From contig JAVJNR010000007.1 of the NCBI GenBank assembly GCA_040217195.1, forward strand, positions 32,001-96,000: a stretch of DNA of 64,000 nucleotides. The letters run 5' to 3'. Numbering within the stretch: position 1 is the stretch's first letter; the number at the start of each line of letters is the position of its first letter. Positions 1-64,000 of the stretch are shown one piece after another. A model generated the notes under the pieces. It made no database searches and was not told the origin of the DNA. It saw only the letters and a list, made by a program, of their open reading frames with translations. The DNA is from Leptospiraceae bacterium (lineage in GTDB: Bacteria; Spirochaetota; Leptospiria; Leptospirales; Leptonemataceae). Both the position numbers and the translations under genes were made by a program.

Positions 1-350
1 CCTTCCTGGTATAGGCCAGCGGCCGCTGCGGTTAATGCCCGGGCCAGGGTACTGGCACTTCTATCCGATGCTGGCCATTTATCTCGCATTGCTCTAGCCT
101 GACGAAGAGCTTCATCGTATCTTTTTTGTTCCCGCAATGCATAATTCAAATTTGCATGCATCCATTCTCTGTCCGGGTATTCTCCAATCCCCTGGCGCAT
201 AAGCGATTCCAGAGAACTCCATTGTCTGGCCTGGATGAGAGCGTTTGTCTCGGTTGAATACTCCTCCAGGGATTTCGCAGAAAGCCCAGCCCAGGAAGAA
301 AGCAGAAGAATCGAAATCAATGTACATGCGGCCCGCACTTTTGTACTCAT
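1..350 (-). CDS. Secreted TPR-like helical protein (partial; continues off the left edge)
   Basis: Not in the ORF track. Manual translation from ATG at 350 is open to the edge: MSTKVRAACTLISILLLSSWAGLSAKSLEEYSTETNALIQARQWSSLESLMRQGIGEYPDREWMHANLNYALREQKRYDEALRQARAMRDKWP...; signal peptide followed by TPR-like helices. Confidence 0.65.
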   Translation of the reverse strand, partial: MSTKVRAACTLISILLLSSWAGLSAKSLEEYSTETNALIQARQWSSLESLMRQGIGEYPDREWMHANLNYALREQKRYDEALRQARAMRDKWPASDRSASTLARALTAAAAGLYQE

Positions 351-537
351 GGAGATATTGGACGAAAATCGGTGAAGGTCTAACCACTTTTCCACGGAAT
401 GCTGCAGATAACCCTGTGGTTTGGTACAGCAAAAACCAGGCGGCCTATCAATTGTTCCAGTTCGAGGAGAACTGTTTTTCTTGCTTTCGGATTCCGTTGA
501 TGGAATATCAGGTCTATTCTTCTGATTGGGTCGCAGG

Positions 538-3438
538 ATGTTAGACAAAAAAACTGAGCCAGATGGTACCGGTGGCTCCTCCTTGCCGGACAGTTCCATA
601 GCAGCCGTTGCCCGACAGTTCTCGGGTGGTATTTTGATCACAGATCCCGAAGGAAGGATACAGTGGGCCAATCAGGGATTCCTGAATCTTACCGGATATT
701 CCCTTCCTGAACTTATGGGTCAGAAGCCAGGCCCGCTGCTGCAGGGCGAAGGCACAGATCCCCAAGCAGTTCAACAGATCAGTGAGCATCTAAAACGAAA
801 GGAATCTTTTGAAACAGAAATCTTAAATTATACGCGTGAAGGTAAACCGTACACAGTCTATTTGAAAGTGGATCCTGTATTCAGCGAAAATGGCTCTGTT
901 GAGTGCTTCATTGGTTTTCAGACGGACGTAACTCAGAAAAGAAGACAGGCTCAGCTAATGCAGTCCATTCTGAAGAGCGCCCATCAGGGAATTGTAACCC
1001 TGGATCTGGAGGGTCACATCCTTACATTCAATGAAGAAGCCAGCCGGCTTCTGGGTTATACTGAAAGTGAAGCCCTGGGTAGCTTGAATCCACTTACTTT
1101 TTTTGATCCAGAAGAATTAACGTTTCGAGCGAACGTCGTAGGACAGGGCCTACAAAGAACCATTCATGCCAATCTGGATTTGCTATATGTTATCGCCACA
1201 GAGAACTTGAACTCCCAATTCCAGGAATGGACGTTCATTCGAAAAGATGGAAAGAAAATCTATGGAGAGTTAGCCCTGACTCCCCTGGCGGATCAAGTAG
1301 AGACGATTACAGGATTCCTTGCCATCATTAAGGACAGAACCGAAATTCATCGCGCAGAAGATAAGTTAAAGATAGCAGCAGGGCGTCTGGATAAATTATC
1401 CAGTCTATTACCCGGCGTCATCTATCAGTACGAATTGTTGCCGGATGGACGTTCCAGGTTCCCCTATGCTTCCGAGGCCATGGTTTCAATTTATGGAGTA
1501 CGCCCGGAGGAGGTACGCGAAGATGCCAGGGCTGTATTTAGAACTCTTCATCCGGAGGATAGAGAATCTGTAAAGGCCGCCATAGAAGAGTCGGCCAGAA
1601 CGATGCAACCCTGGACCCAGGAGTATCGCACCATCAGTCCAGACGGCGAAGTCCGCTGGCTTCACGGCTACGCCAATCCGGAGAAATTGGAGAATGGTGG
1701 CACTTTGTGGCATGGATTCATCACGGACATTTCGCAGCAGAAAAAGGATGAACGCCGCCTCAGACAATCCGAAGAAAGGCTTTCTATGGCTCTAGAAGCC
1801 ACCCGGGACGGAGTCTGGGACTGGAATCTGGAGACAGACGAGGTATTCTGGAGTCCCCGATGTTTCGAAATGCTGGGTTATGATCCCTTTAGCTTCGATG
1901 TGACCTTTGAAAAATGGAAATCCCTGCTTCATCCTGATGAAGCAGTAGATGCAATCAGTCAAGTTCAGGCAAACCTGGCCGGCGAAGGGGCCCCGTTTAG
2001 CATCACCTTTCGCATGAAACACAGGGACGGATCTTTTCGCTGGATTTCCGGAAAAGGGAAGATAACCGAAAGGAAAGCGGATGGGGCTCCTCTACGGATG
2101 GTGGGAACGCACCTGGATGTATCCGATCGCATGCAAAAGGACGATGAATTAAGATTGGCCAATAAAAGATTGGAAGACACAAATCGCCAACTGGAGCTTT
2201 CTATCTGGCATGCCAATGAACTGGCACGTCAGGCTGAGGCCGCCAATGAAGCCAAGAGTTCGTTCATAGCAAATATGAGCCATGAGATTCGCACTCCCAT
2301 GACATCTATTCTTGGCTACGCAGACCTTCTTTCTGAGCGCAACCTACCGGAAGAAGAATTTGAAGACCATCTCCGAAGCTTGCACGATGCAGGAGAACAC
2401 CTGATGATGATCGTTAACGATATTCTGGACATATCGCGAATCGAATCAGGGAAGATTGACATAGAAATTCTTCCCGTTTCTCCCCGGGGCACCATCGACG
2501 AAGTGATCACCATGCTCAAAGCCAAGGCCAGGGCCAAAGACCTGGAGATTCGCCAGGAGATAACCGGAAGGCTCCCCGATTTCATCCCATCCGATCCAGG
2601 CAGACTTCGACAGATTTTGCTCAACCTGCTTGGCAATGCGATCAAGTTTACGTCCCGGGGATGCATTACTATTCGAGCAAACATAGAAAGCAAAAAGCTT
2701 CATATTGAAGTCATCGATACCGGCATAGGCATTGATAAGGAGGTCCTTAGAAATCTTTTCCAGCCATTCATGCAGGCCGATAGTTCCACCACCCGAAAGT
2801 ACGGTGGAAGCGGACTGGGCCTTGCGATCTCTCAACGTCTGGCAGAAATCCTGGGAGGGGAGATTACGGTGGAAAGCGAACCGGGACAGGGAAGCAGATT
2901 CACTCTTCGCATCCCGGTTTTGAATGAACAGGCGATAACAAATCAAAGTACAGACCGCGGATCGCCCGTTCCAGGACAATCCCCTGGCCAGGATCCGAAC
3001 CTGGAGACGAACCCGCAGCTAGATCGATTCACATCACCGGACATAAATGTGCCCTCTCTGGAAGGCATGAAGGTACTTGTAGTGGAAGACGATCCAGATA
3101 TTCGCAAGATAGTGCAGCTCTATCTGTCTAGAAGCAAAGTTGATGCAGAAGCTCTGGAGAACGGCAAACAGGCTCTGGACAGGTTACTGGAGATAGATCA
3201 GAGTTATGACTGCGTGCTGATGGACATTCAGATGCCCGAAATGGATGGAAAGGAGGTTATTCTAAAATTGCGCGAAAATGGCTACTCTGATCCTGTGATC
3301 GCAATGACGGCACACGCGTTGAGGTCCGAAGTAGCCGATATACTTGCCGCTGGATTCGATGAATATCTTGCCAAACCAATAGATCGCAAGACTCTACATG
3401 AAGCACTTCAAAAGTACAATCCCGGACGAAAGGTATAG
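538..3438 (+). CDS. Cytoplasmic hybrid sensor histidine kinase (4 PAS/PAC + HisKA + HATPase_c + REC)
   Basis: H-box FIANMSHEIRTPM, N-box LRQILLNLLGNAIKFT, G1 DTGIGI, G2 YGGSGLGL, receiver VLMDIQMP...YLAKP; four PAS repeats; no TM; ATG 538 preferred to TTG 526. Confidence 0.95.
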   Translation: MLDKKTEPDGTGGSSLPDSSIAAVARQFSGGILITDPEGRIQWANQGFLNLTGYSLPELMGQKPGPLLQGEGTDPQAVQQISEHLKRKESFETEILNYTREGKPYTVYLKVDPVFSENGSVECFIGFQTDVTQKRRQAQLMQSILKSAHQGIVTLDLEGHILTFNEEASRLLGYTESEALGSLNPLTFFDPEELTFRANVVGQGLQRTIHANLDLLYVIATENLNSQFQEWTFIRKDGKKIYGELALTPLADQVETITGFLAIIKDRTEIHRAEDKLKIAAGRLDKLSSLLPGVIYQYELLPDGRSRFPYASEAMVSIYGVRPEEVREDARAVFRTLHPEDRESVKAAIEESARTMQPWTQEYRTISPDGEVRWLHGYANPEKLENGGTLWHGFITDISQQKKDERRLRQSEERLSMALEATRDGVWDWNLETDEVFWSPRCFEMLGYDPFSFDVTFEKWKSLLHPDEAVDAISQVQANLAGEGAPFSITFRMKHRDGSFRWISGKGKITERKADGAPLRMVGTHLDVSDRMQKDDELRLANKRLEDTNRQLELSIWHANELARQAEAANEAKSSFIANMSHEIRTPMTSILGYADLLSERNLPEEEFEDHLRSLHDAGEHLMMIVNDILDISRIESGKIDIEILPVSPRGTIDEVITMLKAKARAKDLEIRQEITGRLPDFIPSDPGRLRQILLNLLGNAIKFTSRGCITIRANIESKKLHIEVIDTGIGIDKEVLRNLFQPFMQADSSTTRKYGGSGLGLAISQRLAEILGGEITVESEPGQGSRFTLRIPVLNEQAITNQSTDRGSPVPGQSPGQDPNLETNPQLDRFTSPDINVPSLEGMKVLVVEDDPDIRKIVQLYLSRSKVDAEALENGKQALDRLLEIDQSYDCVLMDIQMPEMDGKEVILKLRENGYSDPVIAMTAHALRSEVADILAAGFDEYLAKPIDRKTLHEALQKYNPGRKV

Positions 3439-3442
3439 AATC

Positions 3443-4705
3443 TCAAGGACATCCAACGGTGGTGCTGGCCCCGCAGGCACAGGCAATAGAGATATCCGTA
3501 TTAATGGGCATGGAAAATCGAATCTCTGATAAGACTTTCTCCGGGTATCCATCGTGCACTTCATCGTATCTGCACTGAAGGACATACTCACCGGGCAGCA
3601 GTTCCGTCATTACGTTATCGCCGCCATTTCTGACCGGAGTGGCAGCAAGAGGCAATAAATCCAGGTCCTTATTGCATACAATGCTACCGGTTTGGTCGAC
3701 GCATTCATTTACGTAGTACACTGCATAATAATGGCGAGTACTCTCTGTGCCACCGGTGACCTGAATATTTCCTGTATAATCAGGATAAAAGAGGCGAGCT
3801 CTGGTTAGGGCATTTCCGCCCATGTCGAATTGTCCGGTATGTTCCACCCTCCAATCACTTATGCCCACGACAGTGAAGTACTCTCCGGCAGCATCCGGGA
3901 AGCTATGAAGCATCAGGTTCTCTTTAATATTTGTGCGAATTTCCAGCACCAGTGATGCATAGCCATTGTAGACCTGCATGGAATCCTGTTGACCGGGATA
4001 CGTAACATGATGCAACGGAAACCACTGTGGCGGCAACGCAGCCTTTACCGCAGCGTCAACGCCTGCATCGTAATTCAACAGAGGCAATACATCGGTTCCG
4101 GAAACATCGTTATTATCGAATCGGCCAAGAGGAATGACTCCTTCTCGCTTCGCGAAACCAGTAAAAAAGCTTCGCATAAAAACGCCGGCATGGGTATAAC
4201 CGCCGGGCCCGATGTCTCTGGATGGATACAGAGCACCTACTCCATTAAAAAATTCCAGATAGTTAATGATACCACCAGTATCCAGGCAGGAATCGTTGGC
4301 AGCCACGGTGGCATAGAACTGGCTACAGTACACCTGACGCGTGGTGGATGCCACATCCCAGAATTCCTTGGCATCTCGGTCCGTGTCTATTTCATAAAGA
4401 TTGCTCAGATAGCCTTTGGTACTCAGTCGAATCTCACCTATATCCAGATAGATAGGTAGCTCACTGTAAGCCGGTACTCCTGCAGTGTCCAGGACCTCTG
4501 TACTCGGGGCATCATTATCAAGGAATAGAGTATTTCCGTTTATCTGTGCGAAATCCAGCGGACGATCAGTGGCATAAGTACCTTTCAGAATTAGAACCAT
4601 GCGACTGTTGATCAAAGCAGAAAGCAGAGCATCATCGCCTGAAGAGCAATTGCTACCTATGAATAGGATTCCAGCGAGGATCAAGGTGTTTGCCTTTTTT
4701 AACAT
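3443..4705 (-). CDS. Leptospira-type surface lipoprotein (resembles LIC11270 family)
   Basis: Spirochaetal lipobox (LFIGSNC); LILKGTYATDRPL motif and position next to truA/DUF2225 recalled from Leptospira synteny. Confidence 0.7.
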   Translation of the reverse strand: MLKKANTLILAGILFIGSNCSSGDDALLSALINSRMVLILKGTYATDRPLDFAQINGNTLFLDNDAPSTEVLDTAGVPAYSELPIYLDIGEIRLSTKGYLSNLYEIDTDRDAKEFWDVASTTRQVYCSQFYATVAANDSCLDTGGIINYLEFFNGVGALYPSRDIGPGGYTHAGVFMRSFFTGFAKREGVIPLGRFDNNDVSGTDVLPLLNYDAGVDAAVKAALPPQWFPLHHVTYPGQQDSMQVYNGYASLVLEIRTNIKENLMLHSFPDAAGEYFTVVGISDWRVEHTGQFDMGGNALTRARLFYPDYTGNIQVTGGTESTRHYYAVYYVNECVDQTGSIVCNKDLDLLPLAATPVRNGGDNVMTELLPGEYVLQCRYDEVHDGYPEKVLSEIRFSMPINTDISIACACGASTTVGCP

Positions 4706-4736
4706 AGACTTTTCTTAACTCCCACGGACAGGCGCA

Positions 4737-5360
4737 TCAAAAAATAAAACTTACCATCAGTCCAAAATGATAGAACCCACCATCTCGCAATTCATAGGTA
4801 CGGTTTTCCTGGTATCGTGCATTGGTAGTTCCTGGAAATAGGTACCCCAGCTGCGCTTCAAGAGGTGGCTGACGGTGACTATCCATAATGTAATTCGCAT
4901 CCAGGCGAAGACCAACTCGAAACTTTCTACTGGCCAGAAGAGACATTTCCAGCCCACCGTAGAGCATAGGATCCCAGCCATGCAGGTTCTGTGGCCTCAC
5001 TTCCAGATAGGCGGCCCCGCCTCCCAGCTTTGCCATTACCTGCAGCCTGAATGGCAACGGTAGCGGATAAACCAGAGCCCCATAAACCGGAGCGGAAACC
5101 AGAAGCTGAGTTGTAGGAGAAAAATAAGTAGTGTAGGAAAACCCGAACTCTGAATAGAACACCCATGGCCAGTTCACTCTATAGAACATTCCACCACCTA
5201 CGTTAGAATCCAGAACTTCATCATACGGAGTGGATGGAAATGGAAAGGAACCGCCGAGCCAGACGCCCAGCTCATGCTTCAGATGATCCGATTCACGAGC
5301 CTGTAGGCCGACCGGAAAGGCCAGAGACATAAAAAGTATGGTGCATAGAGTTCGGCGCAC
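4737..5360 (-). CDS. Small outer-membrane beta-barrel protein
   Basis: Signal peptide, alternating amphipathic strands, C-terminal ...HFGLMVSFIF ending in Phe. Confidence 0.7.
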   Translation of the reverse strand: MRRTLCTILFMSLAFPVGLQARESDHLKHELGVWLGGSFPFPSTPYDEVLDSNVGGGMFYRVNWPWVFYSEFGFSYTTYFSPTTQLLVSAPVYGALVYPLPLPFRLQVMAKLGGGAAYLEVRPQNLHGWDPMLYGGLEMSLLASRKFRVGLRLDANYIMDSHRQPPLEAQLGYLFPGTTNARYQENRTYELRDGGFYHFGLMVSFIF

Positions 5361-5408
5361 GGTGAATAGAACAGGTCAAAGAAGCCGGATTTGCGGTCCA
5401 TCGGAATT

Positions 5409-6233
5409 TCATGGTATGCTTCGGAATCGTGGATAGTCGGACAGTGTCTGCAGTCCTGCCTCACGGTGCTCAGCATCCTCCGGATAATAGGCCTTACGAA
5501 AGTAGAGCCCCTGAGGGGGAGCCGTTCTGCCCGCCAATTTTCGGTCTCTGGAATCCAGGATTTCCCTCAATCGGGAGACTCGATGGGAAGCAGGGCAATC
5601 CTCGGCCAACATCATCAAAGTTCCAATCATGATGCGTATCATGTTATGTAGAAAAGCATTTCCCCGAACCCTGAAGCTCAGCAAGGATTCTCCGCTTAAA
5701 AGGTCCACACGCTCATCCAGCTCCACAAGATCCAGATACCTCCGGGTTCCCTCATCCAGATACTGAGGACGTGTGAGTGCGCCAAAATCTTGCTCTCCTT
5801 TCAGAACCGGTAGCATGTCCTGAAAATCTGACGCTGGCGGTGCGGAAATCCGATGCCAGACTCGACCGCGAAGAAAGGGATTCCAGCCAGGACTGCGCGA
5901 AATTAAATATTCATACTGCCGGGCCACGCAGCTAAATCGAGGATGAAAGCCCGCAGGTGCGGGCTGGATATTGAGAACTGTCATCTCTTCAGGAGTGAGA
6001 GCATTCAAAGAGGGCAATAGACGGGCTCGAATCTCCGGAACTTCAAAGGAAATCACCTGGCCTGTGGCATGAACACCGGCATCGGTTCGGCCCGCGCAGT
6101 GAATGACGATTCTCTCTTTATAGAGGATTTTCAGTGCATCTTCCAGACAGGATTGCACTGTCCTTACATCTTTCTGGAGCTGAAATCCGGAAAAAGAACT
6201 GCCATCGTAGGCCACTGTGGCTGCGAGAATCAT
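5409..6233 (-). CDS. truA: tRNA pseudouridine(38-40) synthase
   Basis: YDGSSFSGFQ, AGRTDAGVHATGQV (catalytic Asp), FHPRF, GNAFLHNMIRIMIG, TAPPQGLY. Confidence 0.97.
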   Translation of the reverse strand: MILAATVAYDGSSFSGFQLQKDVRTVQSCLEDALKILYKERIVIHCAGRTDAGVHATGQVISFEVPEIRARLLPSLNALTPEEMTVLNIQPAPAGFHPRFSCVARQYEYLISRSPGWNPFLRGRVWHRISAPPASDFQDMLPVLKGEQDFGALTRPQYLDEGTRRYLDLVELDERVDLLSGESLLSFRVRGNAFLHNMIRIMIGTLMMLAEDCPASHRVSRLREILDSRDRKLAGRTAPPQGLYFRKAYYPEDAEHREAGLQTLSDYPRFRSIP

Positions 6234-6302
6234 GAATGATTGGGATCAAAGAAGGAATCCGATAGAAGAATACCTTCGATTTCTGGAACTATCCAGATTC
6301 GA

Positions 6303-7202
6303 TCAGGCACCGGCTTCGGACTCGACAGGATCTCCGGTCAGTGCTTCCAGACGCCCGGAAATCTCTTCATACAAATCTTTGGCCATATCCATCAACACAG
6401 AAGGTTTGCTTTTGGATGCCTTTCCCATGCCGTACAGTTTGCCCAGGTGGCGCTTACACAAATCAAGAAGTTTGACCTGCTCCTGGGGATCCTTCGTAAC
6501 AAAATCCAGATACTTGTTGGTGAGATACCCGTTTAGATAAACGACTCCATCGAAACCCCAGTTATTGTCTGTGTCCGGACCCAGAAGATTGATAAACTGC
6601 TCATGGGGCTCACTACCGGTGGACATGATTTCTAAAGTGGGCTGATAGTATCGCACTGCTTTTGTGTACATGAAATCCCGAATCTTATCGAAGCCCATTT
6701 TCGGGAACTCCTCATCCATATCATGGAAAAGCCACGCGGCGCGCAAAGAGCAGATCCCTTTCTTGGGAGTGGGAGCTGCATGCATTCCTCTATGCTGATA
6801 GCAATCCACGGCCAGCAAATAGGAAGCTGCTCCAAGGACCAGATTTCGATTCTCATTAAAATCCACCGGTCCCACTATTTTTTCTATACCGGTGCGACGC
6901 TGCAAAGTGGCCTTTTTCAGACTTTCAATTTCATCTGCTTGAAGCTGGTTAAAATCCTTGGGAAACGATGAGTACAGACATTGCGGACAGGTAACAATTT
7001 GATAGGCCTGGGGATAGATTCGCCCATATTTCTTGGATACATCGTACAGTCGACGTAGCTCAGCGGTAAGCTTTCCTGCAATCAATCGCCCTCCTCCGGA
7101 GTGCAACTGCTCTATCTGGTACTCATGATGACAGAGAGGACATTTGGTAATATCCTTCGATTTATAGGAAATGGATTTAACTCTTTGATCCTTGCCGCGC
7201 AT
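6303..7202 (-). CDS. DUF2225 family protein
   Basis: Two CxxC motifs (CPLC, CPQC), GGGRLIAG, LRAAWLF helical region. Confidence 0.85.
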   Translation of the reverse strand: MRGKDQRVKSISYKSKDITKCPLCHHEYQIEQLHSGGGRLIAGKLTAELRRLYDVSKKYGRIYPQAYQIVTCPQCLYSSFPKDFNQLQADEIESLKKATLQRRTGIEKIVGPVDFNENRNLVLGAASYLLAVDCYQHRGMHAAPTPKKGICSLRAAWLFHDMDEEFPKMGFDKIRDFMYTKAVRYYQPTLEIMSTGSEPHEQFINLLGPDTDNNWGFDGVVYLNGYLTNKYLDFVTKDPQEQVKLLDLCKRHLGKLYGMGKASKSKPSVLMDMAKDLYEEISGRLEALTGDPVESEAGA

Positions 7203-7527
7203 ACACTTATAGTCCTATATTCGGCTCCACGGAAGGCTACAAAAAAATTTGGGCTAAAAAAGGAATCCTCTGCACCCAAAAAGCGGGCCTCTCCAGGATA
7301 GACACAGAGCCAGTCCGGAATTTCTGCTATGGAATGTACTCTGGCCCGGACCGGCTGAAATCCGGCCATCAACTCAAGCAAGGTGGATTCTCCGGTTTCT
7401 GCCAGGGAAGGCGACATAAGGAATGCTCTTTTTCTTTTCCATTTCTTGATTGCATGGATTTTTTCGGGATGGGTACTGTCAGGTTCGCCTATTGAATCAC
7501 CGATACATGTAGAGACTATTCAGGGGA

Positions 7528-8637
7528 ATGCATACTATGAACCGCAAAGGAATTGCAATTGGATTGGCGCTAATCCTGCTGAGCACAGGATATTCGGGAG
7601 CCGAATCAGTAGGTGAAAAAGCCTACAAAAAGAGAAATGAGCTTATTGTATATTTGCGAAAGCTCCGACCCATGGCCTATAATTTTCCATGCGAGCCTCT
7701 TCCAGAATGCTTGCCTCAGGACATTAACGAGCAGAGAAGGAATCCCGGGCCAAATGTAACGGCGTACCGGGATATTAAGAGAATCTATCAGGAAGGCCTG
7801 ATCTATCTTTTCGAACGAAACTTTGTAAACTCTTACAGCCGATTCCTGGAAGCTCAGTCCAGATTGGATCATTTGCTGGAAGATATGTCGCAGCAATACA
7901 TTGATCGCACCGAGGTCATGATTCGAGAATCTATTGAGCGCCAGAATCCCAACGATCCCAGGGATACCTCTGTGGTAGACATCTCCATAGATTACGGCCC
8001 CAATTCCAAGCTTCGCAGAGATTTTGATCAGGATCGTGAAATTCCGGTAGATGTAAGAAGATACGATCCGCGAAACTATCATTATGCGATGAATAAGTAC
8101 CGGATTGAAGCCAATATGAAAAAAGGCTACGAGATGCTTGGAATGGCTAAGGAAGCCCGTCTACGAGCGGTGCAGATTGGCCAGGACCTACCGGAGGGCA
8201 GACCACTGTCTCCAGCTCAATTGCAGAAAAGACTCGAGGGGTATATGGCTTCTATTGAGCTGACTCGCCAGGCCAAGATCAATGCTGAATTCATTTTTGC
8301 TCTAAAGTATCCGTACAAAAACTACTATATGCTGAATCCTACCGGTAAGACGGAGAAGATCGATGCGGAAAATGGAGAGATTCCAACCATTCATGGTATT
8401 AAGATGAACTGGTCCAAGAATCCGTATGCATTCCCCAAAGAGCTGCATCCACTATTTGATCTTAGAGTTCCCCAGAAATGGCACAGGGATCTAGTAGATG
8501 CAAGAGAGAAGCGCTTTGACGATGAGATTGATGTGCATCTTCGATTTCGCTACCACAAGGATGGGGAAGAACCTGTGGAGATAATGGAAGATCCGCAAGG
8601 TCAGAATCTGCAGGATGGTAGAAGCCCGGATCTATGA
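7528..8637 (+). CDS. Conserved exported protein (resembles Leptospira LIC11274 family)
   Basis: 369-aa ORF with signal peptide, divergent from DUF2225; family name recalled from synteny. Confidence 0.65.
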   Translation: MHTMNRKGIAIGLALILLSTGYSGAESVGEKAYKKRNELIVYLRKLRPMAYNFPCEPLPECLPQDINEQRRNPGPNVTAYRDIKRIYQEGLIYLFERNFVNSYSRFLEAQSRLDHLLEDMSQQYIDRTEVMIRESIERQNPNDPRDTSVVDISIDYGPNSKLRRDFDQDREIPVDVRRYDPRNYHYAMNKYRIEANMKKGYEMLGMAKEARLRAVQIGQDLPEGRPLSPAQLQKRLEGYMASIELTRQAKINAEFIFALKYPYKNYYMLNPTGKTEKIDAENGEIPTIHGIKMNWSKNPYAFPKELHPLFDLRVPQKWHRDLVDAREKRFDDEIDVHLRFRYHKDGEEPVEIMEDPQGQNLQDGRSPDL

Positions 8638-8657
8638 TGGTAGAAGCCCGGATCTAT
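8614..8657 (+). repeat. Perfect 22-bp tandem duplication (gatggtagaagcccggatctat x2) across the stop codon
   Basis: 8614-8635 is identical to 8636-8657. Confidence 0.95.
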
Positions 8658-8706
8658 AATTCCAGGTCTACTTCACTAATGCAGGAAGTGTAACCTGCAC
8701 CTCCTG

Positions 8707-8738
8707 AAAAAAGCCGGCTGTCTGAGTCGGCTTTTTTT
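8707..8738 (+). terminator. Rho-independent terminator, possibly bidirectional
   Basis: A6-gccggct-gtctg-agtcggc-T7 after the 7528-8637 gene. Confidence 0.85.
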
Positions 8739-9048
8739 ATGCCTGCGTCACATGACAGTAACGCTGTGGATCCTCGAGCAATAGGACCCACCGGGAATAT
8801 AAGATCAGAAAGCCTGGCTAGCATCTTAAATCTGGATATCTGCTGCGGCCTCCAGAAGCCCCGGAGCATGCCGCATCCAATACCTTTCCTGCAGTCTTTC
8901 ATACAGCTCAATGGCCTGGAAGGCAAATAGGATTGCTATATCAACTTAGAACAAACGGCCGGGAAACGGTGAACGGGAAAGGTACCTGCAGACATTCTGA
9001 TATTTAATTTAGTACCACTGAGAATCATCGATCCAATGGCCGCAGACT

Positions 9049-9081
9049 AAAAATAAAAAGGGGCCGATTTCTCGACCCCTT
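9049..9081 (-). terminator. Rho-independent terminator of the TMEM43-like gene
   Basis: Minus strand ggggtcga-gaaa-tcggcccc followed by a T-rich tail. Confidence 0.75.
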
Positions 9082-9123
9082 GAGCGATGCCAGACCATTC
9101 CGGCATCCTGGTTTTTTTATCCC

Positions 9124-10191
9124 TTATGCAGCCTTGGACTTTCTGCTTTTTGCCATAAACAGAATACCCACAATGACCAGCACAAAGAATATTAGAACAA
9201 GCCACCAGTATTCAATGAGCAGGAATGTAATTCCCATAGCCACAAATGCAAATGCAAAGAATACGAAGCGAATCAGACCGGCTCCAAAATCCCCGATAAT
9301 AGGAATGAACTCGATTAGAGTTAGCAATGGGCCAACCAGAAGGCTAAGACCGCCACCCAGGCAGAGCACGGAAGCAGCAAATAGAATCCAGGTCATCGTA
9401 GTGTCCTCGGATGCTTTGTTCCCCATCACTGTTTCGTAATCGCCAGCGCCTACCAGGAGGAATTCCTTGAACGGTTCAAATGAACTGCCTTCCGCCATAC
9501 CTACAACTGTGTGTTCCGCGGCCGGATCATACCCTGTTCCAGAATAGGAAAAACGCTCGCAGCCTACGGTTGGGCTACTGGCACATGCATCGTTTTCATA
9601 GAATTTCCCATCACTGAATGGAAATCCACCGATCATGTCTTCTTCTGTTATGGAAGCAGATGGCATACCAACATAATCGCGATCCTTCTGGCTAATGGTA
9701 TAGGTCTTACCACTAACTTCTAGAGTCGGATCCACGGATGCGCTGTACTCAGGTATTGCAAATGCCGGGTTTACGCGGCCTTCTTTGGCACATTGATTGC
9801 CATCCGCAGAGGTACCGGGGTTGCTCAACCAATCCATTTCGCATACGTAATACTTTTCAGTCTTTTCGCCAACTTTACGCGACTTTTCAACGTTCTTGTA
9901 CCCGTACATCTGTCTGCTCTTGCTCAAACTCAGGTAATTTCCAGGTTTGATGACCCCAGGCTCGCCCAGAGCCGGTGCTTTTAGAGTCCCAGTTGAATAA
10001 ACCGCTTTGTTTTCTTCTTTTGCTTTGGCGATCTCTTCAATTTTGAATGCACCTGCAAGCTCCTCGGAAGCTTGATCACGTTGGGATGCATACCAGACTA
10101 CACCAAAGCTTGCCGGAATCAGGACCAGTCCCAGTAGCACTCCCATTACGGAATTCTTTAATTTATCTAACGCGCCTTCCTCTTCGGCCAT
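9124..10191 (-). CDS. TMEM43 (DUF1625)-like membrane protein
   Basis: One N-terminal TM (SVMGVLLGLVLIPASF), large soluble loop, C-terminal TM bundle TWIL...GLSLLVGPLLTLIEFIPIIG. Confidence 0.7.
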   Translation of the reverse strand: MAEEEGALDKLKNSVMGVLLGLVLIPASFGVVWYASQRDQASEELAGAFKIEEIAKAKEENKAVYSTGTLKAPALGEPGVIKPGNYLSLSKSRQMYGYKNVEKSRKVGEKTEKYYVCEMDWLSNPGTSADGNQCAKEGRVNPAFAIPEYSASVDPTLEVSGKTYTISQKDRDYVGMPSASITEEDMIGGFPFSDGKFYENDACASSPTVGCERFSYSGTGYDPAAEHTVVGMAEGSSFEPFKEFLLVGAGDYETVMGNKASEDTTMTWILFAASVLCLGGGLSLLVGPLLTLIEFIPIIGDFGAGLIRFVFFAFAFVAMGITFLLIEYWWLVLIFFVLVIVGILFMAKSRKSKAA

Positions 10192-10595
10192 AAACCTTTC
10201 TCCTTCTTACTCTAAGTGAGCTTGCGCTCTTTGCGCTTTGAGTAATATATAACTTAGTTTCCATCCATGATTATGGACCTGGCTCATTATAGACAGGGAT
10301 TCTGAATTGCAACCTAAAACCCATTCCCGGTACCGCTTAAGTCGCAGTAATGTGGCCAATGTCCGAAAAATCCATAAATGCAGGCCTTTCAGAAGACTGA
10401 CCGGATATTTACGGTCTGAACGGTCGATACAGAAGGAAAAAGAAGCCAGCGATGGGCCAGCTGAAGAAGGTTTAACAGTACATGGCTGCGTTTTTGCGCC
10501 GCTCCGTAGAATGGCCGCAGGCAATACTCAGTTTAATGGCAGCGAGGTGCTGCAAATGAGGGGGGCCCACCGGATTCACCGGTGGGCCGAAAAGT

Positions 10596-12989
10596 TTACC
10601 AGCCCTCACGGTCCGGAAACTCGGGCGAAGGCTCCTGAAGCGCATTCTGCACAAGCTCCATCATTGAAGAATAGAATTGCACTTCCAGTCCCTCTTTTAC
10701 ATGATCCGGAAGCTCTTCGTAGTCCGGCCGATTCTTCTCGGGAAGGAAGACATTGCTGATTCCAGCCGTCCTGGCTGCCAGAACCTTCTCTTTAATGCCT
10801 CCCACCGGAAGCACCCTACCACGCAATGAAATCTCTCCAGTCATGGCCAGATCATCCTTTAAAGGTCGATTCGTAAACAGGCTGGTCAGAGCAGTCAGCA
10901 AAGTTACTCCGGCGGAAGGACCATCTTTTGGAGTGGCCCCACTGGGGATATGTACGTGCAGATCCTTGTGCTTTAGCTCCTGGGGATTGATTCCCAGCTC
11001 TCTGGCATGCGCTTTAAGAAATGAAAGTGCTGCAAGAGCAGATTCTTTCATAACATCTCCCAGCTGACCTGACAGTCGAAGCTCCCCTTTACCTTCGTAA
11101 GCAGTAGCTTCGATATATAAGATGTCGCCGCCCACCGGAGTCCATGCAAGACCGATGGCCACACCCGGCGCTCGAGTGTCTTCTTTTGTGTCTCGAATAA
11201 ATCTATCTCGACCCAGGTGTTCCTGAACTTCATCTCGGCCAAAGATTTGCCCGGATTCTTCCTCTTCGTTATCATGAATCCTGAGCACAGCTTTTCGAGC
11301 CAGAGATTCCAGTTTTCGCTTCAGAGTACGTACGCCGGCTTCCCGAGTATGATTTTCGATCACTCTACGAATTGCATCGTCTTCGATTCTAACTTTGTCT
11401 TCTGGTAGCTTAAGATCGCTTAGAATTTTCGGAAGCAGGTGCTTTCTTGCAATGGCTTCTTTCTCTGCCAGTGTATAGCCGGAAAGAAATACTAATTCCA
11501 TCCTGTCCAACAGAGGTGCCGGAATTGTTTCCAGACTGTTCGCAGTGCAGATAAAGAGTGCCCGGGAAAGATCATAGGAAAGACCCAGGTAGTGATCCTC
11601 AAAATGGCTGTTCTGCTCCGGATCCAGAACTTCAAGCAAAGCTGCAGAAGGATCTCCATGAAATGAAGCGCCGGTTTTGTCGATTTCATCCAGGAGAAAA
11701 ACTGGATCCCGCTGACGTGCCTTTTTCATCGCTGCCAGAATCTTTCCAGGTAGAGCCCCCACATAGGTTCTGCGATGACCGCGAATTTCCGCTTCATCTC
11801 GAACGCCTCCCAGAGCTGCACGCACCAATGGCCGTTCCATGGATCTCGCTACAGATCGAGCCAGGGATGTTTTTCCCACTCCTGGAGGACCTACCAGACA
11901 GAGAATTGGGGCCCGGAAACCTCCGGTCTGCTTTTCCACAGCCAGGTGTTCCAGAATTCTCTTCTTAACCTCTTCCAGGCCTTCATGATCTTCATCCAGA
12001 GCAGAGCTGGCTTTCTTTAGATCAATGGTCCTTGGCTCCGGATCCTCCCAGGGTAAATCGTTCACAAGCTCCAGCCAGTTGCGAATCTGACCTGCTTCCA
12101 TTGTGCCCTGGGGACCATCCTGTAGACGGCGGTATCTGCTCAGCTCTTTGTTTACCTGTTTTCGCACCTCTTCAGGTAGCGATTTCTCCCGAAGCTGATT
12201 TTCCAGCTCATCGTCATCGCCGCCATCTTCTTCACCCAGTTCTTTGCGAATAGTTTCCAGTTGCTTTCGCAAATAGAACTCTCGCTGCATTTTGGAGGTG
12301 TCCTGTTCCACCTTCTTGCGAACCTCGTTTTCCATTTTCAGGCGCTGAGTTTCTTCCACCAGATAGCTCTGTACTGTTTCCAGCTTCTCTTTAATGGAGC
12401 TAATTCTAAGAGCCTGGATCTTTTCTTCAGCGGGCTTCTGAGAGAAAAACAAAACCTGATTTGCAAGCGCACTTGGATTACTTAGCTTTCGAACAAATGT
12501 AGATATTTCATCGGGAATCCCGGGATGACTTTCTACGTAACCCAGAACATGGGCTTTGAATTCCTGGAACTGCTCATCTGTATAATCTTCAATCTCGCCT
12601 AGCGGGGAGATTCGACCGGTTAAATAGGGCTGCTTGCTGGTAATTCGGTTCAGCTCAATTTTCTGAACACCCTGCAACAGAACTTGATACCCTCCTTCGC
12701 TCATGGGCATCACTTTATGGATCTCAGCGAGCACTCCGGTACTGTATAGATCCTTCTGATCGATTTGCTCTACATCCGCAGACTTCTGGGTAAATAGAGC
12801 GACCAGAGCTCCAGGCTTACCCAGTTGCTCCACCAGTTCCAGAGTACCGGATCGGCCCACGAAGATTGGTAGCACAACTCCAGGAAATACCAGGGCATTT
12901 CTGAGAGGAATAATAGGCGCCTCAAAAGGCACATCCTCCGTCTGAATTTGAGTTATATTTTGATCTGCATAACGAATCACTGATTCCAT
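10596..12989 (-). CDS. lon: ATP-dependent Lon protease (endopeptidase La)
   Basis: LON N-domain, Walker A GPPGVGKT, RRTYVGALPG, LLDEIDK, catalytic PKDGPSAG and PVGGIKEK. Confidence 0.98.
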   Translation of the reverse strand: MESVIRYADQNITQIQTEDVPFEAPIIPLRNALVFPGVVLPIFVGRSGTLELVEQLGKPGALVALFTQKSADVEQIDQKDLYSTGVLAEIHKVMPMSEGGYQVLLQGVQKIELNRITSKQPYLTGRISPLGEIEDYTDEQFQEFKAHVLGYVESHPGIPDEISTFVRKLSNPSALANQVLFFSQKPAEEKIQALRISSIKEKLETVQSYLVEETQRLKMENEVRKKVEQDTSKMQREFYLRKQLETIRKELGEEDGGDDDELENQLREKSLPEEVRKQVNKELSRYRRLQDGPQGTMEAGQIRNWLELVNDLPWEDPEPRTIDLKKASSALDEDHEGLEEVKKRILEHLAVEKQTGGFRAPILCLVGPPGVGKTSLARSVARSMERPLVRAALGGVRDEAEIRGHRRTYVGALPGKILAAMKKARQRDPVFLLDEIDKTGASFHGDPSAALLEVLDPEQNSHFEDHYLGLSYDLSRALFICTANSLETIPAPLLDRMELVFLSGYTLAEKEAIARKHLLPKILSDLKLPEDKVRIEDDAIRRVIENHTREAGVRTLKRKLESLARKAVLRIHDNEEEESGQIFGRDEVQEHLGRDRFIRDTKEDTRAPGVAIGLAWTPVGGDILYIEATAYEGKGELRLSGQLGDVMKESALAALSFLKAHARELGINPQELKHKDLHVHIPSGATPKDGPSAGVTLLTALTSLFTNRPLKDDLAMTGEISLRGRVLPVGGIKEKVLAARTAGISNVFLPEKNRPDYEELPDHVKEGLEVQFYSSMMELVQNALQEPSPEFPDREGW

Positions 12990-13053
12990 CCTTTGTTACT
13001 CCTGACTGTGCTGATTCCGGAAGAATAAGAAAGTCCGCCGGGAAAGGCTAACC

Positions 13054-13070
13054 TGCAGGAATAGTACCAA
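13054..13070 (-). promoter_or_regulatory. Putative sigma54 (-24/-12) promoter of lon
   Basis: Minus strand TTGGTACTATTCCTGCA has exact GG-N10-GC spacing, ~65 bp upstream of the lon ATG. Confidence 0.5.
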
Positions 13071-13127
13071 CCACCGAGCACTTCAGAGGCAGAATAATGC
13101 CTGAGTAGCCTTCTGTCGGCTTCATTT

Positions 13128-13157
13128 TGTCAGTCGATCCTGTCAGTGTGACAGGAT
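13128..13157. promoter_or_regulatory. TGTCA/TGACA repeat array, candidate activator site between lon and htrA
   Basis: 9-bp inverted repeat atcctgtca-gtg-tgacaggat (13137-13157); direct repeat tgtcagt at 13128 and 13141. Confidence 0.45.
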
Positions 13158-13289
13158 TCACCGACGTTTTCATGGATCTAAAGGCATCAAAATCCTGCCA
13201 CCTCTTGCGCTCGGCATCGTCTAAACCGATACTGAATTAGGCCCGTATTTTCTCCGGGTCCGTTCTGGCCCGTCCCGAGGATCTCTATC

Positions 13290-14363
13290 ATGATTAGAAG
13301 TAACTGGAATTTGACCATCAGGCTATTTTGCTTCGCTCTAGCTGGCACTCTATTCCTTGGCGTTGCACCGATTCAGGCAAGAAACGGATTTTCGCCCATG
13401 AACGACCCCGCGCTGCGGGAGTCCTATAAGAGTGCCCGTGCTCTTCAACGTATCTTCCGGGCCGTGTACGACTATGCCAGGCCGGGAGTGGTACAGATAA
13501 CCACAGAATCTCTGGAAGATCGACCTGCTCCCAACGGCAGCGGACCAGCAACGCCTCAATCCCAGGGCAGTGGATTTATTATCGATTCCAATGGATGGAT
13601 TGTAACTAACCGACATGTAATTGGTGACTCAAAGGAAGTAACCGTCAAGCTACACGATGGAAGAACCTTCACGGCCACGGTTCGCGGTTCGGACCCTCTT
13701 ACCGACATTGCATTGATTCGGGTTCAGGGAGCTGGTTCCCTGGATGCATTGAAAATGGGCGATTCAGATAATGTGAAGGTCGGAGACTGGGCCATCGCAC
13801 TGGGAAATCCCTTTGGTCTGGATGGATCCTTTACAGTAGGAGTCATTTCCGCTGTGGGCCGGGTTGGCCTGGATGCCAGCGGACTGAACTTCATTCAAAC
13901 CGACGCTTCCATCAATCAAGGAAACTCCGGTGGCCCACTGCTCAATCTGGACGGGGAAGTCATAGGAATCAATCGTATGATCCTTTCTCCCAGCGGAGGC
14001 TCCATTGGCATTGGTTTTGCTATTCCGACCAATGAAGTGCGCTATGTTATAGAAGAGATTCGCAGAAATGGCCGGGTGGATCGAGGTTTACTGGGTGTGG
14101 CCGTGGATGTGCTGCCGGCCCGTTTACGTAAATTTACAAACGGTCGAGGCGTTCTTGTAACCGGCGTGAAACCCGGAACAGGTGCCGATCTTGCCGGAAT
14201 AAAGAAAGGAGATGTAATCCTGAAAGTGGATGGAAAGACGGTAATCTATCCCGGTGAACTGGTAGGACTGATTTCCCGTAGAAAGCCCGGAGATAAGGTA
14301 GAAGTGGAGATCATTCGAAATCTCGAAACACAGAAGGTTACCGTTACCCTGGGACGAAGATAA
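13290..14363 (+). CDS. htrA: HtrA/DegQ-family serine protease (trypsin + one PDZ)
   Basis: Signal peptide; catalytic triad IVTNRHV, TDIAL, QTDASINQGNSGGPL; C-terminal PDZ. Confidence 0.93.
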   Translation: MIRSNWNLTIRLFCFALAGTLFLGVAPIQARNGFSPMNDPALRESYKSARALQRIFRAVYDYARPGVVQITTESLEDRPAPNGSGPATPQSQGSGFIIDSNGWIVTNRHVIGDSKEVTVKLHDGRTFTATVRGSDPLTDIALIRVQGAGSLDALKMGDSDNVKVGDWAIALGNPFGLDGSFTVGVISAVGRVGLDASGLNFIQTDASINQGNSGGPLLNLDGEVIGINRMILSPSGGSIGIGFAIPTNEVRYVIEEIRRNGRVDRGLLGVAVDVLPARLRKFTNGRGVLVTGVKPGTGADLAGIKKGDVILKVDGKTVIYPGELVGLISRRKPGDKVEVEIIRNLETQKVTVTLGRR

Positions 14364-14450
14364 CAAACTTTTTTAACGAATTCCAGGTTTCCGCCGTCCA
14401 ATTAATCAGCGAATGCCGGGTCAAGCAGGCCCTCTATTCGCAGGTACCCT

Positions 14451-14894
14451 GTGATGAAACCCTACGGTCTTGTGCTGCTTCTTGGAGTATCAGCGGTAAC
14501 TTCTGCCGGATGGAAGGACCTGCGCTCTGAGCCCCCTCAGGCAGGCCAGCCAGGACTGAATATAGTTTCTGAAAGCTACCTTCAAGAGGTTTCACACAGA
14601 AATGGGCCCAGCCTTGCCGGACGATTCACGGTTCATTCTAATCAGGATGGACTGGACTCAGGGTTAGATCTGGAAGCCCTCCAGTCTGGATTCTCCAATC
14701 GAACCAGGCCCACATTACCTCAAAAAAGAAAAGCAGATGAGCCATTCCCGGGTGGCCAGTTCTTAACAGAGCAGCCCTATTTAGCTTATTGGGAAATTCT
14801 CTTCAAAAATGGCTCCTTTCTCTGGTCTTTACTGTCGCTGGGCCTGGCCGTAGTCTTTGCAGGCTACCTGCTCAGAAACCCGGGCAATACCTGA
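14451..14894 (+). CDS. Small exported protein with C-terminal NGS-x-LW/TM tail
   Basis: Signal peptide (MMKPYGLVLLLGVSAVTSA); last ~45 aa align without gaps to the tails of the next two genes. Confidence 0.7.
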   Translation: MMKPYGLVLLLGVSAVTSAGWKDLRSEPPQAGQPGLNIVSESYLQEVSHRNGPSLAGRFTVHSNQDGLDSGLDLEALQSGFSNRTRPTLPQKRKADEPFPGGQFLTEQPYLAYWEILFKNGSFLWSLLSLGLAVVFAGYLLRNPGNT

Positions 14895-15057
14895 ATTATT
14901 AGCGTAATCAACCCGCCACGTCCTTAGGTTCCGGAGGAATCCAGAGGCGACATATTGGGCCATTCCAGGGGCACTAACTGTCAGTTGTACGAGTATGTAC
15001 TGGCTACCAGACTCATCTTTATTGCCCCGCTACTATTCAGGTCCCACTCGCAAAAAC

Positions 15058-15136
15058 CGTCACATCTAAGTATGAGAGCTCGATACCTTCTCCAGCAAGA
15101 GATGGTGATGATACGAATCGAGCGGGAGGATCTCGT
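15058..15136 (+). promoter_or_regulatory. Conserved upstream element / structured 5' leader, copy 1
   Basis: CGTC-N8-GTATGAGAGCTCGAT ... GAGCGGGAGGATCTC-NN-ATG; gctcgat pairs with atcgagc. Confidence 0.55.
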
Positions 15137-16543
15137 ATGAGAACATATAGTCAATTTCTGGCCCTGGCCTTGCTGGTAGCTGGATCTTTTATTCTGACAG
15201 ATTGCAAAAAAGATAAGGATGCACTGCCATTCTTCTTGCTGGGCAGCAATGCAGAATCCGCGCCTGGAAGTACTGTTACTGAAGAAACATCTGAAGGAAC
15301 GACGGTAACTACAACCAACGGTGATGTTACCGGCGAAGAGGAATTCGAGTTTCAAACATCTGAGACCATTGACATCAATGTAAATGTCACCGATGATGAT
15401 GGACCGGTGCCGGGTGCCACAGTCATCGTGAATGAAACTGAAACCGATGAAACTCTGTATCAGGGTGTAACCGATGAAGAAGGTAATGTCACAGGAACCA
15501 TTGAAGTAACACCAGAGAATGAAACCGTAACGGTCATCATTCAGGTAGGCGATGAATCCATTGAACAGGAAGTTTCGACTGATAACCTTCAGGAAATTAA
15601 CCGTGAAGTGGTTATCGACGGTTCCACCGGTGATTCCGCGATTGCAGATGCCGACGGAGATGGAATATCAGATTCGGCGGATCATTATCCAGATGATTCC
15701 ACCAGAGCTACGCGAGTTGTGGTGCCCAGCGCTGACGGACAGGTAGTTGCCTACGAAGACCTTTATCCCAGCCCCGGTGATGCAGACTTCAATGACTATG
15801 TCATAAAACTGAATCAAGAACTGGACCTGGATTCAAGCGGAAAGGTAATTAGAATTCGCGGTACCTATCGCCACATTGCTCGCGGCGCTGGTTACAAGCA
15901 TACTTTGCATTTGACTCTTCCCGGTTCTGGAACCGTAACAAGAAAGATCTATTCTTCCACAGGATCTCTTGAAAGCGAAGATAACCAGTCTGGAAATCTA
16001 ACCGGGATTGAGATTCTACCACGTAGCGATGGTACCATTAGCCAGAGTAACACTGTAAATGGACAGACCTTTCAGAGTGGAAAGTACGCTGAAATCGAAA
16101 TCGTGCTCAATGAAGCTGTATCTAGAAGCGAATTAGGACGTGCTCCCTTTGATCTATTCATCAAAGTGATCAATACCGGAAAAGAAGTGCACTTTCCTGG
16201 AAAATACATAGAAGAAGATGGATCCGATACCTATATGGATTCTAACGGATTTCCCTGGGCCCTGTCTGTTCCCAAAGAATGGAACTGGCCTTACGAAAGT
16301 CGTAACATTGCCGATGGGTATCCGGATTTTGAGACCTGGTATTTGTCCATGGGTCAGGAAAAGTCAGATTGGTACAAGAGAGCTCAGGATAGCTACGTAT
16401 TTCCCTATGTAACCAATGGTGCTCTGGCAGCCTATATCCGTGCCGGAATTGGTAATGGATCCCTGCTCTGGTCGATGCTGGCCCTGGGCCTTGCAGGTCT
16501 GCTGGGGTTGTTTCTTTACAGGGAAAAAACCCATCAGAGATAA
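15137..16543 (+). CDS. LruC-domain (DUF4842) lipoprotein, paralogue 1
   Basis: Lipobox ILTDC; acidic Thr/Val-rich Ig-like region; DADGDGISD Ca-binding-like motif; LruC signatures AYEDLYPSPGDADFNDYV, APFDLFI, GFPWALSVP..WNWPYE; C-terminal TM. Confidence 0.88.
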   Translation: MRTYSQFLALALLVAGSFILTDCKKDKDALPFFLLGSNAESAPGSTVTEETSEGTTVTTTNGDVTGEEEFEFQTSETIDINVNVTDDDGPVPGATVIVNETETDETLYQGVTDEEGNVTGTIEVTPENETVTVIIQVGDESIEQEVSTDNLQEINREVVIDGSTGDSAIADADGDGISDSADHYPDDSTRATRVVVPSADGQVVAYEDLYPSPGDADFNDYVIKLNQELDLDSSGKVIRIRGTYRHIARGAGYKHTLHLTLPGSGTVTRKIYSSTGSLESEDNQSGNLTGIEILPRSDGTISQSNTVNGQTFQSGKYAEIEIVLNEAVSRSELGRAPFDLFIKVINTGKEVHFPGKYIEEDGSDTYMDSNGFPWALSVPKEWNWPYESRNIADGYPDFETWYLSMGQEKSDWYKRAQDSYVFPYVTNGALAAYIRAGIGNGSLLWSMLALGLAGLLGLFLYREKTHQR

Positions 16544-16562
16544 TTATTATAGATGATCCTAT

Positions 16563-16587
16563 GGGCCCCATTCCGGGGCCCTTTCTT
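16563..16587 (+). terminator. Rho-independent terminator
   Basis: gggcccc-attcc-ggggccc-tttctt. Confidence 0.75.
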
Positions 16588-16708
16588 CGGTAACGTTAAG
16601 CGACATAATCACTTCCAGGCCTGTCACTCTTTGCAGTAGTACCCGGGTGAATTGAGGTGGTTTTGACGTGGATTTTTGCATTAATCCTAAGAATTTTTGG
16701 TTTTCCTT

Positions 16709-16790
16709 CGTCTTTTTATCGTATGAGAGCTCGATGCCCTATCGATTCGGATCGGGCAAGAAACAAACAGACTGAGCGGGAGGATCTCAA
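16709..16790 (+). promoter_or_regulatory. Conserved upstream element / structured 5' leader, copy 2
   Basis: Same CGTC-N8-GTATGAGAGCTCGAT ... GAGCGGGAGGATCTC-NN-ATG architecture as copy 1. Confidence 0.55.
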
Positions 16791-18209
16791 ATGAGAATAA
16801 ACAGTCAAGTTCTGGCCCTTGCCATTGTAGCAGCCGGATCTTTAATACTGACGGATTGCAAGAAGGACAAGGATGCTTTGCCTTTCTTTTTGCTGGGGGC
16901 TGATGCACAATCCACTCCAGGCACTACAACCACTGGCGAAACCTCTGAGGGAACGACAGTAACCACTACAAACGGTGATGTAACTGGCGAAGAGGATTTT
17001 GAATTTCAGAATTCCGAAACTATCGATGTAAATATTACCGTTGTAGACGATGACGGTGAAGTGGACGGAGCAGTAGTAACCATCAAAGATGGAGACACTG
17101 GAGAAGTGCTCTACCAGGGCGTTACCGGCGAAGACGGTGTAGCCAGCGGTACAATTGAAGTCACTCCGGACAACGAAACATTGAATCTAGTGATCGAAGT
17201 TGGTGATGAAGTCATCGAAGATACCATCGCTACAGAAGATGTTCAGGAAGTTAACCGTGAAGTAACCATCGACGGCTCTGCAAATACAGATACCGGCGTG
17301 GCCGATGCCGATAACGATGGTATCTCAGACGAAAACGATGCTTATCCGAATGATCCGGACCGAGCCACCATAGTGAAGCTACCTTCTGCAGATGGACTGG
17401 TAGTTGCCTACGAAGACCTGTACCCAAGCCCGGGCGATGCAGACTTCAACGACTACGTGGTAAAAGTCTACCATGAAATTGATCTTAACTCAGCGGGTAA
17501 GGTTGTTCGCCTCCGTGGCGTTTACCAGCACCTGGCCAGAGGAGCGGGCTACAAGCATACTCTTCATTTGAATCTTCCTGGAAGCGGCGATGTAAATCAC
17601 AAGCTGTATGATTACCAGGGGAGAGTCGAAGAGGAAATCGACGAATACCGTGCCAGCCTGAACGATATTGAAGTTATGCCTGAGAGCAATAAAACTCTGG
17701 GTCATAAGAACACAGCCAATGGACAATCTTACAAAGAAGGTAAATACTCCGAATTGGAGATTACTTTCAGCGAGCCAATGACCAGAAGCGAACTGGGACG
17801 AGCTCCATTCGATTTGTTCATCAAAGTGATCAATACAGGACATGAAGTACACTTCGCAGGAAAATACTTCGAAGATGACGGATCCGATCGATATCTGGAT
17901 TCCAACGGCTTTCCATGGGCACTTTCCGTTCCAAAACAATGGAACTGGCCTTACGAAAAATCCAGCATCTCAGAAGCATACCCTGACTTCGACACCTGGT
18001 ATCTGTCTCTGGGACAGGAAAAAGCCGATTGGTACAAACGAGCCAACGAGGCACATACTTTCCCCTATGTGACTGAAGGTGCTCTGGCTGCCTATATTCG
18101 GGCCGGTTTTCAGAATGGCTCCATTCTGTGGACATTGCTGGCACTGGGAATCGCAGGCCTTGCAGCACTGTTTTTCTATAGAGAAAAAAGCCACCGAGCC
18201 AACAACTGA
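16791..18209 (+). CDS. LruC-domain (DUF4842) lipoprotein, paralogue 2
   Basis: Collinear tandem paralogue of 15137-16543 with the same motifs and tail. Confidence 0.88.
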   Translation: MRINSQVLALAIVAAGSLILTDCKKDKDALPFFLLGADAQSTPGTTTTGETSEGTTVTTTNGDVTGEEDFEFQNSETIDVNITVVDDDGEVDGAVVTIKDGDTGEVLYQGVTGEDGVASGTIEVTPDNETLNLVIEVGDEVIEDTIATEDVQEVNREVTIDGSANTDTGVADADNDGISDENDAYPNDPDRATIVKLPSADGLVVAYEDLYPSPGDADFNDYVVKVYHEIDLNSAGKVVRLRGVYQHLARGAGYKHTLHLNLPGSGDVNHKLYDYQGRVEEEIDEYRASLNDIEVMPESNKTLGHKNTANGQSYKEGKYSELEITFSEPMTRSELGRAPFDLFIKVINTGHEVHFAGKYFEDDGSDRYLDSNGFPWALSVPKQWNWPYEKSSISEAYPDFDTWYLSLGQEKADWYKRANEAHTFPYVTEGALAAYIRAGFQNGSILWTLLALGIAGLAALFFYREKSHRANN

Positions 18210-18230
18210 TAGGCAAACGGCCTTTCAGGG

Positions 18231-18260
18231 AAGCCCCGCAGCAATGCGGGGCTTTTTTAT
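18231..18260 (+). terminator. Rho-independent terminator
   Basis: aagccccgca-gcaa-tgcggggctt-ttttat; GNRA loop. Confidence 0.9.
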
Positions 18261-18302
18261 TTCTTTATTCCAGAAATGGTTTCTCGAGGATTGTCGCAAC
18301 TT

Positions 18303-20012
18303 ATGAGCGGCACATTGAAATCCACTATAGATACAAATTCGGAAGATTTCCAGGCGAATGCAAAGGCCCTTCGCGATAAGACAGAAGAGATTCGCCAGGT
18401 CTGGCAGCGGATAGCCGGAGGCGGCGGAGAGAAGAACCGCAAGCTTCATGAGGACAGAGGCAAACTCTTTGTCCGGGATCGAATCAAACTCCTTCTGGAT
18501 TCAGGGTCTCCCTTTCTGGAAGTGGGAGCTTTTGCTGCCACGAATGTCTACGATTTTGAGGCGCCTTCGGCCGGAATCGTTTGTGGCATTGGCCTGGTCC
18601 AGAACTGTCCGGTGATGATCGTGGCGAACGATGCAACGGTTAAAGGAGGAACCTATGTTCCGCTGACAGTCAAAAAGCATCTTCGAGCTCAGGAGATCGC
18701 GCTGGAAAATCGACTACCCTGCATTTACCTGGTCGACTCTGGAGGTGCCTTTCTGCCCATGCAAGATGAGGTTTTCCCGGATAGAGATCATTTTGGCAGG
18801 ATTTTCTACAATCAGGCCCGGTTGTCTGCAGCCGGTATCCCGCAAGTAGCATGCGTTATGGGATCCTGCACAGCGGGTGGCGCCTACATTCCAGCCATGT
18901 CTGAAGAAACCGTCATAGTCCGTGGCCATGGAACAATCTTTCTGGGAGGACCTCCACTGGTAAAAGCAGCCACAGGCGAAGAGGTAACTCCGGAAGAGCT
19001 GGGCGGCGCAGATGTACACACACGAGAAAGTGGAGTAGCAGATTATGCTGCAGTAAACGATGAGGATGCTCTAAACATTGTAAGACGAATTGTGGCCAAC
19101 CTGGGCCCGGAGTATACTGTAAGCGATGATTCCGGTGCCAATTTTAATCTCACAGCCAGCACCCACAGAACCGGTACCTCTGGCGGCAAAAAAGCTGCGC
19201 CATCCTCGTCTGCTGGCGCAACGCTTCCCGGCGATAAAATAGCAGACCCATTGTACAGCTCCAGGGAGCTTTACGGTATCATACCTGAATCCAGCAGCAA
19301 GACATTTGATATTCGCGAAATTATTGCAAGGATAGTAGATGGTTCCGAGTTCCATGAATTTAAACCGGATTATGGAACAACCATCATTACTGGATTCGCT
19401 CGCATATTCGGAATGCAGGCCGGAATCATCGCAAACAATGGAGTGTTGTTCAGCGAATCTGCATTGAAGACCACTCATTTTATTGAGCTGTGCACCCAAC
19501 GTCAGATTCCGCTTTTGTTTCTGCAGAATATCACTGGCTTCATGGTAGGAAAGAAATACGAAAGCACGGGTATTGCTCGCGACGGAGCGAAAATGGTACA
19601 TGCTGTATCCAATGCGAATGTACCCAAGATAAGTCTTGTCATTGGCGGCTCTTACGGGGCCGGGAACTATGGTATGTGCGGAAGAGCCTTTGGTCCCAGA
19701 TTTCTCTGGATGTGGCCCAACGCTCGAATTTCAGTTATGGGCCCGGAACAGGCTGCCAACGTTCTTGCAACTGTCAAAAGGGATCAACTGGCCCGGGATG
19801 GAAAAGATTGGCCGGTTGATGAAGAACAGAAGTTCAAAGAGCCCATTTTGCGAGACTATAACCATAAGTCATCCAGCGTCTACTCCAGTGCTCGACTCTG
19901 GGACGATGGTATCATCGATCCTGCGGACACCCGAAGAGTTCTGGGCCTAACTCTGGCAATCTGCAATCGTACGGGAAACCAGGAAACGAACTACGGAGTA
20001 TTCCGAATGTAA
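18303..20012 (+). CDS. liuB: 3-methylcrotonyl-CoA carboxylase, carboxyltransferase (beta) subunit
   Basis: [72 protein letters not shown]-terminal GVFRM. Confidence 0.93.
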
Positions 20013-20172
20013 TTGAGCCTGCGGTTCGATTGAGCCTGCACCGCTCAAGAGTTCGTTCTTATGGGCAAAGTCCGGGACTCCATAAATCGGAGACCTGGTT
20101 TGGGCCCACACTTCTCTCTGGTTCGGATAGCAAAAACCCTTGATTGCAGATCTATGCCTCTAAGATGGTACC

Positions 20173-20928
20173 ATGCATTCAAGATTCTGCTGTCTTACTC
20201 TATTATTCCTACTCGGCCAATGCCAGACTTCCGGGCCAGCTACAACAGGCCCTGCAGTAGCCACGGAACCGGTAGAAATGAGAGATTCCGTTCGCCTGGA
20301 TGTTCCGGCCATAACTCAGCACCGTGAATCACTTTCCGGAGCTGCATCGGTGGAGATGGTATTTCGTTACTGGGGCGAATCGAGATATTCTCAACTGGAA
20401 ATAGCCAGTGCGCTGGTCTGGAAGTTTAGAGAGAACAAAAGATTTTACAAAAGCCATACTCTATTTCAGATTCGCTCCGGCAAGACCGCAGACGAAATGG
20501 ACTGGAGTAGCTATCCTGGCAGCGGAACAGGCTACATTCGCGAATTCCTGGAGCCAATTGCGCCCACGGAAAATCATAGAATCCAGCACCTACCACGAAA
20601 CACCAGAGCCATTCAGGAACTGGAAGAGAAACGATTGGCGCAGCTAAAGGAAAGCGTCAATCGAGGCATTCCCGTTATTGTTCATCAATGGGTGGATTCC
20701 AGTCGCGAGAGCCAGAGATTTCGCGTGGTCACAGGATTCGATTCCAGAAATGGCATGATTTACTTGAATGATCCGGCATCTGGACCTATTAAGATGAAAG
20801 ACTCTGAATTTCTATACCTGTGGCAGGTGGATGAGGTCTGGCTACCCTATAACTCCATAGTTTTCAACAAATCAGATGCCAGACAGATTAAGCAGGGCGA
20901 ATTGAAAGTAGAGCTTGAATTACCCTGA
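20173..20928 (+). CDS. C39-like peptidase lipoprotein, catalytic residues substituted
   Basis: Lipobox LLGQC; paralogue of 24002-24850 but SLSGAASVEM (Cys->Ser) and SQRFRVVTGFD (His->Arg). Confidence 0.8.
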   Translation: MHSRFCCLTLLFLLGQCQTSGPATTGPAVATEPVEMRDSVRLDVPAITQHRESLSGAASVEMVFRYWGESRYSQLEIASALVWKFRENKRFYKSHTLFQIRSGKTADEMDWSSYPGSGTGYIREFLEPIAPTENHRIQHLPRNTRAIQELEEKRLAQLKESVNRGIPVIVHQWVDSSRESQRFRVVTGFDSRNGMIYLNDPASGPIKMKDSEFLYLWQVDEVWLPYNSIVFNKSDARQIKQGELKVELELP

Positions 20929-21123
20929 GGGCATTTCGCATTGAATCCTACTGAGGCTTTCCTTTCGGCGCCTTTCCTTCAGTCTGGTTTGGTTCACAAA
21001 TTAGATACATGTGCGCGAAATTCCGGGGAATGCTACTGAGACCTTCGCCTGGCTTCACCGCAGTCCACCGTCGTTCGATCCGAGTTTGACTGTAGATATG
21101 TGTGCTTCGCATCAGCACTGCTG

Positions 21124-22137
21124 CTAATCGCTGGAAACGGAGCCAAATCTGGAATATACAAGCATGGCCACCGATAGTAACAATATACATCCATTGGCAG
21201 CCACCACCGGCGCAAGGACTGCCAGGCGAAAATTCAACGCTAGTAGACTGACAGTGCAACCAAGACAAAGCCAGAAAGCTACAGCGGAGGATCTAAAATT
21301 TACAATTCCGGCACGATGCAATTCCAGAATAGAATCGCCATGAGAATCATCTAGAAGTCCTGCCAGCATTCCGAAATTATGAGCTGAGTAGATGGCCGAT
21401 ACGCCAAGCAAAAAGAAATTCCAGGAGATACCGGGAACGGATTCGCCCGCCATAAATCGATCCAGAGAATCCAGAGATAAATCCAGCTGATAAATGGTGA
21501 GAATGAGCAGTGCAATCCCGTTCCATAGACTCAAGACCAGAGGTCGCAAAGACGCTCTGGATACTGTTTCTCTGGATGCAGTTTTTATAATTCCGGACCG
21601 GGGAATGTGCCCCATGATAAGCCATGCTACCGCGACGGTCGCCACGCAAAAACCTGCCAACTGCGGCGGGCTCAGATAATAATCCACTCTTAGATGTTCC
21701 AGAATCAAATACAGAAGAGCCAGGGAGGCCGCGAGACAACTAAGTTCATTGCGATGTTGATTTACAGTTCGAATATGCACGAGCACTGAGAGGAACAGAA
21801 AGCAGGCAATAAACCAATAGGGCCAGCGATGGATAGAATCCGGCTCCAGAGGCCACAAGAATGCCCCGGCACTCAATAATAACGAAACAAGCCCAATCAG
21901 CAAAAGCAGTAGTCCATTGGTCCTTAAATGGAAGTGTTCCAATAGAATTCCCAAAAACAGGGGCATTAGAATACGGAGTGCTGCCAAACCTTCCTGTGGC
22001 CCGGCGAAATAGAGCAATGCGCCCACTATTCCAAGATCCAGCAGGCTAACCATGAGCAATATCTGCCTGAATCCCGCTTTAGTGCGGAACTGACTTATGC
22101 GAAATACAATCTGATCCTGAGAGGGCAGCATGGGCAT
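21124..22137 (-). CDS. Multi-pass membrane protein of unknown function
   Basis: 337-aa ORF with about 10 hydrophobic segments. Confidence 0.7.
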   Translation of the reverse strand: MPMLPSQDQIVFRISQFRTKAGFRQILLMVSLLDLGIVGALLYFAGPQEGLAALRILMPLFLGILLEHFHLRTNGLLLLLIGLVSLLLSAGAFLWPLEPDSIHRWPYWFIACFLFLSVLVHIRTVNQHRNELSCLAASLALLYLILEHLRVDYYLSPPQLAGFCVATVAVAWLIMGHIPRSGIIKTASRETVSRASLRPLVLSLWNGIALLILTIYQLDLSLDSLDRFMAGESVPGISWNFFLLGVSAIYSAHNFGMLAGLLDDSHGDSILELHRAGIVNFRSSAVAFWLCLGCTVSLLALNFRLAVLAPVVAANGCILLLSVAMLVYSRFGSVSSD

Positions 22138-22350
22138 TCAAAGGCAAAGTAAGGATGCACCGAACCCGGGCACAACGCAATTAGGTGCAAGGCTAGTGCA
22201 TTTTCCCGACCGGCCATCCCCGCCGGAAGACTGCGAAGAGAGGCTGGGAACTACACTGCGTTTAAGTCGCTAATCGGCCAGGGACGAGTTAGAAGAATGC
22301 TTCTGAGTAGCAGTGTTCCTAGAAAAATCTAGAAGATTTCCCTCGCTTTG

Positions 22351-22566
22351 TCACTCCAGAGAAAGGGCCCGGGACGGACATTTCATTACTTGCTCTCGAA
22401 TCGCCTGTTCTTCGGCCCCTTCCGTATTGATCCAGGGCCGGGCTTTTGGATTAAATACCCGGGGCAATCCTTTGACGCAAACGGCCGAATGTTGACAAAG
22501 ATGGGGCTGCCAGACTACAGTGGTATCGCCCTTTTTGTAACGGAGAGTCTTTTCCTTATCACTCAT
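22351..22566 (-). CDS. Divergent 4Fe-4S mono-cluster protein (YjdI/Fer4_19-like)
   Basis: VVWQPHLCQHSAVCVKGLPRVF...RPWI...CPSRALS; start at MSDKEK. Confidence 0.88.
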   Translation of the reverse strand: MSDKEKTLRYKKGDTTVVWQPHLCQHSAVCVKGLPRVFNPKARPWINTEGAEEQAIREQVMKCPSRALSLE

Positions 22567-22831
22567 AATTCCGCAATGTAGCAACTCCCCAGATGCTTGC
22601 AATCCTTTGCAGGTAATTTTGGAAGCCCGCCCAAGGTCCTTAACCTTCGTAGATAGCAGATTATCAGTCACCCTGATCTGGTATTTTCAGAATTCCTCCG
22701 GTTAAAACATCGGAGGTTCAGAATATTGAATTGCGAATCTGTTCCAGGCTGACCAAAGTGTGAAATCCTGACGCAATCTCCGCCTCGGAATATATAGCTG
22801 CGAAAATTCAGAATCGAATTCGGTTAATGCA

Positions 22832-23950
22832 ATGCCAGACAAAAACGCAAGCCATCAGAAGCCGGGATTGTCCCACTGTGCGTTGCGCAATTTTATCTGG
22901 GCGCTGATTGCCATCCTGTCGCAAAGCTGCGGAGAAACAAAATCCCTTCATTTGCAGCCTTCCCAGGAAGCGCAAAAAAGAGCCCTGGAATCATCATCGT
23001 CCATTCAGGAAGAGCATCAGGGAGAATTGCATCTATTCATTCTTGCAGGACAGTCCAATATGTCCGGTCGGGGTAACCTGGAGAATCTTCAGCACCGGGA
23101 GTCAGATCCTGCCATTTATGTATTCGGAAACGATTATCGCTGGAAAGTGGCACAGGAACCAGTGGATGACCCTCAAGATCAGTTGGACCTGGTCTCCAGG
23201 GATTCCGGAGCAGGTGTGGGGCCTTCCCTGGCTTTCGCATCGGAACTCAGAAAAAACAGATCCGACGCCATAGGGCTAATTCCATGTGCCATGGGAGCCA
23301 CCACAATGTTTGAATGGGAACGCCGACTGAGTCCTGAATCGTTGTACGGTTCCTGTCTTCAGCGTTCCAGGGAAGCATCTAAGATGGGCCGAATTAAGGC
23401 CGTCCTGTTTTTTCAAGGAGAATGGGATGCCCTGGACATTGGTTACGATCGACTGCTGGCCGAGAATCACAGAAAACCGGAAAAACGATCGGAAAACCGA
23501 ATCCATTATTCCGACTCCAAAAAGGCACTGCCTGCTGGAATGAGCGAATACCAACTGGGCCAGAGAAAGATGGTGATCTGGCCCGGTCCGAATGAGAAGT
23601 ATGGCAACCCGCCGTTCGTATTGCGTCTGGATGGCCGCAAGGGTTACAACAGATCAGAACCGGCGCTCTGGGCCTACTTCTTTGCCGATTTTGTAGACAA
23701 TATACGTCATGATTTGAAACAACCAGAGCTTCCGGTAGTGTTCGCACAAATCGGAACGCAAAAAAGGCCGGAAGTCTACAGGCACTGGACAACCGTAAAA
23801 AAGGCTCAAGATGCCCTCCGCATGGATCGAGTGACCATGATCCGAACCGATGATCTTTCCCTGAAGGACTCGGTGCACTTTTCTGCAGAATCTTACATCG
23901 AAATCGGCAAGCGATTTGCCAGGGCCTATCTGGACAATGAGATGTTCTAG
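22832..23950 (+). CDS. Sialate O-acetylesterase (SASA/CE6, SGNH) lipoprotein
   Basis: ILAGQSNMSGRG, GVGPSLAFA, GLIPCAMG, FFQGEWDA, DSVHF; lipobox LSQSC. Confidence 0.9.
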   Translation: MPDKNASHQKPGLSHCALRNFIWALIAILSQSCGETKSLHLQPSQEAQKRALESSSSIQEEHQGELHLFILAGQSNMSGRGNLENLQHRESDPAIYVFGNDYRWKVAQEPVDDPQDQLDLVSRDSGAGVGPSLAFASELRKNRSDAIGLIPCAMGATTMFEWERRLSPESLYGSCLQRSREASKMGRIKAVLFFQGEWDALDIGYDRLLAENHRKPEKRSENRIHYSDSKKALPAGMSEYQLGQRKMVIWPGPNEKYGNPPFVLRLDGRKGYNRSEPALWAYFFADFVDNIRHDLKQPELPVVFAQIGTQKRPEVYRHWTTVKKAQDALRMDRVTMIRTDDLSLKDSVHFSAESYIEIGKRFARAYLDNEMF

Positions 23951-24001
23951 GCCACCAGCTTTTTCTCCTTGCAGCATTGGGGCTGGAGCTATAATCGACG
24001 G

Positions 24002-24850
24002 ATGAATTTAGCAAGGAATACTAACTCTAACAATTCCGTCATTGGCCTGACAATACGCTGCTCATCACTGACGTTAATTTCCATTCCACTGCTGTTCAGT
24101 CTCTTTGCCGGATGCGTTGCCGGTGTATCGGCCCGGCCAGCCTCTGAAACGGATTACTCTGATATTACCACCGGTACCGATTCTGTATCCAGACGAGTCG
24201 TTCGATTAAATGTGCCTCTGGTCCGGCAGCCCCGGGCCAAACTTTGCGGTCCCGCAGTTATAGAAATGGTATTTCGCTTCTGGGGTGAAACTGATTACGA
24301 TCAGTACGAAATTGCCCGGGCCATGGTCCTGTTGTTTCGCAATGAAAGCGGCAGGTTCCAGGACTCTGAGATACTGGTCCAATTACAACGCAATGCCCGG
24401 AATGGGGATGTGGACTGGAGAAAATATCCGGGAACTGGCACCTATCAAATGCGGGAATTCTTGAGCCGTTTTGCTCCAACAGTAAATCCAAGAATCAAAA
24501 ATCTGCCAGAGTCAAGAATTGAATCTGCGAAGATCCGGGATCGATTTTTTCAGGAACTCCAGGGTCATCTGGACTCCGGCTCCCCTGTCATCGTGCACCA
24601 GTGGTATAATGAAAGTAAGAACAGTCAGCACTATCGCCTGGTCACCGGTTATGACGATGTGCGTCGCATTGTGTTTCTCAATGATCCTGCAGACGGCCTT
24701 ATTGAAATGTCCTACGATCGCTTTCTGGGACTATGGAATGTGGAAGAAAACTGGCTGCCCTATAATAACATTGTATTCAATCGATATGCCCCTGGAAGGG
24801 TGGAAAAAGGCAGGCTCGACGTGAATCTAATTCTTTCGGTCGACAATTGA
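24002..24850 (+). CDS. C39-like cysteine peptidase lipoprotein (intact catalytic site)
   Basis: VPLVRQPRAKLCGPAVIEMV (Gln, Cys), HYRLVTGYD (His), FLNDP (Asp); lipobox LFAGC; start uncertain (23969/24002). Confidence 0.85.
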   Translation: MNLARNTNSNNSVIGLTIRCSSLTLISIPLLFSLFAGCVAGVSARPASETDYSDITTGTDSVSRRVVRLNVPLVRQPRAKLCGPAVIEMVFRFWGETDYDQYEIARAMVLLFRNESGRFQDSEILVQLQRNARNGDVDWRKYPGTGTYQMREFLSRFAPTVNPRIKNLPESRIESAKIRDRFFQELQGHLDSGSPVIVHQWYNESKNSQHYRLVTGYDDVRRIVFLNDPADGLIEMSYDRFLGLWNVEENWLPYNNIVFNRYAPGRVEKGRLDVNLILSVDN

Positions 24851-25083
24851 AGTGCCACACAGTAATACTCACGTCCAGGATGTGTAAATAACGACATCTA
24901 CCGGTATGATGACCAAGGCTATCGGGTCTGTTGCTAATTGAGGTAATCAAGAATAGACTCGACTGTGCCACCATCCCATCACATACTATGCGAATACATT
25001 CGCCTCTGCTCCAGAAAGGAAAGTTTGGCCAGGTTCTACTGATAACCGGCCACCGCTAGTACATCATGTCCTGTATATTCCAG

Positions 25084-25170
25084 GACCCTGCCCCACCAGG
25101 CTCTGTCAGTTGACGGCGAAAGAGGCTGCCGTTCCTTGAGTCTGGATGCAACGGGAATTGGGGCAGGGTC
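25084..25170. other. 87-nt nested stem-loop between convergent genes
   Basis: Perfect 12-bp inverted repeat gaccctgcccca/tggggcagggtc enclosing ccaggctc/gagtctgg and acggc/gccgt stems. Confidence 0.6.
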
Positions 25171-25180
25171 AGTTCGATTT

Positions 25181-25840
25181 CTATTCTACGGATTCCAGCG
25201 TACCAAAAAGTCTCCAGTCCGCACGGTCCAGCTTGAGCTTGATTTTATAACTATTCTTCTCCTCCAGGCCGGCAACAGTTTCGCTCATGGAGTCGTCGTA
25301 TGATACAGTTACAGATTTATTGTAAGGATCGCTGGCACGAAACATGAGTTCCTTTTTTTCTTCATCTTTTTTGGTCAATTCCCCTTCAACGGTGAATGAC
25401 TGCCCCTGAGCGCCGGGGCCTTTTAGAATGATCTGCGCGGGCAATCCAGCAGCTTCCCCATCAGAGACAGGTTTTCCATCTTCCGTGGCTACTTCAATCA
25501 GGTCGCCTCGCATGGTGCCGACGGTATTTCCCTGGGGAACTTTAAACTGGTAGATATATTTCTTTCTGGGTTCCAGGTTACCCGCTTTGCCTGCCAGCTC
25601 TTCCGGCACATACACAAAGATCGTTTTGTTGGATGCCCCGAAAAGTCTCAAATAAGCTCCATCCCCATCCCTTTCAACATTGATCTGCTCCAGAGTAAGA
25701 GTGTGGGTTTTTCCAGAGCCTTTCTCTACAACCTCCAGGGTATCTCCTTCGGAAGTAAGATTGGCCCCGCAGAAGGAAAGGGTGGCAACAGCCGGCAGCA
25801 GAGCCAGCCACATTATTTTTCTTGTAATTCTGTTTCGCAT
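25181..25840 (-). CDS. Hypothetical lipoprotein (two beta-rich, OB-fold-like halves)
   Basis: RBS aggag before MRNRITRK; lipobox TLSFC; similar motifs LEPRKKYIYQFKV and LEEKNSYKIKLKL. Confidence 0.7.
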   Translation of the reverse strand: MRNRITRKIMWLALLPAVATLSFCGANLTSEGDTLEVVEKGSGKTHTLTLEQINVERDGDGAYLRLFGASNKTIFVYVPEELAGKAGNLEPRKKYIYQFKVPQGNTVGTMRGDLIEVATEDGKPVSDGEAAGLPAQIILKGPGAQGQSFTVEGELTKKDEEKKELMFRASDPYNKSVTVSYDDSMSETVAGLEEKNSYKIKLKLDRADWRLFGTLESVE

Positions 25841-26601
25841 AGTTATCTCCTGATTCATGTCGCGATCGACATCCTTTTTTAGTTGGATCCGGTCGGTGTT
25901 AGCGAATGGTTCCAGCAAGGTCTGGTAGTCTACAGTCGGCCAGGAAAGAGTCAACCGGTAAAGGCGCGATTCATCAGAGTTCTCATACATTTATTTCCGG
26001 CCCCTGGCTTGCGCTTGCCAGTGGAAGTAACGTCCGTTATAGGTTACCGGGCGAGATTTAACAGGGTTACCATGATCCTGCAGGCCCCACAGTCATCTCC
26101 TCTCAGGCCTGGTCCAGAATCCCGATATCCGAAAACTACCGGACCAATGGCTCGAAGGCTCGCATTGCGGATTTCTCTGGAGGTGCTGCGATCTTACTAT
26201 CGACTGAGACCGCCAGAGCTTATTAGCAACCAGGATATCCGGGAGCACTGATGATTTCGCCAGGGCCCTATGGGCCTGCATTCCCATCCATCCCCCTCTG
26301 CAATCGGCACAACCCGGACTCCATTTTCCTTTTGATCCAATCCGGGCAAAAGGGTTACCGCTTCGCATTCCAGGGCTCAATCTATAATTCGCTACACCAC
26401 CTGGCAGTCCATTTCCTGAAATTGGCTCGACCGCCTGCACATTTCAAATCAATTCCTTCTTCGGCAGATTCACGGCCCTGGCATGTGCGAATGGGCCCGT
26501 TCGAACTCTGCCTGTGCGCTGAAGAAGGTAATTGAATTGCTCCGGGTAGTCCCGGACCCACCAGTTGCCAGTCAGAATTAAAGGAAGCGGGAGGCGAATG
26601 A

Positions 26602-27489
26602 ATGGAATCCGTAAAATTTGCGGGATTAAACGGTGCAGAGGAAAGTGTATTCAATTCGCAAGACATCGAACATTATTACGAGCAATCCAAAACGGATTAC
26701 AGACTACTGTGGAACTACGATCGATCCCATGCTTTGCACTTTGGATTCTGGACTGAAGATACCAGAACTTTGAGTCAGGCTCTGGAAAATGAAAATAGAA
26801 TGCTGGCCTGCCTTGCAGAAGTTAATAGCGGGGACCACATCCTGGATGCAGGATGCGGTGTAGGCGGTAGTGCAGTCTATCTGGCAAGAAACTATGGATG
26901 CAAGGTTCACGGAGTTTCTCTATGCGAACATCAGCTTGAACGAGCCAGCCAACTTTCCCGCAAATACAACCTCCAGGCGCAACTGAGCTTTGCAAAAGAG
27001 GATTATCACAACCTGCAATGGCCTTCAGAGTCTTTTTCCATTGTCTGGTGTATTGAAAGTTTCTGTCACTCCTGGAACAAGCCCCGATTTCTCCGAGAAG
27101 CCCATCGACTTTTGCGTCCTGGAGGTCAGCTAATCATAGCCGATGGATTTCGTTCCGGTGGAACTCCAGATGAAGAACAGAAATATATGATGCGCTCCTG
27201 GCTGGATGGATGGGCAGTTCCCGACCTTCCAGGAGAATCAGAAATGGAGGTCATGTTAGGTGATGCTGGCTTTGGTCCGGTTCAAATAAAGGATTTCACT
27301 GATTTAGTAATTCGCTCCTCTCGCAGGCTTTACGATTATTCCAGGATTTTTTATCCCGCAGCACGATTCGCATCTATCATGGGGATGCGAAAGGAAATAC
27401 AAAATGCAAACCTGAGGGCGGCCAGAGATCAATATCTGGCCCTGAAAGCCAACCTCTGGAAGTACAGTGTTGTGAGGGCATGGAAATGA
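26602..27489 (+). CDS. Class I SAM-dependent methyltransferase (gamma-tocopherol/sterol-MT-like)
   Basis: IEHYYE, ALHFGFW, motif I ILDAGCGVGGS, VWCIESFCH, EAHRLLRPGGQLIIAD; RBS ggagg. Confidence 0.88.
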   Translation: MESVKFAGLNGAEESVFNSQDIEHYYEQSKTDYRLLWNYDRSHALHFGFWTEDTRTLSQALENENRMLACLAEVNSGDHILDAGCGVGGSAVYLARNYGCKVHGVSLCEHQLERASQLSRKYNLQAQLSFAKEDYHNLQWPSESFSIVWCIESFCHSWNKPRFLREAHRLLRPGGQLIIADGFRSGGTPDEEQKYMMRSWLDGWAVPDLPGESEMEVMLGDAGFGPVQIKDFTDLVIRSSRRLYDYSRIFYPAARFASIMGMRKEIQNANLRAARDQYLALKANLWKYSVVRAWK

Positions 27490-29006
27490 ACAATCCAGCA
27501 ATGGCCGCCGATCTGGCTTCGCAAACAGTACCGGAAAGATGGAGCGACGAACATTTCTCTCCCTATCAGAGCCAGGGAGATCGAATCGCCGATGGAGTCA
27601 TTCAAGAGCTTCTGGCCAGCGGTCAAATCGACGGAATTCATTCCGTTCTGGATTCTATTCAAAGAAACGATGATCCTGTTTCCGAATGTCCTGCAGTATT
27701 ACGAAAGTACTTTGAGGAAACGGCTGTCCTTCCCTCCTTCGCAAACCCTGATGCTCTTCGCGCTGCCCAGGATGTTTTTGCCAGATATGGCCTTCCGATG
27801 ACGCTTAGTTTGTTCTGCCTGGTCCTTCCCGAAGGTTATGCAGCACCTAGACCGGCCCTTGCTCTTTCTTTCACAAGAACCATGTATGACCACACCCGAA
27901 GACGCATTGCAGAAACGGCTCAGTTTCTACTGGACATCGTATCCCCGGATGCCTTTGGACCAGAAGGACGGGCCATTCGGAGTATTCAGAAAGTCAGACT
28001 GATGCATGCAGCGGCCAGATTCTTTGTTAAGCGAAGACCGGAATGGCCGGAAGAATATGGAGATCCCATTTCCCAGGAGGACCTGGCCGCAGTGGCTGGG
28101 GGATTCGGATCCGAAACGATTCGAGGACTGGAGAAGCTGGGTATTAATCTGAATGAATCAGACCGAGAAGCCTATACTCATTGCTGGGCCGTCATGAGCT
28201 CCATGATTGGTCTGGATACCGAACTTGTGGCTCGAGATTTTCAGGATATGGATGAATGTGTTCAATCCTATAAGAGAAGGCAATGGGGACCAAGCAAGGA
28301 AGGAAAGGAACTCACGGCCAGTCTGATGAACATGGTGAACCGTCAGCTGCCACCATTGCTTCGTGGCCTGCCGCAAGCTTATCTGTATTATTTGATGGGA
28401 CCGGAAGGTGCAGAAATACTGGGAGTTCGCAAGAACTTGCAGAGCCGGCTTCTACGACCATTCATCGGTCTGAATTCCTTTATTAATCTGTCCCAGCATA
28501 AATCCAGGCGCCTGGCCCGAATGATTCGTTCTGTGACCCTCGGTATTCTCCAGGGAGTGATGGTCCGTGAAATTGGAGATAGGCCGGTAAAGTTCTATAT
28601 GCAGCCTGCTATTCGCAAAGGCTGGCAAATGGAACCAGTGTATCGTCGGGTTTCCCGCAAGAGCAATCTGGCCTTTCTTCAGGTAAACTTGCAGCCCAAC
28701 AGCAATGAATCTGTTTCAGAATCAGTTCTGTCCCAGGCTTCTACTTCCTATGACCAGGATTGTACTCTAATTGATCTCAGTCGTACAGGTGCCTGTATTC
28801 GTCTGTCCGGGGAATTTCCTATATCTGGCCCCGGTAGCTCAGTATGGTTACAGATTCGCAGCAATGACACAATTCTGAAAATTAGAGCCATAAGCTGTCA
28901 TGTGCATCAAAATCAGGCAGATGGATCTAAGAACATTGGATTTGAATTCGAATCACCGGATCGACGCACTGTTCGAACAATACAAGATTGGCTTGATAAG
29001 CAGTAG
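27486..29006 (+). CDS. MpaB/Lcp-family (DUF2236) haem oxygenase fused to a C-terminal PilZ domain
   Basis: GDRIAD, RRIAETAQF, KVRLMHAAAR, PISQEDLA, YTHCWAVMSSMIG; PilZ motifs RRVSR (28644-28658) and DLSRTG (28773-28790); ATGA overlap with the methyltransferase. Confidence 0.85.
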   Translation: MNNPAMAADLASQTVPERWSDEHFSPYQSQGDRIADGVIQELLASGQIDGIHSVLDSIQRNDDPVSECPAVLRKYFEETAVLPSFANPDALRAAQDVFARYGLPMTLSLFCLVLPEGYAAPRPALALSFTRTMYDHTRRRIAETAQFLLDIVSPDAFGPEGRAIRSIQKVRLMHAAARFFVKRRPEWPEEYGDPISQEDLAAVAGGFGSETIRGLEKLGINLNESDREAYTHCWAVMSSMIGLDTELVARDFQDMDECVQSYKRRQWGPSKEGKELTASLMNMVNRQLPPLLRGLPQAYLYYLMGPEGAEILGVRKNLQSRLLRPFIGLNSFINLSQHKSRRLARMIRSVTLGILQGVMVREIGDRPVKFYMQPAIRKGWQMEPVYRRVSRKSNLAFLQVNLQPNSNESVSESVLSQASTSYDQDCTLIDLSRTGACIRLSGEFPISGPGSSVWLQIRSNDTILKIRAISCHVHQNQADGSKNIGFEFESPDRRTVRTIQDWLDKQ

Positions 29007-29083
29007 AATGAAATTAAGAGCCCAGGAATCGATAGCCGATTCTAATGCTACATAATCAGTGGATTTTGGAAGTGACGTAGAAG

Positions 29084-29101
29084 CGGTCGCCGGGGCGACC
29101 G
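29084..29101. terminator. GC hairpin between convergent genes
   Basis: cggtcgc-cggg-gcgaccg; weak T-tails. Confidence 0.45.
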
Positions 29102-29126
29102 TTCAGAAAGGAAAATGAGAATCTAA

Positions 29127-29453
29127 TCAATGACGCATGCGGCCAGTCAGGTTGGCCGTAGGCTCTAGCTTGATGTAAGGCGCTTCGATGTCTCCATCAA
29201 TTGTGCCTTTTTCGCCGATGTAGATTTCTTTGCTGGCTTTGACATTGCCTTTGAGCTGACCCAAAACGATTGCGGTTTCGCAAGTAACATCGCCCTCTAC
29301 TACAGCATCGAGTCCTACTGTGAAGGAATGTCCGGGCAGGTTAATACCCTTGGTGGTTACTTTCCCTTCGATGATCAGTTTCTCATCTGCGTTAATTTCT
29401 CCGACGATATTCAGTGTCGGTCCTATTACAGTCATTTGCATGTTTACGGGCAT
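29127..29453 (-). CDS. Bactofilin (polymer-forming cytoskeletal protein)
   Basis: TVIGPTLNIVGEI, LIIEGKV, VEGDV, GQLKGNV, GTIDGDI beta-helix repeats. Confidence 0.92.
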   Translation of the reverse strand: MPVNMQMTVIGPTLNIVGEINADEKLIIEGKVTTKGINLPGHSFTVGLDAVVEGDVTCETAIVLGQLKGNVKASKEIYIGEKGTIDGDIEAPYIKLEPTANLTGRMRH

Positions 29454-29677
29454 TGTTTAAGGCCTCCGAAGATATTTGTACTAAACCCTTACAGTTATGC
29501 TGGCAATCAAAATTTTGCATGCACCGAAAACCAGGCTGTTTTTGTACCTCTTTCCATCAGTTATTCGGAACCGGGGCACAATCAGCACTGCTCTTCAGTA
29601 TTCTGGCAATTCACTGAGCCATTTCATCCAGGTTATGATTCACCCGGAACGAAAGAAAGCACTTCGTTTTATTATCG

Positions 29678-30457
29678 TTACCTGGAACCAAAACGGTAAG
29701 TGACTCGGAAATGAATTTGAAAATCTTCTTCCCTTTCCTGCCGGATGGCATAGGGTGCGGCAAGCGACATAGAAAAGCGTTCTGTCACATTCCAGCGCAC
29801 TGAAGGGCCCAGAAGCCAGTGAACTCTCTTCCTTTCTTCGGGATCATACCGGTGGTCATATCTGTTTTCCAGAGCAAGATCCAGAGATCCGATGCGAAAT
29901 CCCATGGCAAGATCATAGATTACTGAACGGTCGAACTGCTGATCCACATCTTCAATAAATCTGGGATTGGTCTGGGTGGACCACATGATGGAGCCTTGCA
30001 GATAAAACCAATCTAGATTCAGAAGCAGTCCTGCATAGGGCTGAAGATAACCCACATCCTTTTTTACATCCCCCTGGCTTGTGCCCCTGGAAAAGCGAAT
30101 TGTGGTCCCGAATGTAGTGGTCAACGGTCCAAATTCTGGAGCAAGTCGAAAACCTGCTTCCATATGATTCAGATACCGGCGCCTGTCCGCATCCGTCACC
30201 GTCCGCTCCACGTAGGGCACCTTTCCATAGATCGAAAAATACGATGTGGCGGCCCATTCGCCGGAAAGATAAATGGATCTTTCCCTTTCATAGTACTTAT
30301 GACGGTCCAGTTCGCTAAAATGGAACCCCAGGTGGACCCGGCTGGCAACATCCAGCCCCTGAGTCGTCATGGGCTCCACCGTTCCTGGAGATCGGGCAGG
30401 AAGAACCACCGGACAAAGAAATAGCATTAGGACTATGCCCCGAAGCCCATTACTCAC
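29678..30457 (-). CDS. Putative outer-membrane beta-barrel/transporter
   Basis: Signal peptide, alternating aromatic strands, C-terminal FRVTYRF. Confidence 0.65.
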   Translation of the reverse strand: MSNGLRGIVLMLFLCPVVLPARSPGTVEPMTTQGLDVASRVHLGFHFSELDRHKYYERERSIYLSGEWAATSYFSIYGKVPYVERTVTDADRRRYLNHMEAGFRLAPEFGPLTTTFGTTIRFSRGTSQGDVKKDVGYLQPYAGLLLNLDWFYLQGSIMWSTQTNPRFIEDVDQQFDRSVIYDLAMGFRIGSLDLALENRYDHRYDPEERKRVHWLLGPSVRWNVTERFSMSLAAPYAIRQEREEDFQIHFRVTYRFGSR

Positions 30458-31301
30458 GAAGGCCTCCTGTGTATTGGTCCACGGTCAGTGCGAATCGATT
30501 GGTTACAAACTGAAAGCCTATGTCATTCGGATGAATACAATCAAACATATAATCCGAACGAGAAACCGGAGGACCACCCAGGGTAGCTCTGAGATCTATG
30601 TAATGCAACTCTACTATCTCCGAATCCATCCGGGCCAGAAATGCATTGTGCCGATTGGTAATGTTTCGAATTAGATCCTGGGCTTCTGATTCAGTTGCTC
30701 CTTCCGTGAGAGCGTCCAGTACACATGCAGAGTTCAAGTTTGGGTTAGGATAATCATAGCCATGTATAAAAAAGGTCAGAGGAGCTCCACCGTACTTCTG
30801 CTGTTTGTAGAAGTTAGCCTCCTGCACCAGCCGTTTCAAGCGGATCTCCATGGATGCCTGCCGTGCCAGTAACACATTCTCAAAGCCATTGGCTTCGTAT
30901 TCGCCTATGGATCCAAGCATGTCGTTACCACCCAGGCTAACGAACATATACTTGATTTCCGGACCGGCATTATCGATTACCTGGATGAATCCTCGCTTGC
31001 TTTCCACTTCTTGACGCAATGTATGTCCTGCAACCACCGATGCGGTGATTCGAAATCCATCCAGGCGCAACCAGTCCAGCATATCTCTTTGCAGCTCCAG
31101 GCCGAAAGCGAAATCTGTCCAGCTATCGCCTATCATGCCAAATCGGGACGGCGATGGGCAGGTAGTAATAATTTCGCATTGCAGGTTGGCCAGTACTTCA
31201 TCGGACGGATCCGAAGATCGATCACAGCCAACAAATGGAAAAAGCAAAGATAGAGTGACAAGCCAGTGCAACAGCCTGGTCCTGGAAGAATTTGAATTCA
31301 T
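30450..31301 (-). CDS. SGNH/GDSL hydrolase lipoprotein
   Basis: IGDSWT, SLGGNDM, IHGYDYP, DCIHPN; lipobox FVGC; start uncertain (31301/31328). Confidence 0.88.
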   Translation of the reverse strand: MNSNSSRTRLLHWLVTLSLLFPFVGCDRSSDPSDEVLANLQCEIITTCPSPSRFGMIGDSWTDFAFGLELQRDMLDWLRLDGFRITASVVAGHTLRQEVESKRGFIQVIDNAGPEIKYMFVSLGGNDMLGSIGEYEANGFENVLLARQASMEIRLKRLVQEANFYKQQKYGGAPLTFFIHGYDYPNPNLNSACVLDALTEGATESEAQDLIRNITNRHNAFLARMDSEIVELHYIDLRATLGGPPVSRSDYMFDCIHPNDIGFQFVTNRFALTVDQYTGGLRE

Positions 31302-31388
31302 GTCAATGTCCTGATTAATTCGCAACATCTGAAAGATAAGGTAAGGCGGGCAAACAGGAAACCCTTATCTACATATCTTTTCCATGAT

Positions 31389-32312
31389 TTACCAGCTTCC
31401 TGAGGCGCCGCCGCCGCCGAAGCTGCCGCCCCCACCGCTGAAACCGCCGCTAAAGCCACCGCCTCCGGAGGAAAATCCGCCACCCGAAGAGGCGAATCCA
31501 CCACTACCAACACCACCGCCCCGTCCAAAGGCACCAATGAATGCAGCAAAGAGAGCTGAAAAGATCATAGTGACTGAAAAGCCAATGAGCAACCAGCCCA
31601 GAAGGATTCCCACCGGAGCCATGATACTCACAGCCAAAAAACCGTTATATATAACACGAAGAATTAAAGCTCCAACCAGAACTGCGATAAAGAAGAACTG
31701 ACCGAATCCACTGGTATCAAAGGATTCGATCCCCTCTCCCTCCTGATTCTGTAACGGAACATCTTCCAGAGATGGAAGTTCTTCGCCATCGATCAATGCG
31801 ATGATCGCATCTGTGGCCTTATCCAGACCTTCATAGTAATTTCCTGCTCTAAAATTTGGCGTCATTATCTGGTCTATGATTCGATTGGCCTTCGCATCCG
31901 GGATAACACCCTCCAGACCATAGCCCACTTCGATTCGCATTTTTCTTTCATTCTGGGCAACAAGAATCAGAACACCATCATCTACCCCTTCTCTGCCCAG
32001 TTTCCATTTTTCCACCAGTCGAATGGAAAAATCCTCGATGGGCACATCACCAATTGTTGGCAGAATTACGATGGCAACCTGAGACCCCTGGCGATCTTCC
32101 AGAGACTTTAATTTCTGAGTGAGGGCCTGGGCATCTGCCGGAGAAAGCATTCCGGCTCGGTCCAGAACTCGAGCCTCCATTTCAGGCAGTGGTACTTCCT
32201 GAGCCTGTAGCGAGGATGGCAGCGATAGGGCGCTAAGCAGCAGAAAAAAAGCAAAAGAACTATAGATTCCTCTGACAATGTACGGTTTTTCTCTCTCTGA
32301 ATAATGTCCCAC
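31389..32312 (-). CDS. TPM-domain (YgcG-like) membrane protein with Gly-rich tail
   Basis: VLDRAGML, GSQVAIV, WKLGREGVDDGVLILVA, RIEVGYGLEG, GGGSFGGGGASGSW. Confidence 0.93.
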   Translation of the reverse strand: MGHYSEREKPYIVRGIYSSFAFFLLLSALSLPSSLQAQEVPLPEMEARVLDRAGMLSPADAQALTQKLKSLEDRQGSQVAIVILPTIGDVPIEDFSIRLVEKWKLGREGVDDGVLILVAQNERKMRIEVGYGLEGVIPDAKANRIIDQIMTPNFRAGNYYEGLDKATDAIIALIDGEELPSLEDVPLQNQEGEGIESFDTSGFGQFFFIAVLVGALILRVIYNGFLAVSIMAPVGILLGWLLIGFSVTMIFSALFAAFIGAFGRGGGVGSGGFASSGGGFSSGGGGFSGGFSGGGGSFGGGGASGSW

Positions 32313-32321
32313 AAAGGCTCC

Positions 32322-32813
32322 TTATAGTATTACTGGCTTATCAGATAATTCATTCCTATCGCCTTCGCGATATGGAAAATGACGGGCCAGCACATCGGTG
32401 ATTCGCTGGATTCCATGAATCACACCTTCGCGGTATTTCTTCTCTCGGAACATCTGCTCCATTTCCCCGCAGATCGTCTGCCAGGTCTGAGTTCCTTCAA
32501 GCTTGTTAATGCCTCTATCTGCCACGATTTCCATATCGTGGTCAGCCAGGAGTAGATATAGCAACACACCGTTATTCTCTTCTGTGTCCCAGACTCGAAG
32601 GTCACTAAATACTTTCAGCGCTCGGTCTCGGCCGATGACATTTTTGAGCACCATGATCGGCTCCAGAGAAGCCTCCACAGCAAAGCAAAGCTCGGCTCTA
32701 TGTTTTTTCTCCGAGGCAGCAATGGCGCTCTGGATCTCCTGCATATCCTGGCTGGAAAAGTAGCTGGAAACCTTCCAGCGTGGAGTGAATAAATGTTTGA
32801 TGAAACGGGCCAT
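32322..32813 (-). CDS. TPM-domain protein
   Basis: RALKVFSDLRVWDTEENNGVLLYLLLADHDMEIVADRGI, NELSDKPVIL. Confidence 0.9.
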   Translation of the reverse strand: MARFIKHLFTPRWKVSSYFSSQDMQEIQSAIAASEKKHRAELCFAVEASLEPIMVLKNVIGRDRALKVFSDLRVWDTEENNGVLLYLLLADHDMEIVADRGINKLEGTQTWQTICGEMEQMFREKKYREGVIHGIQRITDVLARHFPYREGDRNELSDKPVIL

Positions 32814-32880
32814 GGGATCTTGCTCCAGAAACTTAAAAATACAAAGGCATATTACTTTTACCGCGCAACTCTTGAAAAGC

Positions 32881-32935
32881 AAAAACCCCGTAAACCGGGG
32901 CCTCTGAAATTAGCACCCGGGTTTGTTCCGGGTGC
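32881..32935 (-). terminator. Double hairpin/terminator downstream of lemA
   Basis: gcacccgg/ccgggtgc stem, then ccccg/cgggg stem followed by T5 on the minus strand. Confidence 0.5.
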
Positions 32936-32963
32936 AGAGTTTGGTTCAGGATCCGAAAAAACC

Positions 32964-33560
32964 CTACAGATCGATTTCCGGGGGTTTGGACATCTCTTCT
33001 TCGTTTTCCACCTCAAAAGTATCTTTCGTCTGATAACCGAAAATTTTGGCGGTCAGATTTGCCGGGAATTGGCGGACCGTGGTGTTGTATTCCCGAACGG
33101 AATCGATGAAACGCTTACGAGCAACCGTGATACGGTTTTCCGTTCCCTCAATTTGAGCCTGGAGATCCCGAAAGTTCTGATCGGATTTTAGTTCAGGGTA
33201 TCGCTCCACTGTAACCATAAGTCGACTCAACGCCTGGGTAATATCGCCCTGGGCTTGCTGGAATTTGTTAAATGCCTGAGGATCATTTACCAGCTCCGGG
33301 GTAGCCTGAATACTGGTAGCCTTGGAGCGAGCTTCAATCACTCCAACAAGCACCTCTTTTTCCTGAATGGCAAAGGCTTTTACTACTTTTACCAATTGTG
33401 GAATTAGATCCTGGCGACGCTTGTACTGATTCAGCACCTCGGCCCAGGAGGCCTTCACCTGCTCATCTTTCATCTGAATTTCGTTGTAGCCACAGTTTGT
33501 GCCAGTGTACAACAGGGTTAATAGGGCAATCCCAAGAATGCTTTTCTTTTTTGTGTTCAT
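32964..33560 (-). CDS. lemA: LemA family protein
   Basis: WAEVLNQYKRRQDLIPQLV, ERYPELKSDQNFRDLQAQIEGTENRITVAR; start at MNTKKK. Confidence 0.95.
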   Translation of the reverse strand: MNTKKKSILGIALLTLLYTGTNCGYNEIQMKDEQVKASWAEVLNQYKRRQDLIPQLVKVVKAFAIQEKEVLVGVIEARSKATSIQATPELVNDPQAFNKFQQAQGDITQALSRLMVTVERYPELKSDQNFRDLQAQIEGTENRITVARKRFIDSVREYNTTVRQFPANLTAKIFGYQTKDTFEVENEEEMSKPPEIDL

Positions 33561-33627
33561 ATTCCTCGAACTCGATATATAGATCGCATAGAGATTAGCT
33601 GTCAGAGATGGAAAGGTCAACAAAAAA

Positions 33628-34569
33628 ATGCCGGAAGAGAAAATCCCCAGCCAGACAGGGCAGATCCTGAACACCGATAGCTTCGTAGCTTTAAAAAGGG
33701 CCGTGGTAGAATACTTCGCCACATCAGTGCAGGAATTGCTCCCAAGGATCATTGTTACGGTGGTCATTCTGATTGCAGTGATTTTGCTTCGACTGGTACT
33801 GCTCAGACTGGCTACTCGCAGGATGCGAAACCAGGGGCATAGGCTTCGCTGGAGGACAAACAGTACATACTTTGCCATTCTTGCATTTCTAATCCTGGCC
33901 TTTCCGGTATGGCTTCCTTCTTTGCGGTCCATCGCAACGGTACTGGGGATTTTCGGAGCCGGTATTCTAATCGTCTTTAAAGAGGTATTTTTGAACCTGG
34001 CCGCCTGGTTCTACATTGTAATTCGTAGACCTTTCGAAATCGGCAACCGAGTGACTATTCAAAGCATTGCAGGCGACGTTCTGGATATCCGATTATTTGA
34101 GTTCACAGTCATGGAAGTGACTCCTAGAAACCTGGGAGGACAGAGCACCGGGCGAATCGTTCACCTTCCAAACGCTCTACTGTGGACAACACCTTTAAGT
34201 AATGCCAGCAAAGAGTTTTCGTTCAACTGGAATGAAATAAGAGTGCCGGTCAAAAGCACATCCAACTGGCAGCGCGCAGAGGAGATTATCCGCGAAATTG
34301 CAACTACAAGTACAGAACAGATTTCAGATAGCGATTCTCGAATCAAACACTCGGCCGACCAATATGCTATCTATTTCTCAAGACTGCATCCTGGTGTTTT
34401 TCTTGAGTTTCAGAATGGAGCCGTAGTTCTAACTTTGAGGCATCTATCTGAGCCTCGAACCAGAAGAATGACCGTGGATGTGATCTGGAGAAAAATTCTG
34501 GAACGATTTGGCGAAGAAGGAATAGAACTGGATGAAAACTACGAAGAACCCTATCCTGGCATGCAATAG
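33628..34569 (+). CDS. MscS-family mechanosensitive channel
   Basis: Three TMs, RRPFEIGNRVTI, GDVLDIRLF, QSTGRIVHLPN. Confidence 0.9.
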   Translation: MPEEKIPSQTGQILNTDSFVALKRAVVEYFATSVQELLPRIIVTVVILIAVILLRLVLLRLATRRMRNQGHRLRWRTNSTYFAILAFLILAFPVWLPSLRSIATVLGIFGAGILIVFKEVFLNLAAWFYIVIRRPFEIGNRVTIQSIAGDVLDIRLFEFTVMEVTPRNLGGQSTGRIVHLPNALLWTTPLSNASKEFSFNWNEIRVPVKSTSNWQRAEEIIREIATTSTEQISDSDSRIKHSADQYAIYFSRLHPGVFLEFQNGAVVLTLRHLSEPRTRRMTVDVIWRKILERFGEEGIELDENYEEPYPGMQ

Positions 34570-34617
34570 AAATCAAACTTCGAGAACGCTCCGTTCCGGC
34601 GCCACCGGGAGGCTATA

Positions 34618-35418
34618 ATGATTGACGTGAATTGGTTCAAAAAGAAGGGCACCGACTCCTGGTCCTACTGGAAAATTGCCGGAGTCCTGGCGCCCGTATT
34701 ACTAATTGTTGCATTCTTGATTTTAGGTCGGAACCTTGAAACGGTCACACCACGAAAAGGCCCCATTGTGGAAGCAGTCTATGGCCTTGGCACCGTAACT
34801 CCGCGCAGAACTTTCACTATAAAAACAGGAGTTTCAGGTCGTATTGAATCCATCTATGCCAGACCCGGGGATCGAGTAAACTTGAATGACCCTCTAATTC
34901 GCACAGATTCGATTCTATTTAGAGCCCCGTTTCAGGGCGTGGTAACCAACCTTCTATTCGAGGAAAGCGAAATTGTCATGCCCGGAAGTCCTATCCTTAC
35001 AATGAAAACTATGGAGGATCATCACGTTGAGCTGATTATGGACCAGGAATCTGTCCTGCGAATTCGGCCCGGATTGAAAGCAGAGCTTAGCTTTGAATCG
35101 CTCAGATCTAAGAAGATTTCGGGAGTTGTATCCCGAGTATACTCATCCGGTGGTGAATTCATTGTAGAAGTGGAATCAGACGAAATGCCGCCGGAAGTAT
35201 TGCCCGATATGACTGCCGACGTTGCCATTCAAATAGCCAGGCGCGAAGAAGTATTGCTCATTCCTCAGCGAGCTGTACAGAGAGGTCAGGTCCAGGTATT
35301 GCGAAATGGACTGCGAAAAAGGATACCTGTGAAAATCGGCGCGGCCGATGCGGAGTGGGTGGAAATTGTGGACGACAGCCTTAACATGGATGACCGGATC
35401 ATAGTTCCCAAACGATAG
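34618..35418 (+). CDS. Efflux periplasmic adaptor (HlyD/MacA-like, short)
   Basis: N-terminal TM, lipoyl half-motifs GRIESIYARPGDRV and RAPFQGVV, PDMTADV, LLIPQRAV. Confidence 0.85.
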   Translation: MIDVNWFKKKGTDSWSYWKIAGVLAPVLLIVAFLILGRNLETVTPRKGPIVEAVYGLGTVTPRRTFTIKTGVSGRIESIYARPGDRVNLNDPLIRTDSILFRAPFQGVVTNLLFEESEIVMPGSPILTMKTMEDHHVELIMDQESVLRIRPGLKAELSFESLRSKKISGVVSRVYSSGGEFIVEVESDEMPPEVLPDMTADVAIQIARREEVLLIPQRAVQRGQVQVLRNGLRKRIPVKIGAADAEWVEIVDDSLNMDDRIIVPKR

Positions 35419-35422
35419 CTCT

Positions 35423-36661
35423 ATGTTCTTTCTGGCCACACGTCAACTTCTGGATCGTTTGCAGCAAAGTGCTCTGACTCTCGTAGGAATTGCTCTGGGC
35501 ACAGCTGCATACGTAATGTTTTCCGGGATCATGCTTGGATTCCAGGATCAAATTATAGACCTGCTTGTTAATACGGATGCGCATATTCGAATTAGCCCCC
35601 GCGATGAGTACCGTAGCCCGGAGTCTTACGATGGGGTTTTCTTTTCGGATGATCAGGTTATCTGGGTTACTCCTCCCAGTGGAATGGAAAAATCCCAGGA
35701 TCTTTCCAATGTATACGGCTGGTACCAGAGATTGGAAGCTGATCACCGAGTGGCCGCCTTTGCGCCACAGTTAAATCTGCAGGTCATGGCCGGCAACAGC
35801 AACTATTCCTCCGCATCCTATTTGTTTGGAATCGATCCAGAAAAGCAGCGCTCGGTGAGCAACATGGAGGACAACCTTTTGCAGGGAACCATGTCTGATC
35901 TTGCCCGGGGAAATTCTCTGGCCATCATCGGAAGCAAGATGCAGGAAAACCTGGGAGTGCAGCCCAACGGTACGATTCAAATAGTCACACCAGAAGGCAC
36001 AAAGGCAAATCTTAGAATCGTCGGTATATATGAGTTTGGCAACAGTCAACTGGACCAGGGCTTCATATATACAGATATTCGAACGGCCCAATCCCTGTCT
36101 GATGGCGCACAGCATGTAACGGATATAGTAGTTCGACTGCACGATGTCACTCAGGCAGCTGAAGTAGCTTCTCAGTGGTCTCAGTTTTCAAGAGACAAAG
36201 TGGAAAGCTGGGACCAGGCAAATGAAAGCATTCTTTCTGTATTTCAGATGCAGGATGTTATTCGCACATCTCTTACGGCAGTTATCGTCCTGATCATCGC
36301 ATTTGGTATCTGTAATATCCTGAATATGGTTGTATTTCAGAAGCAAAAAGAAATCGCAATCCTTCGATCCATTGGATTCGACTCCAGGGATACTATTCAG
36401 CTTTTTCTGATCCAGGGTTTCGTACTTGGCACTCTTGGCTCGCTAGTGGGCCTGCTAATCGGATTTGTGGGCTGCCTGTATATATCTACTATTAGCATCG
36501 GTGGAGAGGATACAATTCGTCAGATGGTGGTTTCCTATAAGCCATCCATCTATGTTGTTGGATTTACCATCAGTGTTACTGCTTCAGCTATCTCAAGTTA
36601 TCTGCCTGCTCGAAGAGCCTCAAAACTGCAGCCAATTGAAATTATTCGAGGAGCCGGCTGA
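35423..36661 (+). CDS. ABC transporter permease (LolC/E/MacB-FtsX type)
   Basis: LTLVGIALG, large periplasmic domain, QKEIAILRSIG, YLPARRASKLQPIEIIR. Confidence 0.92.
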   Translation: MFFLATRQLLDRLQQSALTLVGIALGTAAYVMFSGIMLGFQDQIIDLLVNTDAHIRISPRDEYRSPESYDGVFFSDDQVIWVTPPSGMEKSQDLSNVYGWYQRLEADHRVAAFAPQLNLQVMAGNSNYSSASYLFGIDPEKQRSVSNMEDNLLQGTMSDLARGNSLAIIGSKMQENLGVQPNGTIQIVTPEGTKANLRIVGIYEFGNSQLDQGFIYTDIRTAQSLSDGAQHVTDIVVRLHDVTQAAEVASQWSQFSRDKVESWDQANESILSVFQMQDVIRTSLTAVIVLIIAFGICNILNMVVFQKQKEIAILRSIGFDSRDTIQLFLIQGFVLGTLGSLVGLLIGFVGCLYISTISIGGEDTIRQMVVSYKPSIYVVGFTISVTASAISSYLPARRASKLQPIEIIRGAG

Positions 36662-37359
36662 TGAATATTCGCATACACGGACTCGTAAAATCCTTTGATA
36701 ATCCGGACAAGCCTGTGCTCAAGGGTCTGAACCTGGAAATCCAGGCCGGTCAGTTTGTTTCTATTACCGGTCGGTCAGGTTCCGGAAAATCCACCTTTCT
36801 ATACTGCGTAAGTGGTCTGGATACATTAACCAGTGGAACGGTTGAAGTTGGCGGTCAGAATATTCATTCCATGCGCGAGTTAGAGATACATAGATTTAGA
36901 AATGAGCAAATGGGCTTTGTATTTCAATTTCACTATCTGCTTCCAGAACTCACAGCCCTGGAGAATGTATTGATGCCTGCGCGAAAGCAGGGACTGCATC
37001 AGAAGATGGAACCAGATGCCCGGGCCCTGCTTGAACAGTTCGAAGTGGCGCATGCAGGAGATAGAAAACCGGGCCAAATGTCTGGCGGCGAACAGCAAAG
37101 AGTTGCTATCGCTCGTGCACTGATCATGAAACCGTCCCTGCTCTTTGCCGATGAACCTACCGGAAACCTGGATTCCATTAATGGCGAAACAGTGCTAAGA
37201 ATTCTAGAACGGATCAATCATGAAATGGGCGTTACCGTTCTTATGGTTACCCATGAGTCTGACTATGCGGCTCGGGCCACCAGGGAACTGGAATTTGCAG
37301 ATGGTGAAATCCTTTCAGATCGTCACCATCGACCCCATCGCATAAAACGTGAGCATTGA
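36661..37359 (+). CDS. ABC transporter ATP-binding protein (LolD-like)
   Basis: [46 protein letters not shown]. Confidence 0.95.
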
Positions 37360-37376
37360 CCGTCTGGCCTTCTGGC

Positions 37377-38549
37377 CTAATTGTAAGGATTAAAAGGATC
37401 ATTTTTTCGATCTTCGGGCCTGGGAAAACGGTCTTCGCCGGAATCGCTGCCGGCACTACCTGATTCATTGTTCGCATCCCGTCCCGAATCCATGGTAGAA
37501 GTCCCTGAAGCTGAATCCGATGCAGGATTTTGCTGGCTCGATGACTCTTGAAGACTGGCCGCGGATCCATCGCTACCAATATCTCTGGAGGCAACCGGGG
37601 GCGCAGATACAAATTGAGGTTTGTTCTCTGAATAGCCAGGTACTAATTGCTCCTTAACAGCCGGTGTCAAAAACAGATGAGCGATGGCTCCTTCAAGAGT
37701 CATTTTCAATGCGATCCCGACCACGGACAACAGTATGGCAACGATGATCAATAATGGAAAGAGACCCTCCACCAGATTCAAGGCACCTATGTTCTGCGGT
37801 GCCAGCGCACCAAAACCTAGAGAAACGAAGAGACCCAGCAGAATAGGTAGAATAATAACAAAACCTGGCAGAAAGTAGACAAAAAGCTTACCCATGAAGA
37901 GTTTAAATCCGTAGCCTTTTGTTAATCTCCAGGACTGGACAAAGGCATCCCAGGCTCCCAGGCGCAAATCGTATACAAGTGGAAAAACCAGATCCAGTCT
38001 TGCCAGAAAGTAATTAATAGTAAGTCCAAGCACTCCAAAGATGGAAATCATGCTCAATCCCATGATACCGTCTTCGCCCAGTCCCTCGGTTACATCCGAG
38101 CCCATGTTACCCGCAGAGATGATGCTTTCCACGGATACTGCGAAAATCGCAGCCGTCATAATATATAGAATAAAGAATGCGATATAGCCAACGAGTAGAA
38201 ATAGAAAGTACAGCAAGCCTGCAAGAAATACTCCGCCAAAGTTGTTGAACGGTTTGAATAAATCCTCCAGCCGCGGTTCACCTTTCACTGCGCCGGTGCC
38301 GTAGCTTATGGAGCCCGCAACCAGGTGTGGCGTAACTATGATTCCGCCACAAAACCAGAACATCTGGGCCCCAAAGTAAACGATGGCATACACAATGGAG
38401 CTAACCAGCGTTAAGCCCAGATTGGAAGTAAGCCCTTGAAAGGCCAGTTTGAGCATCCGACCTACTGAAAACTCCACGCCCTCCTGCATCGATCCATAGG
38501 TTTCTATGGATGCTCGGGATACCTGGTAGGGATTCTCTTGTTCTGCCAT
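37377..38549 (-). CDS. Membrane protein (DUF975-like) with disordered Ser-rich C-terminus
   Basis: ENPYQ N-terminus, ~6 TMs, [14 protein letters not shown] motif. Confidence 0.7.
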
Positions 38550-38627
38550 GATGGTCCAATTGGATATTCATGCCCCATTCTTCAATTTTTTTGTGCATCA
38601 AAGGAGGAAATTGGCCGATTAACTGGT

Positions 38628-39200
38628 ATGGCCCCAGGTATGGATCGTATTGAGACTCGGATAAGAGACATAATGCAGCGGTTTGATCAACTAAATCAGG
38701 TACCGCAGCTGGCAGCAGAAAAGAAATCCACCGAGGAAGCGGTTGAGATGAGTGCACCCGGTCAGAGCCAACGGAACTCCATGGCTTCCGCCCCCGGTCC
38801 TGCCCCCGGAACGACCCATTTTCAGCGTATCCTGAATGCTCTGGTAGAAGAGAAAGCCCAGGATCATGGAGTATCTCCTGACCTGGTACGAGCAGTGATG
38901 CAAGCTGAGTCAGCCGGCAACCCGGATGCAGTTTCACCCGCTGGCGCCCAGGGATTGATGCAATTGATGCCAGGTACGGCCAAGCTTCTGGGCGTGGATC
39001 CCACAGATCCGGTGCAGAACCTGGATGGCGGGATCCGATACCTGAAAGCCATGAATGAAAGATTTGGTAATCTGGAAGACGCCCTGGCCGCCTACAACGC
39101 CGGTCCTGGTGCTGTAGAAAAGTACGGCGGAATTCCTCCTTTCAAGGAAACGATAAATTACGTCAAAAAAATCCGGGACATCCTGGAAGAGAAACGTTGA
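38628..39200 (+). CDS. Soluble lytic transglycosylase (SLT domain)
   Basis: [39 protein letters not shown]; start 38628 or 38640. Confidence 0.93.
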
Positions 39201-39210
39201 TTGACAGAGC

Positions 39211-39831
39211 ATGATTCGGACGATCCACAGGCGGCTTCCTGTACTTCCCATACTCCTGCTGGTATTTCTGGGCGCCTGCCCGGAAAACGATGATGATGCA
39301 CTTATGCTGCATCTGTATCATTCCCTGGATGAAGAAATTCAGGACGCTGTGGATGGCACTGAAATACCGCCAGAGTATCTGGCAGCACTCATTTCCCTGG
39401 AATCCCATCCGGCCGGCAACCGGGATAGCCGACGATTCGAACCCGCTGTCTATGACAGATTAATGGACCTCAAATACTCCGGAGAAGCCTTCGGATACAT
39501 ACCCAGAAACCGGGTAAAAAACCTGGATGATCAGAAGCTGCGCGAGCTGGCAACCAGCTACGGACTCACTCAGATAATGGGCTACCATTGCCTGGAACTT
39601 GGATGCTCCATTGACGACCTGAAAGGTGAATTTCATCTTCTCTGGTCTGTAGCCTACATCCGGGACCATTATGGAAAGCAGGTCAAGGCCCGGGACTGGG
39701 AGGCATGCTTTAGAATGCACAATACAGGCCGGGTAGATGGAATTACTTCCAGGAAAGATTATGTAGAGAAGGGTCTCATCCGGATGCAGTACTACCGTAA
39801 ATGGATTCAGCAAGAAGGTAGCCTTTTCTAA
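39211..39831 (+). CDS. Lysozyme-fold lipoprotein (N-acetylmuramidase/DUF3380-like)
   Basis: Lipobox LGAC; LAALISLES, RRFEP, ATSYGLTQIMGYH, FRMHN. Confidence 0.7.
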   Translation: MIRTIHRRLPVLPILLLVFLGACPENDDDALMLHLYHSLDEEIQDAVDGTEIPPEYLAALISLESHPAGNRDSRRFEPAVYDRLMDLKYSGEAFGYIPRNRVKNLDDQKLRELATSYGLTQIMGYHCLELGCSIDDLKGEFHLLWSVAYIRDHYGKQVKARDWEACFRMHNTGRVDGITSRKDYVEKGLIRMQYYRKWIQQEGSLF

Positions 39832-39940
39832 GAATCCACCTACAAGCTACAGGAAGCCGACCGCACAGGCCGGGCTCCCGTTGATTATCAAGTGAAATCT
39901 GCCAGAGAAATCAGCATTTCCCGGTCTGGTTTATCTCGAA

Positions 39941-40378
39941 TTAGTCTTCTTTATCGAAAGCTAAGCGGCCAGCCCCGCGAATACTTAATACAAGACAGTT
40001 CACTGCAATCAGGAACGGATATTCAAACTTTACCTGATTATCCCCCGACTCCAGATTAAAAAGTAGTCCCAGAGAGGAACCGTGAGCAACAAAGGCTACA
40101 CCAAAGAACCAGCAGGCAATAATCAGCGCAATGTCTCGCACCTTGAAACCAACTATCAAACATAGAGCCAGAGCGGTTTCTACAGCCAGCGTACCGGCCA
40201 CGATGGGATAATGAAGCGGAGCCCGGAGATAGTTTGCCTCAACCATGGCGGTAAACTCGGGTATATGGAATAACTTGGGTATTCCATGAGCCAACAAAAA
40301 CAGGCCGGTAATCCACCTCAGCAAAGTGGGTGCATAGGGCGCATACGGTTTGGTAATATCGCGTAAAGTTCCAAGCAT
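39941..40378 (-). CDS. DoxX family membrane protein
   Basis: LLRWITGLFLLAHGIPKL, FEYP, GAGRLAFD. Confidence 0.88.
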   Translation of the reverse strand: MLGTLRDITKPYAPYAPTLLRWITGLFLLAHGIPKLFHIPEFTAMVEANYLRAPLHYPIVAGTLAVETALALCLIVGFKVRDIALIIACWFFGVAFVAHGSSLGLLFNLESGDNQVKFEYPFLIAVNCLVLSIRGAGRLAFDKED

Positions 40379-40412
40379 GCCCCAGGCTAAGCTAGGCCTA
40401 TCCAGGTGCAAT

Positions 40413-40439
40413 AAAAAAGGGCGACCGTAGCCGCCCTTT
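40413..40439 (-). terminator. Terminator of lipL21
   Basis: Minus strand aaagggcgg-ctacg-gtcgccctttttt: GC stem followed by T6. Confidence 0.7.
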
Positions 40440-40474
40440 CTCCGATGCCCGGGGCATCGCTGACATTTAGAAAC

Positions 40475-41059
40475 TTACTGGTTAATCTGAGCTTCTTCGG
40501 CTGCGGCCTCGAAGGCACGCTGTCCGCCAGGGAACTTAAGATAACCAACACACTGGCAATCTTCCCAGGTCTCGTTTCCACCAGCTTCTACACAATGACC
40601 GGTTCTAGAATCCAGGGAGCAGCAATCGTAAAGACCAATCCCTTTGATTTTACCCCGAGATTGAGTTACAATGGCATATCCAGTAGACTGACCATCAGCC
40701 ACGCCAGAGGCCTGCTCCAGATAGTCACCGATGATCTTGGACAGTCCATCGCCAGCTACCAGGTCACGAGCGGCTCGCCGACAGGTAGTTTGCTTCATGG
40801 CAATACTTCCGTTCTGGATAGCCTGCTGGGAAGCACGGGCTGAAAACTTCAGATAGAGATAGTCTTTGTTATCATCATCGGTACAGTATTCTGCCGGGCT
40901 CATACCTTCCAATGCTTTTGCAGCATCTGGCGCACAGGCCCAACCTTCAAAAACCCATCCATCGCTACCAACGGTGGTTGCATCTCGACGAGCATCTCCA
41001 TAGTTGCACGCTGTGAGGGCAAATACTGCTAAAATTGCGGGTATCAAAACTTTTTTCAT
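40475..41059 (-). CDS. lipL21: LipL21 outer-membrane lipoprotein homologue
   Basis: Lipobox LTAC; DATTVG.DGW.FEGW, KFSARAS, TCRRA, ASGVADG, KGIGLYDC, WEDCQC, KFPGG match L. interrogans LipL21 as recalled. Confidence 0.9.
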   Translation of the reverse strand: MKKVLIPAILAVFALTACNYGDARRDATTVGSDGWVFEGWACAPDAAKALEGMSPAEYCTDDDNKDYLYLKFSARASQQAIQNGSIAMKQTTCRRAARDLVAGDGLSKIIGDYLEQASGVADGQSTGYAIVTQSRGKIKGIGLYDCCSLDSRTGHCVEAGGNETWEDCQCVGYLKFPGGQRAFEAAAEEAQINQ

Positions 41060-41225
41060 TTTCGGAAACTCCTTACCCCAAAAAGTGTTCTGCCGGATGG
41101 CAGAGTCGCTATCTGGCTACAATCAGTTAGAAGGGGACACTAGTCTGCAGTTCAATTTTTTTTCAACACCTTCCGGGAAAATTTCCCAAAATAGTGGTCG
41201 AGCCTCATTTTTGCTCCCTGGCACG

Positions 41226-42743
41226 ATGCTGACCATTCTATTGAGCATTGTACCTAACTGCAGGTCGCAAAGTGTGTGCAATGCCTGGGATAAATTTTAT
41301 CCCACGGACCTGGAATTCAAAGAGACACTTTCGAATTCTACGCTAAGGGGAGCTGGATGCTATAGTAACCCGCTGCCATCCAGGACCACGGATCTGGAAT
41401 TGCTGGATGGGGTGGATCCCTACTCAGATATGAGCATGGAAGTTGAGTGCTCTCTGGACTCCAGCACTCTGCAGGATGAGGCCATTCGCGGCAGGCGATA
41501 TATCAGGATGCTGGACATAAGCCGCAACCAGGAAGTGGCCGTTCTTGCCAGGTTTATTCGCTTAGAAAATCGATGTGGTATTATAGTTCGCCCACGCAAG
41601 CCGCTCAAATATGAAACGTTTTATGCGACCTACTTGATGCGTGGTCCGGCCACTGATAATTTCAAGGAGCCCGCCAGCTTCCGAACCTTGAAGTGGAAGG
41701 CCTTTCGAAATAACATAGATACAGAAACGGATGAACTTTACAGAGATGCACTTACCCGAGCTTCGGAGCGTTGGGGAACTCATCCAGACTCCTTTCGAAT
41801 GATTCAAGCATTTACTACCCGGTCGTTTCGAAGCATTGCCATTCCATCCATCACCGGTCGAAATAACTATTTCGCAATGGCCCGTACCCCTGCACTTCTA
41901 GATTCACTGGACCAGTCGAAACATCCGCTAGTTAATTTTATGGTTGATGCACATCCAGATATACTAAGCGAAGAGGTAGAGCACAGCGATCTTTCAGACG
42001 ATACAGAACTTAATGAAACGGAACGGGAAACTCAACGCTTGATTCTGGTCCGAAGAAATATTCAGACCTTGAGTAGCAATACTGGCCTGCGATCCGGGTT
42101 TGCAGAGATTTCCGGAGCCTGTACAACTCTGCCAGAGCCGGAGCTATGCGATTACCAGGAAGTGGAATTTCCTGATTTACATTTGCGCTATATCCCCTTC
42201 CTCTACGAGCCCAACATTCGAAGCTTTCAGAAAGTAGTCATTATGCCCCTGGAAGCATTTCAACCCGGACAAATAGTGCCGGATATTCTTCGCTGGAAAA
42301 AGAATCTGGCCAGCAGGAAGATTGCGCTGATCGTTTACCTGGGGCCCCCTCCAGCGAATCGCGCTTCAGAACCAGACCATCTTCTAAAAGAACTGATCCA
42401 GGGCGCTCTATCATTTTCGGCCCTACCTGTGACGTCTGGTAGTGAAATTGCTCTCTATTGCAACGAAACAGATTATTGCCCCATGCTTGGATTGCTATCG
42501 AAAAACGTTACAGTACTGGTAGGACCCAATTCTTTTCAGGCAGACCCTGGTTCGCTGCGGCAATCCTTTCCACCTGTGGACTATCGAAAAGATCAGCTCC
42601 GAGCAGGAGTACTGGCCCCATTTCGATTTAGATCATTTCTTCTGGAAATGGATAGAACACTGATTGCTTTAAAGAAGGATCAATTTCATATTCGTAAATC
42701 CGATCCAGAAAGGTGGTTTCAGAGTGATTCCGGAAATGATTAG
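41226..42743 (+). CDS. Hypothetical exported protein/lipoprotein with Ig-like N-terminal region
   Basis: Long ORF; start uncertain (41097/41226); IIVRPRKPLKYETFYA...FTTRS resembles bacterial Ig-like (lipase-N/Big5) motifs. Confidence 0.6.
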   Translation: MLTILLSIVPNCRSQSVCNAWDKFYPTDLEFKETLSNSTLRGAGCYSNPLPSRTTDLELLDGVDPYSDMSMEVECSLDSSTLQDEAIRGRRYIRMLDISRNQEVAVLARFIRLENRCGIIVRPRKPLKYETFYATYLMRGPATDNFKEPASFRTLKWKAFRNNIDTETDELYRDALTRASERWGTHPDSFRMIQAFTTRSFRSIAIPSITGRNNYFAMARTPALLDSLDQSKHPLVNFMVDAHPDILSEEVEHSDLSDDTELNETERETQRLILVRRNIQTLSSNTGLRSGFAEISGACTTLPEPELCDYQEVEFPDLHLRYIPFLYEPNIRSFQKVVIMPLEAFQPGQIVPDILRWKKNLASRKIALIVYLGPPPANRASEPDHLLKELIQGALSFSALPVTSGSEIALYCNETDYCPMLGLLSKNVTVLVGPNSFQADPGSLRQSFPPVDYRKDQLRAGVLAPFRFRSFLLEMDRTLIALKKDQFHIRKSDPERWFQSDSGND

Positions 42744-42782
42744 AATAATAGAGAGAATTTTTCAGCCTGGTTGCTATCGGGC

Positions 42783-44420
42783 ATGAAAGGAATAATCGGG
42801 GAACTTCTCAACCGGAAGGGAATCACACTGATTCTCTATTTGAGTGCGCTCATTCCTTTAATAATCTTTGTAACTTCTATCCTGGCGCCATCCACCGAAT
42901 ATGATCAGGTCTCTGTACCTGTACTGCATACTACAACCATTCGCTTCGCCCAATGGGCCGCGCTGCTTCTAGGAATAATTCTTTCGCTCTTAGTTCGCTG
43001 GCAATTCTCCCAGACTGATGCGGGGCTTAAAGTCAATACTGGTTCAAGTAACGAGAACTTGAGCGCCCGGATCGGTTATGCAATCGTAGGATTGTTCTGT
43101 CTATATCTAGGATTATTTTATCAAAGTGCATACCATTCTTTCTATTTGCAGGAGCACGATTTTCTAAATATTGCTGCTGCCTTACCTCATTCCGGTCTGC
43201 TTGAAACTCCCTATGTAAATACAGGCCCCACAGGGAGTTTTCTGGGACATCATTTTAGCCCCTTTTTGCTATTGCTTAAGCCGGTTTTCTGGGTCTTCTC
43301 GCTGATGCCCCGGGCGGATTACAGCACCTATATGTTGCCTCTGTATCTGGGAGCCTGCCTGGGAGTCTTTCTGTGGTATCGAGCGGGCATTCTTTACATC
43401 AGAAAAACTCATGCATGGCTACTTCCGGTACTGGCCTGTTTTCTAGTCTGTAATCCGTTGATTCTAAGGCTCAGTCTTAGCTTTCACTTTGAAGTATTTG
43501 TTCTACCTCTTTCTGCAGCCTGCCTTTTACTACGAAGCAGCCGTTGGTACTGGTTATCCCTTCTTCTTCTCTTGATGGTAAAAGAAGACATCGCTCTTTA
43601 TGTCTTCTTGCTCTCTGGATCATTCTTTCTTTTTAACTGGAGAGCCAACCGATCCGAACCAGGACTGCAAGGAGGCTCACCTGCATTCAATCCGGAGAAC
43701 CAGAGACGTCTCAAGTTCACAACTATCGCCTCTGGAATCTATCTACTGCTGGCTATCCTGAGTCAGAGGACTCTGGCAGGTGGCACAGGCGCAGATTGGT
43801 CCCATTACTGGCTGGAAGCTTTCGAATGGAAGGGAACACAATCCACCGGCTTTCTTCTTATTTTACTGGCAGGCGGATGGATGGCTCTGGTTCAACCACG
43901 GTTAACCCTGCCTTTGATCCTGATTCTAATACTTCATGCATTGTCCAGACATCCGTGGCATAATAGCTTTCAGAGTCATTATGTCTATTCGGTATTGCCT
44001 ATTATTCTAATTGGAGTTTTCTTTCTTGGAACCAGGGGTTTTGTACTTCTACTACCGTTGATGCTATTTGCAGGTTTGCTGGATCGAAGCACACCGTTGC
44101 CCTTGCTGGAAAAAAGATCCTATGATACACTGCACATTCTGAATCAAATAGAATCCAATAGCTGTGTGCGAAGCTCCAGGCACATTTCGGTGAGAATCCC
44201 TTTGAGTAGCCGCCCCTTTCCTTTATACCCTATTGAAGGAAATCCCATGGCCAGCACCGACCTATGTCAGCCGCCGCCAGAAGAAGGTTGTCAGAGAATG
44301 TACTTACTACTTGAATCTCAGGATACGCCCAGGCTGCATGGCTGCCAGGTGCAGGAACTTCGCTTTCGTGCAAATACGGAGCATTTAAACCTCTTTGAGT
44401 ATGTCCAACCAGGCAACTGA
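42783..44420 (+). CDS. DUF2079-like GT-C membrane glycosyltransferase
   Basis: Many TMs; SFLGHHFSP, FHFE, MVKED, SHY motifs. Confidence 0.75.
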   Translation: MKGIIGELLNRKGITLILYLSALIPLIIFVTSILAPSTEYDQVSVPVLHTTTIRFAQWAALLLGIILSLLVRWQFSQTDAGLKVNTGSSNENLSARIGYAIVGLFCLYLGLFYQSAYHSFYLQEHDFLNIAAALPHSGLLETPYVNTGPTGSFLGHHFSPFLLLLKPVFWVFSLMPRADYSTYMLPLYLGACLGVFLWYRAGILYIRKTHAWLLPVLACFLVCNPLILRLSLSFHFEVFVLPLSAACLLLRSSRWYWLSLLLLLMVKEDIALYVFLLSGSFFLFNWRANRSEPGLQGGSPAFNPENQRRLKFTTIASGIYLLLAILSQRTLAGGTGADWSHYWLEAFEWKGTQSTGFLLILLAGGWMALVQPRLTLPLILILILHALSRHPWHNSFQSHYVYSVLPIILIGVFFLGTRGFVLLLPLMLFAGLLDRSTPLPLLEKRSYDTLHILNQIESNSCVRSSRHISVRIPLSSRPFPLYPIEGNPMASTDLCQPPPEEGCQRMYLLLESQDTPRLHGCQVQELRFRANTEHLNLFEYVQPGN

Positions 44421-45570
44421 AATACTGATAATCGATGACGATCCAGCCATTCGAGATCTGGTCTCAAATTTTCTAAATAATCAGGGATTCGAGGCGCTAT
44501 GTGCTTCGACTGGAGAGGAAGGAATTGCATTATCCATTCGACACAGACCGGCCCTTATACTTTGCGACTATGGCCTTCCTGGAATCGATGGTCTGGAAGT
44601 ATGCGAAGCTTTAAGAGATAGGCAGGATCTGGAATCAAGCTATTTCATACTGCTGACTGCCAGCGGTGACATGGACAGTAAAGTAGCCGCTTTTGATCGC
44701 GGAGTGGATGATTTCATCACCAAACCATTCGATTTCCGGGAATTGCGTTCCAGAATTAAAGCGGGAATGCGTATTTTCCATTTGAATGAAGCATTGCGTA
44801 GACGGCAAGCTATCATGGACTTCGACCTGAATCAGGCCCGAGAATATGTTCGCAGTCAGATCCCCGGGCCCATGAAAGATGAGAAAGCCTGGATCGATTA
44901 CATCTATCGCCCCAGCCATACCCTGGGTGGCGATATGTTTCACTTTGACTGGATTGATGAATGCCTTCGATTTTTCGTACTTGATGTCTCGGGCCATGGC
45001 ATTGGATCATCCCTTTTATCCGTAACTGCTCACCAGCTTCTGGTTAGTGGAAGACTACAGGCAAATCCATTGGATCCGGTGGAAGTGCTGAAAGAATTGA
45101 ACCGGGCCTTCCCCATGGAAAAGCAAAACCGACTCTTCTTTACTATCTGGTATGGTATATATGACTTTAAGAGCCAGACCCTGAGTTATGGCTCTGCAGG
45201 CCACCCACAGGGATTTTTGATGGAGGCCGATGGAACTTCGCATATCTTAATGAAGGGCGGAATCCCAATTGGAATGATACGAGATTTTCAGTATCGAAAC
45301 AATCAACTAATCCTGGAAAAACCATTTATAATCTGTCTGTTCTCGGATGGACTCTACGAAGATGAGTCTATCCCACCGGATTTTAACGGAAGCCTGGACT
45401 CTTTTCATAAATTGCTTAATCGTATTCCGGACAAAGAATCCGCTCCTGGCGTCTGGGGCGGAACAGTCTTGCAATGGCTGTACACTGAGGCCAAATGTCT
45501 GAGTCCAAGGGAAGACGATGTAACTCTAATTGTGGGCGAAGTGGATCAAGCCGGCCGCTCTGGATCGTAA
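44401..45570 (+). CDS. Response regulator with SpoIIE/PP2C phosphatase output (RsbU-like)
   Basis: REC (IIDDD, LCDYGLP, FITKPF); PP2C LGGDMF, LDVSGHG, SAGHP, FSDGL, EDDVT. Confidence 0.93.
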   Translation: MSNQATEILIIDDDPAIRDLVSNFLNNQGFEALCASTGEEGIALSIRHRPALILCDYGLPGIDGLEVCEALRDRQDLESSYFILLTASGDMDSKVAAFDRGVDDFITKPFDFRELRSRIKAGMRIFHLNEALRRRQAIMDFDLNQAREYVRSQIPGPMKDEKAWIDYIYRPSHTLGGDMFHFDWIDECLRFFVLDVSGHGIGSSLLSVTAHQLLVSGRLQANPLDPVEVLKELNRAFPMEKQNRLFFTIWYGIYDFKSQTLSYGSAGHPQGFLMEADGTSHILMKGGIPIGMIRDFQYRNNQLILEKPFIICLFSDGLYEDESIPPDFNGSLDSFHKLLNRIPDKESAPGVWGGTVLQWLYTEAKCLSPREDDVTLIVGEVDQAGRSGS

Positions 45571-46529
45571 TCAATCCGATTCCGGCCATTTGCTTTGGCA
45601 TTGTAGAGTCCCCGGTCTGCGCTTCGCACTAGTTCATCGCCTTTACTCATTGGAGGCCCGAATGAGGATACTCCAATGCTTACAGTAACGTGATCTGTCA
45701 CAGTGCTCGTTCGATGAGGGATGCCCAGATTCTCCACACCGTTCAAAATCTTCCGAGCCACCACTTCAGCTCCTGTCAGATCGGTGCCGGGTAGTATGAT
45801 CACAAATTCCTCTCCGCCGTACCGCGCCGCAAGATCACCTGGTCTGGCAAGGCTTTCGCGAAGAATCCTTGCAATACCAATTAAGCAAAGATCTCCTTCC
45901 TGATGCCCATAAGTATCATTGAATGGCTTAAAGAAGTCTACATCGATCATTAACAGACTGAGTGGCTGATCATTTCGAACAGCACGGTTGAATTCAATTT
46001 CAAGAACAGCATCAAAATGACGGCGATTGGGAATATCCGTCAGAGGATCAATCATTGAGATCTTTTTCAGCTCTTCGTTGGCCCGAGCCAGCTTTATGGT
46101 CATCTCCACAAGCTCCTTCTCATGGGCACGCCTGCGGTCCATCTCTCGTTTCAAACGTATGGCTGCGTTCACTCGAGCCAGAAATTCAATCTTGTTGAAT
46201 GGTTTGCTGATGAAGTCCATGGCCCCTGCCCGAAAAGCCCGGGCCAGATAGTCCTGAGGAGAATGGGCAGTCATCATGATGACTGGAATCTCTGCGTACT
46301 TGTTGCTGGCCTTGATAGTTCGGGTGGCTTCAATTCCATCGGTTCCAGGAAGAGAAATATCCAGAAGTATTAAATCGAATTTTGGCGCACCTTCCCCATC
46401 CAGCTCCAGTACGGAAAAAGCAGCCTCGGCCGAATCTACAGCTTCAATACCCGGATAACCATCCTGCGAAAGAAATGTTTTCGCTAGAAGCTGATCGTCC
46501 GGATTATCATCCACGACCAGAATTTTCAT
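45546..46529 (-). CDS. REC-GGDEF diguanylate cyclase (WspR/PleD-like)
   Basis: REC ILLDISLP; DPLTDIPNRR, IDVDFFKPFNDTYGHQEGD, I-site RPGD, active site GGEEF. Confidence 0.95.
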   Translation of the reverse strand: MKILVVDDNPDDQLLAKTFLSQDGYPGIEAVDSAEAAFSVLELDGEGAPKFDLILLDISLPGTDGIEATRTIKASNKYAEIPVIMMTAHSPQDYLARAFRAGAMDFISKPFNKIEFLARVNAAIRLKREMDRRRAHEKELVEMTIKLARANEELKKISMIDPLTDIPNRRHFDAVLEIEFNRAVRNDQPLSLLMIDVDFFKPFNDTYGHQEGDLCLIGIARILRESLARPGDLAARYGGEEFVIILPGTDLTGAEVVARKILNGVENLGIPHRTSTVTDHVTVSIGVSSFGPPMSKGDELVRSADRGLYNAKANGRNRIDYDPERPA

Positions 46530-46835
46530 TTACCAATCTTCCGACTCAACAAACTCGATTTCCACGGAATTCAGGTAATCATCAAGCTCGGTGATAGCCG
46601 ATTGAATGCTTGCTCCATCGCTTTCTTTGGCAGCATCCTTAATCTGTTTGCCTTTTTCTGTTAGAAAGTGGAACCCATAGCCGCCACCAGAACCCTTCAT
46701 ACGGTGTCCGTGAATCCGAAGATTCTCCCAGTCTTCCGTGGACAAATAGTCCTTAAAGTCCTGGATGGTTTTGCGAATACCATCCAGATAACCTGGAATG
46801 AGATCCTCCAGATCTTTGCTTATCTCCACCTTCAT
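46530..46835 (-). CDS. Stand-alone Hpt phosphotransfer protein
   Basis: HGHRMKGSGGGYGF; abuts the cyclase; start 46835 or 46883. Confidence 0.9.
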   Translation of the reverse strand: MKVEISKDLEDLIPGYLDGIRKTIQDFKDYLSTEDWENLRIHGHRMKGSGGGYGFHFLTEKGKQIKDAAKESDGASIQSAITELDDYLNSVEIEFVESEDW

Positions 46836-46958
46836 TGAAGTGGATGATGAGGGGCCAGCCTTCAGCATCAAGGATTTTATCAATTGGAACTGTTCTTTTC
46901 AGCAATGTCTGAAATCGGCCTGCTATTCAACTCCCAATCGCAAGAAAATCAGATTCTA

Positions 46959-47504
46959 TTATGGTGTTGCGCCGTACTGACCCCGGTAAGCCCCTACCAT
47001 GGATCTATGTATATTCCGGGCCAGCTCTCTGAGCAGACGCTGCCTGGCCTGGAACTCCGATTCCGGAAACCCTTCCCGAGGGGAATAATGCACGGTTGCA
47101 CTCTCTTCAGATGAAAGGATTACTCTTCCGGTAGGCTTCTCCCTCATTCTAATCCGGGCGCCAATAATGAGTTCATACCTGGTCGGGTTTCGAAGATTGT
47201 CGTAAAGTCTGCCTTCTTTTCTATAGAGAGTTATCTCACCGTAGAGTCCCAGCCTGGCATCATCTGGCTCTGGAGTAATAAGAAAGTCCTTTTTGGAATG
47301 AATCTCTTCTCTTAGAATACGGTTCAACTCTACCTGGGTATCGGCATCGAATGTACTGTTGGAAAAATTGAACAGATAGAGTGTACGGTCCTCTTCCGGA
47401 AATTCCTTCAAGTCCGGATAGATACAGGAAGATAGCCCGATAGCAAGCAACACAATCAACCCGGCCAGGATTCGCTTCAGTGTATTTGAAACGCCAGAGC
47501 CCAT
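46959..47504 (-). CDS. LptE-like lipoprotein
   Basis: Lipobox LSSC; YLFNFSNST, LNRILREEI, ARLGLYGEI, C-terminal helix RELARNI. Confidence 0.7.
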   Translation of the reverse strand: MGSGVSNTLKRILAGLIVLLAIGLSSCIYPDLKEFPEEDRTLYLFNFSNSTFDADTQVELNRILREEIHSKKDFLITPEPDDARLGLYGEITLYRKEGRLYDNLRNPTRYELIIGARIRMREKPTGRVILSSEESATVHYSPREGFPESEFQARQRLLRELARNIHRSMVGAYRGQYGATP

Positions 47505-47506
47505 AC

Positions 47507-48592
47507 TTAAAGCCCCGGTCCCGATGGAATCGGTACTGCCGGATCGCCTCCAGGCTGCATTTGTTGGAGTCCTCGAATGTAGCCGATTGTGCGCTCCACG
47601 GTTTGGCGATCAATGACCTGAACTCCATCAAGTGCCGGAGAACTCATTAACAATAATTCTACATCCTGGATTAACAGAGGTTCCAGCGGCTTTCGCACCT
47701 CTACTTCCATCGTCTCCACTTCTTCCCCTTCGATTCCGGCCACCATATTAGCTTCCAGTAGAGGCTCGGCTTTTTCCCAGAGTTTTTCCGGATCCTGACT
47801 GTATTCAAAGGTAAAAAACTTGATTTGATACTGACGAATGACTGTATCCAGGGGATTGGAAAATTGAGCCGATGCCTCTTCGCCCTTTTTGTTTTGCCAG
47901 ACCATAATGGGAGGCCCATCCTTTTGTTGCTTTTCCTTGCGAAATAAATGCACAGTGAAAGGAAGCCCCTGGATTGCAGTTGCACCGGCATCCTTGTCTA
48001 AAGCAGAAAGCAAGCTCACTTCCATTTCAATTGTACTCGATGCAGTGGGATAAAGAAATACTCGCCGCTCAAGAAAATTGGTTCGCTCGGAGTCCAGCCG
48101 ATCCATGGTATACTTTGCGATTAGATAAGCCTCTCCTTCATTTTCCGGCCGGTTCGCCACGGCAAATAGCTTTCCATTCCTGTCTTTATTGGCCGCACAG
48201 AGTTTGAACAGGGCTTCACTGGCTGGAATCAGTTCCACGCAAATTGTTTCTTCGCTCTGACCAAAGAGTTCTTCAGGGAATTGCTTACGAACTTCCCCTT
48301 CCAGGGCATACAATCCCTGCATTTTCAGTTCTTCAAATTCACTGAACAGATTCGGAACCGAAGTGCTGGCTCTGTAGCGATAGCTCCGATCATTCTCTTT
48401 GAACGATACATAAAACCGATCGCCCTTGAATGAGGACTGCTTTTCGAACGATAGATCCCCATATTTGATGGTCTGAAGATCCAGTTTCCAGACCACCGGC
48501 TCTTTGCTCTTCTCTATATCCAGGAAAAGAAAAACACCCAGGGCAATCAAAGATACCATTAGAACCCAGAGCGAAACAGGTACTTTCTTCAC
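47507..48592 (-). CDS. Membrane-anchored periplasmic protein (DUF4340-like position in the gld operon)
   Basis: N-terminal TM; overlaps the GldG-like gene by 4 bp; family inferred from context. Confidence 0.55.
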   Translation of the reverse strand: MKKVPVSLWVLMVSLIALGVFLFLDIEKSKEPVVWKLDLQTIKYGDLSFEKQSSFKGDRFYVSFKENDRSYRYRASTSVPNLFSEFEELKMQGLYALEGEVRKQFPEELFGQSEETICVELIPASEALFKLCAANKDRNGKLFAVANRPENEGEAYLIAKYTMDRLDSERTNFLERRVFLYPTASSTIEMEVSLLSALDKDAGATAIQGLPFTVHLFRKEKQQKDGPPIMVWQNKKGEEASAQFSNPLDTVIRQYQIKFFTFEYSQDPEKLWEKAEPLLEANMVAGIEGEEVETMEVEVRKPLEPLLIQDVELLLMSSPALDGVQVIDRQTVERTIGYIRGLQQMQPGGDPAVPIPSGPGL

Positions 48593-50586
48593 TTGTCCTT
48601 GCCTTCGAATCTACGATTCTTTCTATAGAAATAAATTGCCAGACCCAGAGCCATCGAAAGGCCCAGAGGAAATACAACAATTCCCAAAATCAAATTACGC
48701 AGCTTCAACTCTTCCGTTATCTGAATGGATCGATCCGTTCTTGGCTCAGCCGGTAGAGCTGCAGCTACTTCGCTTTCAGTCATCCAGAACAGTGTATCCG
48801 CGGCTAGAATTGGATTTCTATGGTCTGCCTGATATCGAATGCCAGCCTCGGAAATCCATGCGATATCCGAATAGATAGCGATTCGAGTATCCCTGGCCGG
48901 ATTTTCGATAGCAAGCCCCAGAGGAAATCTACCCTGGCTTTCTCCTGGATCCTGTTTTCCGTTTCGATTACGATCCAATGTGGTTCCAAACGGTGAATAC
49001 AGAAATACCTGAGTCTTGAATTCGTCCGACTTTTTCTCTGGCGTTTTTTCAGAATTCGTTTCCGGTTTCTCTGGTTCTTGAGGATTCGCACCTTCTGGAG
49101 AAGGATTCTCTTCGTTTTCTTCAGCGCCGTTGGTGTTTTGTTCTATGATTGCCGGGGCCTTTCGATCCATCTCTTCGAAGTAACCGGTGCCCGCATAAAC
49201 GATAGCTGCCCGTCCACCCAGGTTCAGGTTTTCGGTCATTCTATGGGTTTCGAATTGCTGAATAAATAGCTCCCCCGGCCTACGTGGGTTATGACTTAAC
49301 AGAGCCTTCTCATGTGTGTACGGGGATTGTAATTCTTCTAGCAACCATTCAAAGTTTTCGTCCCCGGCCGGATCAATTAATATCATTATCCGTCCGCCCT
49401 TCTTTGCATAATCCAGAATCGCTTTGCGAGCCTCTTCGCCGTAGGGCGCGGTGGGCCCAGCAAGAACCACAGCATCTGCATCGTCCGGAATAGGTCCTGG
49501 CCAGTCAGCGCCTGCTCCCAGGTCTCTCAATCGATAATTATAGAAGCGAATCAATTCACGAAACGTCTCCAGAGAGTTTGGATTGGCTGCAGCTCTCTGC
49601 AAAGCAATTCGCTCCCCATTGGCCGCAGGAAAATATACCATACGAGGTGGAGAAGAAACCTGCAACATGGCCCGAACAGATTCTCGCTCAAGCCTTTCCA
49701 TATCCTTCCGGGTATATACATACACTCGACGGTCGACATAGGGACGATCATCTGCTTCCACGTTTCCCTTTTTCAATGAGCGAACAATGATTGTGCCATT
49801 GGATACTCGACCAAATTCATCGGACTGAAAATCTGCAAGATCTGCGTTGTGAAACTCAAGAGTAATGGAAGAGTTAATATTAGGCAACTGCTGCAGCATC
49901 ACTCTAACATCCTCACCGATTTGATAGAGCTCGGGCATGGTCTTGCTCACTTCCTTATCTCGGATGGCCTGCTTCACTGGAAGAAATGCATGAACCTCCA
50001 CTTTTCCATCCAGAGTGGAGATGATCTTTCGAGACTCTTCGCTATAGGAAAAATATCCAGGAGAGAAATCCAGAGTTGGGTTTCGCATGGCAGCCAGGTA
50101 ATTCAAAGCAGAAAACAAGGCCAGAGCAGCCAGAACACCAAGGGAAGCCCGGACCGCATTTCTTTCCCTGGATTGCTGACCGGATAAACTGGCACGGGAA
50201 CTATATTCCAATCCGGTAGAAATTCGCAGTAAAACAGCGCCAATGAATCCAAACAAAAAGACGATCAACAAAAATAAGCGCATTCGCGCAGCAACACTAT
50301 CGTCTTCTCCATGAATCTGACTTCGAACAATAAAAAAGATCAGTGCGGCTACAGTAAGGCCCCAGCTGGTATAGATTGTATTCCATCGACCCTCCAGAGT
50401 AGAATCCTTTCGATTCAGTAGCAATAGAATTGGATCAGCCAGAAGTAGTAGCAATCCCAGAACAAATAGAAAGATTCCGGTGGCGGAGTTTAAGTACTGA
50501 AAGGCCATCAGGGCGGTGATACCTCCAGAAAGAAGGGTCCATCCGCCAATTCGCTTGATCGTTTCTCGCATAGTCTGGATATTCAT
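48589..50586 (-). CDS. GldG-like ABC-transporter auxiliary protein
   Basis: N-terminal TMs, DFSPGYFSYSEESRKI, IPDDADAVVLAGPT, GGRIMILID, NPILAADTLFWM, C-terminal TM. Confidence 0.85.
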   Translation of the reverse strand: MNIQTMRETIKRIGGWTLLSGGITALMAFQYLNSATGIFLFVLGLLLLLADPILLLLNRKDSTLEGRWNTIYTSWGLTVAALIFFIVRSQIHGEDDSVAARMRLFLLIVFLFGFIGAVLLRISTGLEYSSRASLSGQQSRERNAVRASLGVLAALALFSALNYLAAMRNPTLDFSPGYFSYSEESRKIISTLDGKVEVHAFLPVKQAIRDKEVSKTMPELYQIGEDVRVMLQQLPNINSSITLEFHNADLADFQSDEFGRVSNGTIIVRSLKKGNVEADDRPYVDRRVYVYTRKDMERLERESVRAMLQVSSPPRMVYFPAANGERIALQRAAANPNSLETFRELIRFYNYRLRDLGAGADWPGPIPDDADAVVLAGPTAPYGEEARKAILDYAKKGGRIMILIDPAGDENFEWLLEELQSPYTHEKALLSHNPRRPGELFIQQFETHRMTENLNLGGRAAIVYAGTGYFEEMDRKAPAIIEQNTNGAEENEENPSPEGANPQEPEKPETNSEKTPEKKSDEFKTQVFLYSPFGTTLDRNRNGKQDPGESQGRFPLGLAIENPARDTRIAIYSDIAWISEAGIRYQADHRNPILAADTLFWMTESEVAAALPAEPRTDRSIQITEELKLRNLILGIVVFPLGLSMALGLAIYFYRKNRRFEGKDK

Positions 50587-51318
50587 TTAGTTACCTCTCC
50601 ATCGTCGAGACTCCAGCACTCGAACGGTAAAGAATAGAAATAGAACGGCCATTCCTCCAAAGAACAAAGTTCCCTGAAGAGGGATGATTCCCCGGGTGAA
50701 CGGATTAAACTGATCCAGGGCATGCATATAGCTGAAGATTTCCCGGGCAGGCGCGGGCAATAGACCTGCCAGATAGCCACCGATATCTACCAGCACCAGA
50801 ATTCCTGTGGCAATTAATAGAGAGATCAAATGGCTTTCTGTAAAGCTGGATGCAAAAATGCCCACTGCAGTGGAATACATGGCCACCAGGATCAGGCCAA
50901 TGAGACCAGTAACCGTCATGTATAAAGGGGCCTCTGCAATCCAGAAAATGTAAACTCCCTGCATTAGCAGAAGAAGTACGGCAAGTACAGTCAGGTTCAA
51001 AAGAAATTTTCCGATGACCAATTCCAGATCGGAGATGGGTAAACTGTACAGAAGCTCCAGTGTTCCTTGCTTTCGCTCGTTCACAAAAGCTGACATGGAA
51101 AGAAATATTCCTGCCCCCAGGGTAAGCAGATAGAAGATATAAAACAGGGCCACAGTAACCTGCTCGTAGGTGGCGCGATCGGTACTGGCCAGAATGACGC
51201 TTACGAATCCGCAGCAGAAAGCCAGGATTCCAATACTGAGAGGAGGTAAACTGGAGCCAAAGAACGAAGATAGCTCTTTCAGGTAAACCCAGTAGATTCG
51301 TTTCAGGGAGCCTTTCAT
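50587..51318 (-). CDS. GldF-like ABC-2 permease
   Basis: KELSSFFGS, NERKQGTLELLYSLP, LVIGKF, FTRGII, VLESRRW. Confidence 0.9.
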   Translation of the reverse strand: MKGSLKRIYWVYLKELSSFFGSSLPPLSIGILAFCCGFVSVILASTDRATYEQVTVALFYIFYLLTLGAGIFLSMSAFVNERKQGTLELLYSLPISDLELVIGKFLLNLTVLAVLLLLMQGVYIFWIAEAPLYMTVTGLIGLILVAMYSTAVGIFASSFTESHLISLLIATGILVLVDIGGYLAGLLPAPAREIFSYMHALDQFNPFTRGIIPLQGTLFFGGMAVLFLFFTVRVLESRRWRGN

Positions 51319-52040
51319 ACGCCCACCTCCACTTCACCGGTTGTATGTTTCATAAATTCAGTCTCCAGATCGCTTTCCAGTTTTTCTCCCTCCAGGGCAG
51401 CAGCCATCTTCCCTCTATGTAGAATCAGAACTCGATCACAGGTTCGACTTACTTCGGTCAGTATATGGCTGGATATCAAAATAGTATGCTGCCCGGCCAG
51501 TTCTCGAATCAGGTTTCGCACCTCTACAATTTGTCTGGGATCCAGTCCGGACACTGGTTCATCGAAAATCAAGATGGAAGGATTTCCAATCAGGGCTTGA
51601 GCGATGCCCACTCGTTTTCGATAGCCCAGGGATAGATGCCGAATCAAAGATCGTCTGGCTGGCTGCAGGTTGGTTCTCTCCACAACTCGGTCAAATTCAT
51701 CGGAGAATTCGGATTCGCTCACGCCGCGGAGACGAGCCACAAAATGCAAATAATCGTGAACCGTAAGCTCCAGGTAAAGAGGTGGAACTTCAGGAAGATA
51801 GCCCAGTTTGCTACGTATACTGAGTGGGTTCTCGGCTACGTTTTCGCCCTCCACTTCCAGGATGCCGTCGCTAGGAGTGAGAAACCCGGTGAGCAATCGC
51901 AGACAGGTAGTCTTTCCGGCCCCGTTCAGGCCCAGAAGACCCACCACTTCCCCGGTCTGAATCTCAAAACTAACATTTTGCAGGGCTGGAAAGTCTCCAT
52001 AGTATTTGGTAACCTGAGACAATCTAATAGGTGGTTGCAT
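51315..52040 (-). CDS. GldA-like ABC ATPase
   Basis: GLNGAGKTT, GYLPEVPPLY, LSLGYRKRVGIAQAL, DEPVSGLDP, ISSHIL. Confidence 0.95.
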   Translation of the reverse strand: MQPPIRLSQVTKYYGDFPALQNVSFEIQTGEVVGLLGLNGAGKTTCLRLLTGFLTPSDGILEVEGENVAENPLSIRSKLGYLPEVPPLYLELTVHDYLHFVARLRGVSESEFSDEFDRVVERTNLQPARRSLIRHLSLGYRKRVGIAQALIGNPSILIFDEPVSGLDPRQIVEVRNLIRELAGQHTILISSHILTEVSRTCDRVLILHRGKMAAALEGEKLESDLETEFMKHTTGEVEVGV

Positions 52041-52216
52041 ACAGCCTTTAACACCGATTCAGCGGGCCATATGTCAAATGATTTCCAATGAACGAAGGGA
52101 ACCAAAAGATGGTCAAATACTCTTAGAAGTCAAGAATCCAGAGACAAAAACTGCATTCCTGCCACCATTTGGGCTGTAACATGCAATTGCCTTGGCCCAG
52201 AACCCCGGAAAGAACC

Positions 52217-54064
52217 ATGAAATTTAGAAAAGCAATCGGAATGGATGCCTGTCTGATCCTTGTCCTAATGGCCGCTCTGTTACTACCGGCCACTGCATCC
52301 GCAAATCCTTACAGCCAGGGACGTCTTGCATTTGCCAGGGGCGACTTTGATTCTGCAATGAGGCTTCTGGAGCAATCCACGCGAAGCGATCCATCCAACG
52401 GAAATGCACATTTTTACATAGGACTTATCCACGAGCGAAAAGGCCGCAAAGGCCAGTCCATCCAGGCCTACAAGCAGGCCGTGGCTCGTCGCATGGATGC
52501 CGATCTAAGAGAAAAAGCGCTCTGGAAAATAGTGTTATATTCCAAATACATTGGAGACTGGGGTGCGGTGTCCATATACAGCGGACAGTTCCTGAAATAT
52601 AAACATCATCCAGAGATGGCCCGTCTCCAGTCCATGGCCGCCAACCAGGGAGGTTCATCCAGTGCAGAAATGGTACGATTGGTTCAAAAGGGACAAAGAG
52701 CTGAAAAAGTGGGAAACCTGGCAGAGGCTATTGGCTACTATGAGGAAGCCATCGATATAGAACCAGATGCGCATTCCGTGCGATGGAACCTTGCCTCTGT
52801 GGCCATGAAAGCGAATCAGTATTCCAGAGCTGTAAGCCATCTTCAATACCTGGATAAGAAGGATTCTCAATGGAAATACAGTTACAAACTGGGAGTTTGC
52901 TATTATCAGCTCGGTAGGTATCAGAATGCCCTTTCCTCTTTTGATCGAGCCACTGCGCAAAATAAAAGGCCGTCCGGCAGCTTTAGATATTTCATTCAAA
53001 TCGGCCGCGGGCTCACTTATCTGGAGCTGGAAGATGTGCCCCGAGCCGAGGAGCAGCTGGCCGGAGCTGCGAAAGTTAAGAATTCAGCTCTGGTGAAAGG
53101 CGCCCTTTCCAGGCTTGCCCTTATGAAAGGAGACCGTCCGGGAGCCATCAGCAATATGCAGGCCGCATTAAAAGAAGATGGCCAGCAGCTGGATGCACTA
53201 TCGGTAAAGGCTTTGCTAAGTTCGGATCCCGGAGATTACGAAAAATTCCAGGATCAGCTATATAGAAATACAGTCTATCAGCCGGCGTACTACAATTCGG
53301 TAACTTTGCAGTACGTACATGTTTTGATTGCGCGTTCGCGTTTTGATCGAGCCCGCACAGTTCTGGATTCTATCAGCAGCAAAGAACTGGAAAGCATCCA
53401 TGGAATGAAGTTTGATACCGCTGCTCAGTCCAACCGGGCCTTGATTTTTTCCACAACTCTGGCGCCGGCCCCTGGTCGCGGCAAAAATTCCAGGACTGAA
53501 TTGATTGAAGAAGAAATCCAGATGTTTCTGATTTTCGACAAATCCGATCGTGCGCGATCCGCCGTGGAAGCCTACAAAGATGAGCTTGCATTAAACAATC
53601 CGCAAAACACAGATTCACAGATTCAGCCGAAGCCCACAGAAGATCCTGAGTCTCCCGCCGGATGGCTGAGGCAGAATCCAGACCGATTTGAATCCGCCGC
53701 TCGCATTGAATTGCTGGATTACCTGCTGAAAAAGAAACAGCTGGCCAGGGCTCTGGAAATCGCCTCTTACTGGATTCCAAAGTCTGAGTCCTTCAAAGTT
53801 CAGGCCTCAGAACTAAATGAAGTGCAATCCCTGGTATCAAAGAATGAGAAATGGGCCAATCTATTCGGAAAAACCCTGGAGCCAGATCCGCAAGATTCGA
53901 ATCCAGGGTCGGACTCGGAACTTAAAGAAAATGATTCCACTGTGGATGGAAATAGCAACGAATCTACCGTAGACTTGCAGGAAGAGAATTCTATTCCCGA
54001 AAACTCCCAAATCGAGGAGGCCCCGGCGGAATCGGAAGAAATTCCAGAAACCCGGCCGCAGTAA
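52217..54064 (+). CDS. Exported TPR-repeat protein with acidic disordered tail
   Basis: Signal peptide ending ASA; multiple TPRs (AHFYIGLIHE, YKLGVCYYQLG); start uncertain. Confidence 0.85.
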   Translation: MKFRKAIGMDACLILVLMAALLLPATASANPYSQGRLAFARGDFDSAMRLLEQSTRSDPSNGNAHFYIGLIHERKGRKGQSIQAYKQAVARRMDADLREKALWKIVLYSKYIGDWGAVSIYSGQFLKYKHHPEMARLQSMAANQGGSSSAEMVRLVQKGQRAEKVGNLAEAIGYYEEAIDIEPDAHSVRWNLASVAMKANQYSRAVSHLQYLDKKDSQWKYSYKLGVCYYQLGRYQNALSSFDRATAQNKRPSGSFRYFIQIGRGLTYLELEDVPRAEEQLAGAAKVKNSALVKGALSRLALMKGDRPGAISNMQAALKEDGQQLDALSVKALLSSDPGDYEKFQDQLYRNTVYQPAYYNSVTLQYVHVLIARSRFDRARTVLDSISSKELESIHGMKFDTAAQSNRALIFSTTLAPAPGRGKNSRTELIEEEIQMFLIFDKSDRARSAVEAYKDELALNNPQNTDSQIQPKPTEDPESPAGWLRQNPDRFESAARIELLDYLLKKKQLARALEIASYWIPKSESFKVQASELNEVQSLVSKNEKWANLFGKTLEPDPQDSNPGSDSELKENDSTVDGNSNESTVDLQEENSIPENSQIEEAPAESEEIPETRPQ

Positions 54065-54087
54065 AGGTTGCCCGAAAGAGGCAAGAA

Positions 54088-54912
54088 ATGTCCCGGCGCC
54101 CTGAACTTCTAGGAATTGTAAATATCACCGAAGACTCATTTTCGGATGGGGGCCGCTATCTGGAACGGTCCAGTTTAGAATCCCGGATCAAAGAGCTCTG
54201 CCAGAGTGGTTGCAAAATTCTGGATCTGGGAGCAGCAAGCAGCAATCCAGCTGCGAATCCAGTGGAACCGGCAGTCGAAATTCAACGACTGGAATTGGCA
54301 TTCAATATTATCGATACATTAAGAAACCGCGACGAAATACCGCAAAACGTTCAGGTTTCGGTGGATTCATTTAAATCAGAAGTTCAATCCTTCGCGTTGG
54401 AGCGAAACGTCGATTTTCTAAACGATATTACTGGATTTTCCGAATCATCCTTCTATCCCACTCTCCTGAACTCTAAGAGTCAGCTCATATTAATGCATTC
54501 CATCCAGGAAGGCATTGCCACAGACGTTAGAGTTTCTCCGGATTCCATTCTCGACCGAATTGCGACTTTCTTTCGAAAAAGGCTTACCCAATTGGAAAAC
54601 GCTGGCATTGCCAGAAGTCGCATTGTTCTGGATCCTGGCATGGGATTTTTCCTGGGTTCGGATCCGGAGTGTTCATATCGAGTGCTACGTAATCTGGGTT
54701 TTCTGCGAAAGGAGTTTGATCTTCCGTTGCTCATATCTGTATCCAGAAAGTCATTTCTGGGAGCTCTGGTGAACAAACCTCCTCTGGACCGGGCCGCCGC
54801 CACCCTTTCCTGTGAACTCTATCTGGCAGACCAGAAAGTAGAGTATATTCGCACTCACGATCCGGCGGCTTTGATGGATGCACTGATTATCCAGAATGCG
54901 CTGCGCAGTTAA
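54088..54912 (+). CDS. folP: Dihydropteroate synthase, Sul-like type
   Basis: GIVNITEDSFSDGG, LDLGAASSNP, SVDSF, LNDITGF, LMHS, DPGMGFFLG, SVSRKSFLG, IRTHD. Confidence 0.95.
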   Translation: MSRRPELLGIVNITEDSFSDGGRYLERSSLESRIKELCQSGCKILDLGAASSNPAANPVEPAVEIQRLELAFNIIDTLRNRDEIPQNVQVSVDSFKSEVQSFALERNVDFLNDITGFSESSFYPTLLNSKSQLILMHSIQEGIATDVRVSPDSILDRIATFFRKRLTQLENAGIARSRIVLDPGMGFFLGSDPECSYRVLRNLGFLRKEFDLPLLISVSRKSFLGALVNKPPLDRAAATLSCELYLADQKVEYIRTHDPAALMDALIIQNALRS

Positions 54913-55137
54913 TTTTCATTCCATCATTAAGGCCTTTGTTCTGCGATGCTGGACATGCACCTTTCCGGTAATTGTTTAAGGTTATTGCTATTAAAGTTGC
55001 GGATTCTGGAAACTATCAAGAAGCACGGCCGGGAAATCAGGGCAGGCCAGATTGCTTAGAGAGAATTCGTCTTCAGGGCTACCAAACTCTCTGGCGGAAT
55101 CTATTTCTGCGAGATTTCAAGTCCTGCCATCGGTTTT

Positions 55138-56295
55138 TTAATCAGAGCTTTCTGGTCCTGACAGAAGCTTCAGAAACTCCGGATTAAATTCTGCAAATGG
55201 ATCCCTTCGACGCATCATGTTTTCCACCGGGCTTCCAGGAGGAGAGTCTCGCAAAATGAATCCATGGTCTGTTTTTTCCAGAGAAACGAATCTGTAGTTG
55301 GAAATATCGCTGCTTCGCACAGTGTTTTCTTGATCCGTTCTATCTTCGGGATGCACTTCTTCATCATATTCGCCTAGAACATGAATTAAATCCAACCCGG
55401 GCCTTACAACGTGCAGCGATTGAAGCAGCGGTGCGAATTCAAGCTGGGCGGCCTTTTGAGTCCATTTCCGATTGGATGGCCTGTATAGATGCGAAACAGT
55501 CTTTTCTAGAGCAAGCAAGTCTGAAGATAAACCGGCTTCCTTTAATTCTTCCAGGCGATCCTCCCAGGCATCTTCGTCCATCTCCGGGATTTTGCCTGAT
55601 TCAATATTCTGACGGTGTTCATTCCAGATTTTAGCAGCTTTTTCCTGGATTTCTGTGGGTGCTCCAGTAAGGTCCATATTATAGAACACTCGACCAGCCC
55701 ATTCCGTCAGGGCGGTTCCTGTGTATGCACAATTTGCCAGAATCAGACGCTCCGGCTCAAAGATTCTCAGAGATTCCGTTTTCTGCAAGGCCATAACGGA
55801 AACCAGACAACCTTCGCCCACGGCCAGAACACTGGTAGGCGCTTCTGGCAAATTCTCGGATTCCCGAAAGCGCTTGAGTAGTACCAGAACATCCATCAAT
55901 GCCTGTACAGACCGCTCCGGATCAGTGAGGTCTATGCTTTCATCGCCACTTCCAGGAGGGCTGTATCGAATTACTGCAATATTTCGCTCAACCAGTCTTC
56001 GAGCAAAGCGAAGACCCGGCCTGGTTTGATTTCCCGGAGAGTTCCAGTCCCTGTCATAATCCCGGTCCGGTACGATTAGTATATAACCTCTGGTTTCCTG
56101 CGGAAGCATGACCTCTGCAGAAGTGATATGCGTATCGGTCGCATTTTTATCCGCATGATCCGACAAGTTAAATCGTCTAAATTCCGCAGAGCTAAAATCC
56201 AGGCCCTGAATTATTGTAGGCAAATATACAAATGTCCCAATACCAATCAGTAGTAGACCAATCAGCAAGAATGTAATTAGAATAATTCGCTTCAT
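55138..56295 (-). CDS. Membrane-anchored alpha/beta-hydrolase-fold protein, nucleophile apparently missing
   Basis: DRDWN, NIAVIRYSPPGSG, LAVGEGC where GHSEG is expected, GEYDEEV, TDHGF. Confidence 0.6.
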   Translation of the reverse strand: MKRIILITFLLIGLLLIGIGTFVYLPTIIQGLDFSSAEFRRFNLSDHADKNATDTHITSAEVMLPQETRGYILIVPDRDYDRDWNSPGNQTRPGLRFARRLVERNIAVIRYSPPGSGDESIDLTDPERSVQALMDVLVLLKRFRESENLPEAPTSVLAVGEGCLVSVMALQKTESLRIFEPERLILANCAYTGTALTEWAGRVFYNMDLTGAPTEIQEKAAKIWNEHRQNIESGKIPEMDEDAWEDRLEELKEAGLSSDLLALEKTVSHLYRPSNRKWTQKAAQLEFAPLLQSLHVVRPGLDLIHVLGEYDEEVHPEDRTDQENTVRSSDISNYRFVSLEKTDHGFILRDSPPGSPVENMMRRRDPFAEFNPEFLKLLSGPESSD

Positions 56296-56390
56296 TAATT
56301 AATATCCCTTTGTGGATTCTAAGTAGCAGAACAGGCCAATGCTCGGCGTTGGAGAATTCTTTTTGCCCGGGATTAGCAATTCCATGGTCA

Positions 56391-57914
56391 TTAAAATACG
56401 AAATAGATAAACTGATGGCCAGATTGCGATAGAGCTGGAAGCATCCAGCCTCCCAGGACTATGCCAAGAATCAGGATTAACCAGAAATCGTAGCGTCTGA
56501 AACGTTGAAAATGAGCAGGCTTGTATTGCAACCAGTGAAAGAGGAACAATGCCAGAAACATAAATGCAATTGTTCCCATCTGTCCAATTTCCTGACTGCG
56601 AAATACCTCGGCACCAAACACTGACTCCAGGGTTTCTGCATCTCCCCCGGATTCTGAATAATGGTCTCTCAAATGATGGCTTCCGTGCATAAAAACGCCC
56701 GAAAGCATCTCGCCCATGATTTCGGTGGAGCTAACTTCCAGAGTCTTGTACTGCACCGGTTGCGCTCTAAACATTAGAGCTCCAATGGAAAACAGTACGA
56801 ACATGAAAAAGATCTTTATTATCTTGAGTGGTCCATTCTTTTCAGGAGTTGTTTTCCATCCCAGGACCTGCTCGATGAATCGCTCCAGAGCCAGAAGCAC
56901 TCCCCACATAGCACCCCAGGCAATGTAAGTGTAGTCCGCCCCATGCCATAGGCCGCCCAGAGTAAACGTAATGATCTGATTCACATAGGTGCGAGCGGCT
57001 GTGACTTTGCTACCGCCCAGTGGAAAATATATATAATCCCGTAACCAGGTAGCCAGAGTGATATGCCATCTTTGCCAGAGCTCCCTTGCACTGGCCGAAA
57101 AGAATGGGGCCCGGAAGTTCTCTGGAATGTCGTAGCCAAGTAACAGGGCCGAACCTCGAGCAATGTCCGTATAACCGGAAAAATCGCAATAGACCTGAAG
57201 AGAAAAACACATTCCGGCCAGCATGATGCTCCAGCCAGTGTAGAGCTCCGGAGCAGCATACACCGGGGCCACAATGGAGCCCATGGGATCAGCCAGAAGA
57301 ACTTTCTTGATCAATCCACCCAGAATTAGCCAGGAACCTCTGTAAATTCGGTCCTTGTCCACCCATGCCGTTTGAGGCAAAAAATCAGTGGAACGCATGA
57401 TCGGTCCGGCAATTAGCTGGGGAAAAAATAGAATAAAAAGGAAAAACCTGGAAAATCGAATCTCTTCAGTAATGACCCCTCTGTACACATCCACTACATA
57501 GGCCGTTAACTGAAACGTGTAGAAACTAATGGCCAGAGGCAAAAACAGATCCATGTTCTCCACGAAGGGAGGTAGATCCATTCCCATATCCCCGGCCACA
57601 CGAACGAAAAACCCGAAGTATTTGAAAACAGCGAGATTGATCAGATTGATGATCACGGTCAAAGCCATGATCAGCTTCCGTCGTGCATGATGGCGGAGCA
57701 TCCATTCCACCATGAAGTAATTCAAGACTACCAGGCCGATGAAATGCACGGTCCATCGAATGCCCCACCATCCCTCCCGGTTCAATCCCCAGGTGGCATA
57801 AAATAAAATGGAGCCAACAATTAGAACTCCCGGTCGATACCGGGATGGAAGGGTCCAGTAGATGAAGTATACTGCAGCAAAGAAAAGAAGGAATAGAAAT
57901 GAATTAAAGAGCAT
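56391..57914 (-). CDS. MBOAT O-acyltransferase (AlgI/PatA/DltB family)
   Basis: MLFNS, LPLAISFYTFQ, FFPQLIAGPI, YCDFSGYTDIARG, WQRWHITL, GLWHGA. Confidence 0.95.
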   Translation of the reverse strand: MLFNSFLFLLFFAAVYFIYWTLPSRYRPGVLIVGSILFYATWGLNREGWWGIRWTVHFIGLVVLNYFMVEWMLRHHARRKLIMALTVIINLINLAVFKYFGFFVRVAGDMGMDLPPFVENMDLFLPLAISFYTFQLTAYVVDVYRGVITEEIRFSRFFLFILFFPQLIAGPIMRSTDFLPQTAWVDKDRIYRGSWLILGGLIKKVLLADPMGSIVAPVYAAPELYTGWSIMLAGMCFSLQVYCDFSGYTDIARGSALLLGYDIPENFRAPFFSASARELWQRWHITLATWLRDYIYFPLGGSKVTAARTYVNQIITFTLGGLWHGADYTYIAWGAMWGVLLALERFIEQVLGWKTTPEKNGPLKIIKIFFMFVLFSIGALMFRAQPVQYKTLEVSSTEIMGEMLSGVFMHGSHHLRDHYSESGGDAETLESVFGAEVFRSQEIGQMGTIAFMFLALFLFHWLQYKPAHFQRFRRYDFWLILILGIVLGGWMLPALSQSGHQFIYFVF

Positions 57915-57958
57915 GCCGATTCGAACGAGTTCTGAAAGGAACTCTCAGTTGTGAACAA

Positions 57959-58975
57959 CTACGTCGGCTCTCCAACCTGAGCCTGAAGAACAGGAATGAA
58001 CTCGGCTATGGCGCTGTCAAGCGGCGAATCAACCGTGGCCCCGCAGGCATTCTTATGCCCACCACCACCATACTTCTGAACAGCCGCCAGTACATCCACA
58101 TCGGACCTGGACCTAACAGAAATCCTGGTTCTTTCCCGCTCCCGTTCCGTAAATAGAACGGCAACCTTGACTGATCCTGGTTCCAGAAGTTCATTTACCA
58201 GACCTTCCAGGTGATCGAATTCCAGACCAAGTTTTAGAACCTCATCTTTACGAATGGAAAAGAATGCTATGGTCTTTCCTTTGCTGAATCTCAGGTTCTG
58301 ATATAGTTTCTTCTTTAGCTCCAGACGCCCCAGAGGCTGACTGTTCAAGAGTCCTTCTGCAACCTTCTCCGGCCGAATCCCAGTTTCCAGAAGTCTGGCT
58401 GCAATTCGATGTGTATCCGGTGTAGTCTTTCCGTATCTGAAATGGCCTGTATCGGCAACAATGCCTGCATATAAGCCCAGGGCAATTTCTGGTGGAATCT
58501 CCTGGCCGGCCGCCTCATAGAATCGGTAAACCAGCTCGCAACTGGAAGCACAGTCCGGATCCTGAAATAGCCTCTCATAATCCGGAGATGCACCATCGTG
58601 ATGGTCAACGATTACCAGATTGGAATGATCCTGATTGAGCAGAAAACCCACATCTCCAATACGATCGGGATCAGAGTTATCCACACTGATCACTGTACGT
58701 CCCCGAAGCCGTTCTCGACCTTCCCTGGCATCCACCTGATCGAAGGTTTCGATCTTATGTCCTTCCAGAATGAAGCCCAGCTTTTCCGGTGCCTCATCGT
58801 GGTTTATGATTCTAGAATCAAAGCCCAGTTTTAGTAGTAGATAGTTGAGAGCTATTTCTGCCCCCAATCCGTCCGGGTCCGGGCCGCGGTGGGTAGTGAT
58901 AATAATGCCCAGACAGGACTTCATCCTGCGAAAAAAGGCCTCGGAAAGCCTGTCTAGTTGGGCGTTGGGCTGCAT
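57959..58975 (-). CDS. nrnA: DHH/DHHA1 phosphoesterase (NrnA-like)
   Basis: THRGPDPDGLG, VDHH, SSCELV, GIVADTGHF, SVRS, GGGGHKNACG. Confidence 0.9.
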   Translation of the reverse strand: MQPNAQLDRLSEAFFRRMKSCLGIIITTHRGPDPDGLGAEIALNYLLLKLGFDSRIINHDEAPEKLGFILEGHKIETFDQVDAREGRERLRGRTVISVDNSDPDRIGDVGFLLNQDHSNLVIVDHHDGASPDYERLFQDPDCASSCELVYRFYEAAGQEIPPEIALGLYAGIVADTGHFRYGKTTPDTHRIAARLLETGIRPEKVAEGLLNSQPLGRLELKKKLYQNLRFSKGKTIAFFSIRKDEVLKLGLEFDHLEGLVNELLEPGSVKVAVLFTERERERTRISVRSRSDVDVLAAVQKYGGGGHKNACGATVDSPLDSAIAEFIPVLQAQVGEPT

Positions 58976-59027
58976 CTTTGCTGACCTTACAGGTATATAA
59001 CAAGATCGGCAAGTGATTTCCCAATGT

Positions 59028-60347
59028 TCAGGCTATGCTTTCTGCAAGTTCCAGGCGAGCCGCTTCCAGCAAGGCATCCCTTTCATTGTCCAGTTCACCG
59101 GATTTCACCCGATCCAGCAGCCCTTTGAGCAAATCTCCCATTCCAGGACCTGGAGCCATACCCATTTCCATCAGATCTTTTCCATCAATTTTCAGATCCC
59201 GAACCTTCAGCTCTTCTTCCTGCTTGCGGATCTCTTCAATGTGCCGGATCAAGTCTTTGATGGCTCGAGGCAATGCCTGTTTTTTCCCGGACCCTTTTCG
59301 ATCTGCCAGGCGCAACGCAATCAAATCCTCCAGCTGGGAAGGACTGACCTTCTGCATAAATCGGCGCACCGCTCGATCGCTCCATTCCGAGGTGTAATGG
59401 AACATATGGTTTCTGACCAGGAACTTGACTCTCTTTCCAAGGTTGGCATCAAAACCAAAGCGACGCATGATTTTTTCAGTAATGCGTGCACCCACCACCT
59501 CATGGTTATGGAAAGTAGCTTCGCCTCCCGGCTGCTCCCGGCGAGTATCGGATTTACCAATGTCATGAAGTAATGCTGCAAGACGCAGTTTTAGAATTGG
59601 CTCATCCACTGCATCACAGGCATAGATCAAATGATGAAAAATATCATGCTTATGATATCGATTCTGAGTCAGTCCTTTCCCCTTTGCAAGATCGGGCAAA
59701 AACCAATCCAGAGCATTCAATGAATCGAGAATTAAGAATCCATTAGAAGGTCGCGCTCCACATACAATCTTTTGGAAGCATTTGCGGATAAATTTTCTGG
59801 ATAGATTTTCTGCTTCCTCTTCGGACCAGGCAGTGGCCAGGTCCGCGCGAAACGCCGGATCCAGATCAAAATCTAAAAGTGAAGCTATTCCAGGGATTCG
59901 AAGTGTGTCTGATGTTTCAAAAGGTCCTTGAGACAGGGGACGCAACGTTCCAGAAAGATAGTCCGAACGAGCTTGATCCGGACCCACCCAGGAGTTGCCG
60001 TCAAAACGCAATAGATCTACGGTGAATTCAAAGTCTGAATCCTCCTGCAAAAATCGCAGATGAAAATCCTCTTTGCATTCTGGAAAAGATACAACCCATT
60101 TTCTTTCGGAGTCTGATTCTCCGCTTTCCAGAAATTCATCGATCTCAGACAGGGACACAGCAGACAGCGCCTCCCATTGACCGGGATTGAGACGAAATAC
60201 AGCTACAGGATTGTGGCTTCTAAAATACTTCAGACTTTCGCCAGACAGATTTGTGGAATCAAAGGGTAAATGAGAATAACGCTCCATCCAATCCAGCAGA
60301 TAGGATGGCGGATAATAATCTGCATGATCTGAAACAAAAGGTGTCAT
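59028..60347 (-). CDS. HD-domain protein related to CCA-adding enzyme, with degenerate nucleotidyltransferase head
   Basis: QNRYHKHDIFHH, AALLHDIGK, FHNHEVVG, VRNHM, LRLAD, LKIDGKDLMEMG..PGP..G. Confidence 0.8.
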   Translation of the reverse strand: MTPFVSDHADYYPPSYLLDWMERYSHLPFDSTNLSGESLKYFRSHNPVAVFRLNPGQWEALSAVSLSEIDEFLESGESDSERKWVVSFPECKEDFHLRFLQEDSDFEFTVDLLRFDGNSWVGPDQARSDYLSGTLRPLSQGPFETSDTLRIPGIASLLDFDLDPAFRADLATAWSEEEAENLSRKFIRKCFQKIVCGARPSNGFLILDSLNALDWFLPDLAKGKGLTQNRYHKHDIFHHLIYACDAVDEPILKLRLAALLHDIGKSDTRREQPGGEATFHNHEVVGARITEKIMRRFGFDANLGKRVKFLVRNHMFHYTSEWSDRAVRRFMQKVSPSQLEDLIALRLADRKGSGKKQALPRAIKDLIRHIEEIRKQEEELKVRDLKIDGKDLMEMGMAPGPGMGDLLKGLLDRVKSGELDNERDALLEAARLELAESIA

Positions 60348-60530
60348 GGTTCTTTCCTTCCAGGATCTCAGGCTACAGCACATATCCGGAAAATGTCTGT
60401 GGGGCTACCAGCTTCCGGACTTTGGAAGTTGGGTGGTTAAGAGCCGCCCGGAGAAATCTAGTTCGAATTACAGGGAGCTTGTCAGTTCAAAAAAGGGTGC
60501 CTGGTGCAAAAGAAAAAAAAATCTGGAGTA

Positions 60531-60983
60531 ATGTCGGTTCAGGAAAAGAAAATATTGTCCAGCATCCCATTAAAAAGGTTGCCCTATTCCATTCAACAAA
60601 AGGTGTCCTGGTCTGACCTGGATGCATTTGCCCATGTGAATCATACCAAATATCCAGTGTATTTCGAAAATGCTCGTACAGAATTCTTCAGTGAAAGGGA
60701 TGTCTGGAACACTCAGCAGATCGCGCCTACCGGTCCTGTGGTTCATGAATTGGCGGTACAGTTTCGAAGCCAGGTTCGTTTTCCGGCCACTCTTGAGGTC
60801 ACCATAGGAATCAGCAAACTGGGAAGCCGAAAGTTTGAAATGATATGCACAATGTGGAATGAAAACGATTGCGTCTGCACAGCCCATGGAGAATTTCTGT
60901 GGATTCATTTCGAAAGAGGAATTCCAGTGCGGCTGCCGGCCCGGCTAATTGATGCTCTGAAACCCTTCGCTGTGGATTTTTAA
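60531..60983 (+). CDS. Acyl-CoA thioesterase (4HBT/YbgC hot-dog fold)
   Basis: WSDLDAFAHVNHTKYPVYFENAR. Confidence 0.9.
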   Translation: MSVQEKKILSSIPLKRLPYSIQQKVSWSDLDAFAHVNHTKYPVYFENARTEFFSERDVWNTQQIAPTGPVVHELAVQFRSQVRFPATLEVTIGISKLGSRKFEMICTMWNENDCVCTAHGEFLWIHFERGIPVRLPARLIDALKPFAVDF

Positions 60984-61009
60984 TTCCAGGCCTTTTTCCA
61001 GGAAGACTC

Positions 61010-62407
61010 ATGCACCATTACAAAGTTCTAATTCATTATCGATTTCGCAGCGTACTGTTTGTAGGTCTCTGTTTGATTCAGACAGCAGGATGCGATGTAT
61101 GGGGCGGGCCATCCTACACAGTAATCGTAGATCCGGGCCATGGCGGGGCTCCAACAGCGGGCTACGATGACAAATGGGATCCAGTAACTGAGAAATATCT
61201 AAGCCCCTATCTGTACGGAATGCGGTACGGCAAATACGAAGAGCATAAAGTGATGCTGGACCTGGCCCGCAGGGTTCATTACTATCTTCAACTAACGGAA
61301 AGCGAAAAAGGCTGGGAGGAGTTTCAGGGAATTCTCAGACAGTTTTCCGACCAGAAAGAGTTCACGAGAGTGCGATTCCAATCCGTGATGAGCCGCGAAG
61401 AAGGCTGGGAAAAACAGGGTCTGGGAGCAGGACATCCGGATGTGAATGAACCATTCAGGCTCTATGATTTTCCGGATCGAAAAGTCAAAAGCAAAATCAT
61501 TCCCGGCCGTTTATCGTACATCAATTCTCAGAAACCCTATCTGGTGGTTTCTTTACATATGAATCCGGCCGGACCCGGTAATGAAGGCGGCATGGCTGCC
61601 GTTCTGGCTCCGGGCTACAGTACATTTGATCAGCTTCGCAGGATTCATTTGAATAACGAAGATGAGGCACGGTTCGAAGCTCTTCCCTGGTCTGACTACT
61701 GGCTCATCAACCAGGCTGGATGGAATCGAATGGAAATTGCCATCGCAGATACCTGGGTCTATTTCCATGGCTTCTGGGTTAAGAAGAATATGAAAGAACC
61801 ATGGATGGAAAAGAATCGCGGCTTACGCCATAACATGATTCAGTGGAGATACAGAGATCCAAAAGGATGGGTGGAGAAAGCCAGAAAAGGCGGCCCGGGA
61901 CCTTATTCAATGAAATATTCCCAGTTTCGCGCAGAAGGGCCTTTCTGGGATAGAGAAAAAGCGATGCCAGAACACTGGAGAAGAGAAGCCACTGTGCCTG
62001 GAACCTCCATAAAATTCGGAGGGGACAATCACTACGCTTCGAATGAATTGATGCGATTCGTACAGTTTGGTTCCAGAAAGTTGGATGATCGTCTTAACCG
62101 GGAAGGGAAAAAGGCCATTCCAGAAATCGTAGATCCATTTGTGAGTACATACAGCCTTCCCACTCTGGTGAATGCAATCGTTGCCTACCTGGAAATCGGG
62201 CATCTGGACGTTAAGAAGGACCGTCTCTTTATTTTAAACAATAAAGATATAATCGCTCGAAGTCTGGCCGTAGGAGTCTATTCCCTGTTCGCAGGTCTGG
62301 AACTCAAGCCTTACGATGGACCATTCAAACCGGCCAGCAAGCCATTGAACTTCAAGAAATACGAAGAATACGAAAAAGGGAACTATTTCAAACTGGTAAC
62401 CGAGTAA
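61010..62407 (+). CDS. N-acetylmuramoyl-L-alanine amidase (Amidase_3) lipoprotein with large insertions
   Basis: Lipobox TAGC; Zn-site motifs VIVDPGHGG, EEH, VSLHMN, catalytic YLEIG. Confidence 0.8.
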   Translation: MHHYKVLIHYRFRSVLFVGLCLIQTAGCDVWGGPSYTVIVDPGHGGAPTAGYDDKWDPVTEKYLSPYLYGMRYGKYEEHKVMLDLARRVHYYLQLTESEKGWEEFQGILRQFSDQKEFTRVRFQSVMSREEGWEKQGLGAGHPDVNEPFRLYDFPDRKVKSKIIPGRLSYINSQKPYLVVSLHMNPAGPGNEGGMAAVLAPGYSTFDQLRRIHLNNEDEARFEALPWSDYWLINQAGWNRMEIAIADTWVYFHGFWVKKNMKEPWMEKNRGLRHNMIQWRYRDPKGWVEKARKGGPGPYSMKYSQFRAEGPFWDREKAMPEHWRREATVPGTSIKFGGDNHYASNELMRFVQFGSRKLDDRLNREGKKAIPEIVDPFVSTYSLPTLVNAIVAYLEIGHLDVKKDRLFILNNKDIIARSLAVGVYSLFAGLELKPYDGPFKPASKPLNFKKYEEYEKGNYFKLVTE

Positions 62408-62571
62408 AGGGAATGCCCGGATTTGCTTTACCCTGGATTGCAGTCTACGAAGTGCATTTTGATTGAAAGCGGCAACCTTTCAGGATTGGAATACAAATAT
62501 TGTAGCCCGGGGCCCTTCAGGTTATTTCAATTCTTTATCGAAGGCCCGAGGTTCGATCTGGAATTATACCT

Positions 62572-63024
62572 ATGAAAGAATTGGTACGCGGAACCTTTCA
62601 TCTCCGGGCCCTGATCGATTTCACCTGGGCTATGCCTCAGACTTTGCTGGGTCTGCTATATTCAATTGCTTCGCTTCTGGCCGGAGCTTCCGCTCATGGA
62701 ATCCCCGGTCATTGCTGTATTATTTCGAACAACCCATTAATGCCTTCTTACACCGGTGTATCCCTGGGACCCTTTCTTCTGGGTGGTCCGGGCTTTAATT
62801 CCTGGCCGCATGAGTACGGGCATACCTATCAAAGTCGCATCCTGGGACCTCTGTACCTGATCGTAATTGGAATTCCAAGTATACTCAGCGCATCTTTGCG
62901 GCCGGGCAAACATGGCCAGCTTTATACAGAGCGATGGGCCAATTCCATGTTACCGGAGGGGAGTCTGGCTCATCAAATGGAAAGCCTGGCCAGAAAAACT
63001 GGACAACCATCAAAAACGGTCTGA
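62572..63024 (+). CDS. Small membrane-associated HExxH protein
   Basis: TWAMPQTLLG, GVSLGPF, HEYGHTYQSRILGPLYL, YTERWAN. Confidence 0.75.
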   Translation: MKELVRGTFHLRALIDFTWAMPQTLLGLLYSIASLLAGASAHGIPGHCCIISNNPLMPSYTGVSLGPFLLGGPGFNSWPHEYGHTYQSRILGPLYLIVIGIPSILSASLRPGKHGQLYTERWANSMLPEGSLAHQMESLARKTGQPSKTV

Positions 63025-63042
63025 ACTACAGAAAGTCGCTTG

Positions 63043-63067
63043 CAGCCCGGAATTTTTTACCGGGCTG
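63043..63067. terminator. Hairpin between convergent genes
   Basis: cagcccgg...ccgggctg stem. Confidence 0.45.
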
Positions 63068-63183
63068 GTAAAGCCAGGGCAACAGCGTATCTAACGCCCC
63101 TGGTCGGATTTACAACTTCAGCGGCAGGCCATCCAGACAGTAGCTCAACCAGCTAGAGAGAGCATCAGCCGCAAAGAGCAAAT

Positions 63184-63591
63184 CTATTCGTAGATGATCT
63201 CGTAGGTGAGGTCCGCAGTCTTTTTTACCATTGCAGAAACTCCGCAATACTGTTCCTGGGAAAGCTTCACTGCTCGTTCAATCTTTTCTGGATCTGCACC
63301 CTTGCTGAATATGTACTTCATCTTGATGGTCTTGAATACCTTGGGATGTTCATCGGTCTGATCCGCTTCTACCTCGATTCGCATGGAATCCACGTCGATT
63401 CGCATCTTTCTTAGAATTCCAACGATATCCATGGCGGTGCAACCGGCCAGGCCTGATAGTACCGCCTCTTTAGGAGTCTGGGCACTATCATCCCCGCCGG
63501 ACGTCTCATAAGTATCCATTTCCATGGTATGGCCCCGGTCATTGGTGGCCTCCATTTTCATTTTTCCTTTGTAATCCAGGGTTACTTGCAT
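63184..63591 (-). CDS. OsmC/YhfA family protein
   Basis: TPKEAVLSGLAGCTAMD, AVKLSQEQYCGVS (two conserved Cys). Confidence 0.92.
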   Translation of the reverse strand: MQVTLDYKGKMKMEATNDRGHTMEMDTYETSGGDDSAQTPKEAVLSGLAGCTAMDIVGILRKMRIDVDSMRIEVEADQTDEHPKVFKTIKMKYIFSKGADPEKIERAVKLSQEQYCGVSAMVKKTADLTYEIIYE

Positions 63592-63846
63592 GGCCCGAGA
63601 ATCTTTCCCGGCATTCTGCGGTCAACAGCCATCGAATGCGTCCTCAACCTCCAGCGGGCGGATTTCAGGCACGATTTGCGCTCAATCAGAATGCCAGAGC
63701 ATGCAACTGAATGTCCGATTAATACAATCCAGGCTAGCTTCCGATTCCCCAAGTAACGGATGTACCACTGATTTGTTTCCGGATCCGGCTTCTATGCGAA
63801 GTATTTCGTTTTTTTCCAGTATCGAAGCGAATGCCACTTAAACCGG

Positions 63847-63875
63847 TTGACATATAGAAAAATCAGGATTAAATC
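63847..63875 (+). promoter_or_regulatory. Possible sigma70 promoter
   Basis: Perfect TTGACA with a weak -10 (TTAAAT/TAAATC) 16-17 bp downstream. Confidence 0.35.
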
Positions 63876-63925
63876 CTCCCACCCGATTGAAGGCTTTCGA
63901 GCTTTTGAAACCCTGGAGGAAAAGA

Positions 63926-64000
63926 ATGAACAAAGCAGGAATCGCATTAACGATTCTACTGGCTGGCCTGCTGGCAGCCTGTGGCCTAAAATCTGAAGGC
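63926..64000 (+). CDS. Lipoprotein (partial; continues off the right edge)
   Basis: RBS ggagg; MNKAGIALTILLAGLLAACGLKSEG with lipobox LAAC. Confidence 0.8.
   Translation, partial: MNKAGIALTILLAGLLAACGLKSEG

Follow-up and report, generated by a model that had tools for sequence, protein, structure and literature searches.

The analyzed window, a 64,000 nucleotide stretch from a Leptospiraceae bacterium, contains three co-oriented ORFs whose protein products end in a common C-terminal tail (Table 1). The two long proteins both carry the LruC_dom/DUF4842 domain (Pfam/NCBIfam) and are DUF4842/LruC homologues, like LruC (LIC20172) of Leptospira interrogans. They are 67% identical over their full length, and the pair therefore represents one observation. 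RNA contigs cover both copies in 3 of 3 RNA runs, all from one study. The gap-free alignment of the 39-residue tails of all three ORFs, as given in the original prediction, could be confirmed together with the ORF coordinates. Identity of the small-ORF tail to the two LruC tails is 17/39 and 16/39, and without gaps the BLOSUM62 scores are 79 and 70. This likeness is well above chance because the remaining 276 of 279 own-genome ORFs ending in a hydrophobic helix and a basic residue score 20 or less (mean -3.9, sd 8.1). Searches of the same genome with three profiles found the tail confined to the three window proteins, and a homologue search started from the C-terminus of LruC yielded no more than 4 sequences, all close relatives.

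Table 1 Features of the tail locus and the candidate enzyme encoded elsewhere in the same genome
Feature	Position	Strand	Description
HtrA/DegP-type protease	13290..14363	+	Neighbor only
Small tailed ORF	14451..14894	+	147 aa; signal-peptide-like start, low-complexity body, C-terminal tail
Small-ORF tail	14760..14876	+	Motif, TM helix, Arg; A6 profile 39 bits
LruC/DUF4842 lipoprotein copy 1	15137..16543	+	468 aa
Tail of LruC copy 1	16406..16522	+	A6 profile 47 bits
LruC/DUF4842 lipoprotein copy 2	16791..18209	+	472 aa
Tail of LruC copy 2	18066..18182	+	A6 profile 51 bits
Candidate enzyme, PrsW + PilZ-like + cNMP	G000:C1:918423-920318		Outside the window, own genome

The small 147-aa protein has no Pfam or NCBIfam match, in line with the originally noted lack of an LruC domain. 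Judged by eye, its putative signal peptide is short and contains no lipoprotein cysteine, which is missing from all four small ORFs of the window's genus (g1). Syntenic small tailed ORFs are found in genomes G002, G005 and G006, and a comparison of G002 with G006 indicates near-neutral evolution of the small-ORF body. The body of the 147-aa ORF resembles neither those of LruC proteins (z ≤ 0.2, 8 comparisons) nor those of the congeners' small ORFs (z ≤ 0.6). One RNA contig, present in 1 of 3 RNA runs, spans positions 14450-14610 of the small ORF; its 3' part, htrA and the downstream carboxylase gene have no RNA-contig coverage, and contigs can show neither absence nor level. The 147-aa ORF is possibly a relic; its product would represent a minimal or decoy substrate, or the ORF could be a decaying lruC copy with its tail retained.

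The tail is a portable C-terminal module. Exact C-terminal tails were found on LruC/DUF4842, CBM60, VWA, Big_2, Calx-beta, LamG+DUF5018 and Big_5 proteins as well as on proteins without any Pfam domain. These passengers, at least seven types by Pfam, are mostly lipoproteins and are adhesin-like with lengths of up to about 2,000 aa. BLASTP among four passenger classes detected likeness in the tail region only. The proposed occurrence on unrelated exported proteins is borne out by this range, and matches are not confined to LruC paralogues. Within the host class, Leptospiria, the tail profile matches 139 of 190 genomes, usually once, most matches being orthologous LruC genes; weak matches in G062 and G114 are false. 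The module, originally proposed for Leptospiraceae, extends past this family to other Spirochaetota. A search of 1.84 billion proteins with profile A4, insensitive for a 49-position profile and narrower than the later A6, gave 22 matches, namely 20 C-terminal ones and 2 false ones in repeat proteins. The 20 C-terminal matches are mostly DUF4842 proteins and include one CBM60 protein, one 76-aa fragment of the CBM60 kind and three small ORFs. Tail copies number 3 in this genome, usually 1 elsewhere and up to 4 or 5 matches (4 verified in G151, 3 in G152), which speaks against a genome-wide many-target system.

The tail was compared with the criteria for tripartite C-terminal signals given in section 5 of bioRxiv 10.1101/2023.06.07.544157, where multiple occurrence is waived for dedicated systems. 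The wider signal reads S-x-L-x-[AG]-[YF]-[LI], followed by about 10 residues, a TM helix and K/R. Across 54 tails, motif residues are kept by class and none is invariant (L in 45, A in 41, Y in 34 plus F in 18, L in 31 plus I in 17, S in 31). The NGS-x-LW consensus of the original prediction turned out to be mostly genus-specific, with W present in 10 of 54 tails. General features are limited to the L-x-A-[YF]-[LI] core, the TM helix and K/R. In the predicted structure of LruC copy 2, a short helix carrying the motif (431-441) is separated by an Asn-Gly break from the TM helix (444-471). A TM segment and a basic cluster are likewise seen in the alignments, the small ORF having a single Arg. 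In verified loci, the distance between the end of the match and the stop is 0-10 residues; 4 weak matches proved not to be such tails. Most carriers have a predicted N-terminal signal peptide, and a simple lipoprotein pattern is found in 67 of 94 tailed ORFs, most of the other 27 being truncated by locus ends or N runs. Homologues without the signal exist as well, namely a tail-less LruC paralogue in the own genome and further ones in other genomes.

No curated family describes the tail, which supports the initial view that the motif lies outside described families. The LPXTG/sortase, PEP-CTERM/exosortase and GlyGly-CTERM/rhombosortase systems have the succession of motif, TM helix and basic cluster in common with it, and the tails match the LPXTG, PEP-CTERM and GlyGly-CTERM models weakly and generically, their signature motifs being absent. 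For TIGR01167 (LPXTG), 19 of 54 tails match at E ≤ 1 with a best value of 8.9e-5, so some may pass the cut-off; the window tail, at 14.9, stays below 15.9. These matches apparently arise via TM and basic residues, and LPxTG occurs in 1 of 54 tails. Alignment A6 has no Cys column of the kind expected for MYXO-, JDVT-, Synerg- or CGP-CTERM signals, and the MYXO-CTERM model matches 3 of 54 tails with a best E of 0.12.

The tail gene repeatedly adjoins the gene of an intramembrane protease of the PrsW type that is fused to a PilZ-like domain and in some cases also to a cNMP domain. We identified 39 non-redundant tail-PrsW neighbor pairs in at least four gene arrangements, and adjacency holds across different gene orders and orientations, two PrsW clades and taxonomic classes. 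Profile A6 contains no out-of-class sequence, so out-of-class adjacency represents an independent test: 18 of 31 full-length out-of-class tail matches adjoin a PrsW gene (from coordinates; 12 of the 18 loci were fetched), and 24 of the 25 genomes behind such matches have a PrsW protease. No full-length tail match at E ≤ 5e-4 was found in 28 of 52 out-of-class protease-positive genomes. Among the 190 class genomes, 134 have both genes, 45 neither, 5 the tail only and 6 the protease only, a tally that is partly circular and in which 32 of the 45 double negatives stem from six related families. G085, G086 and G040 lack both genes at one syntenic site, where their loci are free of N. A tail without such a protease was found in G051 (93% complete) and G335 (97%) as well as in G010 and G058, which are only 75-78% complete. 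Many PrsW-PilZ genes lack a tailed neighbor. Among leftover long PrsW loci, 8 of 46 have one, compared with 0 of 11 loci with PrsW of other types. The co-occurrence with a membrane protease sought at the outset is provided by PrsW-PilZ(-cNMP), which tracks the tail. Adjacency and co-occurrence as in dedicated systems are thus observed, but no adjacency exists in the window's genus. In g1, g2 and g10, tail genes are not located beside PrsW and only E-K type PrsW-PilZ was found; linkage is also broken in g22.

These breaks in linkage, the loose motif and the predominance of orthologous LruC genes among host-class matches would suit a plain stop-transfer anchor derived from a single ancestral gene in which recombination exchanged the middle part, with PrsW simply an old neighbor. 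We consider such an origin improbable given that adjacency persists over different gene orders and orientations, both PrsW clades and taxonomic classes, and that the motif helix before the TM segment is conserved whereas the passengers are not. Further, generic C-terminal TM proteins of the own genome do not match the tail, and none of the 11 other-type PrsW loci has a tailed neighbor.

A different protease might also cleave the tail, the candidates being the adjacent HtrA, a CPBP protease or a rhomboid. In the own genome and 5 of 6 congeners, htrA lies co-oriented directly upstream of lruC (the sixth contig begins inside lruC), 8 CPBP and 3 rhomboid proteases are encoded in the own genome, and the genus has E-K type PrsW only. 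However, htrA neighbors lruC within the genus only and is found beside the tailed gene in 0 of 9 loci of other genera, with none seen by eye in later loci. HtrA is therefore unsupported as a partner, and so is its suggested role as processing enzyme. Rhomboids in 14 of 14 and CPBP proteases in 11 of 14 control genomes are near-universal. The own genome (93.7% complete) yielded neither a sortase nor an exosortase, and for sortases this agrees with the earlier statement on the window. Overall, cleavage by one of these other enzymes is very unlikely.

The single PrsW of the own genome is encoded on another contig (C1), unlinked to the tail genes, and carries E-K instead of E-E. Of the EExxK/FxxxE/H/HxxxD-N motifs, it contains the first Glu, FxxxEN, H and HxxxD, with the second Glu replaced by Lys and the motif Lys by Gly. 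All 40 PrsW rows, that of the own genome among them, share E76, F111, E115, N116, R131, H139 and H175. The E-E PrsW clade has all motifs and was not found in the window's genus; the underlying PrsW tree is a quick version with one of 59 rows left out. The closest solved fold to PrsW is APH-1B (Z 14.8), with Rce1 at Z 6.2. APH-1B is a superfamily member that is not known to be catalytic. Neither Foldseek nor a PDB sequence search returned a match for the PrsW domain. For Bacillus subtilis PrsW, the mutant data cited from PMC12943098 concern the double mutant E75A/E76A only. The cNMP domain of the own PrsW keeps the GE..R[ST]A cassette. The PilZ-like domain fused to PrsW is degenerate (alignment A5) and does not have the features of a canonical c-di-GMP-binding PilZ; LIC_20173 has been called non-functional (PMC12943098).

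We hypothesize that the tail is a dedicated C-terminal sorting signal that is likely cleaved by PrsW, and assign this reading a probability of roughly 0.55. Tail and protease probably constitute an undescribed protein-sorting system with LruC among its targets. Sec export and lipidation would result in a protein held at both ends. At the periplasmic face, PrsW would then bind the helix that carries the motif and cut close to it. The protein, lipidated at its N-terminus, would thereby leave the inner membrane and become available for further transport, and the cytoplasmic cNMP or PilZ-like domain would gate the cut. In the own genome, this role would fall to the PrsW-cNMP of contig C1, which is of the E-K type, unlinked to the tail genes and the only PrsW found. 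More tentatively, a cyclic-nucleotide-gated PrsW could act as a sortase-like protease that releases doubly anchored adhesin-like lipoproteins, including LruC, on demand, with the small g1 ORFs serving as decoys.

Complex prediction for a tail protein with PrsW gave a score of 0.34 compared with 0.00 for the best control, where passes at ≤ 0.60 occurred for 18 of 157 solved pairs and for both passing mismatches of 215; contacts shared between runs amount to at least 38%, and partner pLDDT is at least 56. This prediction weakly backs the tail-PrsW pairing. The complex score, adjacency and co-loss would be explained equally well by an uncut tail that docks stably on the PrsW membrane domain, the variable outer domain (CBM60, VWA, LamG, LruC) being a sensor or co-receptor. 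Such a sensor would set PrsW activity on another substrate, for example an anti-sigma factor, or signal to the PilZ/cNMP domain. The E-K variant and the APH-1-like fold suit a scaffold role, and the number of targets per genome is usually one. In the view of Zhang et al. (PMC3482391), PrsW-PilZ/cNMP fusions are signaling peptidases, and an anti-sigma substrate has been proposed for LIC_20173 (PMC12943098). However, the passengers are adhesin-like and up to about 2,000 aa long, the tripartite build of the tail is that of cleaved signals, and no sigma or anti-sigma gene was noticed beside the pairs when neighbors were read by eye. We regard docking as credible, if unlikely.

In L. interrogans, LruC (LIC20172) and LIC_20173 appear to form a tail-PrsW pair, i.e., the tailed LruC and PrsW-PilZ of g20, an assignment made from consecutive locus numbers and domain content. 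LruC has been reported at the inner leaflet of the outer membrane (PMC5406399, citing Verma 2012) and in extracellular vesicles (PMC10616267). An outer-membrane location does not sit easily with a helix kept in the inner membrane, and both reports would be unexpected for a permanent inner-membrane complex formed by docking. The two proteins are handled separately in PMC12943098, where LruC/LIC20172 occur 0 times, and in PMC9901810, where 'transmembrane' and 'C-terminal' occur 0 times. If PrsW cleaves the tail, LIC_20173, an orphan protease, would gain a candidate substrate. For LruC, a studied leptospiral antigen, cleavage would be a candidate trafficking step that connects its gene-encoded C-terminal membrane helix with its reported outer-membrane location.

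Among known systems, JDVT-CTERM/MrtJ and MYXO-CTERM/MrtX have a tripartite C-terminal signal in common with the tail (bioRxiv 10.1101/2023.06.07.544157, PMC11980579). For JDVT-CTERM, a dedicated target gene lies beside the protease gene, as for tail and PrsW. The glutamic protease MrtX cleaves MYXO-CTERM (PMC11980579), and MrtJ, MrtX and PrsW all belong to the CPBP/PrsW/APH-1 superfamily with its Glu and His motifs. In contrast to these systems, the tail signal contains no Cys and has a looser motif, its targets are already N-terminal lipoproteins, and its enzyme is a PF13367 (PrsW) protein fused to PilZ-like and cNMP domains, whereas MrtJ and MrtX are PF02517 proteins. 'PrsW' is absent from the main texts of both publications, and 'Spirochaet' and 'Leptospir' from that of the preprint. 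B. subtilis PrsW, the site-1 protease of the anti-sigma factor RsiW, belongs to the same Pfam family and has the same catalytic motifs. The spirochaete enzyme differs from it by two extra helices, the cytoplasmic PilZ-like and cNMP domains, the second Glu being Lys in one clade, and a predicted substrate that is a C-terminally anchored lipoprotein and not an anti-sigma factor. A conceptual parallel only is offered by LapA/LapG/LapD, in which a second-messenger-controlled protease decides adhesin anchoring; LapG is a periplasmic cysteine protease that cuts near the N-terminus under a separate receptor. On the more tentative reading with a cyclic-nucleotide-gated PrsW, the system would mark the first case of PrsW serving a C-terminal sorting signal and of a sorting protease carrying a fused second-messenger domain. 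The proposed system would extend C-terminal sorting enzymes from the CPBP to the PrsW branch and tie sorting to cyclic-nucleotide control. Literature searches found nothing linking PrsW with CTERM sorting or with a combination of cNMP and PilZ domains, and nothing related, judged by listing, for CTERM sorting in Leptospira. An Atlas search returned PrsW+cNMP clusters only, one of them mainly from Chloroflexota with a score of 0.81, which may serve as a lead.

The three tandem open frames and their shared C-terminal tails are present as originally described, and the tail belongs to a real, apparently undescribed module in which it is paired with a PrsW-family protease, apparently a variant of dedicated C-terminal sorting systems. 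Both long window proteins are LruC/DUF4842 lipoproteins with 67% mutual identity, while a family search with the small ORF gave zero matches. Within this genome, the small-ORF tail reaches 79 and 70 when scored against those of the two LruC proteins, and 276 other ORFs that end in a hydrophobic helix and a basic residue score 20 at most. No further tail carriers were found in this genome (4.6 Mb, 93.7% complete) with any profile used. The third LruC paralogue, on contig C4, terminates at the point where the tail would start. The AlphaFold model of LruC copy 2 (mean pLDDT 85) consists of a body rich in β-structure, a low-confidence linker (430-434), a short motif-bearing helix (431-441), a break at Asn-Gly and a second helix (444-471). 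About 200 nt upstream of both lruC copies are paralogous and kept in congeners, containing the blocks GCGACATA, GTACC, AGAGCTCG and GAGCGGGAGGATCTC before the ATG. This region may represent a promoter or leader common to both copies, as would fit a tandem duplication.

Coordinates of features in the window and at related loci
Feature	Position	Remark
Small ORF, 147 aa	14451-14894	+ strand
Upstream block, lruC copy 1	14947-15136
lruC copy 1	15137-16543	+ strand
Upstream block, lruC copy 2	16600-16790
lruC copy 2	16791-18209	+ strand
GC-rich hairpin, then T run	18232-18258	terminator-like by direct sequence reading
Exported-protein pair	20173-20928 and 23969-24850	paralogous-looking
Stand-alone PilZ genes, genus g35	L129:3596-3943; L136:3792-4223	RxxxR intact
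Second PrsW-PilZ, genus g22	L114:2602-4107 (G096); L115:2490-4817 (G120)	own adjoining tailed LruC
PrsW gene with internal TAG	G265:C8:45715-46719	beside tailed LamG lipoprotein
Clusters of tailed open frames	G151:C24; G152:C53; G154:C368	1,000-1,900 aa
Short tailed open frames	G151:C23:395096 (L226); L093 (G124)	102 and 126 aa

Tail profiles were built in three rounds from 19, 33 and then 54 tails. The proposed consensus was thereby narrowed, losing NGS-x-LW and keeping S-x-L-x-[AG]-[YF]-[LI] followed by ~10 variable residues, a TM helix and a K/R cluster. The helix has a conserved Gly in 47/54 tails. Published sorting-signal criteria (bioRxiv 2023.06.07.544157) mostly describe the tail well; it differs in having no invariant motif, as none of its motif residues is invariant. 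At E<=0.003, the final profile (A6) matches 139 of 190 class genomes, mostly once per genome. In a set of 41 related genomes, the tail is present on one LruC subfamily in both sampled families and absent from another. The tail is portable: fetched weak matches are exact C-termini of non-LruC proteins (CBM60-repeat, VWA, Big_2, Calx-beta, no Pfam), and the last 19 inspected comprised 14 true tails, 4 other sequences and 1 unreadable. Most carriers have an N-terminal lipoprotein signal (67/94 by simple pattern, misses mostly being truncated). NCBIfam and Pfam returned scattered generic matches to TM-plus-basic models only. The clusters of long tailed frames in three genomes mark the extreme of the system at which targets are many. 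Regarding the two short tailed frames, L093 looks like a frameshifted lruC and L226 may parallel the small ORF.

In genera g20 (L. interrogans and kin, judging from gene content), g21 and g4, the gene 3' of tailed lruC encodes a PrsW-family protease that ends in a PilZ-like region. CBM60 carriers in other genera are followed by this neighbour too, so the passenger varies while tail and protease remain together. A quick PrsW tree places the E-E catalytic-motif group (PrsW-PilZ, 440-500 aa) apart from an E-K clade with an extra cNMP domain. In the arrangements observed, the target gene precedes an E-E enzyme, follows an E-K enzyme (g35), precedes a small PilZ gene and then the enzyme (L129, L136), is convergent with an E-K enzyme, or precedes an E-K enzyme (L206). 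The stand-alone PilZ gene, which separates the gene for a giant tailed protein (Big_2 in L136) from that for PrsW, could provide a c-di-GMP input. The second PrsW-PilZ and LruC pairs in two g22 genomes may each be a mobile cassette of two genes; LPxTG happens to precede both tails.

The strongest test of the partnership is the search of a 401-genome phylum sample using A6, which was built exclusively from in-class tails. Outside the class, 37 places in 31 genomes were matched, including 31 full-length matches in 25 genomes. The tail ends a lipoprotein-like ORF at 19/19 fetched loci, with CBM60, LamG+DUF5018, Big_5, LruC and others as passengers. By coordinates, 18 of the 31 full-length matches adjoin a PrsW gene (for 6 of the 18, coordinates are the sole source) and two more nearly adjoin, and 24 of the 25 genomes encode the enzyme. 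Class genomes have both in 134 cases, neither in 45, tail only in 5 and enzyme only in 6, a tally that counts related genomes separately and uses the genomes that supplied the profiles. Both genes are absent between corresponding flanking genes in G085 and G086 (99% complete, loci free of N) and G040, which can be loss of adjacent genes in one event.

Genera g1 (to which the window belongs), g2, g10 and g22 have tail and enzyme unlinked, and among the genomes examined, those of g1, g2 and g10 yielded only the E-K type. Long PrsW loci beyond those known to be linked have a tailed neighbour in 8/46 cases, PrsW loci of other types in 0/11. In G051 and G335, tails are present and no enzyme was detected. 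At five g35 loci (L130, L178-L181), a PrsW-PilZ gene of the E-E type and a fliF-like flagellar operon (gene names assigned by eye) are arranged head to head, and this PrsW-PilZ gene has no tailed neighbour.

E-K enzymes retain the first Glu and both His. In a published model of MrtX, the first Glu and a His bridge the catalytic water (PMC11980579), so E-K activity is plausible by analogy. In fold, the enzyme model (pLDDT 88.8) comes closest to APH-1B (Z 14.8, rmsd 4.3, 196 residues aligned), and Rce1 scores Z 6.2, a likeness that fits superfamily membership and does not support activity. When the membrane domain of the own-genome PrsW was folded together with the tail from the window, the score was 0.34, and the best of three controls reached 0.00 (contacts agreeing to 38% or more, partner pLDDT of 56 or higher). 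Of solved pairs, 18/157 pass at this level, as do 2/215 mismatches; binding is weakly predicted. We hypothesize, with a probability of roughly 0.55, that the target is exported, then lipidated and held in the inner membrane by its tail, until the PrsW domain would cut near the motif helix and release it, perhaps under cNMP control. The main rival, a sensor-protease complex whose tail stays uncleaved, would accommodate the same predicted contact and seems rather unlikely.

PrsW-PilZ/cNMP fusions have been interpreted as signalling peptidases (PMC3482391). LIC_20173 is described as PrsW+PilZ, predicted active, with an assumed anti-sigma substrate and no mention of LruC (PMC12943098). LIC20172 is LruC, reported at the outer membrane (PMC5406399, PMC8280789), and vesicles contain LruC (PMC10616267; related literature: PMC11800159, PMC9901810). 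A literature search, with most subscription papers and supplements outside its reach, returned no tail-PrsW link.

Between htrA and lruC, G002, G005 and G006 have an ORF of 163-174 aa that carries a signal peptide and a diverged tail; lruC is single-copy in G002 and G005, and G004 has a full lruC copy at this place. The bodies of these ORFs show no match to LruC or to the small ORF of the window. The tail of the latter is nearer to the LruC tails (79 and 70) than to those of its congeneric counterparts (scores of 43-44). Between G002 and G006, pN/pS is 0.004/0.156 for htrA and 0.048/0.055 for the small ORF, whose signal and tail show few changes. The small ORF could be either a spacer protein that evolves fast or a relic with its ends retained. 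The exported-protein pair further downstream has a pattern that we take to be C39-peptidase-like. RNA-library contigs from one marine study, which may include DNA carry-over, cover both lruC genes in 3/3 runs; for the small ORF, coverage is 161 nt in 1/3.

Follow-up and report, generated by a model that had tools for sequence, protein, structure and literature searches.

Can a haem oxygenase be placed under the direct control of c-di-GMP? PilZ-mediated c-di-GMP control is known for polysaccharide synthases, motors, and regulators. The question is raised by two overlapping genes in the window (the whole 64,000-nucleotide stretch of DNA analyzed here), the second of which joins an Lcp/MpaB-like domain to a PilZ domain. 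If true, direct PilZ control of a haem oxygenase would mean that c-di-GMP reaches oxidative small-molecule or lipid chemistry.

Gene organization of the locus

Both genes lie on the forward strand. The first (26602..27489) encodes a 295-aa class I SAM-dependent small-molecule methyltransferase, and the second (27486..29006) encodes the 506-aa Lcp/MpaB-like and PilZ fusion, as assigned by Pfam, AlphaFold, and a fold search. At their junction (27474..27489, forward strand), the four nucleotides ATGA (27486-27489) are common to the 3' end of the methyltransferase gene and the 5' end of the fusion, the overlap that the original prediction had described and that the ORFs 26602-27489 and 27486-29006 confirm. 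GAGGG (27474-27478) sits 7 nt 5' of the fusion start at 27486, and a further in-frame ATG at 27480 provides a possible alternative start. In orthologues, the junction between the same two genes is ATGA or GTGA. From the DNA sequence we infer translational coupling of the methyltransferase and fusion genes. Promoter and terminator scans of the locus gave no excess over shuffled sequences. In one expression run, two contigs mapped to the bactofilin region downstream whereas the operon received none, which is uninformative either way.

That an oxygenase and a PilZ domain share one frame, as had been proposed, holds in the Pfam matches, the AlphaFold model, and the fold search. RRIAETAQF and KVRLMHAAAR were both found in the oxygenase part, together with RRVSR and DLSRTG. 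No stop separates the domains, and the ORF is intact in G002, G005, G006, and P0004, which ruled out an assembly error as the source of the fusion. A chance occurrence of the PilZ motifs was rejected because they are kept across orthologues.

Fold and active site of the Lcp-like domain

The Lcp-like globin domain with its N- and C-terminal caps (27540..28634, residues 19-383) is a predicted b-haem binder. Its match to MPAB_Lcp_cat (PF09995, DUF2236; residues 131-321) reached 68.2 bits against a cut-off of 23 (E 1.4e-18). The AlphaFold model of the 506-aa protein (pLDDT 87.8) matched LcpK30 with a Z-score of 35.9 and an rmsd of 3.2 over 348 residues in the fold search, and fold comparison found the globin core and both Lcp caps in the fusion. 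The subfamily profile matches LcpK30 only among solved structures, leaving t-anethole oxygenase unmatched.

We mapped the active-site residues onto the LcpK30 numbering given in the accessible part of Ilcu et al. (PMC5522427) and counted subfamily conservation in an alignment of 106 rows. His174 (28005..28007) occupies the position of the proximal haem ligand His198 and is invariant (106/106). Arg140, Thr144, Arg171, and Arg178 correspond to LcpK30 Arg164, Thr168, Arg195, and Arg202, whose equivalents are retained in 104-106 of the 106 rows. The catalytic base Glu148 is replaced by Pro123 (27852..27854) in the fusion and by Gly in 85 of the 106 rows, while the distal Lys167 is replaced by Glu143, with Glu in 101 rows; the segment R140-I-A-E143-T144 (27903..27917) holds the positions of Arg164, Lys167, and Thr168. 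The accessible part of the LcpK30 study reports that 2-20% of activity remains without Glu148 and that Lys167 is 59% conserved among Lcps (PMC5522427). Judged by its residues, the fusion departs from a classical Lcp, retaining the His, Arg, and Thr of the haem site but with Glu148 and Lys167 replaced. These replacements agree with the earlier expectation that the protein is not a rubber-degrading Lcp. The original prediction had missed them. The N-terminus has no hydrophobic stretch, by eye and hydropathy scan only, and the presence of the PilZ domain suggests a cytoplasmic location.

The absence of Glu148 throughout the subfamily, together with the resemblance of the LcpK30 core to globin-coupled sensors described in PMC5522427 as far as accessible, would also suit a haem domain that senses O2, another gas, or a lipid, with PilZ relaying its state to a partner so that haem and c-di-GMP are read jointly. 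STAND-type and histidine kinases often lie near relatives (clusters at 15 and 13 of 80 loci, respectively), and relative P0176 is fused to a Ser/Thr kinase, again in keeping with sensing; the neighboring kinases belong to large families, and their counts are raw. The near-complete retention of the four Arg and Thr equivalents argues the other way. So do the 43 long relatives, which carry cyclases and input domains: their signalling fusions are of the input type (PilZ in four, REC in one, STAS in one), and none is fused to a GGDEF, EAL, histidine kinase, or MCP output. Input domains such as REC and STAS favor a regulated enzyme over a sensor, and because the fused signalling domains of the subfamily are mostly of this kind, the haem/O2 sensor with PilZ output that had been offered as an option is weakened. 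We consider it rather unlikely.

Conservation of the c-di-GMP motifs

The PilZ domain (28635..29003, residues 384-506) matched the Pfam family at residues 424-503, scoring 31.6 bits where 22.5 is the cut-off (E 2.2e-7). Its top structure match was MotI (Z 12.1, rmsd 2.6, 102 residues), and this barrel fold bears out the assignment of the C-terminal domain to PilZ. Both canonical motifs, namely RxxxR together with [D/N]xSxxG as defined in the accessible parts of PMC11800159 and PMC12943098, are present, RRVSR at R387-R391 (28644..28658) and DLSRTG at D430-G435 (28773..28790). AlphaFold confidence is low at residues 385-391, which hold RxxxR, and in the linker.

Among four orthologues, pairwise identity is 73-84% in the oxygenase part versus 37-42% in PilZ, and dN is 0.12-0.14 versus ~0.6, so that PilZ is diverging four to five times faster. 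Within this domain, 5/5 motif residues are invariant compared with 20/117 other positions, at a synonymous distance that is near-saturated. RxxxR is retained in 7/7 aligned fusions, including three whose oxygenase part is just 32-39% identical, while the canonical [D/N]xSxxG is found in 6/7; the exception is the distant fusion P0008, which has EVCEQG as its second motif and a PilZ score under the cut-off. All of these orthologues and relatives are kin, and hence the comparisons are not independent. Selective retention of the c-di-GMP motifs is supported by these comparisons, and the domain is a predicted c-di-GMP binder. The genome itself contains 26 GGDEF and 10 PilZ matches.

Rapid divergence could instead mark PilZ as the passenger of an old fusion that no longer matters, a view that also fits the size of the relatives, 107 of the best 150 being 430 aa or shorter and thus too short to hold such a domain. 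The invariance of both motifs in the four orthologues despite near-saturated synonymous distance, along with RxxxR in all seven aligned fusions, makes this highly improbable.

Distribution of the fusion

The fusion occurs in 4/7 genomes of the source genus, a member of the Leptonemataceae, and four protein clusters from metagenomes contain it as well. In trees built without the PilZ part, the seven aligned fusions form one branch (FastTree 0.987; SH-aLRT 91 in a quick IQ-TREE run). The subfamily profile matches 3,960 clusters at 50% identity, a figure that includes more distant family members. A single-protein search of genome contigs returned one locus, and a repeat homologue search, started from the seven-row alignment, brought back an identical set of 39 proteins. 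The ESM Atlas gave no usable match for the fusion, and plasmid searches gave distant matches only.

The original prediction had known of no described MpaB-PilZ fusion. This must be corrected, as supplementary file 1 of PMC11800159, in its accessible part, contains an MPAB_Lcp_cat+PilZ row, cluster MBI40048.1, with three genes, all from Spirochaetota, and one JGI protein bears this architecture as its automatically assigned name. In the accessible main text of PMC11800159, neither "MpaB" nor "oxygenase" occurs; the fusion is a table row only, and no function, partner, or distant member accompanies it there. We found no study or characterization of MPAB_Lcp_cat+PilZ in a literature search covering a minority of subscription journals, and no PilZ-controlled haem oxygenase in the literature searched. 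Catalogued as it is, the architecture appears not to have been studied before.

The methyltransferase partner

The 295-aa protein matches Methyltransf_11 (E 2e-22) and belongs to an uncharacterized family. Its nearest solved structures, AtmM, RebM, MitM, TleD, and SpnF (TM 0.68-0.77 by query, 20-30% identity), are too distant to assign its substrate or acceptor atom. Gamma-tocopherol methyltransferase appears in automatic names only, those of homologues at 38-42% identity and of one Atlas cluster. Sterol C24-methyltransferases are marked by a C-terminal Sterol_MT_C domain, which was absent among the 21 Pfam families listed for this protein at E up to 1. Assignment as a cyclopropane fatty acid synthase or a quinone methyltransferase (UbiE, UbiG, MenG) by NCBIfam equivalog cut-offs failed: each of the 25 families shown, out of 59, scored far below its cut-off.

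Across 151 Leptospirales genomes, the methyltransferase lies directly upstream of an Lcp-like gene in 13 of 17 copies, and these pairings span two different oxygenase clades; the remaining four copies adjoin no Lcp-like gene. In G001 and G004, methyltransferase and fusion are jointly missing from the same site. In metagenomes, a close methyltransferase adjoins the oxygenase at 2/80 loci, both from the source genus. Conservation of the methyltransferase neighbor, which the original prediction proposed to check, holds for most of the Leptospirales copies and fails in most of the metagenome loci: by gene order, the link is real within Leptospirales but not general.

Overlapping genes that are present or absent jointly could also mean that the oxygenase is constitutively active, with PilZ and c-di-GMP controlling the methyltransferase or recruiting the enzyme to a partner or place, as in MapZ-CheR1. 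The PilZ fold is as near MapZ (5xly, Z 11.3, rmsd 2.7, 101 residues) as other PilZ proteins, its surface beyond the motifs is fast-changing, and the linker is modeled with low confidence, all compatible with such an adaptor. We nevertheless regard this as unlikely. The MapZ match is tied with many PilZ proteins, a fast-changing surface is ill suited to a fixed protein partner, and the methyltransferase family adjoins PilZ-less Lcp-like genes at nine loci; CheR1 is another kind of methyltransferase.

Link to isoprenoid chemistry

Cyclases are the most common fusion partner in the Lcp-like subfamily: among the best 150 relatives, a class II terpene cyclase is the fused partner in 20 and a Pyr4-type cyclase in one. 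Pyr4-like neighbors occur at 8/80 metagenome loci and at 29/29 Leptospiraceae-type loci. The terpene-cyclase fusions in these wider relatives point to an isoprenoid substrate, and the isoprenoid connection suggested at the outset is seen there. By the DCTAE and DxDD-type motifs, which we take to type the fused cyclases, DCTAE is found in 0/20 and a DxDD-type motif in 17/20; a squalene-epoxidase reading, with the oxygenase feeding an oxidosqualene cyclase, was set aside on these grounds. No paper linking a bacterial oxidosqualene cyclase with a rubber oxygenase was found in the literature searched. Pyr4-linked members may perform epoxidation (PMC13307353, the accessible part of which makes no mention of MpaB).

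In this genome (94% complete), we found no match for a class II cyclase or a squalene/phytoene synthase, and none for a Pyr4-type cyclase or AtuA, for which the positive controls also gave none. No prenyltransferase was found among the ten genes scanned at and around the locus; the four UbiA-family genes of the genome lie on other contigs. The isoprenoid link is thus borrowed from relatives ~30-37% identical. The direct mycophenolate parallel drawn earlier is weakened, because no prenyltransferase lies in the operon and most relatives lack the methyltransferase as a neighbor. A tie to a carboxyltransferase gene 7 kb upstream, as part of acyclic terpene catabolism, was left unlinked, with no AtuA match and a silent control. 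The second methyltransferase-oxygenase pair of the genome has two neighbors that scored below their cut-offs, a P450 with terpenoid oxygenases as its best NCBIfam matches and a gene of the geranylgeranyl-reductase family; a cNMP-binding gene also neighbors this second copy.

The lack of a terpene cyclase or squalene synthase match would also fit a pair that degrades or detoxifies an imported non-isoprenoid alkene, with c-di-GMP tying it to surface-attached growth. Examples would be a phenol that is O-methylated and then cleaved in its side chain, in the manner of t-anethole oxygenase, or an unsaturated fatty acid that is modified. T-anethole oxygenase (8s1j) has the same fold (Z 20.6, rmsd 3.2, 255 residues), the family also includes Gordonia Nro1, which attacks nitrile rubber according to the accessible part of PMC12724181, and the solved methyltransferases nearest to the 295-aa protein methylate O or N. 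We judge this alternative, including its examples, quite improbable: the model is far nearer LcpK30, the sole solved structure matched by the subfamily profile, cyclases dominate the subfamily's fusions, and the second pair has the terpenoid-type neighbors described above, albeit below cut-offs.

Proposed mechanism

The reading we prefer, to which we give an even chance, is a c-di-GMP-controlled tailoring oxygenase: the fusion would oxidize a C=C bond of a hydrophobic, probably prenylated molecule, and the methyltransferase would act on the same molecule. b-haem and O2 would bind at His174, as in LcpK30, and with Glu148 absent, Glu143, in place of the distal Lys, may serve in its stead as base or switchable ligand. 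As with Lcp and MpaB, cleavage of the C=C bond would yield an aldehyde or a ketone. Binding of c-di-GMP may order the RxxxR loop and thereby open or shut the substrate channel, in either direction; the loop begins ~13-17 residues past the point where the C-terminal cap ends, and the last helices of this cap are those that shift as LcpK30 passes from closed to open. The substrate would be a small molecule or a lipid that bears a prenyl group. Menaquinone-type quinones would be the likeliest candidate made by the cell itself; the alternative would be an isoprenoid taken up from outside.

A broader version, which we hold to be doubtful, casts the pair as one form of a widespread, undescribed module that activates a prenyl chain and then oxidizes it, yielding a small terpenoid signal; the fusion would then be the first haem oxygenase with direct gating by c-di-GMP. 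The oxygenase partner would be a cation-starting enzyme: in some bacteria a DxDD class II cyclase, in Leptospira-like genomes a cyclase of the Pyr4 type, and in the present genome a TleD-like C-methyltransferase. These partners look complementary: the methyltransferase is present in this genome, where Pyr4 has no match, whereas genera g22 and g23 have Pyr4 neighbors and no methyltransferase match in the 46 genomes searched. Second messengers might set the output (PilZ here, the cNMP-binding neighbor at the second copy, REC or STAS elsewhere), and STAND kinases might read the terpenoid signal.

For the tailoring oxygenase itself, the fusion looks soluble and has its own predicted on/off ligand, which would make it a practical way into a large Lcp-like group with an altered active site (Gly/Pro for Glu148, Glu for Lys167), linked to terpene cyclases and signalling kinases and found in many Leptospiraceae-type genomes.

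Comparison with known systems

The closest known system is LcpK30 (PDB 5o1l, 5o1m; PMC5522427, as far as accessible), whose whole fold with both caps is matched by the fusion. The equivalents of His198, Arg164, Thr168, Arg195, and Arg202 are all present; in contrast, Glu148 is changed to Pro and Lys167 to Glu, identity in structural alignments is 23-25%, a PilZ domain follows the C-terminal cap, and no signal peptide was seen by eye or hydropathy. Fungal MpaB of the mycophenolate pathway, compared by description, shares its Pfam family with the fusion and is intracellular. According to the accessible part of PMC6900556, MpaB cuts a farnesyl chain at its terminal olefin, and the methyltransferase PgMpaG belongs to the same pathway. 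It is clustered with a prenyltransferase and other pathway genes and has no PilZ, whereas the operon of the fusion has no prenyltransferase. T-anethole oxygenase and Gordonia Nro1 are b-haem proteins from bacteria that belong to the family and target C=C bonds, as described in the accessible part of PMC12724181. Both are more distant than LcpK30, shorter than the fusion, and without a regulatory domain.

On the regulatory side, the fusion differs from globin-coupled sensors, in which a globin is joined to an output domain (GGDEF, EAL, histidine kinase, or MCP), in carrying PilZ only. PilZ domains control polysaccharide synthesis in BcsA and Alg44, and MapZ acts on the chemotaxis methyltransferase CheR1; these proteins have the canonical PilZ fold with RxxxR and DxSxxG, as does the fusion.

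Operon organization and predicted fold

On the + strand of the window, a 295-aa methyltransferase gene (26602-27489) overlaps at ATGA with a 506-aa gene (27486-29006), as originally noted. Pfam assigns both MPAB_Lcp_cat (residues 131-321) and PilZ (residues 424-503) above their cut-offs within this second ORF, confirming that oxygenase and PilZ are fused. The AlphaFold model of the fusion (pLDDT 87.8 with an input of 106 sequences; low confidence in residues 385-391, the RxxxR loop) matches the Lcp and PilZ folds. In a fold search, the latex clearing protein LcpK30 aligned with it at Z 35.9 (348 residues, rmsd 3.2) and t-anethole oxygenase at Z 20.6, as did a series of PilZ structures, including MotI at Z 12.1.

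Other genes of the window were noted as well. A divergent 269-aa ORF without a Pfam match (25181-25990) is absent at this site in G002, G005, G004 and G001. Two C39-like peptidase genes (20173-20928 and 23969-24850) are also present, and the position of the latter relative to the operon varies among genomes. Two tandem paralogues at 15137-18209 each have a lipoprotein-like N-terminus; the first, which was scanned, contains a DUF4842 domain.

Conservation of the PilZ domain

RxxxR and [D/N]xSxxG are given as the defining motifs of canonical, binding PilZ domains in the accessible parts of PMC11800159 and PMC12943098. Both motifs had been noted in the C-terminal domain, and RxxxR is kept in 7/7 fusions and [D/N]xSxxG in 6/7. 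Identity across four orthologues is 73-84% in the oxygenase part and 37-42% in the PilZ domain, with synonymous sites close to saturation. All five motif residues are nevertheless invariant, against 20/117 other PilZ positions, which argues against PilZ being a passenger domain, a reading we consider highly improbable. Judged from its sequence, the PilZ domain looks alive; the genome of the window contains 26 GGDEF matches.

The reading that we favour, though as no more than an even proposition, is that c-di-GMP would switch the haem oxygenase of the fusion, and that oxygenase and methyltransferase would work successively on one hydrophobic, probably prenylated, molecule. In an alternative that we judge unlikely, PilZ would serve as an adaptor to some partner, such as the methyltransferase.

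Distribution and origin of the fusion

The full-length fusion occurs in four of seven genomes of the genus (G000, the genome of the window, G002, G005 and G006); the non-matching G003 is only 78% complete. It was found in none of the others among 42 genomes of the family or 401 sampled across the phylum. Both operon genes are missing from the operon site in G004 and G001. An HD-GYP-type gene with an N-terminus that is PAS-like by eye occupies this site (L183:2978-4045 and L184:509-1618); the presence of a c-di-GMP gene there may be chance.

Protein searches identified a further fusion, P0004 (63% identical), and three distant ones, P0008, P0040 and P0041, with oxygenase parts 32-39% identical. 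In trees built on the oxygenase part alone, from an alignment ending before RxxxR, seven fusions formed a single branch (FastTree support 0.987, 191 rows; quick IQ-TREE SH-aLRT 91, 59 rows). Independent fusions elsewhere were possibly overlooked because the search profile included five of the seven fusions and the best 150 matches were examined.

Pairing of the methyltransferase with Lcp-like oxygenases

The closest solved structures to the methyltransferase are the small-molecule tailoring enzymes AtmM, RebM, TleD, SpnF and MitM. No NCBIfam family among those listed reaches its cut-off, and automatic annotation labels homologues as, for example, tocopherol O-methyltransferase. Across 151 Leptospirales genomes, where kin are not independent, 13 carry the family, with 17 copies in all. 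Conservation of the methyltransferase neighbour, a check named in the original prediction, held within the order: 13/17 copies immediately precede an Lcp-like gene in the same orientation, which is the PilZ fusion in four cases and a member of a second, 24% identical clade in nine. Outside the order the link fades, with a close methyltransferase in 2/80 metagenome loci, both from the genus of the window. The pairing in G467 was predicted beforehand and then found; that in G019 was read over overlapping contig ends. Among 42 family genomes, an Lcp-like gene is present in 11/11 with the methyltransferase and in 13 overall.

Of the remaining copies, one is alone and three precede a STAND Ser/Thr kinase. 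In genus g19 (L138, L141, L142, L187), the methyltransferase lies directly upstream of such a kinase (~1,770 aa, length from G024), of the kind flanking Lcp-like genes elsewhere.

The genome of the window carries a second methyltransferase-oxygenase pair, without PilZ (G000:C10 ~301500-307800; L034:5534-11758), and its two methyltransferases fall on separate tree branches. Downstream of this pair lie a P450 and a protein that fuses cNMP-binding and Methyltransf_20 domains, and a geranylgeranyl-reductase-family gene faces it. The P450 has terpenoid oxygenases as top matches; both it and the reductase-family gene score below cut-off. The core recurs in G004, G005, G016, G019, G425 and G467. In all seven second-clade loci whose downstream gene was examined, that gene is cNMP-binding/methyltransferase-like.

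Fusions and neighbours in the wider subfamily

Among 1.84 billion representatives, the best 150 relatives comprised 107 of at most 430 aa and 43 longer proteins, all of which were domain-scanned. The long relatives contained class II terpene cyclase (20), DUF2071 (5), PilZ (4) and, once each, REC, STAS, Ser/Thr kinase, Pyr4-type cyclase, TonB plug, DyP, FAD-binding and DUF5995 domains; six had no second family. Most of the signalling domains in these fusions are of the input type, which favours a regulated enzyme over a haem sensor, a role that we consider slightly less probable still than an adaptor PilZ.

The fused cyclases carry a DxDD-type motif in 17/20 and DCTAE in 0/20. These DxDD cyclase-oxygenase fusions, roughly 1,000 aa long, occur in either order (P0048, P0061, P0063, P0134, with oxygenase first, and 16 more; loci L054, L057, L083, L097, L104 and L113), and a literature search for them found no paper. 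Across 80 metagenome loci, a class II cyclase domain was present in 10 (nine in the same frame) and a Pyr4-like gene lay directly downstream of the oxygenase in eight. In the Leptospiraceae-type family, 34/75 genomes matched the oxygenase, and the Pyr4-like gene followed in 29/29 loci (best 29 matches from these genomes). Besides the oxygenase and the Pyr4-like gene, whose product is a membrane protein, such loci (L042:8068-16632, L043:3062-11682, L149-L177) encode a FadL-like porin and a STAND Ser/Thr kinase bearing GAF and SpoIIE domains. Kinase genes are frequent near subfamily members in raw, background-uncorrected counts. In G024 (L024:1-2559), the Lcp-like gene precedes an ORF that by eye resembles an adenylate cyclase with a ferredoxin-reductase-like domain. 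The subfamily context points to prenyl chemistry coupled to signalling; breakdown of a non-isoprenoid alkene by the pair seems to us rather improbable.

Prenyl supply in the genome of the window

In this 94% complete genome, no class II cyclase or squalene/phytoene synthase was matched, nor a Pyr4-type cyclase or AtuA, for which both positive controls were silent. It encodes two trans-prenyl synthases and four UbiA-family proteins (haem O synthase, MqnP-like, decaprenyl-phosphate phosphoribosyltransferase-like and EboC-like). On these grounds a menaquinone-type quinone is the likeliest home-made prenyl substrate, with an imported isoprenoid as the alternative. The MqnP-like gene lies two genes from UbiX, and the EboC-like prenyltransferase belongs to an ebo-like cluster with an EboA domain gene (L050:2-3695).

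Comparison with described architectures and LcpK30

The original prediction knew of no described MpaB-PilZ fusion. Our literature search for DUF2236+PilZ or MpaB+PilZ likewise found no paper, but the architecture is tabulated, with three Spirochaetota genes, in supplementary file 1 of PMC11800159, while absent from the accessible main text; one JGI protein is named after both domains. The fusion is thus a real variant within a known enzyme family, catalogued and unstudied, and would offer a testable claim that a second messenger directly controls an enzyme.

We compared active sites across 106 aligned relatives, taking the LcpK30 residues from the accessible part of PMC5522427. His198, Arg164, Thr168, Arg195 and Arg202 of LcpK30 correspond to His174, Arg140, Thr144, Arg171 and Arg178 of the fusion and are kept in 104-106/106. 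In contrast, Glu148, the proposed base of LcpK30, is Pro123 in the fusion and Gly in 85/106, and Lys167, its switchable distal ligand, is Glu in 101/106 (Glu143 in the fusion). By these residues the fusion oxygenase is not a classical Lcp, and Glu143 may assume a catalytic or ligating role. The same source describes LcpK30 cap helices Z5 and Z6 as shifting between closed and open forms. The subfamily profile aligns to residue 402/407 of LcpK30, at the F370 motif, and RxxxR therefore starts ~13-17 residues past this mobile cap, a plausible candidate route for allostery.
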